Part shown: piece by piece, positions 1-64,000 of the stretch
Numbering within the stretch: the stretch's first letter is position 1
Layout: each line of letters starts with the position of its first letter
NCBI GenBank assembly: GCA_041611735.1
Contig: JBFIML010000010.1
Location: forward strand, 13,027 to 77,026
From: Myxococcota bacterium
GTDB taxonomy: Bacteria; Myxococcota_A; UBA9160; PR03
Direction: 5' to 3'
Length of the DNA: 64,000 nucleotides
Notes under the pieces: model-generated
What the model was told of the DNA's origin: nothing
What the model saw: only the letters and a program-made list of their open reading frames with translations
Databases searched by the model: none
Program-made: the position numbers and the translations under genes

Positions 1-608
1 AAGTAGCCGAGCTCGCCCATCTTGCGGATGAACTCCTCGGGCACGAGCTCGTCGTTGCGGTGGATGCGCTCGGCGTGGGGCGCCACCTCGTTGTCGGCGA
101 ACTCGCGTACGCCGTCGCGCACCTGCTCGTGGGTCTCGTCCAAGGGCCAGTCGTTGCGCCCCTTGCTCTCGGCCAACGTGCGGCCGATGGCCCGCAGCAC
201 GGCTTCGTTTCCGACGCGGCGGAGATCGGCGCGGAGCTTGGCGGGAAAGGTCGCCTCGAGGGCCTCCTCGCCGATGCCGAGGTCGTCCACCGCGGGCGCC
301 AGGCGGTTGCGCAGCCGCTCCATGAGCTCCGCCACGGAGGCGGCGGCGGTCGCCTCCAGATGGGCGTCGCCGCGACCCTCGTTGCGGGCCTCCCCGACGG
401 CGTCGAGCAGCGCACGGGCCGCCCGCGCCTCGGTGGCGGCGTAGGCCACGCGTTCCGCCAGCACCTGGTGTTCGTCGATGCTGCGGCCCCCGTCGGTGAT
501 ATCCTTGCCTCGGGCGAGTGCCTGTTCGAGGAGGGCTTCGCCGGCCGCGAGCAGCGGTCTGGCGTCGGATAGCTTCGGAAGGGTTTTTTCCTCGGGGGAT
601 CGTTTCAT
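1..608 (-). CDS. acyl-CoA dehydrogenase family protein, N-terminal part (3' end runs off the window start)
   Basis: Absent from the ORF track because it has no stop inside the window. The reverse strand from ATG at 608 reads MKRSPEEKTLPKLSDARPLL...RDGVREFADNEVAPHAERIHRNDELVPEEFIRKMGELGY. This is the typical start of an ACAD N-terminal domain after a helical extension. The + strand ORFs 22..444 and 60..572 are shadow frames. Confidence 0.75.
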   Translation of the reverse strand, partial: MKRSPEEKTLPKLSDARPLLAAGEALLEQALARGKDITDGGRSIDEHQVLAERVAYAATEARAARALLDAVGEARNEGRGDAHLEATAAASVAELMERLRNRLAPAVDDLGIGEEALEATFPAKLRADLRRVGNEAVLRAIGRTLAESKGRNDWPLDETHEQVRDGVREFADNEVAPHAERIHRNDELVPEEFIRKMGELGY

Positions 609-714
609 CGAATTCCTCTTGCAGTTCGCCCGACCAAGGGCCATCTAGAGCAGGAGAATAGCGCGCGCCCCGACGGGGTGGGCGCGAGGCGACGCATCCG
701 AAAGGAGGGCAGCG

Positions 715-1068
715 ATGCGGAAAATGCTTACGGCAACGGGACTTGCGGTCGCGCTGGCAGTGGCCGGCGCGGGGCTCGTCGCGTGCGGCGGGGGCGACGA
801 AGGGTCCGCCGAGCGCATGGGCAAGGCCATCGACGAGGGCATGGAGGGCGCGACCGGCGCCGCCCGGAGCGCGGCCGAGCAGGCCCAGGAGTCGGCGGAC
901 CAGGCGGCCCAGGCCGCCCGTGAGGCGGCCGAGCGGGCGCGCCAGAGCGCCCAGGGCCTGGCCGAGGGCGCGGCCAAGACCGCCGAGCAGGCGGCCGAGG
1001 AGGCGCGCAAGGCCGCCGGCGACGTGGCGGCTCCGGGCCCCGGCGACGCCGTCGAGGACTACGAGTAG
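715..1068 (+). CDS. Ala/Glu-rich lipoprotein, unknown function
   Basis: Signal peptide with lipobox (AVAGAGLVAC|GG). SD AAAGGAGGG lies 5 nt before the ATG. The mature part consists of helical Ala/Glu/Gln repeats. Confidence 0.7.
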   Translation: MRKMLTATGLAVALAVAGAGLVACGGGDEGSAERMGKAIDEGMEGATGAARSAAEQAQESADQAAQAAREAAERARQSAQGLAEGAAKTAEQAAEEARKAAGDVAAPGPGDAVEDYE

Positions 1069-1081
1069 CGCCCGAGGCGCG

Positions 1082-1096
1082 GCTCGGTTCCCGAGC
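1082..1096. terminator. small GC hairpin between convergent genes (GCTCGG-ttc-CCGAGC)
   Basis: 6-bp stem with a 3-nt loop, read directly. No U-tract, so terminator function is weakly supported. Confidence 0.2.
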
Positions 1097-1130
1097 GGGG
1101 CTCCCTGCCGTCGGCGGGGGGCCCCGTGTG

Positions 1131-1901
1131 TCATGGACGCCGGTGGAGGAAGCCCAGCAGGCGCTCGACCAGCGCCGGCGCTCCGAAGACGAGCCCGAGC
1201 TTTCCCTCCGGATAGGGGATCGTGACGCAGCGTCCGCCCGCCTCGGGCACCAGCACCTGGGTCGCGGCCGCGTCCCAGGGGTTCAGGTCGAAATCCACCA
1301 TCGCGTCGGCGCCGCCAGAGAGCACCTGGGTGTGCCCGAAGGCGTCGGTGTAGCCGCGGAGCATCGGCACCTCCCGGCTGAGCTGCTCGAAGGCCGCGCG
1401 CTCGCCGGCGCGGTCGAAGCAGAAGAGGTCTCCGTGGGCCACCAGCGCGCGGGTCAGGTCGGTCTGCTGGGAGACGCGCACCGGCGTGCCGTTGCGCCGG
1501 CAGCCGCCGCCTCGCCAGCCGACGTAGCGCTCCCCGAGGGTCGGGAGATCGATCAGGCCGAGCACGGGCTTGCCGTCGTGGAGCAGACCCAGGATCGTGG
1601 CGAAGAGCGGGATCCCCCGCGAGAAGGCGATGGTGCCGTCGATCGGGTCGATGACCCAGGAGCGGCCGGCCGTGGGCTCGCGCTCGCCTCCGAACTCCTC
1701 GCCGAGGATCGCGGTGTCGGGATCGCCCTCGGCGAGCACGCGTCGGATGGCCCGCTCCGCGGCGCGGTCGGCCTCGGTGACCGGGGAGCCGTCCGCCTTG
1801 CGCTCGACCTCGACGCTCCGGAAACGCGGCAGGATCTCGGCGCGCGCGCGGTCGGCGGCGGTCTCGGCGAGGCGGGCGAGTCTGGCCAGATCGAGCGCCA
1901 C
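1131..1901 (-). CDS. inositol monophosphatase / histidinol-phosphatase (HisN-like) family protein
   Basis: IMPase motifs are present: SPVTEADRAAE, WVIDPIDGT, DLNPWDAAA. GTG start at 1901. Confidence 0.9.
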   Translation of the reverse strand: MALDLARLARLAETAADRARAEILPRFRSVEVERKADGSPVTEADRAAERAIRRVLAEGDPDTAILGEEFGGEREPTAGRSWVIDPIDGTIAFSRGIPLFATILGLLHDGKPVLGLIDLPTLGERYVGWRGGGCRRNGTPVRVSQQTDLTRALVAHGDLFCFDRAGERAAFEQLSREVPMLRGYTDAFGHTQVLSGGADAMVDFDLNPWDAAATQVLVPEAGGRCVTIPYPEGKLGLVFGAPALVERLLGFLHRRP

Positions 1902-1919
1902 CGGGGAAGTATGGCACGC

Positions 1920-2010
1920 GGACGTTCTCGACGAATTGACTTATTCTGGTTGCGGGCGGTTGGCCGCCCCAAGGACCGCGGCGAAGAGTCAATCAGTCGA
2001 GAACGTCCCC
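1920..2010. repeat. inverted repeat, family member 1: GGACGTTCTCGACGAATTGAC ... GTCAATCAGTCGAGAACGTCC(CC)
   Basis: The 21-nt arms (1920-1940 and 1988-2008) are complementary at 19 of 21 positions, with a 47-nt spacer. The right arm ends 2 nt before the ATG at 2012. Confidence 0.7.
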
Positions 2011-2011
2011 G

Positions 2012-2902
2012 ATGCCGACCCTGGCGCAACGACTGGGCTTCGAGCGCGACGCACGCGTGGCCGTCGTCCACGCCGACGACATCGGGATGTGCCGCGCGGC
2101 CAACGACGGCGCCTTCGAGGCCCTCGAGGGCGGGGTCGTCACCTGCGGCAGCCTGATGGTTCCGTGCCCGTGGTTCCGCGACGCCGCCGACCGGGCTGCG
2201 GCGCGTCCCGAACTGGACCTCGGCGTGCACCTCACCTTGAACTCCGAGTGGCCCCACTACCGCTGGGGGCCCGTGGCCGGCCGAGGGGCCGTCCCCTCGC
2301 TCCTCGACGACCAGGGCTACCTGCCACGCACCAGCCTCGAGACGGTGCGGCGCGCCCGACCCGAGCAGGTGGAGATCGAGCTGCGCGCCCAGATCGACCA
2401 CGCCCTGGCCTCGGGCGTGGACGTGACCCACCTGGACTCCCACATGGGAACCGTCCTGTTTCCGCCCTTCACCCCCATCTATGGGCGTCTCGCCCGGGAC
2501 TACCGCCTGCCGGTCTTCGCCGTGCGGCCGGACCCCGAGCAGCTCGCGGCGCGCGGGCTCCAGGCGGCGGCGCCGATCTTCGAGACGCTCTGCGACCAGC
2601 TCCAGGGCGACGGGATCCCGGTGCTCGACGGCTTCGACGACGACTCCCTCGGCTTCGCCCCGGGCGACGGGGAGGCCCATAACCGGCGGCGTCTCGCCCG
2701 GCTGCCCCGGGGCATCAGCTACCTGATCATCCACCCGGCCCGTGGCGGGGAGGAGCTCTCCACGGTGGCTCCGGAGTCCGCCCACCAGCGTGACTTCGAG
2801 CGCCGCTTCTATGGCGGCGACGCGGGCCGCCGGGCCCTCGCCGAGCAGGGCATCCAGGTGGTCGGGATGCGGGCGCTCCGCGAGCTCGTGCGCGCGGGCT
2901 AG
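2012..2902 (+). CDS. YdjC/ChbG-family carbohydrate deacetylase-like protein
   Basis: Motifs HADDIGMCRAANDGAFEALE, GSLMVPCPW, HLTLNSEW and THLDSHM are typical of the YdjC family. Confidence 0.85.
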   Translation: MPTLAQRLGFERDARVAVVHADDIGMCRAANDGAFEALEGGVVTCGSLMVPCPWFRDAADRAAARPELDLGVHLTLNSEWPHYRWGPVAGRGAVPSLLDDQGYLPRTSLETVRRARPEQVEIELRAQIDHALASGVDVTHLDSHMGTVLFPPFTPIYGRLARDYRLPVFAVRPDPEQLAARGLQAAAPIFETLCDQLQGDGIPVLDGFDDDSLGFAPGDGEAHNRRRLARLPRGISYLIIHPARGGEELSTVAPESAHQRDFERRFYGGDAGRRALAEQGIQVVGMRALRELVRAG

Positions 2903-2950
2903 CGTTTGCCGCCGCCTCCTCCCGCGACACGACCGGGTGGGGAATCCGGC

Positions 2951-3760
2951 CTAGCGGCCCGCGCCCACCAGCTCGTCGACGGGGGCCTCGGCCAGGTCGT
3001 AGCCCGCCTCTTCGGGGATGCGCACCAGCATGCCGTGCTCGCCCTTCTCGATGCGCGGCAGCACGGTCACAACCGGCTCGCGGCGGGCTGCCGCCAGGGC
3101 CTCGGCGACGCTCCCGTGCCGCGCGAGCTTCGCCAGGTTGAGGCGGGTCGGGAACATGAGGCTGCGATGGCCGGCGGCGGCCTCCGAGAGGGCGGTGCGC
3201 GGCGGCATCCAGCGCGACCCGACCGTCTCGGCGCCGTCGTGGTGCGCGGCCTGCTGCACCGGCGCCGGGGCCAGGAAGAAGTGGGTGTCGAAACGGCGCG
3301 GCAGGAACTCGGGCGTGATCCAGTGGGCGAAGGGGACCAGGAGATCGCAGGCGAGCTGGAGCTTCTCGCGGACCACGAGCTCCTTCAGGGCCACGCGGCC
3401 GGCCCGACGCGCCTCGCGCTCGGAACGCGCCAGGGAAAGGGCCCGCTCGGCAGGAAGCAGGTTCCGCTGCCCGGCCGGCCGCGCCAGCAGGATTCCGCTC
3501 TCCTCGAAGACCTCGCGTACGGCGGCCACGCGCAGTGCCGCCTCTTCCGCATCCACGTCCGCGAGACCGGCGGCCCCGGCTCGCAGCGTCGCATCCGCGT
3601 CGCCGGGATCGACCTTCCCGCCCGGGAACGCCGTGGCCCCGCCAGCGAAGCGGATGCCGCGGTGTCGCTCCACCAGGAAGACCTCGAGGCCCGCGGCGGC
3701 GTCGCGCACCAGGAGCACCGTTGCGGCGGGGACGGCGCGGGCGGGACGGCGCTCGGCCAT
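2951..3760 (-). CDS. NUDIX hydrolase
   Basis: Nudix box present: GGKVDPGD...AALRVAAVREVFEESGI. Confidence 0.85.
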   Translation of the reverse strand: MAERRPARAVPAATVLLVRDAAAGLEVFLVERHRGIRFAGGATAFPGGKVDPGDADATLRAGAAGLADVDAEEAALRVAAVREVFEESGILLARPAGQRNLLPAERALSLARSEREARRAGRVALKELVVREKLQLACDLLVPFAHWITPEFLPRRFDTHFFLAPAPVQQAAHHDGAETVGSRWMPPRTALSEAAAGHRSLMFPTRLNLAKLARHGSVAEALAAARREPVVTVLPRIEKGEHGMLVRIPEEAGYDLAEAPVDELVGAGR

Positions 3761-3798
3761 GGCGGGGCTCTCCCTCGGGCGACTGCGTCGAGCGTACC

Positions 3799-4644
3799 GT
3801 GTCCGCCGCCAGCGTGCTGCGCGGAGCGCGCGGCTTGACCCGGATCCCGGGCGACGTCCCGCTCTACGTGGAGGTGCAGGGCGCGGGACCCGCGGTCGTG
3901 CTCCTGCACGGCTTCGGCGGAAGCGCCCGGAACTTCCGCCCCCAGGCTCGCGGCCTGCGGGATCGCGCGCGCGTGGCCCTCGTGGACCTGCGCGGGCACG
4001 CGCGAAGCGGCGCTCCCGACGACCCTGCCGCCTACACCGCCGAGGCCTTCGTCGGCGACGTGACGCGCGTCCTCGACCATCTCGAGGTCGAGCGCGCCGT
4101 GGTGGGGGGACTCTCCATGGGAGCGGGAATCGCGCTTCGCTTCGCGGTCGCCCACCCGGAGCGCGTGCGGGGCCTCGTCGTGGCCGCTCCGCCGCCCGGG
4201 GCCAGCGAGCGGGGGCAGTCGCGTTGGGCGCGCGAGTTCGCCGCCGCCATCGAGGGCGAGGGGCTCGACGCGGCGGGGGAGCGCTTCGCCTGGGGCGCGC
4301 GCTCCGGCTTCGACCGCCAGGCCGCGAAGCTGATCCGCATGGGCTTCCTCGAGCATCCGCCCCATGGCCTCGCCCATGCGCTCCGCGAGCTCCTGGCCGT
4401 GCAGCCCTCCGTCGTGGAGCACGCCCCGGCCCTGCGGGCCCAGCGCCTTGCGGTCCTGATCGTGGTCGGCGGCGAGGACGCCATCTCGCGCGGACCTGCG
4501 CAAGCGCTGGCGGCGGCGCTGCCGGAGGCGCGCCAGGTCGTGGTGCCCGGCGCGGGCCACGTGGTGAACCTGGCCGCCCCGGAGCCGTTCAATGCAGCGC
4601 TCGGCGGCTTCCTGGCGCAGCTCGCCGACGACGCGCCGGCGTGA
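3799..4644 (+). CDS. alpha/beta hydrolase
   Basis: VVLLHGFGGSARNF, nucleophile elbow GLSMGAG, and C-terminal PGAGHVVNL. The track start at 3535 would overlap the divergent Nudix gene. A GTG/TTG start in 3799-3835 is more plausible, but the exact start is uncertain. Confidence 0.8.
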   Translation: MSAASVLRGARGLTRIPGDVPLYVEVQGAGPAVVLLHGFGGSARNFRPQARGLRDRARVALVDLRGHARSGAPDDPAAYTAEAFVGDVTRVLDHLEVERAVVGGLSMGAGIALRFAVAHPERVRGLVVAAPPPGASERGQSRWAREFAAAIEGEGLDAAGERFAWGARSGFDRQAAKLIRMGFLEHPPHGLAHALRELLAVQPSVVEHAPALRAQRLAVLIVVGGEDAISRGPAQALAAALPEARQVVVPGAGHVVNLAAPEPFNAALGGFLAQLADDAPA

Positions 4645-4652
4645 GCGCTGGC

Positions 4653-4666
4653 AGGGGCCTGCCCCT
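4653..4666. terminator. short GC hairpin between convergent genes (AGGGGC-ctg-CCCCT type)
   Basis: AGGGGCCTGCCCCT can form a 5-6 bp stem with a 4-nt loop. It lies between the stops at 4644 (+) and 4670 (-). Confidence 0.25.
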
Positions 4667-4669
4667 CTC

Positions 4670-5635
4670 CTACGCTTCGTCGCCGCCGGGCTCGGCCTCG
4701 GCGGCGAGTGGTGCCGTCTGGGTCGGGACCCGCTCCAGGACCTCCACCGCATGGGGCGCCCGCACGAAGCTGAGCACGCCGGCGGCGGTGAGCAGCATGC
4801 CGGCGGCCTGCCGCAAGCTGGGCACCTCGCCCACGATCAGGAAGCTCGCACCGAGAGACAGCAGCGGGATCGACGGCACCACGATGGCCGTGGCGCGGGA
4901 GAGGTCCATGCGCGCGAGGGTCTGGTACCAGAGCATCGTGCCCAGGTAGAAGAGCACGACGCCCTGGAACGCCAGCACGGGCAGCTGCGCGGCGGCAGAT
5001 CCGGCGTCGGGGAGGATCGCTGTACCTCCCCACGCCGCGGCAGCGAGGGTCAGGATCAGGGCGCCGTAGACGTAACGGGCCCCGGTCAGGACCTCCGGCG
5101 ACAACCCGGGCAAGCGACGCAGCACCAGCAGATGGGAGAGCTGCCAGCAGAGCGGCGTGGCGAGCAGCATCGCGATGCCCCAGGGGTCGCCCAGGGGGCC
5201 GAACCCGACCGCCAGGGCGATCCCGGCGAGCAGCACCGCCGCCGAGGCCACGCGCCGGACCGTGAGCCGGTGGCCCAGCACCAGCCAGGCGAGGGCGAGA
5301 GAGTAGGCGGGCTCGATCTGGAGACAGACGACGGCCTCGATGGCCGTGGTGCGTCGGGTGCCCACGAAGAAGAGCAGGTAGGGGAGTGCAGTGCCGAGCG
5401 CCCCGAGCAGGATCAGCAGACCGGCCGTCTCGCGACGGATCAGCGCGGCGAGGTCGCGTCGTACGGCCAGCACCACCGTGGCGGCGGCGCCCCCGAAGAC
5501 GGCGGTGGCGGACACCACGAAGAGCGGCGCGGCGTGCTCCGTGGTGAGCTTCGCGACCGCCGGAACGAATGCGCCGTTCGCGGCGCACAGCGCCGCGAAG
5601 AGGAGTCCGACCCGCTCGGGGGATCCGGTGACCAA
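4670..5635 (-). CDS. EamA/DMT-family transporter
   Basis: About ten hydrophobic helices in two EamA-like halves. The N-terminus of the track ORF (start 5752) is Pro-rich and unlikely to be real. An in-frame TTG at 5635 precedes the first helix, but the start is uncertain. Confidence 0.8.
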   Translation of the reverse strand: MVTGSPERVGLLFAALCAANGAFVPAVAKLTTEHAAPLFVVSATAVFGGAAATVVLAVRRDLAALIRRETAGLLILLGALGTALPYLLFFVGTRRTTAIEAVVCLQIEPAYSLALAWLVLGHRLTVRRVASAAVLLAGIALAVGFGPLGDPWGIAMLLATPLCWQLSHLLVLRRLPGLSPEVLTGARYVYGALILTLAAAAWGGTAILPDAGSAAAQLPVLAFQGVVLFYLGTMLWYQTLARMDLSRATAIVVPSIPLLSLGASFLIVGEVPSLRQAAGMLLTAAGVLSFVRAPHAVEVLERVPTQTAPLAAEAEPGGDEA

Positions 5636-5790
5636 GCTGGGCGGAGGATGACGGGGAGGCGGCGCGGCGCAAAGCCCCGAGAACGGAGCTTCGCGCCGCG
5701 GTGGCGGGGGAGCTCCGGCCGAGGGCTTCCGGACGGGCCCGGGATGCCCCATCCTTGACGCGCCACGGTCGCACGCAGGGGGAGATCGCG

Positions 5791-5982
5791 TTGTTCCGCT
5801 GGACCCTGCTTCTCGTCACCGCGGGCGGACTCGCCGCCTGCACCATGACGCCCCAGGAGATCGAGAAGATCCAGGTGGAGAACGAGCTGCTGCGTCGGGA
5901 GATCCAGGTGATGCGCGAGAACTGCGAGCGCTACCGCGACCTGGAGCTCCACCTGGACGATCGCCAGGGCGAAGCGCGCTGA
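5791..5982 (+). CDS. small lipoprotein (about 63 aa)
   Basis: In-frame TTG at 5791 sits 6-7 nt after GGGGGAG. Signal peptide with lipobox (LLLVTAGGLAAC|T). The mature part is coiled-coil-like (EIEKIQVENELLRREIQVMREN). Confidence 0.55.
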   Translation: MFRWTLLLVTAGGLAACTMTPQEIEKIQVENELLRREIQVMRENCERYRDLELHLDDRQGEAR

Positions 5983-6006
5983 GCGGTGCTCACGGGGCGG
6001 CGGGCC

Positions 6007-6186
6007 TCAGGGGGCCGGGGGCGTACGCTCGTCGGGTTCCTCGGCCGCCTCCTCGTCGAAGGGAACCGCCTCCCGCTCGGAGGGCTGCACGAGCTCGTCC
6101 TGCCGCGGGGTCTCCTGCCCGCAGCCCACGAGGGTCCCGGTAGCCAGCAGGGTGACGGCCAGCCAGGCGCCGGTTCTCCGCTTCAT
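6007..6186 (-). CDS. small lipoprotein (about 59 aa)
   Basis: MKRRTGAWLAVTLLATGTLVGC|G lipobox. SD GGAGGTG lies 6 nt upstream of the ATG at 6186. Confidence 0.7.
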   Translation of the reverse strand: MKRRTGAWLAVTLLATGTLVGCGQETPRQDELVQPSEREAVPFDEEAAEEPDERTPPAP

Positions 6187-6249
6187 GGTCTTCACCTCCG
6201 GGACCAACCATGCACCGGACCGGGCTCCCCGGCAAGCGGCGGGGCCGGC

Positions 6250-7041
6250 CTACCCGGCCGCCGGGGCGCGGGCCGCGTCGTTCAAGGACCAGTCGTAGTC
6301 GAAGTGGCGCAGGCGCAGGTCGGGGTGCTCCACGACCCAGGCCCGCGCGGGCTCCGGCAGATGGGGCGTCACGAAGGCGATCACCCCGCCAGCGCTCTCG
6401 AAGTCCTCTTCGAACCACTTGAAGATCCGGCTCAGCCACAAGACCCCGGCCTCGCGATCCAGACGTGCGCCCTTGCGGGGGTCGGCGAGCCAGCGTCGCA
6501 AGGCGTCGTCCAGCTGGGCGTCGAGCCGCTCGGCCCGAAACGGCTCCCGGCGCAGGGAAGGGCAGGAGGTGGCGGCGCAGACGATGGCCGCGTGGATGCG
6601 GGGCTCGCCCAGGGGACGCAGGATCTGGTGCTCGATCTCGTCGAGGCTGCGCGTCGAGCCGCCCACCACGCCGGCGGGCCGCTTCCAGACCGGCCGCAGC
6701 AGCGAGCCGATCGAACGGATGCTCTCCACCGGGTAGTGCTTGCGCACCATGTCGATGGCCAGGACGTTGTAGGCGTTGATCCAGAGCGCGAGCCGCTCGT
6801 CGCGGCCGGAGAGCGCGGCGAGGTCGGCCCGGGCGAGGCTCTCGAGGACCCGCGGCCAGTCGGCGTCCTGGCGGAGGCTGCGGTAGTCCACGCGGACGCC
6901 GGCCGGGTCGGTCACCGCCAGGGTGTGGCGCTCGAGGAGCTTCCCGTAGAGCGTCACGTCGAAAGCTCCCGCCCGCACCGGCCCGGTCGTCGCCACGGCC
7001 ACCAGAAGCCCGAGCAGCAGGCGGGGACGTTGCTGACCCAT
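6250..7041 (-). CDS. DUF547 domain-containing secreted protein
   Basis: C-terminal 263 aa of the 932-aa track ORF. Has a signal peptide, WINAYNVLAI, and IHAAIVCAATSCPSLRREPF, which is typical of DUF547. SD AAGGAG lies 4 nt before the ATG at 7041. Confidence 0.85.
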   Translation of the reverse strand: MGQQRPRLLLGLLVAVATTGPVRAGAFDVTLYGKLLERHTLAVTDPAGVRVDYRSLRQDADWPRVLESLARADLAALSGRDERLALWINAYNVLAIDMVRKHYPVESIRSIGSLLRPVWKRPAGVVGGSTRSLDEIEHQILRPLGEPRIHAAIVCAATSCPSLRREPFRAERLDAQLDDALRRWLADPRKGARLDREAGVLWLSRIFKWFEEDFESAGGVIAFVTPHLPEPARAWVVEHPDLRLRHFDYDWSLNDAARAPAAG

Positions 7042-7105
7042 TGGCTCCTTGTTCCGTGTCCGGCCACGACGATTCTCGATGAGGCAATCGGTCAAGAACG
7101 TCCCC
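7023..7105. repeat. inverted repeat, family member 2: GGGGACGTTGCTGAC ... GTCAAGAACGTCCCC
   Basis: Arms at 7023-7037 and 7091-7105 are complementary at 13 of 15 positions, with the outer 9 bp perfect. The element encloses the SD and ATG of the DUF547 gene and overlaps the stop of the DUF1295 gene. Confidence 0.65.
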
Positions 7106-7874
7106 CTCGCGGACCGGGGAAGAAGGCGTTGGTGGTCTCCACGTAGCGACGGTAGCCGGGGCGCCGCTCCGCGATGTCCTTCTCGAGCAGCGTGACTCCC
7201 GAGACCCGCAGCAGGAGGAAGCTCATCAGCAGGGGCCCCGGCAGGCTCCACCAGCCGCCCGCACCCAGGGCCAGCAGGAAGAATCCCCACCACACGCAGA
7301 AGTCTCCGAAGTAGTTGGGATGACGCGTGTAGCCCCACAGCCCCCGGTCCATCACGCGGCCGGCATGGGCCGGATCCGCCTTGAAGCGTGCGAGCTGGAA
7401 GTCGCCCAGGGTCTCGAAGCAGAAGCCCACCCCCCAGAGCGCGACGCCGAGCCCATCCAGCACGCCGACGGGCGCGCGCCCGTCCACGGCGGCGAGCAGC
7501 GGCAACGAGATGATCCAGGCCAGGAGCGCCTGGAAGCCGAAGACCGTGGCGAGGCTCGTGACCGCGAAGCGCGGCCCCTGCCGACGACGCATGGCCGCGT
7601 ACCGACGGTCCTCGGGCTCGCCCCAGCCCCGCCAGACGAGGTAGCCCGAGAGGCGCAGGGCCCAGATCGCCACCAGGGCGAGGATCAGGCCCGTGCGGGC
7701 ACCCGCAGGGGCGGGCGTCGCGCTCCGATAGATCCCCGCGGCCACCAGGAACAGCAGCGGCCAGACGGGATCCACGATGCTCACGTCGCGCTTCACCAGG
7801 CTCACGAGCCAGGTGGCGAGCATCACGATGGCGAGGGCGCCGAGCCCCCAGAGCCAGGCTTCCCCGGAGAACAT
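7092..7874 (-). CDS. DUF1295 / steroid 5-alpha-reductase-like membrane protein
   Basis: Multi-pass membrane protein with RGLWGYTRHPNYFGDFCVWWGF, characteristic of the DUF1295/ICMT-like fold. ATG at 7874. Confidence 0.85.
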   Translation of the reverse strand: MFSGEAWLWGLGALAIVMLATWLVSLVKRDVSIVDPVWPLLFLVAAGIYRSATPAPAGARTGLILALVAIWALRLSGYLVWRGWGEPEDRRYAAMRRRQGPRFAVTSLATVFGFQALLAWIISLPLLAAVDGRAPVGVLDGLGVALWGVGFCFETLGDFQLARFKADPAHAGRVMDRGLWGYTRHPNYFGDFCVWWGFFLLALGAGGWWSLPGPLLMSFLLLRVSGVTLLEKDIAERRPGYRRYVETTNAFFPGPRGGRS

Positions 7875-7980
7875 GCCAGGCCGCTCCCGATGCGGCACGG
7901 TAGCAGCGGTGCGCCCGGCGGTTGGCTGCGTAACCCGCCGGCCGCTGCGGCATCGGACAGCGATGCGAGGAGGTGACGCC

Positions 7981-8748
7981 TTGCCCGAGTCCCTGGAGCG
8001 CGGACACGCCGTGCAGCAGCCCCGCCCGACCTCGGGCCTGACCTTCCGCCGGGTCGCGCTGGCCCTGGTCGTGCTCCTGGCGCTCGTCGCCCTGGGGCGC
8101 ATGCTCGGCGGGGAGATCCCGCGCTTCGCCGCCTGGGTGGACGGCCTCGGCTTCTGGGGTCCGCTGGTGTTCGTGTTCGGCTACGCCGTCGCCGTGGTCG
8201 CCTTCGCTCCGGGCTCCCTGCTCACCCTGGCCGCGGGAGCGATCTTCGGCCTGCTGGAGGGCACCCTGTACGTCTTCGTGGCGGCAACGCTCGGGGCCAG
8301 CGCCGCCTTCCTGGTTGCGCGCCACGCAGCGCGGCGCCTGGTGGAACGCCGCCTGGCGGGCAATCCTCGCTTCGACGCCATCGACCGGGCGGTGGGGCGG
8401 GAGGGCCGCAAGATCGTGCTGCTGCTGCGCCTCTCGCCGGTATTCCCCTTCAACCTGCTCAACTACGCCCTCGGCCTGACGAACGTCCGCTTCGTGGACT
8501 ACTTCGTGGCCTCCGTGGGCATGCTGCCCGGGACGCTCCTCTACGTGTACTACGGCAAGCTCGCCGGGGACGTGGCCTCGCTGGCCGGCGGGGCTTCCGT
8601 CCAGAGGGGAGCGCCCTACTGGGCCGTGCTCGTGCTGGGCCTGGTGGCGACCCTGGTGGTGACCACCATCGTGACGCGCATCGCCCGGCGCGCACTGCGC
8701 GAGGCGACCGACCCCGCGCCTCCCGGGCGACGAGGAGGCTTTGCATGA
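7981..8748 (+). CDS. TVP38/TMEM64 (DedA-superfamily) membrane protein
   Basis: Motifs FAPGSLLTLAAGAIFG and LRLSPVFPFNLLNYALGLT. TTG at 7981 sits 7 nt after GAGGAGG; an alternative in-frame ATG is at 7963. The stop overlaps the next gene (ATGA). Confidence 0.85.
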   Translation: MPESLERGHAVQQPRPTSGLTFRRVALALVVLLALVALGRMLGGEIPRFAAWVDGLGFWGPLVFVFGYAVAVVAFAPGSLLTLAAGAIFGLLEGTLYVFVAATLGASAAFLVARHAARRLVERRLAGNPRFDAIDRAVGREGRKIVLLLRLSPVFPFNLLNYALGLTNVRFVDYFVASVGMLPGTLLYVYYGKLAGDVASLAGGASVQRGAPYWAVLVLGLVATLVVTTIVTRIARRALREATDPAPPGRRGGFA

Positions 8749-10268
8749 CGACCGTTCGTGTGCCGCCCGAGGACGAGTACAACGCGACCCTGGTGGCCAA
8801 CGTCCACCCGCCCGACTGGCGCAACCCGGAGCCCGCGGGCCGCTACAACCTGGTGGTGCTGGGCGCCGGCACCGCTGGCCTCGTGACGGCGGCCGTGTCC
8901 GCGAGCCTCGGAGCGAGGGTCGCGCTGGTTGAGCGCCATCTCCTGGGGGGCGACTGCCTGAACGTGGGCTGCGTCCCCTCCAAGGCCGTGATCCGCTCGG
9001 GACGACGCGTTGCCGAGGCGCGCGCGGCGGAGGAGCTGGGCCTCGCACCGCCCTCCGACGCGGAGCCGGACTTCGCCGCCGCCATGCGCCGCATGCGGCG
9101 CGTGCGGGCCCAGATCAGCCACGAGGACGCCGTCGCCCGCTACGCGCGCGAGTTCGGCGTGGACGTCTACCTGGGCGAGGGCCGCTTCGTGGGTCCGGAC
9201 GTGGTCCAGGTGGACGGCTGCAAGCTGCGCTTCGCCCGGGCCGTGATCGCCACCGGCGGCCGCCCCGTGGCGCCACCCATCGAAGGGCTCGAGCAGGCGG
9301 GCTACCTGACCAACGAGACGCTCTTCGAGCTCACCGAGCGGCCGCGGCGCCTGGCGGTGATCGGGGGCGGCCCCATCGGCTGCGAGATGGCCCAGGCCTT
9401 CCGGCGCCTGGGGAGCGAGGTGGTGCTCTTCGAGCAGACCGGACACATCCTCGTGCGCGAGGATCCGGACGCGGCCGCCATCGTGCAGCGGGCCTTCCTC
9501 CGCGAGGGGATCCAGCTCGTGCTGGAGAGCCGGGTGAACAAGGTCGAGCGCAAGGGCGACGAGAAGGTGGTCCACTTCGCCCGCAACGGGATGGCTGCCG
9601 AGGCGCTCCCCTTCGACGCGCTCCTGATCTCGGCCGGCCGGCGGCCCAACGTGGAGGACCTCGGCCTCGAGGCGGCGGGAGTGGCCTACGAGCCGCGCCG
9701 GGGAGTGCGCGTGGACGACCGCCTCCGCACCAGCAACCGGAACGTCTACGCCGCCGGTGACGTGTGCATGGACTGGAAGTTCACCCATGCTGCCGACGCG
9801 GCGGCGAAGATCGTGGTGCAGAATGCCCTCTTCTTCGGGCGCAAACGGCTGTCCAACCTGGTCATGCCCTGGTGCACCTACACGGAGCCGGAGATCGCCC
9901 ACGTGGGTCTCTACGCCCGCGACGCCGAGGCGCGCGGGATCGAGTACCAGAGCCTGCTGATCCCGCTCTCCCAGAACAACCGGGCGGTGGCCGACGGGGC
10001 CGAGGACGGTCTCGTGAAGCTGCACCTCAAGCGGGGTACCGACCGCATCCTCGGCGGCACCGTGGTCGCCGCGCACGCGGGCGAGATGATCAGTCAGGTG
10101 ACGCTCGCGATGGTGGGGAAGCTCGGTCTCTCCACGCTGCTGAACGTGATCTATCCCTACCCGACCCAGTCCGAGGCCATCAAGCGGGCGGCGGGCGAGC
10201 ACGCGCGCTCGCGCCTCACGCCCGGCGTGAAGCGCCTGCTCGGCGCCTGGATGCGCTGGCGGCGCTAG
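8745..10268 (+). CDS. FAD-dependent pyridine nucleotide-disulfide oxidoreductase (mercuric reductase / dihydrolipoamide dehydrogenase-like)
   Basis: FAD fold GAGTAGLVTAAVSASLGARVALVE, redox-active GGDCLNVGCVPSK, second Rossmann fold VIGGGPIGCEMAQAF, and a C-terminal dimerisation domain. No N-terminal HMA metal-binding domain. Confidence 0.9.
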   Translation: MTTVRVPPEDEYNATLVANVHPPDWRNPEPAGRYNLVVLGAGTAGLVTAAVSASLGARVALVERHLLGGDCLNVGCVPSKAVIRSGRRVAEARAAEELGLAPPSDAEPDFAAAMRRMRRVRAQISHEDAVARYAREFGVDVYLGEGRFVGPDVVQVDGCKLRFARAVIATGGRPVAPPIEGLEQAGYLTNETLFELTERPRRLAVIGGGPIGCEMAQAFRRLGSEVVLFEQTGHILVREDPDAAAIVQRAFLREGIQLVLESRVNKVERKGDEKVVHFARNGMAAEALPFDALLISAGRRPNVEDLGLEAAGVAYEPRRGVRVDDRLRTSNRNVYAAGDVCMDWKFTHAADAAAKIVVQNALFFGRKRLSNLVMPWCTYTEPEIAHVGLYARDAEARGIEYQSLLIPLSQNNRAVADGAEDGLVKLHLKRGTDRILGGTVVAAHAGEMISQVTLAMVGKLGLSTLLNVIYPYPTQSEAIKRAAGEHARSRLTPGVKRLLGAWMRWRR

Positions 10269-10269
10269 C

Positions 10270-10303
10270 CGAGCTTGCGATGGCCGGCCCGGGCCGGGCT
10301 CGG
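10270..10303. terminator. compound GC hairpin after the oxidoreductase gene
   Basis: Outer stem CCGAGC/GCTCGG encloses the 14-nt perfect palindrome CCGGCCCGGGCCGG (10284-10297). No U-tract. Confidence 0.3.
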
Positions 10304-10354
10304 TAGGATGCCTTCGGGCGCACGCGCGCCTGGCAACCTGAGGAGGACCCCCCC

Positions 10355-10606
10355 ATGGGCATCCTGAGCTGGATCCTGCTCGGACTCGTCGTGGGTGCGC
10401 TGGCCAAGCTCATCATGCCCGGCAACGATCCGGGCGGGATCGTCGTCACCATCGCCATCGGGATCGCGGGCGCCCTGCTCGGCGGCTACCTGGGCGCCAC
10501 GATCGGGATCGGAACCGTGACCGGCTTCGACCTGCGCAGCGTGTTCATCGCCGTGGGCGGCGCGCTCGTCCTGCTGATCGGCTACCGGCAGATCCGACGC
10601 GGCTGA
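10355..10606 (+). CDS. GlsB/YeaQ/YmgE-family stress-response membrane protein
   Basis: 83 aa. MGILSWILLGLVVGALAKLIMPG... with Gly-rich helices typical of the transglycosylase-associated family. SD GAGGAGG upstream. Confidence 0.9.
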   Translation: MGILSWILLGLVVGALAKLIMPGNDPGGIVVTIAIGIAGALLGGYLGATIGIGTVTGFDLRSVFIAVGGALVLLIGYRQIRRG

Positions 10607-10622
10607 GCCGCGTCCGGGGCCC

Positions 10623-11000
10623 TCACCCTGCGCAGCACGGACAGAGCTGGCGCAGACGGCGGAAGGGGTAGATCCCGGTGCTGTGGCCATCGCTCCAGTC
10701 GATCTGGATCGCGTAGCGTCCCACCGGCCGGATCGCGAGCGGGTGCACGTCCTCGGGCACCGCGGACGGGTCGAGGCGCTCCGCGCCCGTCCACTCGTCC
10801 ACGCACTGGGCGCAGGCACAGGCCAGGCGCAGCTCGCGCACGCAGTAGATGCTCTCGTGACCGTCCGCCCAGCCGACCGCGAGCTCCCGCGGCCCCTGCT
10901 GGCGCATCCGGATCGGTGTGACGGCGTCCTCGTCCACGGGCTCCGGCGCAGCGTAGCCCGACGCTCCGGGGAGTTCGCTACGCTCCTCCGGGCAGCCCAT
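10623..11000 (-). CDS. DUF971 domain-containing protein
   Basis: Motifs LAVGWADGHESIY...CACAQCVDEWTG...IQIDWSDGHSTGIYPF are typical of DUF971. Start is either ATG 11000 or an internal ATG at 10907. The upstream part of the 331-aa track ORF is a shadow frame. Confidence 0.75.
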   Translation of the reverse strand: MGCPEERSELPGASGYAAPEPVDEDAVTPIRMRQQGPRELAVGWADGHESIYCVRELRLACACAQCVDEWTGAERLDPSAVPEDVHPLAIRPVGRYAIQIDWSDGHSTGIYPFRRLRQLCPCCAG

Positions 11001-11679
11001 GAAGGCGAACGCGATCGCAATCCTCGGCGGCACGGGCGACCAGGGGCTCGGCCTCGCCCTGCGCTTCGCCCAGGCGGGCCGGCCGGTGGTGATCGGCTCG
11101 CGCCGGGAGGAGCGGGCCCAGGCCGCTGCCCGGGAGGTACGCGAGGCCGTGGCCGGAGCCCACGTGGAGGGACTCCTGAACGCGGACGCGGCCGGGAAGG
11201 CGCGCCTCGTCATCCTCTCGCTGCCCTTCGAGCATACGGCGGCCACCGTCAAGGACTTGCGGGAAGTCCTGGCAGCCGGGCAGATCCTGGTCTCCATGGG
11301 GGTGCCCCTGGCCACGGCGATCGGGGACGGGGCGGTGCGCACCCTGGGCGTGTGGCAGGGATCCTGCGCGGAGCTCATCGCGAGCCTCGCGCCCCCGGGC
11401 GTGCATGTGGTGTCGGCCTTCCAGAACGTGTCGGCCCACCGGCTGCGGGACCTCGCGCACCCCGTGGAGTGCGACGTCCTGGTCTCGGGCGCGCCCGAGC
11501 CGCGCCGGGCCGTCATGGCCCTCTGCGAGCTGGTGCCGGGCCTGCGGGCCGTGAATGGCGGCTCCCTGGCCAATGCCCGCATCGTGGAGGCGCTGACGGC
11601 GCTCCTGATCGGCCTCAACGCCCGCTACAAGGTTCCCGAGGGCGCGGGCATCCGCTTCACCGGCCTGCCGCTGGCTTGA
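10999..11679 (+). CDS. npdG: NADPH-dependent F420 reductase-like NADP oxidoreductase
   Basis: Starts MKANAIAILGGTGDQGLGLALRFAQAGRPVVIGSR. Length and overall pattern resemble the NpdG/Fno family. The actual cofactor is not determinable from sequence. Confidence 0.8.
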   Translation: MKANAIAILGGTGDQGLGLALRFAQAGRPVVIGSRREERAQAAAREVREAVAGAHVEGLLNADAAGKARLVILSLPFEHTAATVKDLREVLAAGQILVSMGVPLATAIGDGAVRTLGVWQGSCAELIASLAPPGVHVVSAFQNVSAHRLRDLAHPVECDVLVSGAPEPRRAVMALCELVPGLRAVNGGSLANARIVEALTALLIGLNARYKVPEGAGIRFTGLPLA

Positions 11680-11688
11680 CGCACCGCG

Positions 11689-11705
11689 TTTACGCGATGC
11701 GTAAA
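11689..11705. promoter_or_regulatory. perfect 7-3-7 palindrome TTTACGC-GAT-GCGTAAA
   Basis: Read directly. It is AT-rich relative to its surroundings and starts 10 nt after the npdG-like stop. Confidence 0.4.
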
Positions 11706-11852
11706 ACCGCCTGGCACGGGCACTTGCGCGGGCCCCTCCGGGTCGGCTTGCGGCCGGCGGATTGCCTGGGGCGTCCTCCCCCCGTCGGGTGCTGGAGATA
11801 CGAGGCCTTGTAGCTGTCCTTGCCGACCAGCCCAACATTTTGAGTTTTTAGG

Positions 11853-11881
11853 TTGACGGCAATCCGGGCCCGGCGTTATCT
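11853..11881 (+). promoter_or_regulatory. sigma70-type promoter candidate for nrdJ (TTGACG-N17-TTATCT)
   Basis: -35 at 11853-11858 and -10 at 11876-11881. Preceded by an AT-rich tract (AACATTTTGAGTTTTTAGG). This would give a roughly 235-nt leader. Confidence 0.45.
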
Positions 11882-12123
11882 CGTGCATCACGGGGATGTG
11901 AACGGCCCTCCGGCGGCTTGGGGGGGTTCCAAGGCGGTCGCCGGGAGGTTGCGGGCTTGAGTCGGGAAGGAGGACCCGCTCCGGCTCGGGAGGCCCTGGG
12001 GCGTACCTGGGGCCTCCCTTCCCTCCCCAATACGACGCTGCTGCCCTCCACGCCCGGGTCTGCTCTCCCCCGACATTCTCGAATCGCTGCCGCGAGCCAA
12101 CATCCAAGCCATCGGGAGGCACA

Positions 12124-14910
12124 GTGAGCGAGCTGGAAGGAACGTCGACCAGGGGCCAGCAGGATCGCCGTGCGCCGCGGCTGCGCGCCGTGGGCGAGAG
12201 CCGCAAGGGACGCGCGCCCCTGGGTGTCGAGATCCCCCGTCACTTCACTCGGGCCGGGCAAGACCCCTTCGCGTGCGTCGAGTGGGAGCGGCGCACCGCA
12301 CGCATCGCCAACGAGCGCGGTGAGGTGGTCTTCGAGCAGACCGACGTGGAGGTGCCGAAGGGCTGGTCGCAGCTGGCCACGAACGTCGTCGTGTCCAAGT
12401 ACTTCCGCGGACACGTGGGAACGCCGGAACGCGAGCACAGCGTGAAGCAGCTGGTGGGACGCGTGGTGCGCACACTGCACGAGTGGGGTGTCCGCTCCGG
12501 CTATTTCCGCAGCGCCGCGGACGGCGAGGCTTTCCGGGACGAGCTCGTCTACGTCCTGCTCCAGCAGATGGCGTGCTTCAACAGCCCGGTCTGGTTCAAC
12601 CTGGGCGTACCGGACACGCCCCAGCAGGCGAGCGCGTGCTTCATCAACTCGGTGGAAGACACCATGGACTCGATCATGGAGCTGGCGAAGACCGAGGCCC
12701 TGCTCTTCAAGGGCGGGTCGGGAACGGGCTCCAACCTGTCGAGGATCCGCTCCTCGCGCGAGAACCTGTCGGGCGGCGGCGTGGCCTCGGGCCCCGTGTC
12801 CTTCATGCGCGGCTTCGATGCCTTCGCCGGCGTGATCAAGTCGGGCGGAAAGACCCGGCGCGCGGCGAAGATGGTGATCCTGAACGTCGAGCATCCGGAC
12901 ATTCTCGATTTCGTCCGCAGCAAGGCCGAGGAGGAGCGCAAGGCGGCCTCCCTGATCGACGCCGGCTACGACGGCGGCTTCAACGTGCCGGGCGGAGCCT
13001 ACGACTCGATCTTCTTCCAGAACGCCAATCACTCGGTGCGCGTGACCGACTCGTTCATGCGGGCCGCTTTGGAGGACCGCTCCTGGGAGACGCGCGCCGT
13101 GACCACCGGCGCCGTGGTGGACACCCATCGCGCCCGCGAGCTGCTGCGCGAGATGGCCGACGCCGCCCACGGCTGCGGCGATCCGGGCATCCAGTACGAC
13201 ACCACCATCAACCGCTGGAATCCCTGCAAGGCGTCCGGGCGCATCAACGCGAGCAATCCGTGCTCCGAGTACATGTTCCTGGACGACACGGCCTGCAACC
13301 TGGCCAGCCTGAACCTGATGAAGTTCGTGGACGAGCAGGGACGCTTCGACGTGGAGGGATTCCGGCGCACCGTGGCCGTGGTCTTCCTCGCCCAGGAGAT
13401 CATCGTCGACCACGCCGCCTACCCGACACCCCGCATCGCCCGCAACAGCCATCTGTTCCGGCCCATCGGGCTCGGCTACGCCAACCTGGGGGCGCTGCTG
13501 ATGGCCTTGGGGCTGCCCTACGACAGCGCCGAAGGCCGCAATCTGTCGGCCTGCGTGACGGCGCTCATGTGCGGCCAGGCGTACCTGACCAGTGCGGAGA
13601 TCGCCCGGGCCATGGGGCCCTTCCCGCGCTACCGCATGAACCGCAAGCCCTTCCTCGAGGTGGTGGGCATGCACAAGGCGGCGGCGGAGGCGGTCCCCGC
13701 CGCCGGGGTGCCCCAGGCCCTGAGACAGGCCGCTTGCGAGGTGTGGGCGTCGGCGCTCGAGACGGGTCGCCGCTTCGGCTTCAAGAACGCGCAGGCCACC
13801 GTGCTGGCGCCCACCGGCACCATCGCCTTCATGATGGACTGCGACACCACCGGCGTGGAGCCGGACATCGCCCTCGTCAAGTACAAGAAGCTGGTCGGGG
13901 GCGGTCTGCTGAAGATCGTGAACCGCACCGTACCCATGGCCCTGCGCCGGCTCGGCTACGCGGAGGCGCAGGTCGAGGAGATCGTCCGCTACGTGGACGA
14001 GTATGAGACCATCGAAGGGGCTCCCCATCTGGAGGAGGAGCACCTGGCCGTCTTCGACTGCGCCTTCCGCCCGGCAAAGGGCGAGCGCTCGATCCACTGG
14101 ATGGGCCACCTGCGGATGATGGGGGCCGTGCAGCCGTTCCTGTCCGGGGCGATCAGCAAGACGGTCAACCTGCCCGAGGACGCGTCGGTCGAGGACGTCA
14201 TGACCGCCTACGTGGAGGGCGCCAGGCTCGGCCTGAAGGCCCTGGCCGTCTACCGGGACGGGTGCAAGCTGTCGCAGCCGCTGAACACGGGCAAGGAGAA
14301 GCGGCCGGCCCTGCTCGAGGAGGTGCGGCCGGTGCGGCGCAAGCTGCCGGACGAGCGCCGCGCCCTCACCCACAAGTTCTCCATCGCGGGCCACGAAGGC
14401 TACCTGACGGTGGGCCAGTACGAGGACGGGAGCCCCGGCGAGATCTTCCTGCGCATGGCCAAGGAGGGGAGCACGGTCTCCGGACTGATGGACACGATCG
14501 CGACCATGACTTCGATCGCGCTCCAGTACGGGGTGCCGCTCAAGGCGCTGACCGACAAGTTCAGCCACACGCGCTTCGAGCCGGCGGGCTTCACCAACAA
14601 CCGGGAGATCCCCTTCGCCAAGTCGGTGACGGACTACGTGTTCCGCTACCTGGCGAGCCGTTTCCTGACCGAGGAGACCCCGGTGCCCGACGAGCAGGAG
14701 ACCCAGGCCGAGACGGCGGGACTCTTGCCGGCGCGGGAGCACGCACCGCGCCCGGCCGTGGCCGGCGGGTCCGGTGCCGATGCGCGCACGGGCTACGGCT
14801 TCGTGAACCAGGCCGACGCGCCGTCGTGCAGCGATTGCGGCGCGATCATGGTGCGCAACGGTGCCTGCTACAAGTGCCCGAACTGCGGCGGCACGAGCGG
14901 CTGCAGCTAA
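12124..14910 (+). CDS. nrdJ: class II (adenosylcobalamin-dependent) ribonucleotide reductase
   Basis: GTG start 6 nt after GGGAGG. Motifs ACFINSVEDTMDSI, KGGSGTGSNLSRIR and active-site SNPCSEYMFLDDTACNLASLNL. C-terminal Cys cluster CSDCGAIMVRNGACYKCPNCG. Confidence 0.95.
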   Translation: MSELEGTSTRGQQDRRAPRLRAVGESRKGRAPLGVEIPRHFTRAGQDPFACVEWERRTARIANERGEVVFEQTDVEVPKGWSQLATNVVVSKYFRGHVGTPEREHSVKQLVGRVVRTLHEWGVRSGYFRSAADGEAFRDELVYVLLQQMACFNSPVWFNLGVPDTPQQASACFINSVEDTMDSIMELAKTEALLFKGGSGTGSNLSRIRSSRENLSGGGVASGPVSFMRGFDAFAGVIKSGGKTRRAAKMVILNVEHPDILDFVRSKAEEERKAASLIDAGYDGGFNVPGGAYDSIFFQNANHSVRVTDSFMRAALEDRSWETRAVTTGAVVDTHRARELLREMADAAHGCGDPGIQYDTTINRWNPCKASGRINASNPCSEYMFLDDTACNLASLNLMKFVDEQGRFDVEGFRRTVAVVFLAQEIIVDHAAYPTPRIARNSHLFRPIGLGYANLGALLMALGLPYDSAEGRNLSACVTALMCGQAYLTSAEIARAMGPFPRYRMNRKPFLEVVGMHKAAAEAVPAAGVPQALRQAACEVWASALETGRRFGFKNAQATVLAPTGTIAFMMDCDTTGVEPDIALVKYKKLVGGGLLKIVNRTVPMALRRLGYAEAQVEEIVRYVDEYETIEGAPHLEEEHLAVFDCAFRPAKGERSIHWMGHLRMMGAVQPFLSGAISKTVNLPEDASVEDVMTAYVEGARLGLKALAVYRDGCKLSQPLNTGKEKRPALLEEVRPVRRKLPDERRALTHKFSIAGHEGYLTVGQYEDGSPGEIFLRMAKEGSTVSGLMDTIATMTSIALQYGVPLKALTDKFSHTRFEPAGFTNNREIPFAKSVTDYVFRYLASRFLTEETPVPDEQETQAETAGLLPAREHAPRPAVAGGSGADARTGYGFVNQADAPSCSDCGAIMVRNGACYKCPNCGGTSGCS

Positions 14911-14965
14911 GCGGGCGCCGGGAGACTTCTAGGCGGCGTCTTGCAGGGGGGGTAAGGCGCCGCTG

Positions 14966-15023
14966 GAGCGCGGAGATTCCCCGTCCTCAGCCCACCGGGC
15001 TCTGGATGGGGGTCTCCGCGCTC
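14966..15023. terminator. 11-bp perfect inverted repeat GAGCGCGGAGA ... TCTCCGCGCTC between convergent genes
   Basis: Arms at 14966-14976 and 15013-15023 with a 36-nt spacer, followed by CTCTTCGTCT. The large loop makes a terminator role uncertain. Confidence 0.3.
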
Positions 15024-15074
15024 TTCGTCTGGGCCGGGCTCGCCTCGTGATGGTCCAGGGACCGGGGTACGGGC

Positions 15075-15476
15075 TCAGTAGACCCAGCGCCCGCCTTGAT
15101 AACGGAAGATCTCGGTGACGGGGGTGACCGCCGATACCGCGCAGCCCTGGCCGCGGGCCTCCGCGCAGCGGTACTGGTGCTCCCGGTAGCGCAGGATCCC
15201 CACGTAGGGAGCGACGGCATGCCCGGTCGGCCGCAGCTCGATCTCGTAGTCCGTGCCGTAGTCCCGGTAGGAGACGGCGTTGAGGGCCCGCTGCTGCTTC
15301 TCCGCAGCGCGCAGCTTGATCATCCACTGCTGCGCGAAGCTCTCGAAGGAGCTGCGGGCCTTCGTGTTCTGGGAGGCGATCGCGGCGGGAGCCTCGGCTT
15401 GGGACGGGAGCGCGGGCAGGGCAAGGACGGCGATGACCAGGGACGCTGCCAGGAGGCGGGTGACGAGCAGGCGCAT
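15075..15476 (-). CDS. secreted hypothetical protein
   Basis: Signal peptide MRLLVTRLLAASLVIAVLALPALPSQA|EA. No recognisable family. Confidence 0.6.
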   Translation of the reverse strand: MRLLVTRLLAASLVIAVLALPALPSQAEAPAAIASQNTKARSSFESFAQQWMIKLRAAEKQQRALNAVSYRDYGTDYEIELRPTGHAVAPYVGILRYREHQYRCAEARGQGCAVSAVTPVTEIFRYQGGRWVY

Positions 15477-15587
15477 GGGCCCTCCATTCTACCCGAAGGT
15501 GGCCGTGCGAGGTCTCCTCGGTCAGCCGGCCCCTGGGCTGTAGGCCTCCCCCCACACCGCGGGATCGACTGGCTGGGGCCCACCGAT

Positions 15588-15603
15588 TGTGATTTCGATC
15601 ACA
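15588..15603. promoter_or_regulatory. CRP/FNR-type binding site candidate TGTGATTTCGATCACA
   Basis: Perfect match to TGTGA-N6-TCACA. Embedded in a symmetric 40-bp element, GGGCCCA-N5-site-N5-TGGGCCC (15576-15615), in a divergent intergenic region. Confidence 0.5.
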
Positions 15604-15707
15604 CGAGTTGGGCCCGGGGCCCTTGCCGGTGGCCGGCAGCCTGTCCTATCCCCCTCTTTCCGGGCCCCTGACGCCTGCCTCGAGTCCCCGCTGCCTCCCA
15701 AGGAGCC

Positions 15708-16532
15708 GTGGCCGATCCCCTCGCCCTGTGTTTCGTCCGCACCCTGGAGCCGGCCCTGCGCCAGGCGGCGGCGATCGCGCGGGCCCTCGAGGGCCGCGTC
15801 GCCAACCGCCCGAAGCAGGGCGAGCGGAGCCCCGCCAAGGCAGCCCTGACGCTGGCAGACACGGCGTCCCAGGAGGCGCTGCTCGTGCCGCTGCTCCAGG
15901 ACTTCGCGGCGGCCTGTCTGGAGGCGGAGGAGCGCACGCCGAGCGTGGACGCCTTCACGGGGGAGGCGACCGAGCAGCAGATCGTCGTGGACCCGATCGA
16001 CGGGACGCTGAGCTTCTACCTGCGGGGAGCCGGTCCGTACGCGGTGATGGCGGGTCTGGCACTGCGGGGCCGTTACGAGGCGGCGTTGGTGGCGCTGCCG
16101 CGCGAGCGCCTGTTTCTGGAGGCGGTGCGCGGCGCCGGCGCCCGGGTGGCGCGGGGCGGCGGGAGCTTCGAGCCCGCCAGCCTGCCCGGCAGCGGGCGCG
16201 AGGTGCTCGTCTCCGACAACCTGCCCGAGGCCGTGGCCGATCGGCTCCGGGGCGAGGGCTACGGGGTGCGCCCGGCGGCGGGCGGGGCGATCGCCGTGGC
16301 GCCCCTGCTTCCCGGCGTGTGTGCAGGCCTGCGCCTGGCGGGGGCCGCCGGCGCCATCAGCCGACGCGGTCGCATCGGAGTCCTGATCGCCAGCGAGGCC
16401 GGCGCGCTGGTGCGGGGGGCCGCCGGCGCCCCCTTCCCCGAGGCGATCGACGCGCCGGCCCCGGCGCTCCTGACGGCAGCCCGCCCCGAGGACCTGGACG
16501 CCCTGCAGCGCGCCCTCGACGCCCTCGCCTGA
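15708..16532 (+). CDS. inositol monophosphatase-family protein (divergent paralogue)
   Basis: VVDPIDGT metal-binding motif and IMPase-like length. GTG start. Confidence 0.75.
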   Translation: MADPLALCFVRTLEPALRQAAAIARALEGRVANRPKQGERSPAKAALTLADTASQEALLVPLLQDFAAACLEAEERTPSVDAFTGEATEQQIVVDPIDGTLSFYLRGAGPYAVMAGLALRGRYEAALVALPRERLFLEAVRGAGARVARGGGSFEPASLPGSGREVLVSDNLPEAVADRLRGEGYGVRPAAGGAIAVAPLLPGVCAGLRLAGAAGAISRRGRIGVLIASEAGALVRGAAGAPFPEAIDAPAPALLTAARPEDLDALQRALDALA

Positions 16533-16535
16533 GCC

Positions 16536-18230
16536 CTACATCCCCGTGTAGTCGATCCCCTGGCCGCCCTCCGGCGGGGTCCAGGTGATGATCTGGTAGG
16601 GGTCGGCGATGTCGCACGTCTTGCAGTGGACGCAGTTCTCGTGGTGGATCAGCAGCTTCTTCTTCCCCGCTTGCTCGTCGTCCGGGACCATCTCGTACAC
16701 GTGGGCCGGGCAGAAGTGCTCGCAGGGATTCCCGTACTCCTCGCTGCACACGTCGCGGCACAGGTCGGTGTCCGCCACCACGAGGTGCGACGGCTGGTCG
16801 ACCTCGTGGGTGGCGCCGCTGTGCTGCACCAGCGTCTCGCGGTCGAAGGTGAGCTTGCGGTCGAACTCGGGGCGCGGCGGCGTCCGCTCGGCCGCTTCGA
16901 GCTGCGAGAGCTTCTTGTAGTGCGCCCAGCCCGGCTGGGTGGCGATGGGATCCAGCAGCCCGCGTCCCCGGGTGATCATGCGGAAGGGCTGGTTCAGGAA
17001 GAAGAAGAGCGCGCCCTTCTCCCACGAGCCGTGGAAGTTGCGGGCCTCCATGTGCTCCTCCCAGGCCCAGCTGCGCTGATACCGCTCGGCGTAGCCGCCC
17101 AGGGTGACGGCACTCGTGTCCTTGGCCCGCAGCGCGTCGACGATCGTCTCTGCGGCCAGCATGCCGGACTTCATGGCCATGTGGATGCCGGCGAGCCTTT
17201 CCGCGTTGCAGAAGCCCGCCGAGTCGCCCACGATCAGCGCCCCGTCCGCGTAGAGCTTGGGCTGCGCGTACAGGCCGCCCGCCGGGAGGGCGCGCGCGCC
17301 GTACTTCACCAGCTCCGCGCCCTCCAGGAGGTTCCGGATGAAGGGATGCTCCTTGAAGCGCTGCATGGACAGATGGGGATTGTTCCACGGGCTCTCGGCG
17401 TCCAACATCGTCACGTAGCCCAGGGAGATCTGGGTGTCCTGGATGTCGTACAGCCACATGCCGCTCACGGGCTTGAACCAGTTCGGCCAGCCCATGCCGT
17501 GGATCACGCGACCCGGACGGTGCTTCTTGGGATCGATCTTCCAGATCTCCTTGATGCCGGTCTCGTAGACCTGGGGGTTGGGTCCCTCGAGCCCGAACTG
17601 CTGGATCATCTGTTTGGTGAGCGTGCCGAGTACGCCTTCGCCGAGCACCGTGACCTTGGCGTAGATGTCCATTCCGGGCTGGAAGTTCGACTTCGGGTTG
17701 CCGTGCTTGTCGACGCCCATGTCGCCAATCCGTACCCCGACGACGCGGCTCCCTTCGGTCAGCAGCCTTTCGCCCGCGAAGCCCGGATAGATCTCGACAC
17801 CCGCCTGCTCGCAACGCGCCGCCATCCACTGGACCACCTTGCTGATCGAGACCACCGGGTACCCACGCTTGCGGAACGCCGGCGGGGTGATGGGCGACAC
17901 GAAGTGGCGCTTCTTCGTGAAGAAGTACAGGTAGTCCTTGGTGCAGAAGTGCTCGATCGGAAAGCCTTCGTCCCTCCAGCCGGGCACGAGCTCGGCGATG
18001 GCGCGCGGGTTCATGACGGCTCCCGAGAGCACGTGCTCTCCCACGGCCGCGCCCTTCTCGATCACCAGGATGGTGGGCGGCTCGATGGGCTCGCCGCCCT
18101 CGCGCTCCACGCGCTCGTTGTGGGCCTGGATCTGGCTCTGGAGATGGAGTGCCGAGGCCAGGGTCCCCGGGCCGGCGCCGACGAACAGGACGTCGACCTC
18201 GAGGCTCTCGCGTTCCACCGGCTGGGACAT
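16536..18230 (-). CDS. electron-transfer flavoprotein:ubiquinone oxidoreductase
   Basis: C-terminal 564 aa of the 1115-aa track ORF. FAD motif DVLFVGAGPGTLASA, C-terminal Cys cluster CEHFCPAHVYE...ENCVHCKTCD. SD GGAGGAGG before the ATG at 18230. Confidence 0.95.
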   Translation of the reverse strand: MSQPVERESLEVDVLFVGAGPGTLASALHLQSQIQAHNERVEREGGEPIEPPTILVIEKGAAVGEHVLSGAVMNPRAIAELVPGWRDEGFPIEHFCTKDYLYFFTKKRHFVSPITPPAFRKRGYPVVSISKVVQWMAARCEQAGVEIYPGFAGERLLTEGSRVVGVRIGDMGVDKHGNPKSNFQPGMDIYAKVTVLGEGVLGTLTKQMIQQFGLEGPNPQVYETGIKEIWKIDPKKHRPGRVIHGMGWPNWFKPVSGMWLYDIQDTQISLGYVTMLDAESPWNNPHLSMQRFKEHPFIRNLLEGAELVKYGARALPAGGLYAQPKLYADGALIVGDSAGFCNAERLAGIHMAMKSGMLAAETIVDALRAKDTSAVTLGGYAERYQRSWAWEEHMEARNFHGSWEKGALFFFLNQPFRMITRGRGLLDPIATQPGWAHYKKLSQLEAAERTPPRPEFDRKLTFDRETLVQHSGATHEVDQPSHLVVADTDLCRDVCSEEYGNPCEHFCPAHVYEMVPDDEQAGKKKLLIHHENCVHCKTCDIADPYQIITWTPPEGGQGIDYTGM

Positions 18231-18331
18231 GGGAACCTCCTCCGGGCAGACGCCGCCCCTGTCCAAAAGTAAGCGAACCGCCCTTCGGGTCAACCGACCC
18301 GGATCCCCGGGGGCCGCCGCGTCGCTGACCG

Positions 18332-19531
18332 TCAGTCGGGATTCTTCTCCGGCACGAGCGTGCTTCGGGAGAGCACGAAGATCGCGACGGCCGCGCCGAG
18401 CAGGACCGCGCCGATGGCGAACGGGGCCCCGGGGCCGATGCGCCCGAAGACGGCTCCGCCCCAGAGTGGCCCCGCGACGCGTCCAGTCGTCGCCATGGAC
18501 TGGCTCTCGCCGAGCAGCTCGCCGGCGTGCTCCTGGTGACAGGCGCGCGAATAGAGCGCGGTGAAGGCCGGAAAGGCGAGTCCGTTGCCCACCGCGATGA
18601 GCGGTCCCACCGCGAAGAACCAGGCGTACGAGGGGCACAGGGGGATCAGGGCCAGGCCCAGGGCGGTGGAGGAAAGGCCCAGGATCACGAGCCGGACCTC
18701 GCCGAGGCGATCCGCCAGGCGGCCCACCAGCACGCCCTGCGTGAACGCGATGAAGAGGCCCAGGAACGCAAACACCCGGCCTGCCTCGCGGGTGCCCAGC
18801 GCGAAGCGCTCGTGCAGGAACAGGGCGAACATCGACTCGAGGGCGGCGAAGGCCGTGAAGATGTGCAGGAAGAGATAGAGATAGAGACCGATGCGTCGCT
18901 CGTGCACGGCGGTGGCGAGGCGTAGCGGCGTCGGCACCAGCACGCGGGCGAGGCGTCTCCATTCCAGCGGCGCATTGCGCGGCGGTCGCGACTCCGGCAG
19001 CCGCAGCCAGGCCACCAGCCAGTTGGCCGCCGCCAGGCCCGCCACGGTCCAGAACGGCAGCCGCTCGTGGATGGCGCCGAGCTCCCCGCCGAGCGCATTG
19101 CCCAGCACGAAGCCGAGGCCGAAGGCGGCACCGATCAGGCCCATCCCGCGCGCGCGGTCGGCGGGTGGAGTCAGGTCCGTGACCACCGCCTGGGCGGTGC
19201 CGATGCTGGCGGCGAAGAAGCCGCCCAGCGCTCGCGCGGCGTAGACGGCAACGAGGGTCTCCGCCAGGGCGAGCACCACGAAGGAGGCGGCCGTCCCGGC
19301 CAGGGACACGAGCAGCACGGGCCGGCGCCCGACGCGGTCCGACATCCAGCCCCAGGCCGGCAGGAACAAGAGCTGGGTCAGGGCGTAGATGGACAGGATC
19401 AGGCCCACCTCCAGCGGTGTGGCGCCGAGCCGGGCCGCGTACAGGGGAAGCACGGGGATCAGGACGCTGAACCCGACGAAGTCGAGCAGGATCGTGACGA
19501 AGACGATGCCGAGAGCGCCCCGCAGCTGCAC
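18332..19531 (-). CDS. MFS transporter
   Basis: About 12 TM helices. MFS loop motif GWMSDRVGRRPVLL. GTG at 19531 sits 5 nt after GGAGGG. The upstream part of the track ORF is antisense to the next gene. Confidence 0.85.
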   Translation of the reverse strand: MQLRGALGIVFVTILLDFVGFSVLIPVLPLYAARLGATPLEVGLILSIYALTQLLFLPAWGWMSDRVGRRPVLLVSLAGTAASFVVLALAETLVAVYAARALGGFFAASIGTAQAVVTDLTPPADRARGMGLIGAAFGLGFVLGNALGGELGAIHERLPFWTVAGLAAANWLVAWLRLPESRPPRNAPLEWRRLARVLVPTPLRLATAVHERRIGLYLYLFLHIFTAFAALESMFALFLHERFALGTREAGRVFAFLGLFIAFTQGVLVGRLADRLGEVRLVILGLSSTALGLALIPLCPSYAWFFAVGPLIAVGNGLAFPAFTALYSRACHQEHAGELLGESQSMATTGRVAGPLWGGAVFGRIGPGAPFAIGAVLLGAAVAIFVLSRSTLVPEKNPD

Positions 19532-19627
19532 GCGTCCCTCCCCCCCGCGTCGGGGAGAAGAGCATGCCACGCCCACCGGGGCACGGCTCCTGAGGCGCGA
19601 GCACCCGGCGCCCCGTATACTGCTTGC

Positions 19628-20599
19628 GTGCGTTCCTTCGAATCGGGCCTCGTGGATCTCGTCCGGGAGTTCCTGCTCGGTCACGAGCTGCTGAGACGCA
19701 CCTTCGCTCGCCTGCAGAGCGGTGAGCTCCGCTTCGAGGAGCTGCAGCAGCTCGTCGGGGACAGCGAGGCGAGCGTCCTGTTCCGGCTGAAGGAGCGTTG
19801 CCACGCCCTGTTCCGGCAGGTCGAGGCCGGCGGCGACCCGGCCATGACGCGCGGCGCCCTGTTCGACCTGGCGGTGGGCTCACTCTTCCACGAAGCCATG
19901 AAGCTTCGTGAGAACTTCTACCAGCTCGCCGTGTACGCGCCGAAGGTGGCGGCGCTGCGCAGCCAGGCGGGCGCGGACGCGGACCGTCTGTTCCAGGAGT
20001 TCGAGCGCATCCTGGCCGCCGCCGGCAGCCGCCTGGAGGAGGCCCGCAACGAGACCGAGGCCCTGCTCGACCAGACCCGCGAGCAGTTCCGTCGGCTCCT
20101 GGTGGCGCATCGCTCGAACGGCCTGGTCACGCGCTACCTGCTGGAGAACCGCACGCTGGTGGAGCAGGTGCTCGGCGACCCGCTCGAGGATCTGCTCGAC
20201 CAGATCCACGGCGAGGCCATCGAGGGCTATGCCCAGGCCGCGCGCTCCTACCTCGAGAGCGGATACTTCGAGGAGGCGCGGCACGCCCTGGCCGAGGCCC
20301 TGGATCGCGAACCGGGCCGGCCGGAGTTGCGGCGGCTGGCGGCGTACTCCCAGGGCATGGCCGCCTACCTGCAGGGCCGCTACACGGAGGCCGTCGCCAG
20401 CCTCGAGCGCTGGCTCGAGGACGCACCAGCCGCCGAGGCCAAGCCCTTCGCCCAGCTCTCGGCGGCGGCCCTGTTGCGCCTGGGCCAGCTCGTGGAGGGC
20501 TCCGACCAGGCGCCGGCGGCGCCCCGCGCCGCGGAGCTCGCACGACGGCTCCAGGCCCTGCTTGCGCCTCCGCCCCCGGGAGCCTCCGCGGGCTGCTAG
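19628..20599 (+). CDS. helical hypothetical protein with TPR-like C-terminal part
   Basis: Starts at an in-frame GTG at 19628 (VRSFESGLVDLVREF...). C-terminal YFEEARHALAEALDREPG...YLQGRYTEAVASLERWLE is TPR-like. TATACT lies 6 nt upstream of the start. Confidence 0.6.
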   Translation: MRSFESGLVDLVREFLLGHELLRRTFARLQSGELRFEELQQLVGDSEASVLFRLKERCHALFRQVEAGGDPAMTRGALFDLAVGSLFHEAMKLRENFYQLAVYAPKVAALRSQAGADADRLFQEFERILAAAGSRLEEARNETEALLDQTREQFRRLLVAHRSNGLVTRYLLENRTLVEQVLGDPLEDLLDQIHGEAIEGYAQAARSYLESGYFEEARHALAEALDREPGRPELRRLAAYSQGMAAYLQGRYTEAVASLERWLEDAPAAEAKPFAQLSAAALLRLGQLVEGSDQAPAAPRAAELARRLQALLAPPPPGASAGC

Positions 20600-21345
20600 G
20601 CGGCCGCCGCCGCCGGACCCCGCAGCCGGCGCCGGAGCCACAGGCCCCCGCCCACCAACGCCAGGCCGAGGGCGATCCACTGGGCCTCGGTGAGCTCCGC
20701 CGCCACCCGGGGATTGACGCGCCAGAACTCGATCACGAAGCGGCCCGCCGCCGCCAGCGCCAAGTACTCGCCAAACAGCAGCGGGCTCGTGCGCCGCCGC
20801 CGCCACAGCCACGCCGCCACCAGCACCAGCCAGGCGACCTCGTAGAGCTGGGTCGGGTGGACCGGCTCCAGGGTGGGCGGCGCCCCCTTCGGGAAGGCGA
20901 CGCCCCACGGCGCGTCGGTCACGCGTCCGTAGTCGTCGCCCACCAGGAAGCACCCGATCCGACCCATGGCCTGACCGACCGGGAGGGCCAGCGCGATGCA
21001 GTCCGAGAGGGCCTTGAGGGGCAGGCGGTGGACGAGCCCCCCGATGATCCCGAACAGGATCCCGCCCAGCAGGCCGCCGTACCAGGTAATGCCCTCGCGG
21101 GCCAGCAACAGCGAGAGGAAGGGCAGCCCTTCACGCAGGTGGGTGTCGACGGCGAAGTAGAGCTTCGAGCCCCCGATCCCCCCCACCATCACCCAGATCA
21201 GCAGGCTGGTCGCCTTGTCCGGGTCCATCCCCAGCTCGCGCATGCGCCCGGCGGCGATCCAGGTGCCCACCAGGAACGCCGCGGCGAGCATCAAGCCGAA
21301 GGAGCTGATCGGAAAGCCAAAGATCTCGAAGACGACGGGATACAC
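20596..21345 (-). CDS. lgt: prolipoprotein diacylglyceryl transferase
   Basis: FGFPISSFGLMLAAAFL..., GRIGCFLVGDDYG, HPTQLYE. GTG start. Confidence 0.93.
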   Translation of the reverse strand: MYPVVFEIFGFPISSFGLMLAAAFLVGTWIAAGRMRELGMDPDKATSLLIWVMVGGIGGSKLYFAVDTHLREGLPFLSLLLAREGITWYGGLLGGILFGIIGGLVHRLPLKALSDCIALALPVGQAMGRIGCFLVGDDYGRVTDAPWGVAFPKGAPPTLEPVHPTQLYEVAWLVLVAAWLWRRRRTSPLLFGEYLALAAAGRFVIEFWRVNPRVAAELTEAQWIALGLALVGGGLWLRRRLRGPAAAAA

Positions 21346-21410
21346 GGGCTGCCGCCCCCCGGTCGGAAGCTAGGGGAAGGCCAGCAGCGGAACAAGCGAG
21401 GAGGACGCCT

Positions 21411-22895
21411 TCAGCGCTCGCCGAGCGTCACGTGGAAGCACGCACCCTGGCCGGGATGGCTCTCCACCCAGGCGCGCCCGCCATGCACCTCGGCGATCTT
21501 CCGCACGATCGCCAGGCCGATGCCGGTGCTGCGCCGCCCGCCGGGGCTCGGCATGCTCTGGAACATGCCGAAGATGCGCTCCTGGTGGACGGGCGCGACG
21601 CCGCGGCCGTTGTCGCGGACCGTGAGGTGCCAACCTCCTTCCTCCTCCAGCACCTCCACCTCGATCCGGGGGCTGGCACACGGGCCCATGTGCTGCAGGG
21701 CATTCCCGATCAGGTTGGCGAAGATCTGGTAGAGGCGGGTGCCGTCGCAACGCACCAGGGGCGGATCCTCGGGGATGCGCAGCTCGATGCCGTGCTCGTC
21801 CAGCTGCGCCTTGAGCTCCGCATGGAGCCGGAGCAGGGCGTCGCGGGGATCGACCAGCGCGGAGGGCTCCGGCGCGCCCTCGATGCGCGAGAAGTCGAGC
21901 AGCTCCCGGATCAGGGCCTCCATGGTGCGGCCGGCCTCTTCGATGCGCTGCAGGTAGTGCGCACCGGTCTCCCCGAGGCGTCCGCCGTGGTCCTCGCGTA
22001 ACAGTCGGGAGAAGCCCAGCACCGAGACCAGGGGGCCGCGCAGGTCGTGGGAGACGACCCGGGCGGTCTCCTCGAGCTCGGCGTTCTTGCGCTGGAGGTC
22101 GCGCTTGAACTCGCGACGCTCTGTCTCGTCGCGCAGGAACGCCACCGCGCCGACGACGGTGAGGTCGGCGAGCCGCAGCGGGCTCGCGGAGAGGGAGACC
22201 CAGATCGTCGTGCCGTCGCTGCAGCGCAGCTCCACCTCCTCGCGTAGGGCGCGATGCTGGGGCTCCAGGGCGCGTGCCAGCAGGGCGGCGTCGCCGCGGT
22301 CCACCAGGAACTGCTCGACGCGCCGACCCCGCACCTCGGCCGGATCCCAGCCGAGCACGTAGCGCACGGCCGGGTTGGCGTACTCGATGTACCCTTCGCG
22401 GTCGGACACCACCACGGGATCGGGCGAGCTGTCGAGGATCGCGCTCAGGTACTCGACCGTGCGCCGGAACTCCTCCGCCCGGAGCTCCTGGTCCGAACGC
22501 CGTCTCACCAGCGCGACGATCGCCCCCTGCCCGCTATCCCGGCCGAGGGGGACCGCCGCGAACTCGACGGTCTCCACCTCCCCGTCGGGCGTACGCACCT
22601 CCACGCGCTCGCTCCAGACCCCGCCCTCCCGATCCAGGCGCGCCCTCAGCGCGTCGCCGTGCTCGGAGTCGACCAGGAATTCGCGCCAGAAGCGTCCGAG
22701 GAGCGTACGCGAATCGCCACCGGCGCCCAGGATGGAATCGCTCAGCCAGACGATGCGGCCCTCGAGATCCACGACGACCACCCCGGGCTCGAGCCGCGAC
22801 AGCCCCTCGAGCAGGGGCAGCGCGTCGAGTCGGGCGAGCGGCTTCTCCAGGGCGGGGGGCGTCAATGCTTGCTTCTCTCTCCCTGCGCGCTCCAC
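21411..22895 (-). CDS. cytoplasmic PAS-domain sensor histidine kinase
   Basis: Two PAS-like segments. H-box VVSHDLRGPL, N-box FANLIGNALQH, G-boxes RDNGRGV and GIGLAIV. No TM helix. Start is GTG 22895 or TTG 22865. Confidence 0.85.
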   Translation of the reverse strand: MERAGREKQALTPPALEKPLARLDALPLLEGLSRLEPGVVVVDLEGRIVWLSDSILGAGGDSRTLLGRFWREFLVDSEHGDALRARLDREGGVWSERVEVRTPDGEVETVEFAAVPLGRDSGQGAIVALVRRRSDQELRAEEFRRTVEYLSAILDSSPDPVVVSDREGYIEYANPAVRYVLGWDPAEVRGRRVEQFLVDRGDAALLARALEPQHRALREEVELRCSDGTTIWVSLSASPLRLADLTVVGAVAFLRDETERREFKRDLQRKNAELEETARVVSHDLRGPLVSVLGFSRLLREDHGGRLGETGAHYLQRIEEAGRTMEALIRELLDFSRIEGAPEPSALVDPRDALLRLHAELKAQLDEHGIELRIPEDPPLVRCDGTRLYQIFANLIGNALQHMGPCASPRIEVEVLEEEGGWHLTVRDNGRGVAPVHQERIFGMFQSMPSPGGRRSTGIGLAIVRKIAEVHGGRAWVESHPGQGACFHVTLGER

Positions 22896-23041
22896 GCAGC
22901 CTGCCTCGGTGATGTCGCGCTGTGCATCGAGGGGCGCGCCTTCACAGGGACCGGTCCATCCATCACTTCCGGCCCCTCGGTCTTGGGGGAGCCACGGCAG
23001 CGCAGCCACGCGAATCCTATCACACGCCGTCTCGCATCGAT

Positions 23042-23071
23042 GGACAAACAGGGGACAAACGGGGGACAGAG
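23042..23071. repeat. three direct repeats with 11-bp phasing (GGACAAAC, GGACAAAC, GGACAGAG)
   Basis: Copies at 23042-23049, 23053-23060 and 23064-23071, in the 369-bp divergent intergenic region. Confidence 0.6.
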
Positions 23072-23264
23072 GTTTCTCCCGGATCACGTCGGCTTGGCAA
23101 GCGGCCCGCCGCCGATTTCCGCCGGGGGCCCGCCGGGGACTGCACACGAAAGAAGCGACCCTTGTGAGAACCGTTTGGCCGATGCAATCTCCGAGGCCGG
23201 TCCGGGGGGTGAGGCGCCCTGCGCGCCGCGCGCCCCGCCTGCCTGCCCTACGAGGAGGCGACCC

Positions 23265-23840
23265 ATGGACGACGCCGCATCGGGGCCGCACGGGGGCCGC
23301 ATCCGCGGAGGTCCCCTCGCTCTTCTCACCGCCTGCGCCTTCCTGCTCGCCACCGGCGGGGAGGCCCCTTCCCCGGCGCTGCACCCGGGCGGCGTCGACG
23401 AGCGAGCCGCCCGGCTGGAAGCGGCAGACGTGGCGCGCGTGCTCGGGCGCGTGAACCCCACCCTGTCGCAACGTCAGCTCGCGCGCATCGGGGCGGCGGT
23501 GGTGCGCTACAGCGCCAAGTACGACCTCGACCCGGAGCTCGTCACCGCCATCATCCTGGTGGAGAGCAGTGCGCGTCCGGAGGCGCGCAGCCCCAAGGGC
23601 GCCATGGGCCTGATGCAGGTCATGCCCTACTGGCACGCCATGCTCGGGATGGCCGGCAACTCCAGCACGCTCGAGAGCAACATCGAGGCGGGCTGCCTGA
23701 TCCTGGCCAGCAACATCCGGCGCCTGGGGGAGGAGGACGGCATCTCCTCCTACTTCTGGGGCTCCCAGATCCGCGGCCTGGGCTACCTGGAGCGCGTGCG
23801 CGCGGCCCGCAGCAGCGTACGCCGCTGGCTCGACTCCTGA
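23265..23840 (+). CDS. lytic transglycosylase (SLT domain), secreted
   Basis: SD GAGGAGG lies 6 nt before the ATG. Signal-like LALLTACAFLLA. SLT catalytic motif VESSARPEARSPKGAMGLMQVMP. Confidence 0.85.
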   Translation: MDDAASGPHGGRIRGGPLALLTACAFLLATGGEAPSPALHPGGVDERAARLEAADVARVLGRVNPTLSQRQLARIGAAVVRYSAKYDLDPELVTAIILVESSARPEARSPKGAMGLMQVMPYWHAMLGMAGNSSTLESNIEAGCLILASNIRRLGEEDGISSYFWGSQIRGLGYLERVRAARSSVRRWLDS

Positions 23841-23877
23841 CTCCTGAACGGGCGGGAAGCTCGCGCGGCGCGCCAAC

Positions 23878-24729
23878 GTGTCGTCCTCCGTCCGCCGGAC
23901 GGAATGCCACTTCGAGGCGCCCGACGGGACGCTCCTGTTCCGGCGCGGTTGGCTCCCCGCGGTCGCGCGGCGCGTGCTCGTAGTCGTCCACGGCCTCGCG
24001 GAGCACAGCGGTCGCTACGAAGCCTTCGGGGCCTGGTTTGCGTGCCGGGGGGCCGCCGTGCACGCCTACGACCAGCGCGGGCACGGGCGCTCCGCCGGGC
24101 GACGGGTCCACGTGGAGCGCTTCGCCCAGCTCGTGGACGACCTGGGCGCGTTCCTCGAGCGGGTGCGCAGCGAGCACGCCGGGCTGCCGGCGACGGTCGT
24201 GGGCCACAGCCTGGGGGGCCTCGTGGTGGCGGCCCTTCTCGTCCGCCGGCCTCCGGGGCTGGCGGGCGCCGTGCTGTGCGCGCCGGCCCTGCCGTCGGGG
24301 CGTTCCGTCCCGCTCGGGCGCCGCCTGTGGTTGCAACTGCTGGGGCGTCTCGCGCCGCGTCTGCGTCTGGGGATCGGGATCGACGCCCAGGACCTCTCGC
24401 GCGATCCCGCCGTGGTGAGGGGCTACCTGGAGGACCCCCTGGTGGAGCGGCGCCTGAGCGCGCGCCTCGCGGCCGAGATCCTCGCTGCCCGGGCCGGCCT
24501 GGCGTCCGCGGGACCCGAGTTCGAGGCACCGCTCCTGCTCCTGCATGGAGAGGCGGACCGCATCTGCCCGTCGGAGGCGAGCCAGGCCTTCCAGGCCCGC
24601 TGCGGCGACGCCGTGGCAACCCTGCGCCTATACCCGGAGCTGCGACACGAGCCCTTCAACGAGCCGGAGCGGGAGCAGGTCTTCGAGGACGTGCGGGACT
24701 GGCTCGAGGGCTTGCAGCGGCCGGCCTGA
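23878..24729 (+). CDS. alpha/beta hydrolase (lysophospholipase / monoacylglycerol lipase-like)
   Basis: VVVHGLAEHSGRY, nucleophile elbow GHSLGG, HGEADRICP, ELRHEPFNE. Confidence 0.85.
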   Translation: MSSSVRRTECHFEAPDGTLLFRRGWLPAVARRVLVVVHGLAEHSGRYEAFGAWFACRGAAVHAYDQRGHGRSAGRRVHVERFAQLVDDLGAFLERVRSEHAGLPATVVGHSLGGLVVAALLVRRPPGLAGAVLCAPALPSGRSVPLGRRLWLQLLGRLAPRLRLGIGIDAQDLSRDPAVVRGYLEDPLVERRLSARLAAEILAARAGLASAGPEFEAPLLLLHGEADRICPSEASQAFQARCGDAVATLRLYPELRHEPFNEPEREQVFEDVRDWLEGLQRPA

Positions 24730-24800
24730 GGCGTGCCGCGAGCCGGCCCCGGTTGGTCACCCGACGGAGCCTGGCTACCTTGGCCACGGGGAAGGCGCCT

Positions 24801-26045
24801 TTGCTGCGACGGCTCGCCGCGAGTCTCCTGTTGGCCTGCTGCGCGGCGGGGGCGACCGAGGTCCAGGCCGAGACCCTCGTCTTCGAGCCCGGCGAGCGCG
24901 CCAGCTGGTCGCTGCGCAACGTGTTCGCCTTCCTGCGTCCCGGCCACTTCTACCGGGCGCGCAGGCTCCACGTGGAGACGACGCCCCCGGGCGCGACCCT
25001 CGACCTCTTCTACGTGCGGTCCGGCTTCCAGAAGCGCTACGAGCAGACCACCGCCCCCGTGGATCTCGTGCTGCCGCGTTGCATCGAGGCGAGCCCCCGA
25101 GATTCGGTCACCATCCGGGCGCTGGCGGACGGCTATCGGCAGACGACGATGCACGTCCGCGTGTGCGCGACGCCCCGCGAGATGGTCGTGCAGCTCGATC
25201 CGCTTCCGAACACGCTGCGGGCCGTGGCCCATACGTACTTCTCCGGACGCGCCTCCCTCGGCTTCCTGTTGGACGAGTCGCCCACCGTGCGCCTCCAGGA
25301 GGCCGCCGGCGGCTTCAGCGTGATCCTGGCGGAGACGGCGGAGGCGGTGGAGCTGGAAGACGCCCTGCGCGCGATCCACAGCCCCCTGGTCGGGCAGGTG
25401 GCGGCGCGTCAGCTCGGCGAGGATCTGCTGGTGGAGGTGGAGTGGGCCAACGGCGCCTCGCCGGACGCCGTGGAGCTGCGCTCGCGCCAGGACCACGACG
25501 CCGTGCGCAACCTGTATCGCTACAGCATCGATCTCGTCCCGGGCGATCGGGGCGCGCTCGCGGTGGAGCGGGCCCGGACGGCCCTGGCGCGCATCGGGCC
25601 CGAGGACGTGACCGGGTGTCCGGCGTTCTTCGATGCCGAGCTGCGGGCCGTCCTGGACCGCGCCGCCCTGGCCCGGGCCCTGCGCCCCCGGGGCGACTTC
25701 ACGGATCCCTTCCTGCGCGCGGCCCTGCGCCGGCTCGGCGAGATCTCGCCGGGCGGCGTGATCCGACTCGCCGACGGCGCCCGCTACCGGCCGAGTGAGC
25801 CCCTCGAGCTGGCCGCCGCCGCCAGCGAGGCGGCGCTGGCCGAGGGGTACCTCGCGCTGCTGCGTCGCTTCGTGGAGGAGCTCGAGCCGGCGCCCTACCG
25901 GGTGGAGACGCTGCGCAGCCTGGTGGCTCCGGAGCTCTCCCCCAGCGCCTTCTCGGCGGCAGTGTCCCGCGCCGAGCAGCGCGAGCTTCGCTGTCGAGGC
26001 AGTGCGCGCTCGGAGCGGCGCGACGCCGGTCGCTGGCTCGGCTAA
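24801..26045 (+). CDS. secreted or lipoprotein hypothetical protein
   Basis: In-frame TTG at 24801 sits 5 nt after GGGGAAGG. Signal peptide LLRRLAASLLLACCAAGATEVQA. No recognisable family. Alternative TTG starts at 24753 and 24780. Confidence 0.6.
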   Translation: MLRRLAASLLLACCAAGATEVQAETLVFEPGERASWSLRNVFAFLRPGHFYRARRLHVETTPPGATLDLFYVRSGFQKRYEQTTAPVDLVLPRCIEASPRDSVTIRALADGYRQTTMHVRVCATPREMVVQLDPLPNTLRAVAHTYFSGRASLGFLLDESPTVRLQEAAGGFSVILAETAEAVELEDALRAIHSPLVGQVAARQLGEDLLVEVEWANGASPDAVELRSRQDHDAVRNLYRYSIDLVPGDRGALAVERARTALARIGPEDVTGCPAFFDAELRAVLDRAALARALRPRGDFTDPFLRAALRRLGEISPGGVIRLADGARYRPSEPLELAAAASEAALAEGYLALLRRFVEELEPAPYRVETLRSLVAPELSPSAFSAAVSRAEQRELRCRGSARSERRDAGRWLG

Positions 26046-26090
26046 CCTGGTCTTTCCTCGACCCCTTCGCCGGTTCCGGCGGAGCCTTCC

Positions 26091-26837
26091 GTGAGCAACC
26101 AACGCGAGTCGCGGACCGCGGCACGCCTGCGGGCCGACGGCCCGCGCGAGCGCCTCGCCCGCCTCGGTCCGGAGGCGCTCTCCGACGCGGAGCTCGTGGC
26201 CCTGCTGTTGCGCACGGGAGGGGCCGGCCAGGACGTGCTGGAGGCTGCGGACGGCCTGCTCCGCCGCTGCGGGGGACTGCACGGCCTGGCCGCCGCCGGG
26301 CTGCGCGAGCTCGCGCACGGCCCGGACGTCGGGCCCGCCAAGGCCGCCTCGGTCGGGGCGGCCCTCGAGCTCGGCCGGCGTCTGGCAGCCCGCCGCTTGC
26401 AAGCCGGGGATCCCGTGCGAGGCCCCGCGGACGTCTTCCAGCATCTGCACGCGCGCCTGCGCCACGCGCCGAGCGAACGCTTCCTCGCCCTCCTGCTGGA
26501 CGGGCGCCACCGGCTGCTGCGGGAGGCTCCCATCTCCCAGGGGACCCTCACGGCCAGCCTCGTCCACCCCCGGGAGGTCTTCCGACCCGCCCTGCGCGAG
26601 GGTGCCGCCGCCCTGGTCCTCGTCCACAACCACCCGAGCGGCGATCCCCGTCCGAGCCCCGAGGACCGGGAGGTCACCCGACGCCTGGTCCGGGCCGGGC
26701 GGCTGCTCGGTGTGCCCGTCCTGGATCACGTGGTGATCGCCGAACGGGGCTTTGCCAGCTTGCGTGAGGAGGGGGAGGTTTCCGACCCCGCGCCGCCTCC
26801 GGCAGGCCGTCAAGTCCCGCCCGCGTCCCGACGATGA
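26091..26837 (+). CDS. radC: RadC-family JAB/MPN domain protein
   Basis: N-terminal HhH LSDAELVALLLRTG. JAMM motif LVHNHPSGDPRPSPED. Confidence 0.9.
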   Translation: MSNQRESRTAARLRADGPRERLARLGPEALSDAELVALLLRTGGAGQDVLEAADGLLRRCGGLHGLAAAGLRELAHGPDVGPAKAASVGAALELGRRLAARRLQAGDPVRGPADVFQHLHARLRHAPSERFLALLLDGRHRLLREAPISQGTLTASLVHPREVFRPALREGAAALVLVHNHPSGDPRPSPEDREVTRRLVRAGRLLGVPVLDHVVIAERGFASLREEGEVSDPAPPPAGRQVPPASRR

Positions 26838-26895
26838 GAGCGTCGTGGGCCGGGAGACGGGGTTCCGGCCCGGAGCCGTCGTCGGGGAGGGCCCC

Positions 26896-27297
26896 ATGGC
26901 CCGATCGGGTCGTCGAGCCGAAGCGAGCGCGCGCTTGGGGGCGAGGTCGGAGCGGCGTCAGTCGCCCCGCGCCCCGCTGGTGGTGCGCGTGGCCTATGCG
27001 ACCGTGGACGCCTTCTTCACCGAGTTCGCCCAGAACGTGAACGAGGGCGGCCTGTTCATCGAGACCGAGACACCGCCGCCCCTGGATACGCGCGTGACCC
27101 TGCACTTCCAGCTGCCCGGCAGCGAAGAGCCGCTCTTCGCCGAGGGGCGCGTGGCCTGGTGCCGGGCGCCCGGGGGCGACGAGCCTCCGGGCATCGGCGT
27201 CGAGTTCGAAGGCCTGAGCCTCGCGGCCCGCGCTCGCATCAACGAACTCGTGCGGCGCCTGCGCACGCCCCAGGCGGACGTGGCGCGCAGCGCCTAG
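26896..27297 (+). CDS. PilZ domain protein
   Basis: SD GGGGAGG lies 5 nt before the ATG. RRQSPRAPLVVRVAY...FTEFAQNVNEGGLFIET...GIGVEF resembles the PilZ-type domain that is abundant in myxobacteria-like genomes. Confidence 0.75.
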   Translation: MARSGRRAEASARLGARSERRQSPRAPLVVRVAYATVDAFFTEFAQNVNEGGLFIETETPPPLDTRVTLHFQLPGSEEPLFAEGRVAWCRAPGGDEPPGIGVEFEGLSLAARARINELVRRLRTPQADVARSA

Positions 27298-27310
27298 GCC
27301 CGGCTCGGGC

Positions 27311-27736
27311 TCAGAACGGGATGTCGTCCTCGGGCGGCGGCGTCGGCTCGTCGGACGCGCTGGCCTCGGGCCCCCGCGCCGGTCGCTCCGCGCCGCCTCC
27401 ACCGCGCGGTCCACCCAGGAACTGGACGGTCTGGGCCGTGATCTCGGTGGTGCGCCGCTTCTGCCCCTCGCGGTCCTCCCACTCCCGCGTCTGCAGGCGC
27501 CCCTCCACGTAGACGGTGCGACCCTTCGAGAGGTACTGGGCGCACAGCTCCGCCGTCTTCCCCCAGGCGACGATCCGGTGCCACTCGGTGCGTTCCTCGC
27601 GCTCGCCGTTGCGGTTCGTCCAGTTCTCGGTGGTCGCAAGGGTGAAGTTGACGACGGCCTGTCCGCTCTGCGTGTAGCGCAGCTCCGGGTCGCGGCCGAG
27701 GTTGCCGATCAGGATGACTCTGTTCACGCCTGCCAT
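27311..27736 (-). CDS. ssb: single-stranded DNA-binding protein
   Basis: [22 protein letters not shown]...[10 protein letters not shown]. Gly-rich linker and acidic tail ending DDIPF. Confidence 0.95.
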
Positions 27737-27821
27737 GGGTTCTCCGTCGGAGGAAGCGGGGTGGATGGGGGCATCATTCCCCTGCGCGAGGCCCGCGTCA
27801 AGCGTCCCGTGGGCCCTTGCG

Positions 27822-27851
27822 TTGACAGGCGTTCACGGGCGCCCCTACGCT
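27822..27851 (+). promoter_or_regulatory. sigma70-type promoter candidate for plsC (TTGACA-N18-TACGCT)
   Basis: -35 at 27822-27827 and -10 at 27846-27851, about 40 nt upstream of the GTG at 27890. Confidence 0.35.
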
Positions 27852-27889
27852 CTACCGGGCCAGCGGGGGAGCCTCCGGGAGGGGCCGCC

Positions 27890-28648
27890 GTGATCTACGC
27901 CCTGCGCGCGGTGCTCTGCGTGCTCTACACGGTCTTCTGGGCCTCCGTGGCGCTCGGGGCCATGGTCGTCGACCGCAGTGGCGAGACGGTGATCTGGATC
28001 GGCCGCCGGTGGGTGCGCTGGATCCTCGCCACCTGCCGCGTCCGGATCGAGGTCGAAGGGCTCGAGAACGTCCCGGAGCGGGCGCCCGTCGTCTTCATGT
28101 CCAACCACCAGAGCCTCTTCGACATCGCCGCCCTGGTGCACACGATCCCGGTCTCCTTCCGCTTCGTGGCCAAGCGGGAGCTCGTGCGCATTCCCATCTT
28201 CGGCTGGGCCCTGGCGGTCTCCGGCCACGTGATCGTCGACCGCCACAACCGCGAGAAGGCCGTGCGCAGCCTGCACCGGGCGGCGGAGCGTGTTCGCGGC
28301 GGCACGAACGTGATCATCTTCCCCGAGGGAACTCGTAGCGCCTCCGGTGAGCTCCAGCCGTTCAAGAGCGGAGGCTTCCACCTGGCCCTCGAGGCTCAGG
28401 TTCCGATCCTCCCGGTGACGGTCTCCGGCAGCCAGCGCATCACGCCGAAGCGCTCGCTGCGCATCGAGAGCGGCACGATCAAGATCGTGTACGGGAAGCC
28501 CATTCCCACCCGGGGCCTGGGGGTCGACGACCGCAACGAGCTCAAGGAGCGCGTGCGGGAGGCGATCCTGGCGGGCTACGACTGGGGCTTCCAGCCACGC
28601 TTCGCGCCGCACCGCCAGGCCGCGGCGGCCGTCCACTCCTCCGCTTGA
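27890..28648 (+). CDS. plsC: 1-acyl-sn-glycerol-3-phosphate acyltransferase
   Basis: GTG follows GGGAGGGG. Acyltransferase motifs NHQSLFD (H-x4-D) and FPEGTRS. Confidence 0.9.
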   Translation: MIYALRAVLCVLYTVFWASVALGAMVVDRSGETVIWIGRRWVRWILATCRVRIEVEGLENVPERAPVVFMSNHQSLFDIAALVHTIPVSFRFVAKRELVRIPIFGWALAVSGHVIVDRHNREKAVRSLHRAAERVRGGTNVIIFPEGTRSASGELQPFKSGGFHLALEAQVPILPVTVSGSQRITPKRSLRIESGTIKIVYGKPIPTRGLGVDDRNELKERVREAILAGYDWGFQPRFAPHRQAAAAVHSSA

Positions 28649-28769
28649 CGCCAGGGGGCTCCCCTGTACCCTCGGCGTGCTCGTCCCGTGGGGGTGGGGG
28701 ACGTGAAATTCCTTGGCCAGGCATTCCTTTGCGAGGCAGGGCCGTCGAGGGCGTCCGAGAGCGTCCGGC

Positions 28770-31187
28770 ATGGCTAGCCGCGCCGCACGCCGCGGCCGGG
28801 GGGCGGCGGCGTCGGAACGACGCTCCGCCCTGCTCCGTTGGCTCCGCGAGGCCGTCGGCCTCGCCCTGATCGCCCTGGCGCTGCTCGCCGGCCTGGCCCT
28901 CTGGAGCTACGCGCCGGGCGATGCGCTCTTCGAGCTCGTGCCGGTCCGCAACCGGGCCGGCGCCGTGGGGGCCACCCTGGCCGGGGTCCTGCGCCAGGGC
29001 CTGGGTGTCGTCTCGCTGGTGCTGGCGGGCGTGGCCGCCGTGCTCGGGGGTCGTGTCCTGCTGTCGCGGTGCGCACCGAGCCCGCGTTTCTGGCTGGGCG
29101 GTGCACTCCTGGTGGCCTGCGCGGCGACGCTCCTGGCTGTGGGTCACGTCCTGGCCCCGGCCCGCTTCGAGTCCGATCTCGGCGGGGCGCTCGGGGTCCG
29201 GCTGGCGGCCTGGCAGCGCCCCTGGCTGAGCAGCTGGGGCACGCTCGTCGTCAACGGCCTGGGTGCGGGCGTGGGGCTGCTCGCCGTGCTCGGCGTCTCG
29301 AGCCCGACTGCCTTGCGCGCCGCGGCGGCGGGAGCGGCCGGGCTCGCGGTCCTGGCCCGGCGCGCCCTCGCCGTCGGCTTCGTGGTCCTGGCGGCCGCGG
29401 CCCTGGCGGCGACCGGCCTGGCCCGGGCCCTGGGCCGGCTCGCCGCCGCCGGCGCCAGCGCCCTCGGCGAACGCTGGCGCGCCTTCGGAGTCTGGCGCGA
29501 GCGGCGGGCGCGGCGCGCGCGCGTGGCGGCGATCCGCGTCCCCGACGAGGCGCTGGAGCAGCCGGTGGAGGCGGTCCTGGAGCCGGCCCGCCCGCGCCCG
29601 CGCCGCCGCGACCGCGACGACCCTGCCATCGTGGACCACGCCGCCGAGCGCGAGCCGGGCCGCCCGGCCCGCCAGGAGGCCTTCGCCTTTCCGGACGGCC
29701 GGGCGCGGGGCCCCTACCGCCTGCCCGACGTCGCCATCTTCCAACGCTCGCCGGGCGGCGAGCGCCGCTACGACCGCGACAGCCTGATCATGAACTCGCG
29801 GATCCTGGAGAAGAAGCTCCAGGACTTCGGCGTGCACGGCCGTGTGGTCACCGTCCACCCGGGACCGGTCATCACCATGTACGAGTTCGAGCCGGCCTCC
29901 GGGGTCAAGGTGAACCGCATCGTGAACCTGGCGGACGACCTGGCGCTGGCGCTGCGGGCGCTCTCGGTGCGCATCATCGCGCCGCTGCCGGGCAAGTCGG
30001 TGGTGGGAATCGAGGTCCCCAATGCGGAGCGCGAGGTGGTGGTGCTGCGCGACCTGCTGGAAGCGGAGTCGTTCCGGTCGAGCCGTTCCAAGCTCACCCT
30101 CGCGCTCGGCAAGGACATCTTCGGCAACCCGGTGGAGGCGGACCTGGCCCGCATGCCGCACCTGCTGGTGGCCGGGGCCACCGGGACCGGCAAGAGCGTG
30201 TTCCTGAACGCACTGCTCTGCTCGATCCTCGCCCGGGTCACGCCCGACCAGCTCAAGCTCCTCCTGATCGACCCCAAGCTCCTCGAGCTCTCGATCTACG
30301 AAGGGATCCCGCACCTGATCGCCGACGTGGTGACGAACCCGAAGCGGGCGGCGGCGGCGCTTGCGGGCATCGTCCACAAGATGGAGGAGCGCTACCAGAT
30401 GATGGCGGCGCTCGGAGTCCGCAACATCGAGCAGTTCAACGCGCGCGTGGACGAGCAGCTCGCCGACGGTCGAACGACGTTCCGCCTGCGACCCCGGCCC
30501 GGCGAGACCGAGGCGCGCGAGGCGCCGCTCACGCCCCTTGCCTACATCGTGGTGATCATCGACGAGCTGGCGGACCTCATGGTGGTCTCCGCCCGCGACG
30601 TGGAGGAGGCGCTCCAGCGTCTCGCGCAGATGGCCCGCGCGGCGGGCATCCACCTGGTGCTGGCCACCCAGCGGCCGAGCGTGGACGTGCTGACCGGCGT
30701 GATCAAGGCGAACTTCCCGGCACGGATTTCCTTCCAGGTCTCGTCGCGCACCGACTCGCGCACGATCCTCGACCAGAATGGCGCCGAGCACCTGCTCGGC
30801 CAGGGGGACATGCTGTTCCTCCCGCCCGGGACCTCGAAGCTCCAGCGCATCCACGGGGCCTTCGTGTCCGAGAAGGAGGTGACCGAGCTCGTGGCCTTCC
30901 TGCGCGACCAGGGAGCGCCGCAGTTCGACGACACGCTCGTGCGCATGAAGGAGGAGAGCGAGGCGCGCGAGGCGCGGGGCGAGGACGTGGACGACCTCTA
31001 CGATCGGGCCGTGGCGCTGGTGGCGGAGAGCCGCAACGCCTCGATCTCCCACGTCCAGCGCCGACTCAAGGTGGGCTACAACCGGGCTGCCCGGATGATC
31101 GAGCAGATGGAGGCGGACGGCATCGTGGGTCCCCAGGAGGGGACCCGCCCGCGGGACGTGTTCATCCGCCCCCTCGACGTCGAATGA
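28770..31187 (+). CDS. ftsK: DNA translocase FtsK
   Basis: N-terminal TM helices and an Ala/Arg-rich linker. Motor domain with Walker A GATGTGKS. C-terminal winged-helix ISHVQRRLKVGYNRAARMIEQME. ATG at 28770 is preferred over the track TTG at 28713. Confidence 0.93.
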   Translation: MASRAARRGRGAAASERRSALLRWLREAVGLALIALALLAGLALWSYAPGDALFELVPVRNRAGAVGATLAGVLRQGLGVVSLVLAGVAAVLGGRVLLSRCAPSPRFWLGGALLVACAATLLAVGHVLAPARFESDLGGALGVRLAAWQRPWLSSWGTLVVNGLGAGVGLLAVLGVSSPTALRAAAAGAAGLAVLARRALAVGFVVLAAAALAATGLARALGRLAAAGASALGERWRAFGVWRERRARRARVAAIRVPDEALEQPVEAVLEPARPRPRRRDRDDPAIVDHAAEREPGRPARQEAFAFPDGRARGPYRLPDVAIFQRSPGGERRYDRDSLIMNSRILEKKLQDFGVHGRVVTVHPGPVITMYEFEPASGVKVNRIVNLADDLALALRALSVRIIAPLPGKSVVGIEVPNAEREVVVLRDLLEAESFRSSRSKLTLALGKDIFGNPVEADLARMPHLLVAGATGTGKSVFLNALLCSILARVTPDQLKLLLIDPKLLELSIYEGIPHLIADVVTNPKRAAAALAGIVHKMEERYQMMAALGVRNIEQFNARVDEQLADGRTTFRLRPRPGETEAREAPLTPLAYIVVIIDELADLMVVSARDVEEALQRLAQMARAAGIHLVLATQRPSVDVLTGVIKANFPARISFQVSSRTDSRTILDQNGAEHLLGQGDMLFLPPGTSKLQRIHGAFVSEKEVTELVAFLRDQGAPQFDDTLVRMKEESEAREARGEDVDDLYDRAVALVAESRNASISHVQRRLKVGYNRAARMIEQMEADGIVGPQEGTRPRDVFIRPLDVE

Positions 31188-31912
31188 TCCCGTCCCGGGC
31201 GCGTCGAAGGGCCGTGCGCTCGATCCTGCCCCCGTGCCTGGCGATCGCCCTGCTCCTCGTGGCCGCCCCGACGCCGGCCAACGACTCCGACTCGTCGCCG
31301 TCCGGCTCCGGCTGCGCGGAAGCCGCCGCACGCCGGGTCCAGAGCCGTTACGAGGAGATCCGCGACCTCTCCGCCCGCTTCGAGCAGCGCACCCGCCCGG
31401 CTGCCTTCGGAGGCCAGGGCGCGCCCTTCGTGGCCCGGGGGCGCGTCACCCTCGCCAAGCCGGGCCGCATGCGGTGGGCCTACGAGGCGCCGGAGCCGAG
31501 CCTGGTGGTGAGCGACGGCAAGACGGTCTGGGTGTACGACCCCGCCGCCCGCGAGGCCCAGCACCTGCCCCTGGGCGAGCGTTTCCTCTCGGGCGCCGCG
31601 ATCCAATTCCTGATCGGCCGCGGCAACCTGCTCGAGGAGTTCTCGGTGAGTTCGCCGGCCTGCGGCGAGTCCCCGCTGCGCCTCGTGCTGGTGCCGAAGC
31701 GGGATGCGCCCTACGAGCGGCTCGAGGTGCGCGTGGAGCCCCGCACCGGCGTGGTGGTCGAGACCGCCGTGGCGGACCTGCTCGGCAACGTGACCCACGT
31801 GGTCTTCGAGGACATGCGCACGAACCAGGACCCCGAGCCGGCCCTGTTCCGCTTCGAGCCGGAGCCGGGCGTCAAGGTGATCGAGCTGCCGCCGGCACCC
31901 GCCAGGCCCTAG
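31184..31912 (+). CDS. lolA: outer-membrane lipoprotein carrier protein LolA
   Basis: The ATG overlaps the ftsK stop (ATGA). Signal peptide plus LolA-like FEQ...RGRVTLAKPGRMRWAYEAPEPSLVVSDGKTVWVYDP. ftsK-lolA synteny is common in diderm bacteria. Confidence 0.85.
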   Translation: MIPSRARRRAVRSILPPCLAIALLLVAAPTPANDSDSSPSGSGCAEAAARRVQSRYEEIRDLSARFEQRTRPAAFGGQGAPFVARGRVTLAKPGRMRWAYEAPEPSLVVSDGKTVWVYDPAAREAQHLPLGERFLSGAAIQFLIGRGNLLEEFSVSSPACGESPLRLVLVPKRDAPYERLEVRVEPRTGVVVETAVADLLGNVTHVVFEDMRTNQDPEPALFRFEPEPGVKVIELPPAPARP

Positions 31913-32224
31913 GACCCCCCGAACGGAACCATGCAGCCGCGGGCCCTCCCGGGCCGGCGCGTCTCCGCATTCGGGAAGTCGACTTCCCTCCCGGGGCGGT
32001 CTCGCAAGGTTCCGCGCACGCCTCCCGCCTGCCGGTGGATCCCCGACGCTTTCGTCAAGAGGCTGGCTCCTGGCCCCCAGGCGTTGCCTCACGAGGCGGC
32101 AGCCAGGCGGCCCAGATGCGCGTCCCGGCGAAGCCAGCCGGCAGGCGCGCTGGCGGGGGGAGGGCGCCGCACCCCGCCGCCCCGCTCGCCGGGCGCCTCC
32201 GGGCGGCTGGGCCGGCCGTCTCGC

Positions 32225-32252
32225 TTGACAGCAAGACGCGTTCTGATAGACT
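32225..32252 (+). promoter_or_regulatory. near-consensus sigma70 promoter with extended -10 (TTGACA-N16-TAGACT, TGa upstream)
   Basis: -35 TTGACA at 32225-32230, TG at 32244-32245, -10 TAGACT at 32247-32252. About 320 nt upstream of the mpa start. Confidence 0.5.
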
Positions 32253-32573
32253 CCACGAGGCTAAAAACGATTGCAATATCGAGGGTTTCGGCGGTTTCTT
32301 CGGCGCGGGTGAGAGCGGCCGGTGGGCCTCGGGAGGCGACCGGCCGGCGGCAGCTTCGGTCTTCGAAGCTCCGGTGGGGACGGTGATGCGGTCCGGCTCG
32401 GGCGTTCCCAACACTCGCGCGCAACGCGCGCGCAACTGCGGCGCGCAGCGGCTCGCCACCGGTTCGCTATCCGGCGATGATGCCTTTCCGGTGCACGGCA
32501 CGTGGATTGCATCGATTCGTCCCCGAGTGGCGCCACGAGCGGGCGTGGCGCCGGAGCACGGGGAGAGGGCGCG

Positions 32574-34397
32574 ATGAGCGAATTCGATTCGGGCTCGGGC
32601 AGGAAGGGCTTCGTTCGGGACGTGATGCGGCGCATCTCGGCCTCGGGGCCCCGCTCAGGCGGAGAGCCGGACCCCGGGCGTGGCCCGGAGGAGACCCTGG
32701 AGGATCTCCTGGACGCGCTGCGGCTGTTCGGCGGGGATTCCAGCGAGTTCCGTCGTCGCTTGGACCGCGTGCTCGGCGAGTACGAGTCGCTGCGCCGCCG
32801 CTACCAGCTCTCCCGCGATCAGCTCGTCGATGCGGAGCGGCAGAACGAGCGGCTGGTCCACACCCTCCAGGAGGCCAAGCAGCAGATCGAGCTCCTGAAG
32901 GAGGAGGTGGAGAAGCTCTGCGCGCCTCCCAACAGCTACGGCGTCTTCACGCGCGCCAACAAGGACGGCACCGTGGAGATCGTCGTGGACGGCAAGCCCA
33001 TGCGGGTGAGCGCCCATCCGAAGGTCGATCCCTTCCAGATCGAGGAAGGTCAGCTCGTCGTGCTGAACGAGGCGTTCAACGTGATCGAGCCGGCCGGCAT
33101 CGTGACCCGGGGAGAGATCGCGTCGGTGGTCGACCTCCTCGGCGACGGGCGGGCCATCGTGCTCGGCCACGCCGACGAGGAGCGCGTCGTCACCCTGGCG
33201 TCCATCCTGCGCCAGGAGAAGCTCAAGGTCGGTGACCACATCATGATCGATCCGCGCACCCAGTACGCCTTCGAGAGGATGCCCAAGTCGGCGGTCGAGG
33301 AGGTCGTGCTCGAGGAGATCCCGGAGATCACCTACGATCGCATCGGCGGCCTGGACGAGCAGATCGAGATCCTTCGCGACGCGATCGAGCTGCCCTACCT
33401 GTATCCCGAGGCGTTCGCGGAGCACCGTCTCTCGCCGCCCAAGGGCATCCTGCTGTACGGCCCCCCGGGCTGCGGCAAGACGCTCATCGCCAAGGCGGTG
33501 GCGAACAGCCTGGCGCGGAGCATCGAGCAGCGCACGGGTCGGCGCACCGCTGCGTACTTCCTCAACGTGAAGGGGCCGGAGCTGCTCAACAAGTACGTGG
33601 GCGAGACCGAGCACAAGATCCGCGAGGTGTTCAAGAAGGCGCGCGAGAAGGCCAGCGAGGACGTGCCCGTCGTCATCTTCTTCGACGAAATGGATTCGCT
33701 CTTCCGCATGCGCGGATCGGGCATCTCCTCGGACATGGAGGCCACGGTGGTGGCTCAGTTCCTGTCGGAGATCGACGGGGTGGAGTCGCTGAACAACGTG
33801 ATCGTGATCGGCGCCAGCAACCGGCAGGACCTGATCGACCCGGCGGTACTGCGCCCCGGACGCCTCGATCTCAAGGTCAAGGTGCACCGGCCCGACTCCC
33901 CGGCGGCGCGCGCCATCTTCGGGAAGTACCTGCTCACCGATCTTCCCTTCCACCCGAACGCGCAGGAGCGCTACGGGAGCGATCCGCAGAAGATGGTGGA
34001 CGGGATGATCGACGACACGATCGAGCACATGTACTCGACGTCGGAAGACAACAAGTTCCTGGAGGTGACGTACGCCAAGGGCGAGCGCGAGATCTTCTAC
34101 TTCAAGGACTTCGCGAGCGGCGCGATGATCGAGAACATCGTGGCGCGCGCCAAGAAGAAGGCCGTGAAGCGCCTGATCGACCACGGGGAACGCGGCGTCA
34201 AGCTCTCCGATCTCCTCGAGGCCGTGCGCGAGGAGTTCAAGGAGAACGAGGACCTTCCGAACACCACGAATCCGGACGACTGGGCGCGCATCTCCGGCCG
34301 CAAGGGCGAGCGGATCATCAACGTCCGGACGTTGATGACGGGGATCAATCGGAACGAGCGCTCGATCGAGAACATCAGCTCGGGTCAGTACCTGTAG
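32574..34397 (+). CDS. mpa: proteasome-associated AAA+ ATPase Mpa/ARC
   Basis: ATG at 32574 sits 4 nt after GGGGAGAGGG. N-terminal coiled coil, OB domains, Walker A GPPGCGKT, Walker B VIFFDEMD. The C-terminus ...ISSGQYL carries the GQYL docking motif. Confidence 0.95.
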   Translation: MSEFDSGSGRKGFVRDVMRRISASGPRSGGEPDPGRGPEETLEDLLDALRLFGGDSSEFRRRLDRVLGEYESLRRRYQLSRDQLVDAERQNERLVHTLQEAKQQIELLKEEVEKLCAPPNSYGVFTRANKDGTVEIVVDGKPMRVSAHPKVDPFQIEEGQLVVLNEAFNVIEPAGIVTRGEIASVVDLLGDGRAIVLGHADEERVVTLASILRQEKLKVGDHIMIDPRTQYAFERMPKSAVEEVVLEEIPEITYDRIGGLDEQIEILRDAIELPYLYPEAFAEHRLSPPKGILLYGPPGCGKTLIAKAVANSLARSIEQRTGRRTAAYFLNVKGPELLNKYVGETEHKIREVFKKAREKASEDVPVVIFFDEMDSLFRMRGSGISSDMEATVVAQFLSEIDGVESLNNVIVIGASNRQDLIDPAVLRPGRLDLKVKVHRPDSPAARAIFGKYLLTDLPFHPNAQERYGSDPQKMVDGMIDDTIEHMYSTSEDNKFLEVTYAKGEREIFYFKDFASGAMIENIVARAKKKAVKRLIDHGERGVKLSDLLEAVREEFKENEDLPNTTNPDDWARISGRKGERIINVRTLMTGINRNERSIENISSGQYL

Positions 34398-34427
34398 CGG
34401 TTCTTCCCGGCTAACCGCGGAGAAGCG

Positions 34428-35912
34428 ATGGCGATCCCCAAGGTGATGGGAACGGAGATCGAATACGGGATCACCGTCAAGAACGACCGCGATTTCGACC
34501 CCATCTCGAGCTGTGTGCTGCTGGTCAACTCCTACCGGGAGGAGACGGCCGGGCAGATCCTGTGGGACTACGACCAGGAGAATCCGCTGGCGGACGCCCG
34601 CGGCTTCCAGGTGGAGGGGGAGAAGTACACCCCCAACCAGCAGGAGAACATCGCGCGCAACAAGACGCTCGTGAATGGGGCGCGCTACTACGTCGACCAC
34701 GCCCATCCCGAGTACTCCTGCCCCGAGGTCACCAACCCCCGCGATCTGGTCGTGCACGAGAAGGCCGGCGAGCGCATCGTGGAGCTCTCGCGGCGCGAGG
34801 CCAGCCGGGTGCTCCCGCCGGGCAGTCAGATGCTCATCTACAAGAACAACAGCGATCGCAAGGGAAACAGCTACGGCTGCCACGAGAACTACTTGATGGA
34901 CCGCCGCACGTCCTTCAAGCAGATCGTGGAGCATCTGATGCCATTCCTGGTGACCCGGCAGTTGTACACGGGAGCCGGAAAGGTGGGCAGCGAGAACCGG
35001 GCGCAGCCCTGCGAGTACCAGCTCTCGCAGCGTGCGGACTTCTTCGAGACCGAGGTGGCGCTCGACACCATGGTGAAGCGCCCCATCATCAATACGCGTG
35101 ACGAACCCCACGCGGACCGCGAGAAGTACCGCCGGCTGCACGTGATCGTGGGCGACTCGAACATGAGTGAGTTCACGATCTACCTGCGCAACGGCGCCAC
35201 CGCGATCGTGCTTTCCATGATCGAGGACGGCGCGATCACCCGGGACCTCTCCCTCCACGACCCCGTGCGCGCGATCAAGGAGGTCTCCCACGACGTCGCC
35301 TGCCGACGCCCCCTCGAACTCGCCAACGGAAAGCGTATGACCGCCGTGCAGATCCAGGCCGAGTACCTGGCCATGGCGCACCGCTACGTGGCCGGGCGCC
35401 CCCAGGAACCCTGGGTCTCCGAGGTCCTGCAGAAGTGGGAGCGGGTGCTCGACGCCCTGGCCCGGGATCCCATGGAGCTCGCCGGCGAGATCGACTGGGT
35501 GATCAAGCACGCGATGATCCGGGGCTTCATGGAGCGCAAGGGGCTCGACTGGGGCTCCTCCCAGGTCCAGATGCTCGACCTCCAGTACCACGACCTGCGT
35601 CCCGACAAGGGGCTGTACTATCTTCTGGAACGCCAGGGGAAGGTCGAGCGCATCGTCGAGGACGACCAGATCCGCCGCGCCATCCACGAGCCGCCCGAGG
35701 ACACGCGGGCGTATTTCCGGGGCTCCTGCCTCAAGCGCTTCGGATCGGAGGTCTTCGGTGTGAACTGGGACTCGATCTCGTTCGGCATCGGAGACGAGCC
35801 GATCAAGCGCGTCCTCATGGTCGAGCCCCTCAAGGGCTCGAAGACGCACGTGGAGGAGCTCCTGGCCCGGTCGCCGACCGCGGCGGATCTCGTCCGGAAC
35901 CTGAGGGCCTGA
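34428..35912 (+). CDS. dop: Pup deamidase/depupylase Dop
   Basis: PafA/Dop fold (MGTEIEYG..., NSYGCHENYL, INTRDEPHAD, RLHVIVGDSNMSE) with an extra roughly 40-aa loop (WDYDQENPLADARGFQVEGEKYTPNQQENIARNKTLVNG) that is absent from the downstream paralogue. It occupies the canonical position between mpa and pup. Confidence 0.9.
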   Translation: MAIPKVMGTEIEYGITVKNDRDFDPISSCVLLVNSYREETAGQILWDYDQENPLADARGFQVEGEKYTPNQQENIARNKTLVNGARYYVDHAHPEYSCPEVTNPRDLVVHEKAGERIVELSRREASRVLPPGSQMLIYKNNSDRKGNSYGCHENYLMDRRTSFKQIVEHLMPFLVTRQLYTGAGKVGSENRAQPCEYQLSQRADFFETEVALDTMVKRPIINTRDEPHADREKYRRLHVIVGDSNMSEFTIYLRNGATAIVLSMIEDGAITRDLSLHDPVRAIKEVSHDVACRRPLELANGKRMTAVQIQAEYLAMAHRYVAGRPQEPWVSEVLQKWERVLDALARDPMELAGEIDWVIKHAMIRGFMERKGLDWGSSQVQMLDLQYHDLRPDKGLYYLLERQGKVERIVEDDQIRRAIHEPPEDTRAYFRGSCLKRFGSEVFGVNWDSISFGIGDEPIKRVLMVEPLKGSKTHVEELLARSPTAADLVRNLRA

Positions 35913-35934
35913 TCCAGGGCCCGGGAGAGTCGCG

Positions 35935-36195
35935 ATGCAACGCCACACCAACCCCCCTGCTCGCCCTACCGCGGGATGGCTTCCGATCTTCGCGGCTGCC
36001 GACTCCCAGCAGAAGCAGAAGCCGAGACGCGGCGGTGGCGAGGGCGAGGCCGAGAGCGAGGGCGGCCAGAAGCTCGCCAAGAAGGGCGAGGAACTCAAGG
36101 AAGAGATGGACGCACTGATCGACGAGATCGACGAGGTCCTCGAGGAGAACGCCGAGGAGTTCGTCAAGAACTACGTCCAGCGCGGCGGCCAGTAG
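35935..36195 (+). CDS. pup: prokaryotic ubiquitin-like protein Pup (86 aa, N-terminally extended)
   Basis: C-terminal half ...KGEELKEEMDALIDEIDEVLEENAEEFVKNYVQRGGQ matches the Pup helix and GGQ terminus. The ATG sits 5 nt after GGGAGAG. Confidence 0.9.
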   Translation: MQRHTNPPARPTAGWLPIFAAADSQQKQKPRRGGGEGEAESEGGQKLAKKGEELKEEMDALIDEIDEVLEENAEEFVKNYVQRGGQ

Positions 36196-36226
36196 CCGGC
36201 TTCCGGAGACCGAAGAGGGGGGTTCG

Positions 36227-37012
36227 GTGCTCTTCCAGGGCAAGTACGGTGGGTCCAGCTTTCGCGAGCTGATCGAAACCGACTTCCCGCAGCTCCTTCC
36301 GGCGCTGCGGGGGGAGCCGGGTCGAGCGCTCCCGAGCGTCCCGCACGGCACCACCGTGCTCGCGCTCAAGTACGGTGACGGAGTGCTGGTCGGCGGCGAC
36401 CGACTCGCCACCGAGGGCTACCGCGTCGCCTCCCGAGACATCCAGAAGGTCTACGCCACGGACGCGCATTCCCTCATCGCGATTTCGGGGGCGGCGGGAC
36501 CCAGCATCGAGATGGCCCGTCTGCTGCGCATCGAGCTCGAGCACTACGAGAAGATCGAGGGGGAGGCCCTCGAGCTCGAGGGCAAGGCCAACAAGCTCTC
36601 CCAGATGGTGCGTGCCAACCTGCCCGCCGCCATGCAGGGTCTCGTGGTCGTTCCCATCTTCGCCGGCTACGACCTGCGCCGGAGCACCGGCCGGCTGTGG
36701 AAGTACGACGTGACCGGAGGCCGCTACGAGGAGGCGGAGTACGATGCCTCCGGGAGTGGTGGACTGTTCGCACGCGACTCGCTCAAGAAGAGCTGGCGGC
36801 CGGGCCTTTCGCGGGAAGAGGCGTTGCGAAACGGCATCCAGGCCCTCGTAGATGCGGCCGACGAGGATCGGGCCACCGGGGGGGTGGACCTGCTGCGGGG
36901 CATCTTCCCCACCGTGAACCTCTGCACCGAGCAGGGCATCGAGGACGTATCCGAAGACGAACTGCGGCGGGTCTACGAGCAGGCCATGGCTCCGCGGCGC
37001 GCTGCGGAGTAG
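36227..37012 (+). CDS. prcB: 20S proteasome beta subunit
   Basis: About 41-aa propeptide, then HG|TTVLALKY (catalytic Thr). GSGG motif. Confidence 0.93.
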   Translation: MLFQGKYGGSSFRELIETDFPQLLPALRGEPGRALPSVPHGTTVLALKYGDGVLVGGDRLATEGYRVASRDIQKVYATDAHSLIAISGAAGPSIEMARLLRIELEHYEKIEGEALELEGKANKLSQMVRANLPAAMQGLVVVPIFAGYDLRRSTGRLWKYDVTGGRYEEAEYDASGSGGLFARDSLKKSWRPGLSREEALRNGIQALVDAADEDRATGGVDLLRGIFPTVNLCTEQGIEDVSEDELRRVYEQAMAPRRAAE

Positions 37013-37018
37013 CCGCCC

Positions 37019-37717
37019 ATGTCGATGCCGTTCTACGTCTCTCCCGAGCAGTGGATGCAGGACAAGGCGGAGTACGCCCGCAAGGGCATCGCCCGCGGCC
37101 GGTCGCTCATCGCCCTGGAGTACCAGGCCGGCATCCTGCTGATCGCCGAGAACCCGTCGAGCTTGTCGAAGATCGGTGAGATCTACGATCGCATCGCCTT
37201 CGCGGGCGTGGGCAAGTTCAGCGAATTCGACCAGCTGCGCAAGATCGGCGTGCGCTACTGCGACGTGAAGGGCTACGCCTACAGCCGGGAGGACGTGCGC
37301 GCCAAGGCGCTGGCCAACGCCTACTCCCAGGCGATCGGTGACGTCTTCACGCGCGAGCTCAAGCCGCTCGAGGTCGAGGTGATCGTGGCGGAGGTGGGCA
37401 ACGACGAGCTGGTGGGTCAGGAACGCAACGCGATCTTCCGCGTGCAGTTCGACGGCAGCATCTCGGACCATGAGGGCCATTGCGTGATCGGGGGCAGCGT
37501 GGAGAACCTCCAGGGCCACCTCCAGGGCCACTACCGCGCTGATCTACCCCTCGGGGAAGCCGTGCGCCTGGGGCGCGACGCGCTGGCTCAGGCAGGCGGA
37601 GGTCACGCGGGGCTCGCCCCCGAGAACCTCGAGGTGTGCGTGCTCGATCGCTCGCGTCCCGGCCGAAAGTTCCGGCGCCTTCCCGCCGAAGAAGTACGAG
37701 GTATGCTAGGCGGCTGA
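37019..37717 (+). CDS. prcA: 20S proteasome alpha subunit
   Basis: MSMPFYVSPEQWMQDKAEYARKGIARGRS..., the typical bacterial PrcA N-terminus, and a proteasome fold lacking the catalytic Thr. Confidence 0.93.
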   Translation: MSMPFYVSPEQWMQDKAEYARKGIARGRSLIALEYQAGILLIAENPSSLSKIGEIYDRIAFAGVGKFSEFDQLRKIGVRYCDVKGYAYSREDVRAKALANAYSQAIGDVFTRELKPLEVEVIVAEVGNDELVGQERNAIFRVQFDGSISDHEGHCVIGGSVENLQGHLQGHYRADLPLGEAVRLGRDALAQAGGGHAGLAPENLEVCVLDRSRPGRKFRRLPAEEVRGMLGG

Positions 37718-37747
37718 GGGCCGGGGAAGCCGGCTGCGCCGGAACGC

Positions 37748-39157
37748 GTGGTGCAAAAACGAATCTACGGTCTGGAGACCGAATACGGGATCATCTTCAC
37801 GCCCGAGGGCCGCAAGACGCTGCCCGTCGAGAAGGCGATCCGTTTCCTTTTCGAGAAGCTGATCACCACCGAGCACTTCCTCAACGTCTTCCTCGAGAAC
37901 GGCGCGCGCTTCTACCAGGACACGGGCTGCCACCCGGAGTACGCCACGCCGGAATGCGCCTCGCCTCGCCAGCTGCTCGTGTACGACAAGGCCGGCGAGC
38001 GCATCCTGGAGGAGCTCCAGGACTACGCCGAGGAGAAGATCCGCGAGGAGCGCATCGCGGGCAAGCTCTCGATCTTCAAGAACAACACCGACTTCGTGGG
38101 CAACAGCTACGGCTGCCACGAGAACTACCTGGTCGACCGGGATGTAGACTTCTACTACCTGGCCGAGCAGCTGATTCCGTTCCTGGTGACCCGCCAGATC
38201 TACACGGGTGCCGGCAAGGTCTTCCAGACCCAGGACGGCGTGCACTACTGCATCAGCCAGCGCGCCCAGCACATCTACCAGAAGATCTCTGGCACCACGA
38301 CGAACGATCGCTCCATCATCAACACGCGCGACGAGCCGCACGCGGACCGCGAGAAGTACCGGCGCCTCCACGTGATCGTGGGCGACTCGAACATGAGCGA
38401 ATACACGAACTTCATCAAGATCGGGACGTGCGCCGTCGTGCTGCAGATGATCGAGGACAACTTCATCAACAAGGACTTCACCCTGCGCAATCCGGTGAAG
38501 GCGATCAAGGACATCTCGTACGACACCACCTGCAAGCGTCGACTGCGCCTGGACAACGGCCGGGAGTATTCGCCGATCGAGATCCAGCGCGAGTACTGCG
38601 AGATGGCCCAGCGCTACCTGGAGCAGTATCCGGTCAGCGACGAGCTACGCGATTCGGTCGTCGAATGGCAGTACGTGCTCGACTGCCTGGACACGGATCC
38701 CAACCGACTGTCGAGACAGATCGATTGGGTGATCAAGCGGCAGATGATCGAATCGTACCTGGGGAGCCGGGGCACGACCTGGAACGATCCTCGCGTCTTC
38801 ATGCTCGATCTCCAGTTTCACGACATCCGCGTGAGCCGCGGGCTCTTCTATCTGCTGGAGCGCAAGGAGGCGGCGGACCGGCTGCTGAACGACGACGAGG
38901 TCATGAAGGCCAAGACCGAGCCGCCGCCCGACACGCGGGCCAAGATGCGGGGCGAGTTCATCAAGCTCGCGCGCCAGAACGCGATCCAGTACGACCTGGA
39001 CTGGTCGAACATCCGCCTCGGCAACCTGCTCAACGTGCGCGTGATCTGCAACAACCCCTTCGAGACCGATACGGAGAAGGTCGCGGAGCTGGTGCGGACG
39101 ATCCAGAAGACGAACCTGCGCAAGACGAGCCTCTCGAAGCTGGTGATCCAGTCGTGA
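37748..39157 (+). CDS. pafA: Pup--protein ligase PafA
   Basis: YGLETEYG, NSYGCHENYL, INTRDEPHAD, RLHVIVGDSNMSE, without the Dop loop. GTG start. Confidence 0.92.
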   Translation: MVQKRIYGLETEYGIIFTPEGRKTLPVEKAIRFLFEKLITTEHFLNVFLENGARFYQDTGCHPEYATPECASPRQLLVYDKAGERILEELQDYAEEKIREERIAGKLSIFKNNTDFVGNSYGCHENYLVDRDVDFYYLAEQLIPFLVTRQIYTGAGKVFQTQDGVHYCISQRAQHIYQKISGTTTNDRSIINTRDEPHADREKYRRLHVIVGDSNMSEYTNFIKIGTCAVVLQMIEDNFINKDFTLRNPVKAIKDISYDTTCKRRLRLDNGREYSPIEIQREYCEMAQRYLEQYPVSDELRDSVVEWQYVLDCLDTDPNRLSRQIDWVIKRQMIESYLGSRGTTWNDPRVFMLDLQFHDIRVSRGLFYLLERKEAADRLLNDDEVMKAKTEPPPDTRAKMRGEFIKLARQNAIQYDLDWSNIRLGNLLNVRVICNNPFETDTEKVAELVRTIQKTNLRKTSLSKLVIQS

Positions 39158-39534
39158 GCCCGGCGGAGGATCGCCCGCGGCTCGTGGCCGTCCCCGGGAG
39201 CCCGGAGCCGGCCGCGCCGGAGGCCCCGGCCCCCGGGGTGGGGGGCGCTGGCCGCGCTCCCTGGGTGCTGAGCGCGCTGCTGGCGCTGGCGCTCCTGATC
39301 TCCTTCGTGGCCCTGGTGCGCCAGGTCCAGCAGACCCGCGGGCTCGAGGCCCGGGTGGAGGACCTGAGCGCGGCCCTGGGCGGCGCCGAGGCCGAGATCG
39401 AGGCGCGTCGCCTCCACCTGGATGCGGTGCGCGGGGAGGTCACCCGGGTGGGCGAGGCCCTCGGTGCCCTGGCGGAGCTGGTGACCCGGGACCCGGCGCC
39501 GGCCCCCCCCACGCGGCCGCCCGCAGTCGACTGA
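39154..39534 (+). CDS. membrane-anchored coiled-coil protein, unknown family, coupled to pafA
   Basis: The GTG overlaps the pafA stop (GTGA). One TM helix WVLSALLALALLISFVALV, followed by an Ala/Glu/Leu/Arg heptad-like segment. Third codon positions are almost all G/C. Confidence 0.55.
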   Translation: MSPAEDRPRLVAVPGSPEPAAPEAPAPGVGGAGRAPWVLSALLALALLISFVALVRQVQQTRGLEARVEDLSAALGGAEAEIEARRLHLDAVRGEVTRVGEALGALAELVTRDPAPAPPTRPPAVD

Positions 39535-39652
39535 GCCGCCCCCGGGAGCCCGCCCGGGTCCCTCGACTTTCCCCTCAATCTCTTCCGCCGGCAACCCGAT
39601 ACGTCCCCCGACGGCACGCCCGGGTGGCGCGCCGCCAGCGGAGAGCGCGGCC

Positions 39653-40687
39653 ATGTTCAGCTCGCTCGCGGGCCTCTTCTCCAACGACCTCGCCATCGAC
39701 CTCGGCACCGCGAATACGCTGGTGTACGCCCGGGGCAAGGGGGTCGTCTGCTCGGAGCCGAGCGTCGTGGCGGTCGCCAAGGACCCGAACGGCCGCGGGG
39801 AGCGGGTCCTGGCGGTCGGCAACGAGGCGAAGGCCATGCTCGGGCGCACGCCCCACGGCATCCGCGCCATCCGCCCCATCAAGGACGGGGTCATCGCCGA
39901 TTTCGAAGTCACCGAGGCGATGCTCCGCTACTTCATCCACCGGGCCCACAACCGCTCCAAGCTCGTACGCCCGCGCATCGTGATCTGCGTGCCGCCCTGC
40001 ATCACGAGCGTGGAGAAGCGTGCGGTGCGCGAGTCGGCGCTCTCGGCCGGGGCGCGCGAGGTCTTCCTGATCGAAGAGCCCATGGCGGCCGCCATCGGGG
40101 CCGGACTCGACGTGACTGCCCCCAGCGGGAACATGGTCTGCGACATCGGCGGTGGCACCACCGACGTGGCCGTCACCTCCCTGGCCGGCATCGTGGCCTC
40201 GCGCTCCGTCCGCTGCGGCGGCGACAAGATGGACGAGGCGATCATCCAGTACGTGAAGCGGAAGTACAACGTCCTGATCGGTGAGCGCACCGCCGAGGAC
40301 GTCAAGATGACGATCGCCACGGCCTCGCCGCACGGCAAGACCCAGACCATGGAGATCAAGGGGCGCGATCTGGTGGCCGGCATTCCGAAGGTGGTGGTGG
40401 CCACCAGCGAGGAGATCTACGAGGCGCTGATCGAGCCGATCAGCACGATCGTAGAGACCGTGCATCTCACCCTCGAGCGGACGCCGCCCGAGCTCGCCGC
40501 GGACATCGTGGATCGCGGCATCATGCTGGTGGGCGGGGGCTCCCTGCTGCGGGACCTGGACCGGGTGCTACGCGAGGAGACCAAGCTCCCCATCCTGCGC
40601 AGCGACGATCCGTTCACGGCGGTGGTCCACGGGGCCGGCCGGGCCCTGGAGGACCTGGCCCTGCTGCGCCAGGTGGCCCTGGTCTGA
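39653..40687 (+). CDS. mreB: rod shape-determining protein MreB
   Basis: LAIDLGTANTLVY..., DIGGGTTDVAV, full-length actin-like ATPase. Confidence 0.95.
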   Translation: MFSSLAGLFSNDLAIDLGTANTLVYARGKGVVCSEPSVVAVAKDPNGRGERVLAVGNEAKAMLGRTPHGIRAIRPIKDGVIADFEVTEAMLRYFIHRAHNRSKLVRPRIVICVPPCITSVEKRAVRESALSAGAREVFLIEEPMAAAIGAGLDVTAPSGNMVCDIGGGTTDVAVTSLAGIVASRSVRCGGDKMDEAIIQYVKRKYNVLIGERTAEDVKMTIATASPHGKTQTMEIKGRDLVAGIPKVVVATSEEIYEALIEPISTIVETVHLTLERTPPELAADIVDRGIMLVGGGSLLRDLDRVLREETKLPILRSDDPFTAVVHGAGRALEDLALLRQVALV

Positions 40688-40767
40688 AGCCCGGTGCTTC
40701 GGTCGGGCGCCTTGCCAGCGGCGTGTCTCGACTCCGATGATCCGCACCGAATCTCTGGGACGGGAAA

Positions 40768-41376
40768 CTAGGGTCCCATCAGGCCGGCCAGGGCGAGCTG
40801 CATGACCAGCGCCACGTCGCCCTCCAGCTGCACCCGTCCAGCCAGAAAGGCCGCCTGGGGCTCGAGCCGTCCCTCCCGCAGCTCCCGGAAGGTCTCGGCG
40901 TCCACGCGGATGCGGGCGTCCGGCTCCGCCGGTGGGGCGACGCCCCCCAGGTGCACCAGGACGCCGAAGCCCGCCTCGCCGGTCACGTCGACGCGCAGCG
41001 TGCCGCGTACCGAGGCGATCCGCTCGACCCGGGACGCGGTGAGCGGAGCCGGGCCGGCCAGACCGGGCAGGGTCGAGATCAGCGCCAGCGGCTCCTGCTC
41101 CATCTCGCCCAGCAGGCGCTCGAAGTCGGCCAGCTCCTGCACGAACGTCACGAACGGCGGTCGTGCCGGCGCCTCGCCCCCGGACATGTGGCCCGCCTCG
41201 ATGTTCAGGTAGAAGGTCCCGCCTCCTTCGCCCGCCAGGTCCACGCGAACGGTCGCGGCCAGTTCGCCCAGGGCCGCCCGGCCCGCGTCGCCGCCGGCCT
41301 CCTCGCCGAGCAGGCGGTTGAAGCGCGCCGGCAGGTGCTCGATCAGGAACCGGCGCGGGTCGATCCGGCCACTCAC
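40768..41376 (-). CDS. SCP2 sterol-binding domain-containing protein
   Basis: The GTG at 41376 overlaps the mltG stop (GTGA). C-terminal ...LEPQAAFLAGRVQLEGDVALVMQLA is typical of the SCP2 fold. Confidence 0.75.
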   Translation of the reverse strand: MSGRIDPRRFLIEHLPARFNRLLGEEAGGDAGRAALGELAATVRVDLAGEGGGTFYLNIEAGHMSGGEAPARPPFVTFVQELADFERLLGEMEQEPLALISTLPGLAGPAPLTASRVERIASVRGTLRVDVTGEAGFGVLVHLGGVAPPAEPDARIRVDAETFRELREGRLEPQAAFLAGRVQLEGDVALVMQLALAGLMGP

Positions 41377-42401
41377 GGCGTCCGGCGCCGCTGGAAGCGG
41401 TCCACCTTGGCGCTGTGCTCGGCGAAGCTGCGCGAGAAGTCGTGGGTGCCGTCGTTGCGGGACACGAAGTAGAGGAATTCGCTCTCGGCGGGGTGCACCA
41501 CCGCCCGCAGGGCCTCCCGGCCCGGGTTCGCGATGGGCGTCGGGGGCAGGCCGGCGATTCGATAGGTGTTCCAGGGGTTCTCCGCGTCCTCCAGGTGCAC
41601 CCGGCGCAAGTTCCCGTCGAAGTCGGAGATGCCGTAGATCACCGTCGGGTCCGACTCGAGCCGCATGCCGCGCTCCAATCGGTTGCGAAACACCGATGCG
41701 ATCAGCGGCCGCTCGTGCGGTGCGCCGGTCTCCTTCTCCACGATCGAGGCGAGTGTCACGACCTGACGCATGCCGAGCCCCTGGCGGACGGCCTCCTCGG
41801 CGAGCGGGCTCCAGACGCGGTGGAACTGGTCCACCAGCACGCGCACCACGTCGGCGGTGGAGAGACCCCGGGGCAGCCGGTAGGTCTCGGGGAAGAGGTA
41901 GCCTTCGAGGGTCTCGCCCTCGACCCCGTAGGCCGGGGGCGCGGCCGGGTCGCGCACCAGGCGCACGAAGGCCCGCCGGTCCACGAGCTCTGCCTGCGCC
42001 AGGCGGCCCGCGATCTCCGCGGCGGTGAGCCCCTCCGGCAGCACGACCTCGTGGGTCTTCACCGCGCCCCGGGCGATGCGCCCGAGGATCGCCTCCGACG
42101 ACATGCGCGGCGAGAGCTCGTACTCCCCGGCCCGCATGCCGCTCTCGTAGCCACGCAGGCGGGCCAGCCAGACGACGGCCCGGGCGCTGCGTACGAGGCC
42201 CTCCCGCTCCAGCTCGCGCGCCACCGTCCGCAGGCCGGCGCCCGAGCGCACCTCGAAGAGCCGGGCTTCGCCGCCGGGGTTCCGGGGAGCCACCATGCGG
42301 CTCCACGCGAGACCCGCCCCGGTCACCACCAGGAAGACCGCGAGCAGGCCCCCGACCGCGAGCGCCGCGGTGCGGCGGGCTCTCTCGGCGTCCTCGCTCA
42401 C
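41373..42401 (-). CDS. mltG: endolytic murein transglycosylase MltG (YceG family)
   Basis: The GTG at 42401 overlaps the ruvX stop. N-terminal TM helix. LASIVEKETGAPHERPLIASVFRNRLERGMRLESDPTVIYG and NTYRIAGLPPTPIANPG. Confidence 0.9.
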   Translation of the reverse strand: MSEDAERARRTAALAVGGLLAVFLVVTGAGLAWSRMVAPRNPGGEARLFEVRSGAGLRTVARELEREGLVRSARAVVWLARLRGYESGMRAGEYELSPRMSSEAILGRIARGAVKTHEVVLPEGLTAAEIAGRLAQAELVDRRAFVRLVRDPAAPPAYGVEGETLEGYLFPETYRLPRGLSTADVVRVLVDQFHRVWSPLAEEAVRQGLGMRQVVTLASIVEKETGAPHERPLIASVFRNRLERGMRLESDPTVIYGISDFDGNLRRVHLEDAENPWNTYRIAGLPPTPIANPGREALRAVVHPAESEFLYFVSRNDGTHDFSRSFAEHSAKVDRFQRRRTP

Positions 42402-42841
42402 GGGTGCTCCGTGCCGGGCGCGGCCCGGCGCGAGCGCTCGAGATGGGTCTGGAGCAGGATCGTCGCGGCCGCCGCGTCCAGGCGGCCCGGCTCGCGCCGC
42501 CGGGTCCCGGCGCCGTCGGCCTCGCGCAGGGCCCGCTCCGCCTCCCGGGTCGTCCAGCGTTCGTCGAGGAGCTCCACGGGCCGCCCGGTCGTGGTCTCGA
42601 GCTCCCGGGCGAAGCGCTCGGCGGCCAGGGCCTCGGGTCCACGGCGGCCGTTCATGTGCATCGGGAGGCCGACCACGATGGCCTCGATGGCGCGCTCCTC
42701 GACGAGGGCCCGCAGCGCTGCAAGATCCCGGCGCTTGCCGCGCCGCAGGAGCCAGCCCGCGGGGAAGGCGATCCGACCCGCGGCGTCCGAGACTGCGAGC
42801 CCGATGCGCCGGGTGCCGAGATCGAGTCCGAGCAGCCGCAT
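42398..42841 (-). CDS. ruvX: Holliday junction resolvase-like protein RuvX/YqgF
   Basis: MRLLGLDLGTRRIGLAVSD... and DERWTTREAER. Confidence 0.92.
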   Translation of the reverse strand: MRLLGLDLGTRRIGLAVSDAAGRIAFPAGWLLRRGKRRDLAALRALVEERAIEAIVVGLPMHMNGRRGPEALAAERFARELETTTGRPVELLDERWTTREAERALREADGAGTRRREPGRLDAAAATILLQTHLERSRRAAPGTEHP

Positions 42842-42901
42842 GCCCAGGGAAAGCTAGTGCAGGGCGTGGCCCCCCGGAAGGGAGCGCCCCGGGGATCCGG
42901 A

Positions 42902-44317
42902 TCAGGCCTGGGGTCCGGCCGACTGCGCACGCTGTCGCAGCGCTCGGCTCGCCGCCTCGCGCACGCGCGCGTCGCTGCCCTGGGCCGCTGCCTCCAGCAC
43001 CCGATGCGCGGCTTCCCCGGGCATGTGCCCCAGCGCGGCCACGGCCGCCTCCTGGACCGCGCGCAGTCCGCCGCGCCACAGCACGCTCTTGCGCTGCAAG
43101 AGGGCGGCCAGCGCCGGCGTCGCCTCGGACCGGCCCAGGCGTCCCAGGGCGCGGAGCGTCTCCCGAGCCAGGGCCGAGCGCCGCTGGCCGACGGCATTCT
43201 CGAGCGCCGCGACCAGCGGCCGGATCGCCTCGGGCCGCCGCGTCGCACCCAGGCAGAAGGCGGCCAGGCCGGAAACGCCCGCCACCGGGCTGTCGAGCGC
43301 CTGGGCCAGGACGCGCAGCGCGTTCCCGTCGCCGATCCGCACCAGCGCCTTGGCCGCCTCGCGGCGCAGCTCCTCGTCGGGGCTGGTCAGGAGCCGACCC
43401 AGGGCCGGCACGGCCAGCGGGTTCTGACTCTCGCCAGCCAGCCGCGCAGCCAGGCGCCTCCGGCAGGGCGAGCCCTTCTCGAGGGCGCGCACCAGCTCGG
43501 GGCCCGCTGCGCTCATGGCGATCAGGATCCCCGACAACTGTCCGCGTCCTTCGGCGTCCGTCTCTTCCTGGAGCCGATCGAGCAGGGGGCGCACCGCCTC
43601 CTCGCCGATCAACAGCAGGAGCTGGGCGGCGCGCACGCTCTCGGCGCTGCCTGGGACGCGGGCGCGATCGATCAGGTCCTCGAATACCGCCGCTTCGGCG
43701 GCCATGCGGCGCACGGCCTGGTGCGCCACCGCCCGCTGCGCCGAGGAGCGCCTGGTTCCCTTTCCGGCATGCACCGACAGCACCAGAAGGGCGCGATAGG
43801 CCTCGTCCGATGCGCCGCTGCGGGCCAAGGCGAGGGCCTGATCGGTCACCGCAGCGGCCAGGTCCGGATAGCGGGCGTCGTCGCCGCAGTCCTCTAGCTC
43901 GCGCAGCCGGGTCAGGAACTCCGAGACCGCCCCGGTAGACGTTGCGGCCGGAGGCTCGGCCCCGCTGGAGGCCAGCTGCGCCGCGAGCTCCCGCAAGGCG
44001 GCCGGCTCCAGGTCCGGGTCGAAGCGCAGGCGATGCAGGCCCCGGGCCGCGAACTCCCGGGCCAGCTCATCCAGGCGGCCGCGCCCCACCGCCGCATCCG
44101 AGCCGCCCAGCCAGAAGGCGCCGCGTCGCACCTCCAGCTCGAGGGGGCCATTGCGCGCGAGCTCCGCCTGCCAGGCTTGGAAGCTCCGATCCAGCAGCTC
44201 GTCCCGGGTCGGATCCCCCTCGGGGTAGTACTGGAGGCCGCGCACGGCCCGCCCGAGCTCCACCAGCAGCGTGGAGACGTCAGCCGGCGTCCGGGGCGTC
44301 GGGGGACCTTGGGACAT
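42902..44317 (-). CDS. HEAT-repeat protein
   Basis: Repeated ...A..ALG.LG...A...L...L motifs (e.g. REAAKALVRIGDGNALRVLAQALDS and VREAASRALRQ). Confidence 0.75.
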   Translation of the reverse strand: MSQGPPTPRTPADVSTLLVELGRAVRGLQYYPEGDPTRDELLDRSFQAWQAELARNGPLELEVRRGAFWLGGSDAAVGRGRLDELAREFAARGLHRLRFDPDLEPAALRELAAQLASSGAEPPAATSTGAVSEFLTRLRELEDCGDDARYPDLAAAVTDQALALARSGASDEAYRALLVLSVHAGKGTRRSSAQRAVAHQAVRRMAAEAAVFEDLIDRARVPGSAESVRAAQLLLLIGEEAVRPLLDRLQEETDAEGRGQLSGILIAMSAAGPELVRALEKGSPCRRRLAARLAGESQNPLAVPALGRLLTSPDEELRREAAKALVRIGDGNALRVLAQALDSPVAGVSGLAAFCLGATRRPEAIRPLVAALENAVGQRRSALARETLRALGRLGRSEATPALAALLQRKSVLWRGGLRAVQEAAVAALGHMPGEAAHRVLEAAAQGSDARVREAASRALRQRAQSAGPQA

Positions 44318-44380
44318 CGGTCCCGGATCGGCTCGCGCGTCTCCTGCCTTGAAAAAGGGGAGCGACGCCTCGACGACCCG

Positions 44381-44974
44381 GTGGCCAGGGGGCTACTGTC
44401 CCGGCAACGCCCGGCTTCCCCCCGTCGAGGCGCGAACCCATCCTCCGCGGTCCCGAGCGGAGCCGTCATCTCGAAGCCTGGATCCAGGGCCACGCGTTCG
44501 TTCGCCCTCGCCCTCGCCACCGCGGGGGGCGCGGGGCTGGCTCCGATCGCCCCGGGCACGGTGGGGTCGGCGGTGGGCGTCGTGCTCTTCTGGCCCCTGG
44601 CCGCGCTACCGGCTCCGCTCTACGCCCTGACCGTCGCCACCCTCGCCTTCCTCGGGGTCTGGGCGGCGGACCAGGCGGAGCGCGCCTTCGGCCGCCGCGA
44701 CGACGGACGCATCGTGATCGACGAAGTGGCGGGGCAGCTGATCGCCCTCTCGCCGCTGGTCTTCCTGGCACGGCCCCTCGCTTGGCCCTCGGTCGTGACC
44801 GCATTCGTCCTGTTCCGGGTGTTCGATGTGTGGAAGCCGGGCCCCGTGCGCTGGGCGGAGCGGGGCGCCGCGGGCGGGGTGGGCGTGATGCTCGACGACG
44901 TGGTGGCGGGGGTCCTGGCGGCCGGGACGCTGGTGGTGCTCCTCGTGCTGCTGCCCGAATACGGGGTCGCATGA
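44381..44974 (+). CDS. pgpA: phosphatidylglycerophosphatase A
   Basis: GGAGLAPIAPGTVGSAVGV..., DDGRIVIDEVAGQ, FRVFDVWKP, MLDDVVAGV. The start is uncertain: GTG 44381 is the nearest canonical in-frame start upstream of the conserved core. Confidence 0.8.
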   Translation: MARGLLSRQRPASPRRGANPSSAVPSGAVISKPGSRATRSFALALATAGGAGLAPIAPGTVGSAVGVVLFWPLAALPAPLYALTVATLAFLGVWAADQAERAFGRRDDGRIVIDEVAGQLIALSPLVFLARPLAWPSVVTAFVLFRVFDVWKPGPVRWAERGAAGGVGVMLDDVVAGVLAAGTLVVLLVLLPEYGVA

Positions 44975-46248
44975 AGGCGGAGATCCTGACGGTCGGCGAC
45001 GAGATCCTGCGTGGGGAGATCCTCGACTCGAACAAGGCACTGGTCTCGGAGCGGCTGCTCGCCCTGGACGTGGAGACCGATTTCCACACCTCGGTACGCG
45101 ACGACCGGGCGCACCTGGCCGACGCCCTGCGGCGTGCCACGTCGCGCAGCGACGTGGTGATCGTCTCCGGCGGTCTCGGCCCGACCCGCGACGACCTGAC
45201 CATCGCGGTGCTGGCGGAGACCTTCGAGCGCAAGCTCGTGCTGCACGAGCCCTCGCTCCAGGCGATCCGCGTCTTCTTCGCACGCCTGGGCCGCCAGATG
45301 GCCGAGAACAACGCCAAGCAGGCCCGCTTTCCCGAGGGCGCCGAGGTGTTGCCGAACCCGATCGGGACCGCACCGGGCTGCCTGCTCGAGGTGGAAGGCA
45401 CGCTCTGCTTCTGCTTGCCGGGCGTGCCCCGCGAGCTCGAGCGCATGCTGGACGAGCAGGTGCTGCCGCGTCTCGCCGCTCGCCGCGGCACCGGCGGGGT
45501 CGTGCGCGCCACGCTGCTGCGCACCTTCGGGATCGGCGAGTCGGACCTGGACGCTCGTCTACACGACGTGGGTCTCGAGCCGGGCGTCACCCTCGGCTTC
45601 CGCACCAAGTTCCCCGACAACCTGCTGCGTCCCGTGGTGCGGGCCGCGAATGGCGCCGAGGCGGATGCGAGGCTCGCGCGCGTGGTGGCCGTCCTGCGCG
45701 AGCGTCTCGGTCCCCTGGTCTACGGAGAGGGGGAGACGGAGACGCTCGAGGCGGTGGTGGGACGGCTGCTGCGCGAGCAGGGGCGCACTCTCGCGGTGGC
45801 CGAGTCGTGCACGGGAGGGCTCCTGGCCGAGCGCATCACGGCGGTGCCCGGAGCCTCGGACTATTTCCGGGGTGGCGTCGTCGCCTATTCGAACGCGGCG
45901 AAGACGGCGCTGCTCGGCGTCCCGGCGGAGCTCCTGGAGGGCCACGGTGCCGTCTCCGGGCCGGTGGCGCGCGCCATGGCCGAGGGGGCGTGCGCACGCT
46001 TCGGCGCCGACCTGGCGGTGGCGACCACGGGCATCTCGGGGCCTGGTGGCGGCACGCAGACCAAGCCCGTGGGCCTCGTCCATCTGGCCCTTGCGCGTAG
46101 AGACGCGAGCGACGCGGTCGAGCTGAACATGCCTCTCGATCGGCAGCGCCATCGCGCCCTCACCACCCAGATCGGCCTGGACTGGCTGCGGCGCACGCTG
46201 CTCGGCGTCCCGCTCGAGCTGCCGCGCCTCGGACGGAGAGAGAAGTGA
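44971..46248 (+). CDS. cinA: competence/damage-inducible protein CinA (MoCF-binding domain plus PncC-like deamidase domain)
   Basis: The ATG overlaps the pgpA stop (ATGA). MKAEILTVGDEILRGEILDSN..., SGGLGPTRDD. C-terminal AVAESCTGGLLAERIT...VATTGISGPGGG. Confidence 0.9.
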   Translation: MKAEILTVGDEILRGEILDSNKALVSERLLALDVETDFHTSVRDDRAHLADALRRATSRSDVVIVSGGLGPTRDDLTIAVLAETFERKLVLHEPSLQAIRVFFARLGRQMAENNAKQARFPEGAEVLPNPIGTAPGCLLEVEGTLCFCLPGVPRELERMLDEQVLPRLAARRGTGGVVRATLLRTFGIGESDLDARLHDVGLEPGVTLGFRTKFPDNLLRPVVRAANGAEADARLARVVAVLRERLGPLVYGEGETETLEAVVGRLLREQGRTLAVAESCTGGLLAERITAVPGASDYFRGGVVAYSNAAKTALLGVPAELLEGHGAVSGPVARAMAEGACARFGADLAVATTGISGPGGGTQTKPVGLVHLALARRDASDAVELNMPLDRQRHRALTTQIGLDWLRRTLLGVPLELPRLGRREK

Positions 46249-46249
46249 C

Positions 46250-46822
46250 GTGGCGGAGCAAGGTCGAAGCCTCCGCGCCTTCTTCGCGGTGGAGCTCGGC
46301 GAGGCGGCACGCCGCGAGGCCGCCGTCCTGGTCCGGCGGCTCGCCCAGCGAGCGGGCGGGGACGGCGTGCGCTGGGTGCGGCCGGAGGCCTTCCACGTGA
46401 CGCTGCGCTTCCTCGGCGCCGTGGCGGAGGACCGCGTGCCGCGGGTGGTCCGGGAGGTGCGCGCCGCGACCGCCCACGTGGCGGGCTTCGCGCTGCGACT
46501 CGGCGCCCTGCACGCCTTCCCCTCGCTGCGCCGTGCCCGTGTGGTGGTGCTGGAGCTCGCGCCCCACGAGCCCCTGGTGGCGCTGGCGGCGGCCGTGGAG
46601 GCGGGCGTCGTCGCGGCCGGCTTCGCCCCGGAGCGGCGTCGCTACCGCGGCCACCTGACGCTCGGGCGGGTACGCACGGGCCGTCTGCCCGCCCTGGACG
46701 ACCGCGTCGCCCCCTGCCCCTTCCCGGTGCGCGAGTTCAGGCTCTTCCACAGCCAGCTCTCGCCGCAGGGCTCGATCTATACCTCCCTCGAGCGGATCCC
46801 GCTCGCAAACGCTTCCCCTTGA
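46250..46822 (+). CDS. thpR: RNA 2',3'-cyclic phosphodiesterase (2H phosphoesterase, ThpR/LigT)
   Basis: Two H-x-T-x motifs: FHVTLRF and GHLTLGR. Confidence 0.85.
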
Positions 46823-46848
46823 ACGCAACCGAAACAGGAGAACCAGAC

Positions 46849-47934
46849 ATGGCCAACACCGACCGCAAGCCGAGCGAGCAGACCGCGACCCGGGATACCC
46901 AGAAACGCAAGGCGATCCACCTGGCCGTATCGGCCATCGAGAAGCAGTTCGGCAAGGGCGCCATCCTCACCATGAGCGAGGACGCCATCGACCGGGACAT
47001 CGAGGTGATCCCGAGCGGCTCGCCCAGCCTCGACCTCGCCCTCGGCATCGGCGGCTATCCACGCGGCCGGGTGTTGGAGATCTACGGGCCCGAGTCGAGC
47101 GGAAAGACCACCCTCGCCCTGCATGCCGTGGCCGAGGCGCAGAAGCAGGGCGGCGTCGCCGCCTTCATCGACGCCGAGCACGCCCTCGACGTGGGCTACG
47201 CGCGTCGGCTCGGCGTGCACGTGGAGGACCTGCTGGTCTCCCAGCCGGACACCGGCGAACAGGCGCTCGAGATCGCCGACGTCCTGCTGCGCTCGGGGGC
47301 CGTGGACCTCGTGGTGGTGGACTCGGTGGCGGCACTCGTGCCGCGCGCGGAGATCGAGGGCGAGATGGGCGACCAGCAGCCGGGGCTGCAGGCGCGGCTC
47401 ATGAGCCAGGCCATGCGCAAGCTCACGGGCACGGTGTCGAAGTCGCACGCGACGGTGATCTTCATCAACCAGCTCCGCATGAAGATCGGTGTCATGTTCG
47501 GGAACCCCGAGACCACGTCCGGCGGGAACGCGCTCAAGTTCTACTCCTCCGTGCGTCTCGACGTGCGCCGCATCGCCGCCATCAAGAACGGCGAGGAGGT
47601 GACGGGGAATCGCACCCGGGTCAAGGTGGTGAAGAACAAGTGCGCGCCGCCCTTCCGGAAGGCCGAGTTCGACATCCTCTACAACCAGGGCATCTCGGTG
47701 GAGGGCGACCTTCTGGATCTCGCCACCGAGGACGGCATCGTGGAGAAGAGCGGTTCCTGGTACTCCTACGACGGGGAGCGCATCGGACAGGGCCGCGAGA
47801 ACACGCGCCAGTTCCTGAAGGACAACCCCGACGTCTTCGGGCTCATCAGCGAGGCGGTGTACGCCAAGCGCGGTTTGAAGCGCGCGGTCCCGGTGGCGAC
47901 GGGGCCCGTGGAGGCGGAGGCCGAGGAGGCGTAG
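46849..47934 (+). CDS. recA: recombinase RecA
   Basis: SD AGGAG lies 8 nt before the [14 protein letters not shown], Walker [10 protein letters not shown], full-length RecA. Confidence 0.97.
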
Positions 47935-47956
47935 GCGTCGACGAGCCGCGACGGAG

Positions 47957-49429
47957 CTAGAGCGGCTCCCAGCCGCTGGCGGCCGGAGCCGGGGAGACCG
48001 AGGTGGCTGCCCCGGCGGCCGTCACCTGGACGCGCGCCAGAGGGGTGGTCAGCGGGAAGGCCGGCACGGCGAGAGTGCGGGGGGCGCCCTCCGCGTCCCG
48101 GGTCGTGAGGCGGGTCTCCGCTCGTGGGTTGATCCAGAGCGTGAACGCGGCCCGCGGGTCGAGGCCGGCCTCCACCAGGCGCTGCTCCAGCTCCGCCGCG
48201 TACTCCCCCATCGCGCTGCGCAGCACGAAGGCCGGCACGCGTCGGCTCTCCCGGCAGGTCCCGACGGCGCGCGCGCGGTCCAAGCGCTTCCACGAGCCCG
48301 CTGCCAGGTCCAGCCGCACGGCGCGGCAGCCGCCTTCCAGCCAGCGCAGGTCCAGGGCGGCCGATCCGTCGGCCGTGATGCGCTCCTGGGGGCGGCCGAA
48401 GCGGCCTCCCAGAGAGCAGGCCTCGCCCGGCAACGGCAGGGAGCGGGAGGTGTGGTCCGGCTCCACCACGCGCAGCCACTCCCGGACCCCTCCGGTCTCC
48501 GCATCCGCGCGTCGCAGCAGGACGAACGTGCGGTCTGCCCAGCGCAAGGCCAGCTGGTCGTTGCGGTCGGCGGCGTCCGGGGCGGGCCGTTCCGGCGAGG
48601 CGGTGGGATCGAGCGCCGCGGGCAGCGCCTCGTCCCCGGGACGCCAGAGCACCTCGAGCGGGCTCCCAGGCACGATCTCCCGGGGACCCGGTGCCGTGGC
48701 GAGGACCAGCGCGCCGGTGGCCGTCCAGGCGAGACGGCGGCCCCGGAGTTCGCTGGTCCGGGCCACCAGCACCGGCCGGGACCGCTCCGGGCCGAGGCTT
48801 GCGAGCCGCACCGCCACGCCTGCCGCCCCTCGCTCGGTCCAGGCCGCGTGACGCCCGTCGGGAGCGAGACTCAGGTCGAGGACGGGCCCCTGGCAGTTCG
48901 CCCCGAAGCCGAGGGTGGCCCGGGCGGTCAGGACGCCGTCGGGAAGGCCCTCTCCGTGGCCAGGCGCTCCGGCGCTGGCGGTGGGGGTGCCCGCCCCCGG
49001 CTCCTCCGGCCGGCAAGAGCCCCTACGGTCCTCGGCGTCGAAGGCCGGCACCAGGGCGATGCGCAGCGGGCGTCGGGGCTCCAAGACCCGCGGCGGGGAG
49101 CAGCGGTAGCCCTCCGCGGAGACCGCCACCACCCGGGTCTCCGTCACGAGCCAGGGCCAGAGCGTGAGACTCGGGCGCAGCCGGGTCTCGACCCGGAAGC
49201 GGCCCGCCGCGTCGCTGTCGGCCTTCCCCTCCCCGAGGATCCGACGCTCGGGCAGCACCTGGTCGTAGCGTCCCTCATGGCGGACGTGGACCTGGGCCCG
49301 CGCCACGGGGCGGCCCGTCCGGGCATCCACCACCACCCCGGAGATCGGGGGGACGACGCGTGCCGGCAGGGGGGCGCAGGCGAGCAGCAGCCCCCCGGCG
49401 AGGCTCCGGAGAACGAGGGTCTTCGTCAT
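47957..49429 (-). CDS. large lipoprotein, unknown function (N-terminal CarboxypepD_reg-like segment)
   Basis: C-terminal 490 aa of the 985-aa track ORF. MTKTLVLRSLAGGLLLAC|A lipobox. ISGVVVDARTGRPVARAQVHV resembles a carboxypeptidase-regulatory-like beta-sandwich. The rest is unassignable. Confidence 0.65.
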   Translation of the reverse strand: MTKTLVLRSLAGGLLLACAPLPARVVPPISGVVVDARTGRPVARAQVHVRHEGRYDQVLPERRILGEGKADSDAAGRFRVETRLRPSLTLWPWLVTETRVVAVSAEGYRCSPPRVLEPRRPLRIALVPAFDAEDRRGSCRPEEPGAGTPTASAGAPGHGEGLPDGVLTARATLGFGANCQGPVLDLSLAPDGRHAAWTERGAAGVAVRLASLGPERSRPVLVARTSELRGRRLAWTATGALVLATAPGPREIVPGSPLEVLWRPGDEALPAALDPTASPERPAPDAADRNDQLALRWADRTFVLLRRADAETGGVREWLRVVEPDHTSRSLPLPGEACSLGGRFGRPQERITADGSAALDLRWLEGGCRAVRLDLAAGSWKRLDRARAVGTCRESRRVPAFVLRSAMGEYAAELEQRLVEAGLDPRAAFTLWINPRAETRLTTRDAEGAPRTLAVPAFPLTTPLARVQVTAAGAATSVSPAPAASGWEPL

Positions 49430-49564
49430 CCCGGCTTTCCCGGAGAGTGGTTTCGGCCGGTGGCGGCCGAAACCTGAGCCCCCCCGCCGGTCCCGGCCGG
49501 GCTCCTGCCGCCCCGGCGCGACGGGCCGGCGGCTCAAGGCAGGGGCCCATCCGGTCGAAAGAAC

Positions 49565-49592
49565 CTCCGGGCGCAACGCCTTGCGCCCGGAG
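49565..49592 (+). promoter_or_regulatory. 12-bp perfect hairpin/palindrome CTCCGGGCGCAA-cgcc-TTGCGCCCGGAG in the pilT 5' region
   Basis: Read directly. The 3' arm contains most of the only SD-like GGAGG (49589-49593). The ATG is at 49607. Confidence 0.5.
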
Positions 49593-49606
49593 GGTCCCGC
49601 ACCGCC

Positions 49607-50779
49607 ATGGCGGAGTTGAACGAGGTCCTGAAGATTGCGTTGAAGGGCGGCGCCTCGGACATCCACATCAAGTCCGGGCTGCCGCCCATGTTCCGGGTCG
49701 ATGGCGCGCTCGTCCCGCTGAAGAACGCCGAGCGCCTGCTTCCGGACCAGGTCGAGACCATGGCCCTCTCGATCATGAACCCGGTGCAGAAGGCGCGCTT
49801 CGAGGAGTCCCGGGAATGTGATCTCGCCTACGGGATCCCGGGCCTCGGCCGCTTCCGCGTCAACGTGTTCCAGCAGCGCGGCACCATCGGCGTCGTCTTC
49901 CGGGTGATCCCCTTCGGCGTGAAGACCATCGAGCAGCTCTTCCTGCCCAAGGTGGTCGAGAACGTCGCCATGGAGCAGCGGGGTCTGATCCTGGTCACCG
50001 GCACCACCGGGTCCGGCAAGTCGACGACGCTGGCGGCGATGATCGATCACATCAACTCGAACCGGACCTGCCACATCATGACGATCGAGGATCCAATCGA
50101 GTTCCTGATCCGCGATCGTCGATCGCTGGTGAACCAGCGCGAGATCGGCGTCGATACCCAGAGCTTCGCTGCCGCCTTGCGCGCGGCCTTGCGCCAGGAT
50201 CCCGACGTCATCCTGGTGGGCGAGATGCGCGACTTCGAGACCATCGAGACGGCCCTCACCGCCGCCGAGACCGGCCACCTGGTGATGAGCACGCTCCATA
50301 CACTCGACGCGACGGAGACCATCAACCGCATCATCTCCGTGTTTCCGCCGTACCAGCAGAAGCAGGTGCGACTGCAGCTCGCCTCGATCCTGAAGGCCGT
50401 GATCTCCCAACGGTTGGTGCCGCGGGCGGATGGAAAGGGTCGCGTCCCGGCGCTCGAAGTGCTGGTCTCTACGGCCCGGGTGCGCGAGTGCATTGGTGAC
50501 AAGGACCGCACCAAGGAGATCCCGGACGCGATCGCCAAGGGCTACACGACCTACGGCATGCAGAGTTTCGACCAGTCGCTCATGCAGCTCGTGAAGGGAA
50601 ACCTCGTCACCTACGACGAGGCCTTGAAGCACGTCTCCAACGCAGACGACTTCGCGCTGCGCTTCCGCGGCGTGGCCTCCACCTCCGATGGCACCTGGGA
50701 CGACTTCGAGAAGGAGGAGGAGCCGGCCAAGCCTGCCGCCCAGGCCGCCGCCCCCCCCATCGACATCGAACGCTTCTGA
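49607..50779 (+). CDS. pilT: type IV pilus twitching-motility ATPase PilT family
   Basis: Walker A GTTGSGKST, IMTIEDPIEF, Walker B ILVGEMRD, TGHLVMSTLHT. Confidence 0.93.
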   Translation: MAELNEVLKIALKGGASDIHIKSGLPPMFRVDGALVPLKNAERLLPDQVETMALSIMNPVQKARFEESRECDLAYGIPGLGRFRVNVFQQRGTIGVVFRVIPFGVKTIEQLFLPKVVENVAMEQRGLILVTGTTGSGKSTTLAAMIDHINSNRTCHIMTIEDPIEFLIRDRRSLVNQREIGVDTQSFAAALRAALRQDPDVILVGEMRDFETIETALTAAETGHLVMSTLHTLDATETINRIISVFPPYQQKQVRLQLASILKAVISQRLVPRADGKGRVPALEVLVSTARVRECIGDKDRTKEIPDAIAKGYTTYGMQSFDQSLMQLVKGNLVTYDEALKHVSNADDFALRFRGVASTSDGTWDDFEKEEEPAKPAAQAAAPPIDIERF

Positions 50780-50780
50780 C

Positions 50781-50852
50781 GGGGACGTTCTCGACTGACG
50801 CACCTGGCTCGGTCGGGGTTCACGGGATGGCCCTCTAGTCGACAGCGTCCCC
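50781..50852. repeat. inverted repeat, family member 3: GGGGACGTTCTCGAC ... GTCGACAGCGTCCCC
   Basis: Arms at 50781-50795 and 50838-50852 show 13 of 15 Watson-Crick matches plus one G:U. 42-nt spacer. Located between the pilT stop and the alaS ATG (50883). Confidence 0.65.
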
Positions 50853-50882
50853 CCTCCGCTATTCTCGCCTGCCGAGAGTTCC

Positions 50883-53531
50883 ATGTCCCTCTCCGCCCGC
50901 GAGATCCGCGCCAACTTCCTGCGCTTCTTCCAGGAGCGGGGTCACACCGTGGTGCCGAGCGCGGGCCTCGTGCCCGCGGGCGACCCGACGCTCCTTTTCA
51001 CGAACGCCGGCATGGTGCCCTTCAAGCGCGTCTTCCTCGGAGAGGAGCCCCGGCCCTACTCGCGGGCCGCCAGCTCCCAGAAGTGCCTGCGTGTCTCCGG
51101 CAAGCACAACGACCTCGAGAACGTGGGCCGTACACCGCGCCACCACACCTTCTTCGAGATGCTCGGCAATTTCTCCTTCGGAGACTACTTCAAGCACGAG
51201 GCCATCGAGTACGCCTGGGAGCTCTTGACCGGGCGATTCGGCGTCGCCACCGAGCGGCTGGTGGCGACGGTCTTCCGCGAGGACGACGACGCCTGGCGAG
51301 TGTGGCGCGAGGAGATCGGACTGCCCGGACAGCGCCTGTTCCGCCTCGACGAGAAGGACAACTTCTGGTCGATGGGCGACACCGGGCCCTGCGGTCCCTG
51401 CTCCGAGATCCACTTCGACTTTGGACCGAATCCGCATTGCACCAGCGAGCCGTGCACGCCCGCCTGCGAGTGCGGACGCTTCCTGGAGATCTGGAACCTC
51501 GTCTTCATGCAGTACGACCGCGGCGAGCGCGGCACCCTGACACCCCTTCCCAAGCCGTGCGTGGACACGGGCGCCGGCCTGGAGCGGCTCGCGGCGGTGC
51601 TCCAGGGCGTGGGCTCGAATTATGAGACCGACCTCTTCCTGCCGATCCTGGCCCGCGTCCAGGAGCTGGCCGGCATCGCGCTCGGCGACGACCCGGAGAA
51701 GGATGTCTCCATGCGGGTCGTGGCGGACCATGCCCGCGCCGTGGCGTTCCTGATCGCGGACGGTGTCCTCCCCTCCAACGAGGGCCGTGGCTACGTGCTG
51801 CGCCGCATCCTGCGCCGGGCGGCGCGCCACGGCGTGCTGCTCGGGCTCGAGCGCCCCTTCCTCTACCTGGTGGCCGGCGTCGTGGTGGACGAGATGCGCG
51901 ATGCCTACCCGGAGCTCGAGGAGCGGCGAGCCTACCTGGGCGACCGGATCCTCCGCGAGGAGGAGCGCTTCCTCGAGACGCTCTCCAAGGGGCTCTCGCT
52001 TCTGGAGGAGGCAGTGCGCCAGGTCAAGGACCGGGGTGCGAAGATGCTGCCCGGTGAGGTCATCTTCCGCCTCTACGACACCTACGGCTTCCCCCTCGAC
52101 TTGACCGAGGACATCCTGCGCGGCGAGGGCCTCGGCATCGACCAGGCCGGCTTCGACGCCGCCATGAAGCGTCAGCGCGAGCGCGCCCGGGCCGCCTGGA
52201 AGGGAAGCGGCGCCGAGGGCGTCGAGGAGGTCTACGCCCAGCTGGCGGGACAGCTCGTGAGCACCTTCCGAGGCTACGAGACGCTGCGCACCCGCTCGGC
52301 GATCCGGGGGCTGCTCGTGGACGGACGGCCCGCGGAGACGGCCCGCCGTGGCGACCGTGTGGAGGTGATCGTCGAGGACACGCCCTTCTATGCCGAATCG
52401 GGTGGCCAGGTGGGCGACAAGGGTCGCATCGCCACGCCGGGCGGTCGCATCCGGGTGGAGGACACCCAGAAGCCGCTCGACGGCTTGATCGTCCACCGCG
52501 GGCAGGTGACCGAGGGGGAGGTGCGCCTGGACGATCCGGCCGAGCTCGAGGTGGAGGCTGGAGCGCGGGTGGGCGCGGTGCGCCACCATTCGGGCACCCA
52601 CCTGCTGCACGCGGCGCTGCGCGAGGTGCTCGGCCCCCAGGCGGTGCAGCGCGGCTCGCTGGTGGCGCCGGACCGCCTGCGCTTCGACTTCACCCACGAT
52701 GCACCCGTGACGCGCGAGGAGCTCGACCGCATCGAGGACCTGGTGAACGAGTGGATCGAGGAGAACGCGCCCGCGCGTGTGGAGCACATGCCGTATCGAG
52801 ACGCGATCGCCTCGGGCGCCATCGCCATGTTCGGCGAGAAGTACGCCGACGAGGTCCGCGTACTGACCTTTGGAGACTTCTCCCGTGAGCTGTGCGGGGG
52901 GACCCACGCGGCGGCCACCGGAGAGATCGGACTGCTCAAGATCGTGTCGGAGGGCGGCGTCGCCGCGGGCGTGCGGCGCGTGGAGGCCCTGGCGGGGCGC
53001 GATGCGCTGCTGCGCCTGCGCCAGCAGGAACGCATGCTCGAGCGGACGGCGGAGCTGCTGCGCACCCCGGTCGGCGAGCTCACGGACCGGGTGGAGAAGC
53101 TCCTGGAGGAGCGCCGCGCCCTGGAACGCGAGATCGAGCAGCTGCGGACGGCCCGGCGCGGGGAGGCGGCGGTCGACCTGGTGGCGGAAGCCCGGGAGGT
53201 GGCCGGCGTGCGGGTGCTCGCCACCCGGGTGGAGGGCGTCTCCAGCAAGGAGCTGCGTTCCCTGGTGGATGCCCTGCGCGACAAGCTGCGCAGCGGGGTC
53301 GTGCTGCTCGCCGCCGCCGAGGACGACAAGGTGAGTCTCGCCCTGGGCGTGACCCCGGACCTGCGCGACCGGCTGCGGGCCGGTGACCTGGTGCGCGAGG
53401 TGGCCGTGGTGGTGGGCGGCAAGGGCGGCGGGCGTCCGGATTTCGCCCAGGCCGGCGGGCGGGACCCCGGGAAGCTCGACGCGGCCTTCGACCGCCTGCG
53501 CGAGCTGGTGGAGCAGGCCGCCGCGCGATGA
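50883..53531 (+). CDS. alaS: alanine--tRNA ligase
   Basis: HHTFFEMLGNFSFGDYFK, WSMGDTGPCGPCSEIH, editing-domain HHSGTHLLH, C-terminal GGKGGGRPDFAQAGG. Confidence 0.97.
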   Translation: MSLSAREIRANFLRFFQERGHTVVPSAGLVPAGDPTLLFTNAGMVPFKRVFLGEEPRPYSRAASSQKCLRVSGKHNDLENVGRTPRHHTFFEMLGNFSFGDYFKHEAIEYAWELLTGRFGVATERLVATVFREDDDAWRVWREEIGLPGQRLFRLDEKDNFWSMGDTGPCGPCSEIHFDFGPNPHCTSEPCTPACECGRFLEIWNLVFMQYDRGERGTLTPLPKPCVDTGAGLERLAAVLQGVGSNYETDLFLPILARVQELAGIALGDDPEKDVSMRVVADHARAVAFLIADGVLPSNEGRGYVLRRILRRAARHGVLLGLERPFLYLVAGVVVDEMRDAYPELEERRAYLGDRILREEERFLETLSKGLSLLEEAVRQVKDRGAKMLPGEVIFRLYDTYGFPLDLTEDILRGEGLGIDQAGFDAAMKRQRERARAAWKGSGAEGVEEVYAQLAGQLVSTFRGYETLRTRSAIRGLLVDGRPAETARRGDRVEVIVEDTPFYAESGGQVGDKGRIATPGGRIRVEDTQKPLDGLIVHRGQVTEGEVRLDDPAELEVEAGARVGAVRHHSGTHLLHAALREVLGPQAVQRGSLVAPDRLRFDFTHDAPVTREELDRIEDLVNEWIEENAPARVEHMPYRDAIASGAIAMFGEKYADEVRVLTFGDFSRELCGGTHAAATGEIGLLKIVSEGGVAAGVRRVEALAGRDALLRLRQQERMLERTAELLRTPVGELTDRVEKLLEERRALEREIEQLRTARRGEAAVDLVAEAREVAGVRVLATRVEGVSSKELRSLVDALRDKLRSGVVLLAAAEDDKVSLALGVTPDLRDRLRAGDLVREVAVVVGGKGGGRPDFAQAGGRDPGKLDAAFDRLRELVEQAAAR

Positions 53532-55573
53532 CGCTTCCCTTCCCGGGTGACCCCTTCGCCGCGCGGCGGCGGAGAACCTGCCCGGTGCGCATCGGCAACG
53601 TGGGCGTGGGCGGGGACAATCCGCTGCGCGTCCAATCCATGACCACCACGAACACCCAGGACGTGGCCGCCACGTCGGCGCAGGTGGAGCGCCTGGTGGA
53701 GGCCGGCTGCGAGATCGTGCGCGTGACGGCCCCCTCGATCCGCGACGCCGAGGCCCTCGCCGGGATCCGGGCCGAGCTCGATCGGCGCGGTGTGCGGGTC
53801 CCCCTGGTGGCGGACATCCACTTCACGCCGAACGCCGCGCTGCGCGCGGCCGAGCTTGTCGAGAAGGTCCGCATCAACCCCGGAAACTACGCGGACAAGA
53901 AGAAGTTTGAGGTGCGCGAGTACTCGGATGCGCAGTGGGGCGCAGAGCTCGAGCGGGTGGCCGGGCGCTTCCGGCCCCTGGTGCGGCGCTGCAAGGAGCT
54001 CGGTCGTGCGCTGCGCATCGGCACCAACCACGGCTCGCTCTCGGACCGCGTGCTGAACCGCTACGGGGACACCCCCCTCGGCATGGTGGAGAGCGCCCTC
54101 GAGTTCCTCGACGTGTGCGAGGACGAAGGCTTCGGCGACGTCGTCTTCAGCATGAAGGCGAGCAATCCCCAGGTGGCGATCCAGGCCTACCGCCTGCTGG
54201 CGGCCCGGCTCGAGGAGCGGCGCCCCGGATCGCCCTCCTATCCCTTCCACGTGGGCGTCACCGAGGCGGGCGACGGCGAAGAGGGGCGCGTCAAGAGCGC
54301 GATCGGGATCGGTGCCCTGCTCGAGGACGGCATCGGCGACACGATCCGCGTCTCGCTCACGGAGGATCCGGTCAAGGAGGTGCCCGTGGCCCGCGCCCTG
54401 GCGCGACGCTACGAGGCACGCTGGGCCGAGCTCGCCGCCGCCGGCCCGGCACGGATCGATGTCGGTGCGCCCTTCGTGGACGACCCCTACGGCCACGCAC
54501 GCCGCGCGACCCGGGTCGTCGCCAGCGGGGCGGTCGAACTGGGCGGCGAGCAACCGGTGCGGGTCGAGCTCACCCTGGGGCCGGTCCCCGCGGAGCCCGA
54601 GGCGGCCGCCGGCGCCCTGGCGGAGGCCCTGGCCCGCCGCCCCGAGCTGGCCTGCGAGGGGCTTCGCCTCGCGGTCGACGATCCCGCCGGACTCGACGTG
54701 GCGGGCCGTCTGGCTGCCGGGCTCGCGGCTCTCGGCCTGCGCGTGCCGCTCCTGGGACGTCTTCCCCTGGCCCTGGCTGCCCGGGGACCGGGCGAGGTGC
54801 CGGGGCTCGTGCGCTGGATCCTTTCCGCCCGGGAGGGAGACCCCCGCCAGGAGCTGCGGGCGGCCGCGCGCGCTGCCGTGGCCGCGGGCGTCACCGTGGA
54901 GTGGTGCTTGACGGGTGCTCCATTCGGGATCGCCGCGGCCCTCGACGCCGTCCTGGCCGCCTCCCGCGAGGCGGGGCTCGCGACCTTCCTGGTCTCCGCC
55001 CGGAGCGCCCGTCCGGTCCACGCGGCGCGTGTGCTGACCGCGCGGCTGCGCGCGGCCGGGCGCGGCGAGATCCCCGTGGTGCTGCTGCCCGAGGCCGGCG
55101 TCCCTGGAGCAAGCCTCGACGCGACGGAGCTCCTCGCCCTCGCCATCGATCTCGGCGCTCCGCTGTGCGACGGGATCGGCGACGCCGTCGTGGTCCCCGC
55201 CGCGGGCGACCCGGCCCGGGCCCTGGCGGTGGCCTATCGCATCCTCCAGGGGGCGCGTCTGCGAACCACCTGGACCGAGTTCATCTCCTGCCCCTCCTGC
55301 GGCCGCACCCAGTTCGACCTCGAGCAGACCACCGCGCGCATCAAGGCCCGCACCGAGCACCTGAAGGGCGTGAAGATCGCCATCATGGGCTGCATCGTGA
55401 ACGGGCCAGGTGAGATGGCGGACGCGGACTTCGGCTACGTGGGCTCCGGGCCCGGGCTCGTGAACCTGTACGTGGGCCAGGCCTGCGTGGAGCGCCACGT
55501 GCCGGCCGACGAGGCGGACGACCGCCTCGTCGAGCTGATCCGCAAGCACGGCCACTGGGTGGAGCGGGGGTAG
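53528..55573 (+). CDS. ispG: 4-hydroxy-3-methylbut-2-enyl diphosphate synthase, long form with inserted A* domain
   Basis: The ATG overlaps the alaS stop. N-terminal TIM-barrel motifs (NPLRVQSMTTT, RINPGN, RIGTNHGSL, HVGVTEAG). C-terminal Fe-S domain (SCPSCGRT, GCIVNGPGE). The two are separated by a roughly 285-aa Ala/Leu/Arg-rich insert. Confidence 0.93.
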   Translation: MTLPFPGDPFAARRRRTCPVRIGNVGVGGDNPLRVQSMTTTNTQDVAATSAQVERLVEAGCEIVRVTAPSIRDAEALAGIRAELDRRGVRVPLVADIHFTPNAALRAAELVEKVRINPGNYADKKKFEVREYSDAQWGAELERVAGRFRPLVRRCKELGRALRIGTNHGSLSDRVLNRYGDTPLGMVESALEFLDVCEDEGFGDVVFSMKASNPQVAIQAYRLLAARLEERRPGSPSYPFHVGVTEAGDGEEGRVKSAIGIGALLEDGIGDTIRVSLTEDPVKEVPVARALARRYEARWAELAAAGPARIDVGAPFVDDPYGHARRATRVVASGAVELGGEQPVRVELTLGPVPAEPEAAAGALAEALARRPELACEGLRLAVDDPAGLDVAGRLAAGLAALGLRVPLLGRLPLALAARGPGEVPGLVRWILSAREGDPRQELRAAARAAVAAGVTVEWCLTGAPFGIAAALDAVLAASREAGLATFLVSARSARPVHAARVLTARLRAAGRGEIPVVLLPEAGVPGASLDATELLALAIDLGAPLCDGIGDAVVVPAAGDPARALAVAYRILQGARLRTTWTEFISCPSCGRTQFDLEQTTARIKARTEHLKGVKIAIMGCIVNGPGEMADADFGYVGSGPGLVNLYVGQACVERHVPADEADDRLVELIRKHGHWVERG

Positions 55574-56112
55574 CCCGGGTTCCGCACCAGGCTGGGTAGC
55601 GTGGCGCTGCGGAGGCGCGCGCCTTCCGGGTCGGGCGCGTGAGCTCCCGCCTCGGGTCGCCAGCCGACGAGCTCCTCGAGGCCCTCGAAGGCGGAGAGGC
55701 TGAGCGAGTCGGCCAGCAGCGGGTGGTCGCGCCCCACCACGACGATGGCCATGAGCAGCAGCAACGCCGCCGCCAGGGCACCCTCGGCGGCGCCCAGGCA
55801 ACCGCCCGCCAGCCGGTCCGCCAGGGCGAGGCCCGCGGCCCGCACCCCGCGCCGCACGAAGCGTCCGACCCCGGCCACCCCCGCCACGGTCCCGAGGACG
55901 AGAGCCAAACCCGCCACCACGTCCGCCGCCCAGTCGCCCAGCCCCGTGCGGCCCGCCAGCCAGCCGCTGGCCGGCCCGGTGAAGAGGACGGCCACGACGA
56001 CGGCGCTCCCGAGCGCGGCCACCGAGAAGACCTCGCGCACGAGTCCGATCCACAGCCCGCGCAGGGCGCCGAGCCCCACCAGGGCTGCCGCCACCAGGTC
56101 GACGACCGCCAC
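55435..56112 (-). CDS. cvpA: CvpA-family membrane protein
   Basis: GTG at 56112 sits 4-5 nt after GGAGGGG. It has the four hydrophobic helices typical of CvpA. The last roughly 75 aa are non-hydrophobic, and the final 46 aa run antisense through the ispG 3' end. Confidence 0.7.
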   Translation of the reverse strand: MAVVDLVAAALVGLGALRGLWIGLVREVFSVAALGSAVVVAVLFTGPASGWLAGRTGLGDWAADVVAGLALVLGTVAGVAGVGRFVRRGVRAAGLALADRLAGGCLGAAEGALAAALLLLMAIVVVGRDHPLLADSLSLSAFEGLEELVGWRPEAGAHAPDPEGARLRSATLPSLVRNPGYPRSTQWPCLRISSTRRSSASSAGTWRSTQAWPTYRFTSPGPEPT

Positions 56113-56217
56113 CCGTCCCCTCCGCCGGCAGTCTAGTGGATGGACTCCGGTCCGTGTCCTGGATGCCAGGAGCACTCGTTCCGGGAGGCGGCTGCGGGTC
56201 GCCTTCCCGAACGCCCC

Positions 56218-56667
56218 ATGATCGAGCTCACGCTCCCTTCGGTCCTCGACCGGAGCCCGGCGCCACGCGGCTGTCACGTGGCTTCGCTCTTCGTGCAGCA
56301 CGTGCCGGCCGATTGGACCGAGTCGGACTGGAGCGGACAGCGCGAGCCCTTCGCCGACCGCGTGCTCGAGCGGTTTGACGAGGTCGCGCCCGGCTTCCCG
56401 GCGAGCGTGTGCCACCGCGAGGTTCTGGCCCCACCCGATCTGGCACGTGTCTTCTCCCTCACGGGCGGCAACATCTTCCAAGGCGCCATGGCGCTGGACC
56501 GCTTGCTCTTCCTGCGTCCGCTCCCGGGCTGGGCGCGGTATCGCAGCCCCGTCGAGGGGCTCTGGCTGTGCGGGGCGGGTACCCATCCGGGTGGCGGCGT
56601 GATGGGCGCCTGCGGCCGCAACGCCGCGCGCGCGATCCTGCGGGCCCGGCGTCGCGGCCAGCGGTGA
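56218..56667 (+). pseudogene. C-terminal remnant of a phytoene desaturase (CrtI)-family FAD-dependent oxidoreductase
   Basis: IELTLPSVLDRSPAPRGCHVASLFVQHVP...FSLTGGNIFQGAMALDRLLFLRPLPGWARYRSPVEGLWLCGAGTHPGGGVMGACGRNAA matches only the last roughly 150 aa of the roughly 500-aa family. The Rossmann N-terminus is absent, and the divergent cvpA start lies about 100 nt upstream. Confidence 0.6.
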
Positions 56668-56678
56668 CGGCGCGCCGG

Positions 56679-57392
56679 TCAGGCCGTCGGCCGGCCCCCG
56701 CCCCGTACGAGCTGCAGGTACATGCGCGCGTCGTCCCGGGCAGGATCGCTCCGCAACACCGCGTGCCAGGCGGCCACGGCCCGGCCGTGTCGCCCGAGTG
56801 TCCACTCGGTGAGCCCGAGCTGGACGGCCGCATCCAGGTAGCGCGGATGGGCCCGGAGGATGCGCTGAAACTCTCGAATTGCCTGGTGGGGCAGCCCCGC
56901 TTCCCGCAGCGCAACGCCGAGACGCTGGCGCACGTCGTGGAAGTGGGGACAGCGGTCCAGGGCCTTGCGGTAGGCCTCGATCGCCTCGCCGAGCTCCTTC
57001 GCCTCCCGGTAGGCGTCGCCCAGGGAGGCCTGGAGGTTCGCGAGCTTCCCCCGCGTCACCGGATCCAGCGGCCCGTCGGCCCCGTTGCGTCCCGGGGGCG
57101 GCTCGGCCACCGCCTCGGCCCGGTCGAAGTCCCCCTGCTGCTCGTGGACCGCCACCAGCGCGAGCCGCGCCTCGGCGTAGCGCGGGTTGATGCGTAGCGC
57201 CTGCTCGAGGCTGCGCGCCGCGGGATCGAGGTCGCCGCGGTGCTCGTGGGCCAGGCCGATCAGATAGTGGACGTCCGCGAAGCCGGGGCGCGTCCGCACC
57301 AGGGGCTCCAGATGGGCAAGGGCCCCGTCCCAGTCGCCGTTCTCGAAGCTGCGTCGGCCGAGCGCAAAGGCCCGCCGCTCCTCGGTCGTCAT
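56679..57392 (-). CDS. tetratricopeptide repeat protein
   Basis: Multiple TPR units (e.g. YLIGLAHEHRGDLDPAARSLEQALRINPRYAEA). Confidence 0.8.
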   Translation of the reverse strand: MTTEERRAFALGRRSFENGDWDGALAHLEPLVRTRPGFADVHYLIGLAHEHRGDLDPAARSLEQALRINPRYAEARLALVAVHEQQGDFDRAEAVAEPPPGRNGADGPLDPVTRGKLANLQASLGDAYREAKELGEAIEAYRKALDRCPHFHDVRQRLGVALREAGLPHQAIREFQRILRAHPRYLDAAVQLGLTEWTLGRHGRAVAAWHAVLRSDPARDDARMYLQLVRGGGRPTA

Positions 57393-57413
57393 GAAACCCC
57401 TGAGCGGTTCCCG

Positions 57414-58196
57414 CTATTGCGCAGCCGGGACCAGGTCGGCGGCCGCCTTGGCGACTTCGCTGCCGCCATAGTTCTCGAGGATCACCTGGAAGATGCGCTG
57501 GGCCTCGTCGACGCGGTTCATGCGCGTGTAGCAGGTGCCGAGCTTGTAGAGCGCCTCCGCATCGAAGCCGAGACCCGGATACTCCTCGAGCAGGGCGCGG
57601 TAGCGCTCCGCCGCCGACGGGTACTCCTCGCGGGCCAGATAGAAATCCCCCACCTGCAACACGTGCTCCGCCAGCCTCGTGCGCAGCTCCTTCCAGAGGG
57701 CCTCGCCCTCGCTGGCGTGGGCCGAGTGCGGGTGCCGGCTCAGCAGACGGTCGAGCTGGTCCAGGGCTTGCCGGGTGGCGGTCTGGTCGCGCTCGGCGGA
57801 GCGGCTTCGTGCGTAGAAGCAATGCGCTGCCTGGTAGATCGCGTAGGGCACGCGCTCGTGCTCCGGATGCAGATCCGGGAAGTCGCGGTAGTACGAGAGG
57901 GCCTCCTCGTAGCGTTCCTGGACGTAGTAGGCGTCGGCGATGGCGAGCTCGGCGAGCACCGCCTGGTCGCTGTAGGGGTAGTTGTCGATGATGTCCTGGA
58001 AGAGCTGGATGGCCGCCGCGTGGTCCACGGTGCGGAAGAACAGGAAGGTGCGTTTGCCCTCCAGCACCTGGAGCGCCCGCCGGTGAAGCTCCTCGGCCGT
58101 GGGCAGCTCCGCGAGCTCGGGGTCGGGCTGCGTCGAGGCGCAGCCCGGGGCGGCGAGAGCCAGGGCGATCGCCGCGGTCACCAGTCGTCTCCGCAC
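57414..58196 (-). CDS. bamD: outer membrane protein assembly factor BamD
   Basis: GTG at 58196 sits 6 nt after GAAGGAGGG. Lipobox LALAAPGC|A. TPR-like YfiO pattern (DNYPYSDQAVLAELAIADAYY..., FYLAREEYPSAAERY). Confidence 0.85.
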   Translation of the reverse strand: MRRRLVTAAIALALAAPGCASTQPDPELAELPTAEELHRRALQVLEGKRTFLFFRTVDHAAAIQLFQDIIDNYPYSDQAVLAELAIADAYYVQERYEEALSYYRDFPDLHPEHERVPYAIYQAAHCFYARSRSAERDQTATRQALDQLDRLLSRHPHSAHASEGEALWKELRTRLAEHVLQVGDFYLAREEYPSAAERYRALLEEYPGLGFDAEALYKLGTCYTRMNRVDEAQRIFQVILENYGGSEVAKAAADLVPAAQ

Positions 58197-58225
58197 GGGC
58201 GGCCCTCCTTCTGCAACGGTGGCCG

Positions 58226-58255
58226 AAGCTACCCGACGGCGTCGAAAGGTGTCAA
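58226..58255 (-). promoter_or_regulatory. sigma70-type promoter candidate for bamD (TTGACA-N18-TAGCTT on the minus strand)
   Basis: The reverse complement of 58250-58255 is TTGACA and of 58226-58231 is TAGCTT. Lies in an unusually AT-rich patch. Confidence 0.35.
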
Positions 58256-58309
58256 TTTTGCTAGCTTTCCGTTTCCGAACCTGCCCCACCCGCGGGGAAG
58301 GAGGTCCCC

Positions 58310-58516
58310 ATGGTCCACGAGTCCCTGCGCAACCTGCGCTTCGATCGACGCCTCCTGCATCGGCGCGGCTGGGTCTCCCCCGACGAGCACGAGCGCGAGC
58401 TGGCCGCGCTTGCCGACGTCTCCGACAAGATCGCTCCGCCCGAGGAAGAATCCGAGGCGGAGGCGGAAGGCGACGCCGCCAGCGGGCAGGAGGCGGCGGA
58501 GAAGGCGGGCGCCTAG
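58310..58516 (+). CDS. small acidic hypothetical protein (68 aa)
   Basis: Strong SD GGAAGGAGG lies 5 nt before the ATG. G/C-rich third codon positions. No family recognised. Confidence 0.55.
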   Translation: MVHESLRNLRFDRRLLHRRGWVSPDEHERELAALADVSDKIAPPEEESEAEAEGDAASGQEAAEKAGA

Positions 58517-58537
58517 ACCCGCTTCAGGGACGGGCTC

Positions 58538-59155
58538 GTGATCAAGGCGAAGCTCGGCGACCGGCTCGACGGGTGGCTCCAGGCGGGCCTGCCCTTCCTG
58601 TTCCGGCACCCCGTCAATCCGAACTGGATCACGGTGCTGGGGACCCTCGTCTCCGGGGGGGCCGCCCTGGCCTTCGCCCTGGGCGCCTTCGCCTGGGCGG
58701 GCATCCTGATCGGTTTCGGAGGCCTGTTCGACCTTCTGGACGGTGTCCTGGCCCGTCACCACGGGCGCGCCACGGCCTTCGGGGCCTTCCTGGACTCGAC
58801 CCTGGACCGCCTGGTGGACATCGCCATCCTGGTCGGGATCATGACGCACTTCGCCGCACGCGGGGACCCCGCCACGGTGCTCCTGGCCGGGGTTGCCCTG
58901 GCCGCCAGCGTGCTCACCTCTTATGCCAAGGCGCGGGCAGAGCGCTTCGTCCCCGACCTGGGGGGCGGCTTCTTCGAGCGTGGCGAACGGCTGGCGGTGC
59001 TGGCTTTCGGCGGGATCTTGGGCTTTCTGGTGCCGGCCCTGTGGATCGTGGCCGTGCTCGGAGTCGTGACCGTGGGGCAACGTTTCGTGCTGGCCTATCG
59101 GGGAATGGCGCACCTGGACGCGACGGGTCGACGCCAGGTTGGGGAGCATCCGTAG
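58538..59155 (+). CDS. CDP-alcohol phosphatidyltransferase family protein
   Basis: Signature D-x2-DG-x2-AR-x8-G-x3-D-x3-D, seen as DLLDGVLARHHGRATAFGAFLDSTLDRLVD. Multi-pass membrane protein. Confidence 0.88.
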   Translation: MIKAKLGDRLDGWLQAGLPFLFRHPVNPNWITVLGTLVSGGAALAFALGAFAWAGILIGFGGLFDLLDGVLARHHGRATAFGAFLDSTLDRLVDIAILVGIMTHFAARGDPATVLLAGVALAASVLTSYAKARAERFVPDLGGGFFERGERLAVLAFGGILGFLVPALWIVAVLGVVTVGQRFVLAYRGMAHLDATGRRQVGEHP

Positions 59156-59156
59156 T

Positions 59157-59612
59157 ATGAGCGAGCAGGAGAAGGACGAGGACGCCGAGCGGGGCTTCGT
59201 CGTGATCGATCGACGCGGCCGGTCCGATGAGGAGGGCGACCAGGGGCGGGCCGAAGCGCCGCCGCGGGCCGCCCCTCCGCCTCCACGCACCGCCGCCCAC
59301 ACGGCGCCCAAGCCGCCCAGCGGCCCCGGCAAGGGGCCGGCCCACGGCCCGCTCCCGCCCCTCGACTTCGCGAGCTTCGTGCATTCGATCGCCATCTCGG
59401 CCCTCCATCAGCTCGGGCTCGTGGCGGATCCGGAGACCGGCCAGACGCCCGCGCCCGATCTCGAGATGGCGAGCCAGAACATCGACATCCTCCAGATGCT
59501 CCAGGAGAAGACGCGTGGGAACCTGGATGCGGAGGAGGGTCGGCTGCTCGAGAGCCTCCTCTACGAGCTGCGCATGCGTTACGTGGAGGTGAGGGGATCC
59601 GCGGGGCGGTGA
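59157..59612 (+). CDS. DUF1844 domain-containing protein
   Basis: FASFVHSIAISALHQLGL...NIDILQMLQEKTRGNL...LLYELRMRYVE is typical of DUF1844. Confidence 0.75.
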   Translation: MSEQEKDEDAERGFVVIDRRGRSDEEGDQGRAEAPPRAAPPPPRTAAHTAPKPPSGPGKGPAHGPLPPLDFASFVHSIAISALHQLGLVADPETGQTPAPDLEMASQNIDILQMLQEKTRGNLDAEEGRLLESLLYELRMRYVEVRGSAGR

Positions 59613-60541
59613 GTGCAGCGGGCGCCGCCGCCGCGGGCGCCACGCTGCTGAGCGCGCCGGCCAAGGTGAACCTCGGCCTGCGCGTGCTCGGCCGCCGGAC
59701 CGACGGCTATCACGAGATCGAGAGCCTCTTCGTCCCCGTGGACTGGACCGACGAGCTCGAGCTCGAGCTCGTGGCCGGCGGTACGGGGGTCGACTTCGCC
59801 CTGGCCGGCGACTGTGCGGGCGTGCCCGCCGATGCCCGCAACCTGGCGGCTCGGGCGGCCGCCGCCTTCCTGGCCGAGAGCCGGGTCCCCTACGGGGTGC
59901 GCCTGCGGCTGCACAAGCGGATCCCGGCCGGCGCCGGCCTCGGGGGCGGGTCGAGCGACGCCGGCTCCGTGCTCCGGGCCCTGGCGACCCGTCTGCCGGG
60001 GTACGTCCCGGAGCCGCGCCTGGCCCGCATCGCCTTGTCCCTGGGTGCGGACGTCCCGTTCTTCCTGGATCCCCGGCCCGCCCGGGTGACGGGCATCGGG
60101 GAGGGGATCGAGCCCCTGGAGGGGTTTCCCGCCCTGGTCTTCCTGCTCGCCACCCCCGGGCCGCCGCTGGCCACGGCGGCCGTCTACGCCGCCTTCGACC
60201 GGGACCCGGGTGCGTTGACGCTCGAGCACAAACGCCTTACTCTGCGCGCGCTTAGCGAGCTGTGGGGGCCCGGCGGGCGTCTGCGTGCCGAGGTCCTCGC
60301 CGGCCTCGTGGCGAACGACCTCGAGCCGGCGGCGCGACGGCTTCACCCGGCGATCGGCCCGCTCCTGGACGAGCTGCGGGCAGGGGGGGCGCTTGCCGTG
60401 GGCCTGTCCGGAAGCGGTCCGACGGTGTTCGGCGTGTTCGAGGAGGCCGCAGCCGCCGAACGGGGGCGGCTTGGGCTCGTCGCAGGGAGCCCGGAGCTGC
60501 GCGTGCGGGTCGCCGCGGCGCTCGCGCGGCCGACGACCTAG
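59609..60541 (+). CDS. ispE: 4-diphosphocytidyl-2-C-methyl-D-erythritol kinase
   Basis: The GTG overlaps the upstream stop (GTGA). [22 protein letters not shown], and GHMP motif [17 protein letters not shown]. Confidence 0.92.
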
Positions 60542-60562
60542 CCTCGGAGGCGATCTCGATGC

Positions 60563-60633
60563 TGGGGCGTCGTCTAATGGTAGGACAGCGGCCTTTGGAG
60601 CCGTTCATGGAGGTTCGAATCCTCCCGCCCCAG
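60563..60633 (+). tRNA. tRNA-Gln (anticodon TTG)
   Basis: Manual cloverleaf. Acceptor TGGGGCG/CGCCCCA with discriminator G. D-arm GTCT-AATGGTA-GGAC. Anticodon arm GCGGC-CTTTGGA-GCCGT. T-arm GGAGG-TTCGAAT-CCTCC. CCA is not encoded. Confidence 0.9.
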
Positions 60634-60671
60634 CCCGATCGGAAACCCGTCCCGCGACCGAGGCCAGCCCC

Positions 60672-61610
60672 ATGAAAGGCATGAAGCTGTTCGCCGGCAA
60701 CTCGAACGGTCCGCTGGCTCGGGCCGTGGCGGCCTACCTGGACGTCGAGCTCGGCAAGGCCGAGGTCGGCACCTTCAGCGACGGCGAGGTGAACGTCGAG
60801 ATCCGCGAGAACGTGCGCGGCATGGACTGCTTCGTGATCCAGTCCACCTGTGCGCCCGCCAATACGCACGTGATGGAGCTGCTCATCATGATCGACGCGC
60901 TGCGCCGCTCCTCGGCGCTGCGCATCACCGCCGTGATCCCCTACTATGGCTATGCGCGCCAGGACCGCAAGGTGCAGCCGCGCGCTCCGATCACCGCGAA
61001 GCTGGTGGCAGACGTGATCTCGGCGGCAGGCGCCAATCGCCTCCTGTGCCTGGATCTGCACGCGGGACAGATCCAGGGCTTCTTCAACATCCCGGTGGAC
61101 AACCTCTACGGCACGCCGGTGCTGCTGCCGGCCATGCGCGAGCGCTTCGGCCGCGAGCTGACCATCATCTCGCCGGATGCCGGCGGTGTGGAGCGCGCCC
61201 GCGCCTACGCCAAGCGCCTGGATGCCCCGCTTGCCATCGTCGACAAGCGTCGCGAAGCCGCCAACGTGGCTCGGGTGATGAACGTGGTCGGCGACGTGAA
61301 GGGGCGAACCTGCGTGCTGGTGGACGACATCGTGGACACGGCCGGGACCCTGTGCCAGGCGGCGGAGGCGCTCCGCGGGGCGGGCGCCAGCCGGGTCTTC
61401 GCGGTGGTCACCCACCCGGTCCTGTCCGGTCCGGCCGTGAAGCGCATCCACGAGTCGCCGCTCGAGGAGATCGTCGTCACGGATACGATCCTGCTTCGCG
61501 ACGAGGCCCAGCGGTCGGAGAAGATCCACGTCGTCACGATCGCGCCCATTCTGGGCGAGGCGATCCGGCGCATCACCAACGAGGAGAGCGTCAGTTCGCT
61601 CTTCGTGTAG
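60672..61610 (+). CDS. prs: ribose-phosphate pyrophosphokinase
   Basis: [13 protein letters not shown]..., [24 protein letters not shown] second ATG at 60681 is an alternative start. Confidence 0.95.
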
Positions 61611-61624
61611 AAGGGGACCCCATC

Positions 61625-62299
61625 GTGGCCGAGACCGGACTGAGCGTCGATCTCCGCGAGCGGAGCGGCAAGGGCGCTGCGCGCAAGCTGCGTGCGGCGG
61701 GGCGCATCCCGGGCGTGGTGTACGGCAAGGGGCGCGCCACCACGCCGATCGCGCTCGATCCGCACGCGCTCGACCGTCTGCTCAAGACGAGCGAGGCGGG
61801 CCTCAACACCTTGATCGAGCTCACCGTAAACGGGAGAGACGGCCGCACCACCGTCCTCGTGAAGGAGCTCCAGCGAGATCCCGTGCGCGGGGGGCTTCTG
61901 CACGCGGATCTCTACGAGGTGGACCTGACCCGGACCATCGAGGTGGAGGTTCCGATCCATCTGATCGGACGTCCGCGTGGCGTCGAGATGGGCGGCATCC
62001 TGGATCAGACCCTGCGTACGATCGAAGTCGAATGCCTTCCCAGCGACATTCCCGACGAGGTCGAGTTCGACGTCTCCCATCTCGAGATCGGCGACGTGGT
62101 GCACGTGTCCGACCTCCCGATCCCGTCGAACGTGGAGCTGCAGACCGACGCCCACCTGGGCGTCGCCCACGTGATCCTGCCGGCGGCAGAGGAGGCGGCC
62201 GAGGCCGTGGAGGCCGAGGCGGTCCCGACGGAGGCGGAGGCCGAGGGCGAGGCCGCCGAGGCGGGCGAGACCGCCGGCGAGGAGAAGTCCGGCGAGTAG
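61625..62299 (+). CDS. rplY: 50S ribosomal protein L25 / general stress protein Ctc
   Basis: GKGAARKLRAAGRIPGVVYGKG..., long Ctc form with an acidic Ala/Glu tail. In-frame GTG at 61625. Confidence 0.9.
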   Translation: MAETGLSVDLRERSGKGAARKLRAAGRIPGVVYGKGRATTPIALDPHALDRLLKTSEAGLNTLIELTVNGRDGRTTVLVKELQRDPVRGGLLHADLYEVDLTRTIEVEVPIHLIGRPRGVEMGGILDQTLRTIEVECLPSDIPDEVEFDVSHLEIGDVVHVSDLPIPSNVELQTDAHLGVAHVILPAAEEAAEAVEAEAVPTEAEAEGEAAEAGETAGEEKSGE

Positions 62300-62311
62300 G
62301 GCCGCCCGGGC

Positions 62312-62908
62312 GTGAAGCTCGTCGTCGGGCTCGGAAACCCCGGGCCCCGTTACGCGGCGACCCGCCACAACGTGGGGTTTCGCGTGGTGGAGCAGTTCGC
62401 CGCGCGCCACGGGATCGCGCTGGATCGCGACCGGGCCCTGCGCGGGCGCTTCGGCCGTGGACGCACGCTCGGTCTCGACGTGGGCGTCCTCGAGCCCCTC
62501 ACCTACATGAATCTCTCCGGCCGCTCGGTGCGGGTCGCGCTGCGGGATCTGCCCCTCGAGGACCCGGCCCGCGACCTTGTCGTGGTGTTCGATGACGTGG
62601 ATCTCCCCTTCGGCCGGCTGCGGGTGCGGCCGGCGGGGGGCGCCGGCGGCCACAAGGGACTGGCGGACGTGATCGCGCGCGTGCGGCGCGACGACTTCAC
62701 CCGCTTGCGCTTCGGCGTGGGCCGGGCGCCTCCCGGCGAGGACACCGCCGACTATGTGCTGACCCGCTTCGATGCGGCGGAGGAGGCGTTGCTGCCCGAG
62801 CGGCTCGAGGAGGCCGCCGATGCCCTCGACGCGATCCTCGCGGACGGCGTGGAGGCGGCCATGAATCGCTTCAACGCCGCGCCGCGGGCGGCGAGCGAGG
62901 TGAGCTGA
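62312..62908 (+). CDS. pth: peptidyl-tRNA hydrolase
   Basis: KLVVGLGNPGPRYAATRHNVGF, YMNLSG, GHKGL. Confidence 0.93.
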   Translation: MKLVVGLGNPGPRYAATRHNVGFRVVEQFAARHGIALDRDRALRGRFGRGRTLGLDVGVLEPLTYMNLSGRSVRVALRDLPLEDPARDLVVVFDDVDLPFGRLRVRPAGGAGGHKGLADVIARVRRDDFTRLRFGVGRAPPGEDTADYVLTRFDAAEEALLPERLEEAADALDAILADGVEAAMNRFNAAPRAASEVS

Positions 62909-63025
62909 GCCCGACGGCGCCCGGCTCGCACGCCCTCCCGGGAGCCGCTAGAGTGCTCATCCGCCGCTCCGGCGCCGCGAACGCCCGGTCCGCGGTGTGG
63001 CGGCCACGGTGGATCCGGCGGCGCG

Positions 63026-64000
63026 ATGACCAGCGATCAGAACGTGTCGAGCCTGCGTGCGCCGCCCCTGGTGGTGCGGCTCACCCGACCCTTCCAGCGC
63101 TTCGTCCATCTGGAGGCGTCCAGCAGCCTCCTGCTGCTGATCATGACGATCACCGCGCTGGTCTGGGCGAACTCACCCTTCCATCACGGCTACGAGCACC
63201 TGAAGCACCTGCCGCTGAGCCTCGGGGTCGGCGACTTCGAGCTCTCGCTTCCCCTGGAGGCCTGGGTCAACGACGCGCTCATGGCCATCTTCTTCTTCGT
63301 CGTGGGCCTCGAGATCAAGCGCGAGCTGGTGCACGGCGAGCTCTCGACGCGGGCGCGCGCCATGTTGCCGGTGCTCGGCGCCCTGGGCGGCATGGTGGTG
63401 CCGGCTTCGATCTATGCGGCCATCCACTGGGGAGGACCCGCCCTGCACGGCTGGGGCATTCCGATGGCCACCGACATCGCCTTCGCCGTGGCTGCGCTCT
63501 CGGTCTTCGGCTCGCGGGTTCCGGCGGGGCTCAAGGTCTTCCTGCTGGCACTCGCCATCGCCGACGACCTGGGAGCGGTGGCCGTGATCGCCGTGTTCTA
63601 TACCGCCGATCTGTCCCTGGCCTGGCTGGGGCTGGCCGTGCTCGGCCTGGGCCTCACCTTCAGCATGAACCTGGCGGGAGTCCGCTCCTACCTGCCCTAT
63701 CTCCTGGCGGGAGGCGCCGTCTGGCTCGCCACGCTCTACTCCGGCGTGCACGCCACGGTGGCCGGGGTCGCGCTCGGATTCCTCACGCCGTCGGCGCCGG
63801 AGGATCCCACTCAGGAGACGCTGGTGAAGCGCGGCATGGGCGCCGTCGACCGCCTGCGCCGGCTGGTGGCCGAGCAGGAGGACCACGGGGGCCACGAGCG
63901 CCATCGGGTGCTGCGGGAGCTCCAGAACGTGGGGCGTTCGGCGCTCTCGCCCCTCGATCACCTGACCAACCTGCTCCACCCGTGGGTCGCCTTCGGGATC
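63026..64000 (+). CDS. nhaA: Na+/H+ antiporter NhaA (3' end runs off the window)
   Basis: Absent from the ORF track because there is no stop in the window. From the ATG at 63026 it reads MTSDQNVSS...FVHLEASSSLLLLIMTITALVWANSP...WVNDALMAIFFFVVGLEIKRE...GIPMATDIAFA...LALAIADDLGAV, the typical NhaA pattern. Confidence 0.9.
   Translation, partial: MTSDQNVSSLRAPPLVVRLTRPFQRFVHLEASSSLLLLIMTITALVWANSPFHHGYEHLKHLPLSLGVGDFELSLPLEAWVNDALMAIFFFVVGLEIKRELVHGELSTRARAMLPVLGALGGMVVPASIYAAIHWGGPALHGWGIPMATDIAFAVAALSVFGSRVPAGLKVFLLALAIADDLGAVAVIAVFYTADLSLAWLGLAVLGLGLTFSMNLAGVRSYLPYLLAGGAVWLATLYSGVHATVAGVALGFLTPSAPEDPTQETLVKRGMGAVDRLRRLVAEQEDHGGHERHRVLRELQNVGRSALSPLDHLTNLLHPWVAFGI

What the first reader, a model, noticed from the sequence alone, without database searches (positions are those of the whole stretch)
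32574..39534. Complete Pup-proteasome (pupylation) locus in a genome that builds an outer membrane
Six collinear + strand genes are separated by only 5-30 nt.
- mpa: AAA+ ATPase with Walker A GPPGCGKT and a C-terminus ending SSGQYL, the proteasome-docking motif.
- dop: PafA/Dop fold plus the roughly 40-aa Dop loop.
- pup: ends YVQRGGQ, so a deamidase is required before ligation.
- prcB: propeptide followed by HG|TTV.
- prcA.
- pafA.

The same window encodes bamD, lolA, lgt, mltG and pilT. The host is therefore diderm, not an actinobacterium, the group in which essentially all mechanistic work on pupylation has been done.

Sporadic non-actinobacterial Pup-proteasome loci are known from comparative genomics (for example Nitrospirae), so the system itself is not new. 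Its substrates, regulation and physiological role in diderm bacteria are essentially unexplored.

This copy deviates from the actinobacterial layout in three ways: it has no pafB/pafC WYL regulators, it has an extra membrane ORF after pafA, and it has a long leader upstream of mpa.
Basis: partly seen in the sequence, partly recalled or inferred. Interest (0 to 1): 0.7.

Follow-up and report, generated by a model that had tools for sequence, protein, structure and literature searches.

The report
Sigma-54-driven Pup-proteasome operon in Myxococcota
An uncultured marine myxobacterium, which has an outer membrane, carries a complete and well-conserved copy of the actinobacterial "tag-and-destroy" Pup-proteasome system; the machinery is ordinary, but it appears to be driven by a sigma-54 promoter that the sampled actinobacterial loci lack.

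Summary

**Host.** It is an uncultured marine or sediment Myxococcota. The window also encodes BamD, LolA, Lgt, MltG and PilT.

**Not an isolated transfer.** The block ftsK-lolA-[locus]-mreB recurs in about 70 species-level Myxococcota MAGs. PafA (median 88% identity) is better conserved there than MreB (82%). In a Dop+PafA tree the two enzymes are true orthologues of actinobacterial Dop and PafA (100% bootstrap). The Myxococcota form their own clade, outside the sampled Actinomycetes.

**Main correction.** The 661-nt "long leader" is non-coding DNA. Its only conserved element is a sigma-54 -24/-12 promoter (GGCACGTGGATTGCA, 32497-32511), 77 nt before the mpa ATG. That motif is present upstream of mpa in 64 of 73 Myxococcota loci, 0 of 76 actinobacterial loci and 0 of 79 Poribacteria loci. 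The real leader would be about 50 nt.

**Other points.**
- pafBC is absent from the window and from the relatives' flanks.
- The membrane ORF is a clade-restricted family with no annotation.
- Pup ends GGQ here but GGE in two thirds of relatives.
- This Pup is an 86-aa long form.

**Verdict.** A new member of a known kind with lineage-specific regulation. Interest is moderate.

The parts
31913..32496 (+). Non-coding region between lolA and the promoter. No function is assigned; it could hold enhancer sites.
   Evidence: There is no third-position GC periodicity in any frame and no Rfam match at E<=1. The lolA-mpa gap is 500-1500 nt in almost all of 58 relatives (one is 196 nt), but its sequence is not alignable. 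No shared k-mer exceeds the shuffled controls.
32497..32511 (+). Sigma-54 (RpoN) type -24/-12 promoter element, GGCAC-N5-TTGCA. The inferred transcription start is near 32522.
   Evidence: It is the only match to GGCAC-N5-TTGC in the 64-kb window. Exactly one match per gap occurs in 52 of 58 relatives, 67-159 nt before the mpa ATG, most often 77 nt. The motif is present upstream of mpa in 64 of 73 Myxococcota loci, 0 of 76 Actinomycetota loci and 0 of 79 Poribacteria loci. Two positions that the search pattern left free also follow the sigma-54 consensus: R after GGCAC in 55 of 56, and W after TTGC in 56 of 56. The flanks carry about 0 bits.
32522..32573 (+). Inferred 5' leader of about 52 nt, with a Shine-Dalgarno-like GGAG at 32562-32565.
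   Evidence: The start is inferred from the usual -12 spacing. GAGGAGAGGGC before the ATG is conserved in the alignment of relatives.
32574..34397 (+). mpa (ARC): the proteasomal AAA+ unfoldase that recognises Pup.
   Evidence: TIGR03689 scores 723 bits. Two OB domains and an AAA domain are present. The best PDB hit is M. tuberculosis Mpa (7PX9, 632 bits). Features present: Walker A GPPGCGKT, Walker B FFDEMD, pore loop KYVG and C-terminal GQYL.
34428..35912 (+). dop: Pup deamidase and depupylase.
   Evidence: TIGR03688 scores 581 bits, above its cut-off. It scores 550 bits against Acidothermus Dop (4B0R) over residues 5-492, including the Dop loop. It falls in the Dop clade with 100% bootstrap.
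35935..36195 (+). pup: the prokaryotic ubiquitin-like protein, here an 86-aa long form ending GGQ.
   Evidence: PF05639 scores 72 bits and TIGR03687 scores 58 bits. The C-terminal half, LIDEIDEVLEENAEEFVKNYVQRGGQ, is nearly identical to actinobacterial Pup. No start codon would give the canonical length of about 68 aa. GGGAGAG precedes the ATG at 35935.
36227..37012 (+). prcB: 20S proteasome beta subunit with a 41-aa propeptide.
   Evidence: TIGR03690 scores 293 bits. It scores 234 bits against the Rhodococcus beta subunit (1Q5R). The processing site is HG|TTV, and Thr1, Asp17 and Lys33 are present.
37019..37717 (+). prcA: 20S proteasome alpha subunit.
   Evidence: TIGR03691 scores 290 bits. 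It scores 217 bits against the Rhodococcus alpha subunit (1Q5Q), aligned from residue 1.
37748..39157 (+). pafA: the Pup ligase.
   Evidence: PF03136 scores 502 bits. TIGR03686 scores 542 bits (cut-off 551), against 409 for the Dop model. It aligns from residue 3 with Corynebacterium PafA (4B0T) and has no Dop loop. It falls in the PafA clade with 100% bootstrap. Identity among relatives is 83-94%.
39154..39534 (+). Small single-pass membrane protein with a coiled coil (126 aa). Function unknown; its start overlaps the pafA stop.
   Evidence: The overlap reads GTGA and GC3 is 0.94. A similar ORF with a transmembrane segment follows pafA in 41 of 58 relatives. The aligned family shares an N-terminal xRPxLxAV motif, a transmembrane helix and the pattern L...L...VR. 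A profile search found 18 database hits, all hypothetical and without a Pfam domain. An independent gene caller calls the same ORF.

Best explanation
This is a functional, canonical Pup-proteasome system, inherited vertically within a large uncultured clade of Myxococcota.

**Inferred mechanism (from homology to the mycobacterial system)**
1. Dop deamidates the C-terminal Gln of Pup to Glu.
2. PafA uses ATP to ligate that glutamate to lysines of target proteins.
3. The Mpa hexamer binds Pup through its N-terminal coiled coils. It threads the tagged protein through its pore and docks on the 20S core by its GQYL tail.
4. PrcA and PrcB form the 20S particle, whose Thr1 sites degrade the substrate.
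5. Dop can also remove Pup.

**What differs from actinobacteria is the wiring**
- The operon appears to be transcribed from a conserved sigma-54 promoter 77 nt before mpa. Expression would then depend on an unidentified, unlinked enhancer-binding activator and therefore on a signal.
- pafBC is not attached.
- A clade-specific small membrane protein gene follows pafA.

**Shown:** gene identities, catalytic motifs, synteny, conservation, orthology, and the presence and conservation of the promoter motif.

**Inferred:** all enzymatic activities, use of the promoter by sigma-54, the transcription start, and co-transcription of the genes.
For: **Gene identities**
- Profile and PDB matches identify all six proteins, with catalytic and docking motifs intact.

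**Host and inheritance**
- Of the 80 best Dop relatives, 63 are labelled Myxococcota, Myxococcales or Deltaproteobacteria. Another 14 carry other or looser labels but share the same synteny.
- The order ftsK-lolA-mpa-dop-pup-prcB-prcA-pafA-(TM ORF)-mreB...mltG/ruvX is conserved in them.

**Purifying selection**
- Median identity to the window is PafA 88%, Mpa 77% and Dop 77%. The neighbours score MreB 82%, FtsK 60% and LolA 47%.

**Phylogeny**
- NJ tree on 445 columns with 200 bootstraps: Dop/PafA split 100%; Myxococcota monophyletic 100% in both halves; sampled Actinomycetota monophyletic 100%.
- Myxococcota Dop groups with Nitrospinota and Poribacteria at 73%.

**Sigma-54 promoter**
- (figures under parts).
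- An unbiased scan of 185,579 species genomes for the motif followed 45-75 nt later by ATGAGYGARTTYGA gave 113 hits. At least 74 of them are followed by an Mpa ORF starting at that ATG. In the part of the hit list that was shown, most titles are Myxococcota or Deltaproteobacteria MAGs.

**Expression**
- Sediment metatranscriptome contigs at 80% likeness or more cover mpa through pafA. This is weak evidence that such loci are expressed.
Against: - No biochemical or expression data exist for this organism.
- PafA falls 9 bits below the NCBIfam equivalog cut-off.
- The window's own promoter match is not significant taken alone: 0.57 matches are expected per 64 kb. The case rests on conservation across species.
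- Neither rpoN nor any enhancer-binding protein gene was found in the window or in about 2 Mb of related flanks. No shared upstream activator site was detected.
- A sigma-70-like site at 32225-32252 could be a second promoter.
- Actinobacterial sampling in the tree was narrow. It comprised Actinomycetes close to Acidothermus plus one MAG labelled Solirubrobacteraceae. Origin from an unsampled actinobacterial class is therefore not excluded.
- The tree is distance-based, not maximum likelihood.
Confidence: 0.85

Rival explanations
1. The locus is actinobacterial DNA: either a mis-assembled or contaminating piece of contig, or a very recent horizontal acquisition from an actinobacterium.
For: All best PDB hits are actinobacterial. 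Pup's C-terminal half is almost identical to actinobacterial Pup. The gene order is the actinobacterial one.
Against: The same contig carries BamD, LolA, Lgt and PilT. GC content (65-68%) and codon bias are close to the 72% of the flanks. The flanking genes ftsK-lolA and mreB are the same in about 70 related genomes. Identity to actinobacterial Dop and PafA is only about 50%, against 54% to Poribacteria and 63% to a Nitrospinota Dop. The clade lies outside the sampled Actinomycetota with 100% support for each group.
Confidence: 0.03
2. The conserved GGCAC-N5-TTGCA element is not a sigma-54 promoter. It would instead be the operator of an unrelated DNA-binding protein, and transcription would start from a sigma-70 promoter such as 32225-32252, giving a leader of about 310 nt.
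For: A sigma-70-like site scoring 10 of 12, with an extended -10 TG, lies at 32225-32252. A block around it is 71% conserved with the nearest relative, L001. No rpoN gene, activator gene or activator site was found.
Against: The sigma-70-like site is not conserved beyond L001. The element matches the sigma-54 consensus at positions that were not imposed by the search, R after GGCAC and W after TTGC, and the GG-N10-GC spacing is exact in every locus. The divergent subclade uses TGGTAC-N5-TTGC, a classic sigma-54 variant. Its distance to the ATG (mode 77 nt) suits a promoter.
Confidence: 0.15
3. The locus is retained but works mainly as a non-degradative tagging or regulatory system, or on membrane proteins through the adjacent membrane protein, rather than in bulk proteasomal degradation.
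For: Iyer et al. 2008 (PMC2588565) proposed membrane-protein pupylation for Plesiocystis and Rhodopirellula. A conserved membrane ORF overlaps the pafA stop codon. PafA is far more conserved than PrcA or PrcB: 88% against 67% and 65%.
Against: Mpa keeps its GQYL docking tail and pore loop. PrcB keeps Thr1, Asp17 and Lys33. All six genes are retained together in almost every relative. The membrane ORF stays with mreB, not pafA, in two of the three loci where insertions separate them.
Confidence: 0.1

Closest known systems
Actinobacterial Pup-proteasome system (Mycobacterium tuberculosis mpa-dop-pup-prcB-prcA ... pafA-pafB-pafC)
   Same: It has the same six proteins in the same order, with the same motifs: GQYL tail, Dop loop, Pup GGQ/GGE, and a beta propeptide with Thr1. 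Every protein passes or nearly passes the NCBIfam equivalog model built on this system. The polymorphism between GGQ and GGE occurs in both groups.
   Different: The host is diderm. Protein identity is about 50%. A sigma-54-type promoter is present, whereas none was found in 76 actinobacterial loci. No pafBC lies nearby, whereas it was found in 18 actinobacterial loci. pafA directly follows prcA. A small membrane ORF follows pafA. Pup is 86 aa here, against 69-75 aa in the actinobacteria.
Pup-proteasome loci of other Gram-negative phyla: Nitrospirae such as Leptospirillum (PMC3511204), Poribacteria and Nitrospinota as found here, and the 'UBact' systems
   Same: They are complete mpa-dop-pup-prcBA-pafA loci in diderm bacteria. 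Poribacteria have the same order in 79 or more species genomes. In the tree they tend to group with the Myxococcota rather than with the Actinomycetes (73% for Dop, 53% for PafA).
   Different: The Poribacteria loci lack the sigma-54 motif (0 of 79) and have a short Pup of 65-71 aa. The Leptospirillum system was proposed to come from Acidimicrobiales by transfer. No such nesting was seen here, but Acidimicrobiia were not sampled.
Plesiocystis pacifica (Myxococcota) Pup with a membrane-inserted Pup ligase (Iyer, Burroughs and Aravind 2008, PMC2588565)
   Same: It is in the same phylum and has Pup together with a PafA-family ligase. A membrane protein gene is linked to the ligase.
   Different: Plesiocystis has no linked proteasome genes, and its ligase carries four inserted transmembrane segments. 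Here the ligase is a soluble, canonical PafA, and Mpa and the 20S genes are present.
Sigma-54 dependent promoters with bacterial enhancer-binding proteins (for example Myxococcus xanthus developmental genes; established knowledge)
   Same: It has the -24 GG and -12 GC elements with TGGCAC-N5-TTGCW spacing, and it sits 50-80 nt ahead of the start codon.
   Different: No activator gene, activator binding site or rpoN gene has been identified for this clade. No paper in the held library mentions pupylation or the bacterial proteasome together with Myxococcota. A link between sigma-54 and the proteasome was not searched for.

Membership tests
Pup-proteasome system (PPS) | Pup: a small disordered protein with a C-terminal GG[QE] and the Mpa-binding helix | tested here: met
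   PF05639 scores 72 bits (cut-off 27) and TIGR03687 scores 58 bits (cut-off 41). It ends YVQRGGQ.
Pup-proteasome system (PPS) | Dop: a member of the carboxylate-amine ligase fold carrying the Dop loop | tested here: met
   TIGR03688 scores 581 bits (cut-off 492). The loop aligns with 4B0R. It falls in the Dop clade at 100% bootstrap.
Pup-proteasome system (PPS) | PafA: the paralogous Pup ligase, without the Dop loop | tested here: met
   The Pfam Pup_ligase model scores 502 bits. TIGR03686 scores 542 bits, which is 9 bits under its 551 cut-off, so the equivalog threshold is narrowly missed. The Dop model scores only 409. The N-terminus aligns with 4B0T and lacks the loop. It falls in the PafA clade at 100% bootstrap.
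Pup-proteasome system (PPS) | Mpa/ARC: an AAA+ ATPase with a double OB domain and a C-terminal GQYL docking motif | tested here: met
   TIGR03689 scores 723 bits (cut-off 505). PF16450 and PF17758 both match. The sequence ends GQYL, aligned with Mtb Mpa 7PX9.
Pup-proteasome system (PPS) | Bacterial 20S alpha and beta subunits, the beta subunit with a propeptide and Thr1/Asp17/Lys33 | tested here: met
   TIGR03691 scores 290 bits (cut-off 139) and TIGR03690 scores 293 bits (cut-off 192). The catalytic residues were read from the sequence.
Pup-proteasome system (PPS) | Demonstrated deamidation, pupylation and Pup-dependent degradation | not testable with these tools
   This needs biochemistry. 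The only related observation is weak coverage by metatranscriptome contigs.
Sigma-54 dependent promoter | GG at -24 and GC at -12, exactly 10 nt apart, within TGGCAC-N5-TTGCW | tested here: met
   The element is GGCACGTGGATTGCA at 32497-32511. The logo built from 56 loci follows the consensus at positions the search left free.
Sigma-54 dependent promoter | Conserved position upstream of the orthologous gene across species | tested here: met
   It is present in 64 of 73 Myxococcota loci and in 0 of 155 loci from other phyla. At least 74 genomes were recovered by an unbiased pattern scan.
Sigma-54 dependent promoter | The genome encodes RpoN and at least one enhancer-binding activator, and an upstream activator site is present | tested here: inconclusive
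   None was found in the window or in the held flanks, and no shared upstream k-mer was found. Whole genomes of the clade could not be searched.
Sigma-54 dependent promoter | Transcription start about 12 nt downstream of the GC element, dependent on RpoN | not testable with these tools
   The metatranscriptome contigs do not map to the non-conserved leader.
Actinobacterial paf operon (pafA-pafB-pafC) | The WYL-domain regulators PafB and PafC are encoded downstream of pafA | tested here: not met
   tblastn with PafB/C-like ORFs taken downstream of pafA in actinobacterial loci (identified by position and a WYL-like motif, not confirmed by profile) hit 18 actinobacterial loci. It hit none of the Myxococcota or Poribacteria loci, and not the window. 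No WYL family appeared in the Pfam scans of the window ORFs that were scanned, about 46 of 65.

The most novel reading that the evidence does not exclude
In this uncultured Myxococcota clade the Pup-proteasome would be a signal-gated module. It would be switched on through sigma-54 and a dedicated enhancer-binding activator, for example during starvation or a developmental transition. It would also have acquired lineage-specific parts: an N-terminally extended Pup, and a membrane-anchored coiled-coil partner translationally coupled to pafA. Those parts would direct tagging towards envelope-associated or MreB-associated targets. That biology has no actinobacterial counterpart.
Probability: 0.12. 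Interest if true: 0.7.

Novelty: new member of a known kind. Interest (0 to 1): 0.45.

Why it matters
Nearly all mechanistic work on pupylation comes from actinobacteria.

This locus shows that a textbook-complete system has been kept under strong selection in a large, environmentally widespread diderm lineage. It sits in the housekeeping core of the chromosome.

The system appears to have been re-plugged into sigma-54 control, a regulatory logic for which no trace was found in 76 actinobacterial loci.

That gives a concrete and testable handle on when a Gram-negative bacterium deploys a proteasome: one promoter and one unknown activator. It also offers a set of closely related natural variants for comparative biochemistry, namely GGQ versus GGE Pup and short versus long Pup.

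The machinery itself is not new.

Tried and rejected
1. **A gene or RNA hidden in the 661-nt gap.** There is no codon-position GC signal on either strand. tblastx and blastn find conservation only near the mpa start. Rfam finds nothing at E<=1. Rejected.
2. **A shared activator-binding motif upstream of the promoter.** Counts of 7- to 9-mers do not exceed shuffled controls. Nothing found.
3. **A linked activator or rpoN gene.** Searches for GAFTGA and the RpoN box in six-frame translations of all held DNA found nothing in the Myxococcota loci.
4. **Both ligase-fold genes being the same paralogue, or a lineage-specific duplication.** This was prompted by the 47% identity between Dop and PafA and by near-equal PDB scores for PafA (344 bits against PafA, 330 against Dop). 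The 100% Dop/PafA split in the tree rejects it.
5. **Actinobacterial contamination or recent transfer.** Rejected.
6. **The all-representatives search with Dop.** It found 6776 relatives. However, clustering at 50% identity probably merges the Myxococcota and actinobacterial Dop sequences, and the library carries no taxonomy, so it could not resolve the origin.
7. **A genome scan seeded with a Poribacteria Dop.** It returned only Poribacteria. It served as a control but added no diversity.
8. **Metatranscriptome contigs for mapping the transcription start.** They do not map to the non-conserved leader.
9. **The out-of-frame ATG at 35976 ('MASD...') as a frameshifted canonical Pup start.** The spacing does not fit the relatives. 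Treated as coincidence.
10. **Terminator-like hairpins at 38826-38845.** They lie inside pafA and there are fewer than chance predicts.

Full report
**Observation.** The ORF map and profile scans confirm six collinear + strand genes.

| Gene | Coordinates | Best model | Bits (cut-off) |
|---|---|---|---|
| mpa | 32574-34397 | TIGR03689 | 723 (505) |
| dop | 34428-35912 | TIGR03688 | 581 (492) |
| pup | 35935-36195 | PF05639 / TIGR03687 | 72 / 58 |
| prcB | 36227-37012 | TIGR03690 | 293 (192) |
| prcA | 37019-37717 | TIGR03691 | 290 (139) |
| pafA | 37748-39157 | TIGR03686 | 542 (551) |

- For dop, the PafA model scores 429. For pafA, the Dop model scores 409.
- Intergenic gaps are 30, 22, 31, 6 and 30 nt.
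  - Walker A GPPGCGKT;
  - an Mpa C-terminus of SSGQYL;
  - the Dop-loop region, aligned with Acidothermus Dop 4B0R;
  - a Pup ending YVQRGGQ;
  - a PrcB propeptide before HG|TTV.
- Counted from Thr1, PrcB also has Asp17 and Lys33.
- The best solved-structure matches are all actinobacterial: Mtb Mpa 632 bits, Acidothermus Dop 550, Rhodococcus beta 234 and alpha 217, Corynebacterium PafA 344.
- The mpa start at ATG 32574 is supported because tblastn alignments begin at residue 1 in most relatives.

**Host.**
- The window has about 72% GC. It is a stretch of housekeeping genes: RadC, a PilZ protein, SSB, PlsC, FtsK, LolA, the locus itself, MreB, an SCP2 protein, MltG/YceG, RuvX, PgpA, CinA, RecA, PilT, AlaS, IspG, BamD, Lgt and NrdJ.
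- BamD (TIGR03302, 188 bits), LolA, Lgt and PilT confirm a diderm cell plan.
- A genome-collection scan with Dop found more than 536 relatives. Of the best 80, 63 are MAGs labelled Myxococcota, Myxococcales or Deltaproteobacteria, at 67-89% identity.
- Eleven further MAGs labelled Spirochaetales or Spirochaetaceae share the same synteny. One Nitrospinota locus (63%) and two Poribacteria loci (54-55%) complete the list.
- Public runs holding 86-93% of the locus's 31-mers are marine metagenomes.
The interpretation therefore stands.

**Inheritance.**
- In about 70 related species-level genomes the order ftsK-lolA-mpa-dop-pup-prcB-prcA-pafA-(small ORF)-mreB...mltG/ruvX is the same as in the window.
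- Median identity to the window:

| Protein | Median identity |
|---|---|
| PafA | 88% (range 83-94) |
| MreB | 82% |
| Mpa | 77% |
| Dop | 77% |
| Pup | 70% |
| PrcA | 67% |
| PrcB | 65% |
| FtsK | 60% |
| LolA | 47% |

- The pupylation enzymes therefore evolve more slowly than most of their housekeeping neighbours. That argues for function and against a decaying relic.

**Orthology and origin.** PafA scores almost equally against PDB PafA and PDB Dop, and it is 47% identical to the window's own Dop. I therefore built a joint Dop+PafA tree with 64 sequences, 445 columns, neighbour joining and 200 bootstraps.
- The Dop/PafA split has 100% support, so both genes are orthologues of their actinobacterial namesakes.
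- Myxococcota are monophyletic (100%) in both halves, and so are the sampled Actinomycetota (100%).
- Myxococcota Dop groups with Nitrospinota and Poribacteria at 73%. Myxococcota PafA groups with Poribacteria at 53%.
- Pairwise, the window's Dop is about 50% identical to actinobacterial Dop, 54% to Poribacteria and 63% to the Nitrospinota copy.
- A recent transfer from the sampled Actinomycetes is excluded.
- An older transfer from an unsampled class, as proposed for Leptospirillum from Acidimicrobiales (PMC3511204), is not excluded.

**The "long leader".**
- The lolA-mpa gap (31913-32573, 661 nt) shows no codon-position GC signal and no Rfam match.
- In 58 relatives the gap is nearly always long, 500-1500 nt, but it cannot be aligned except near the mpa start.
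- Aligning the last 190 nt exposed one conserved block besides the ribosome-binding site: GGCAC-N5-TTGCA. This is the sigma-54 -24/-12 consensus.
- Window coordinates are 32497-32511, 77 nt before the ATG. It is the only match in the 64-kb window.
- Exactly one match per gap occurs in 52 of 58 loci, 67-159 nt before the ATG and most often 77 nt.
- Four loci of the most divergent subclade carry TGGTA[CT]-N5-TTGC instead.
- Counting all loci in which Mpa is recognisable, the motif lies within 400 nt upstream of mpa in:
  - 64 of 73 Myxococcota loci;
  - 0 of 76 Actinomycetota loci;
  - 0 of 79 Poribacteria loci.
- Of 74 motif hits on both strands in 1.25 Mb of Myxococcota DNA, 64 are at this one place.
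- In a logo from 56 loci, two positions not imposed by the search follow the consensus: R after GGCAC in 55 of 56, and W after TTGC in 56 of 56. The flanks carry about 0 bits.
- A scan of all 185,579 species genomes for the motif followed 45-75 nt later by ATGAGYGARTTYGA returned 113 hits. At least 74 are followed by an Mpa ORF starting at that ATG. In the part of the hit list that was shown, most titles are Myxococcota or Deltaproteobacteria MAGs.
- I conclude, with confidence of about 0.75-0.8, that mpa is transcribed from a sigma-54 promoter. The start would be near 32522 and the leader about 52 nt long.
- What the upstream 580 nt does is unknown:
  - no shared activator-site k-mer was found;
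  - a sigma-70-like site at 32225-32252 is conserved only with the nearest relative.
- From established knowledge, sigma-54 promoters are silent without an ATP-dependent activator. That would imply signal-gated expression. Also from established knowledge, Myxococcus xanthus has an essential rpoN and many activators. Whether this clade has them was not tested.

**pafBC.** PafB/C-like ORFs taken downstream of pafA in actinobacterial loci hit 18 actinobacterial loci. They hit none of the Myxococcota loci, none of the Poribacteria loci, and not the window. These query ORFs were identified by position and a WYL-like motif, not confirmed by profile.

**The trailing ORF.**
- The ORF at 39154-39534 (126 aa) has GC3 of 0.94 and starts in a GTGA overlap with the pafA stop.
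- An independent gene caller calls the same ORF.
- An ORF of about 105-240 aa (mostly 105-190) with a strongly hydrophobic segment starts within about 300 nt downstream of pafA, usually within 60 nt, in 41 of 58 relatives.
- Twenty-nine of these align into a family with four shared features:
  - an N-terminal xRPxLxAV motif;
  - a proline-rich linker;
  - one transmembrane helix;
  - a coiled coil with an invariant Leu and Arg.
- A profile search of 5.8 billion proteins found only 18 hits, all hypothetical and without a Pfam domain.
- Where insertions separate pafA from mreB, the ORF stays beside mreB in L062 and L069 and beside pafA in L026. Its functional partner is therefore undecided.

**Pup variants.**
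- The C-terminus is GGQ in the window. Among Myxococcota relatives it is GGE in 49 of 75, including the nearest relative, L001.
- Actinomycetota show 44 GGQ and 29 GGE, and Poribacteria show 60 and 19. The need for deamidation is therefore specific to each genome.
- Pup length is uniform in Actinomycetota (69-75 aa) and in Poribacteria (65-71 aa). It is bimodal in the Myxococcota.
- Forty-two Myxococcota loci can start at the canonical position (66-72 aa). Thirty-three, including the window, have no start codon there and must use an upstream ATG (74-99 aa; 86 aa here, preceded by GGGAGAG).
- A conserved P-[IFV]-[FYW]-x-A-A-[DE]-S junction precedes the canonical start. The role of the extension is unknown.

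**Expression.**
- Contigs from four sediment and environmental metatranscriptomes map at 80% likeness or more along mpa through pafA.
- This suggests that such loci are transcribed in nature. It is weak evidence, because conserved AAA segments attract unrelated reads and contig depth is not a measure of expression.

**Literature.**
- Iyer et al. 2008 (PMC2588565) noted sporadic Pup systems in deltaproteobacteria. In Plesiocystis, however, these have no proteasome linkage and the ligase is membrane-inserted.
- Reviews describe bacterial proteasomes outside the actinobacteria as rare, citing Nitrospirae (PMC3511204).
- No paper in the held library combines pupylation or the bacterial proteasome with Myxococcota.

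**Verdict.** The finding is real and correctly interpreted. It is a new member of a known kind rather than a new system. The added value lies in four things:
- its breadth and vertical inheritance within Myxococcota;
- the conserved sigma-54 promoter, which replaces the supposed long leader;
- the clade-specific membrane ORF;
- the long form of Pup.

Noticed in passing
window 35935-36003 (N-terminal 23 codons of pup): This Pup is a long form of 86 aa. There is no start codon at the canonical position, and a conserved P-[IFV]-[FYW]-x-AA[DE]S junction precedes it. About 33 of 75 Myxococcota relatives share this form. All Actinomycetota (69-75 aa) and Poribacteria (65-71 aa) Pups are short.
   Followed up: partly
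window 36187-36195; loci L001-L079: The Pup C-terminus switches between GGQ and GGE within the clade: 26 GGQ against 49 GGE. The nearest relative, L001, has GGE. Dependence on deamidation is therefore evolutionarily labile, as it is in actinobacteria.
   Followed up: yes
window 32225-32252: A sigma-70-like promoter, TTGACA-16-TAGACT with an extended -10 TG, scores 10 of 12. It lies in the most AT-rich part of the gap. It is conserved only with the nearest relative, L001. It could be a second promoter or a chance match.
   Followed up: partly
loci L062, L069, L026 (between pafA and mreB): Where extra genes are inserted between pafA and mreB, the small membrane ORF stays next to mreB in L062 and L069 and next to pafA in L026. 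It may therefore belong functionally with mreB rather than with pupylation.
   Followed up: partly
window 37748-39157 and relatives: PafA (median 88% identity, range 83-94%) is more conserved across the clade than MreB (82%), and far more than PrcA or PrcB (67% and 65%). In the tree it sits on a long stem with very short internal branches.
   Followed up: partly
loci L081-L159: Poribacteria carry a complete mpa-dop-pup-prcB-prcA-pafA locus in at least 79 species-level genomes, many of them complete chromosomes. They have no sigma-54 motif upstream of mpa.
   Followed up: partly
loci L003, L014, L025, L029, L036, L051, L054-L056, L070, L077: Eleven third-party-assembled MAGs labelled 'uncultured Spirochaetales' or 'Spirochaetaceae' carry the same ftsK-lolA-locus-mreB block at 72-81% Dop identity. 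Their taxonomic labels look wrong.
   Followed up: no
window 32574-32600 and relatives: The extreme N-terminus of Mpa (MSEFDSGSG) and its DNA (ATGAGCGAGTTCGATTC) are unusually conserved across the clade. They have no counterpart in Mtb Mpa.
   Followed up: no
window 39653-41376: mreB is not followed by mreC and mreD. The next gene is an SCP2-domain protein on the opposite strand, followed by mltG and ruvX.
   Followed up: no
window 24831-26045 (+) and 47957-49429 (-): Two sizeable ORFs with coding-like codon bias (404 aa and 490 aa) have no Pfam or NCBIfam family above threshold.
   Followed up: no
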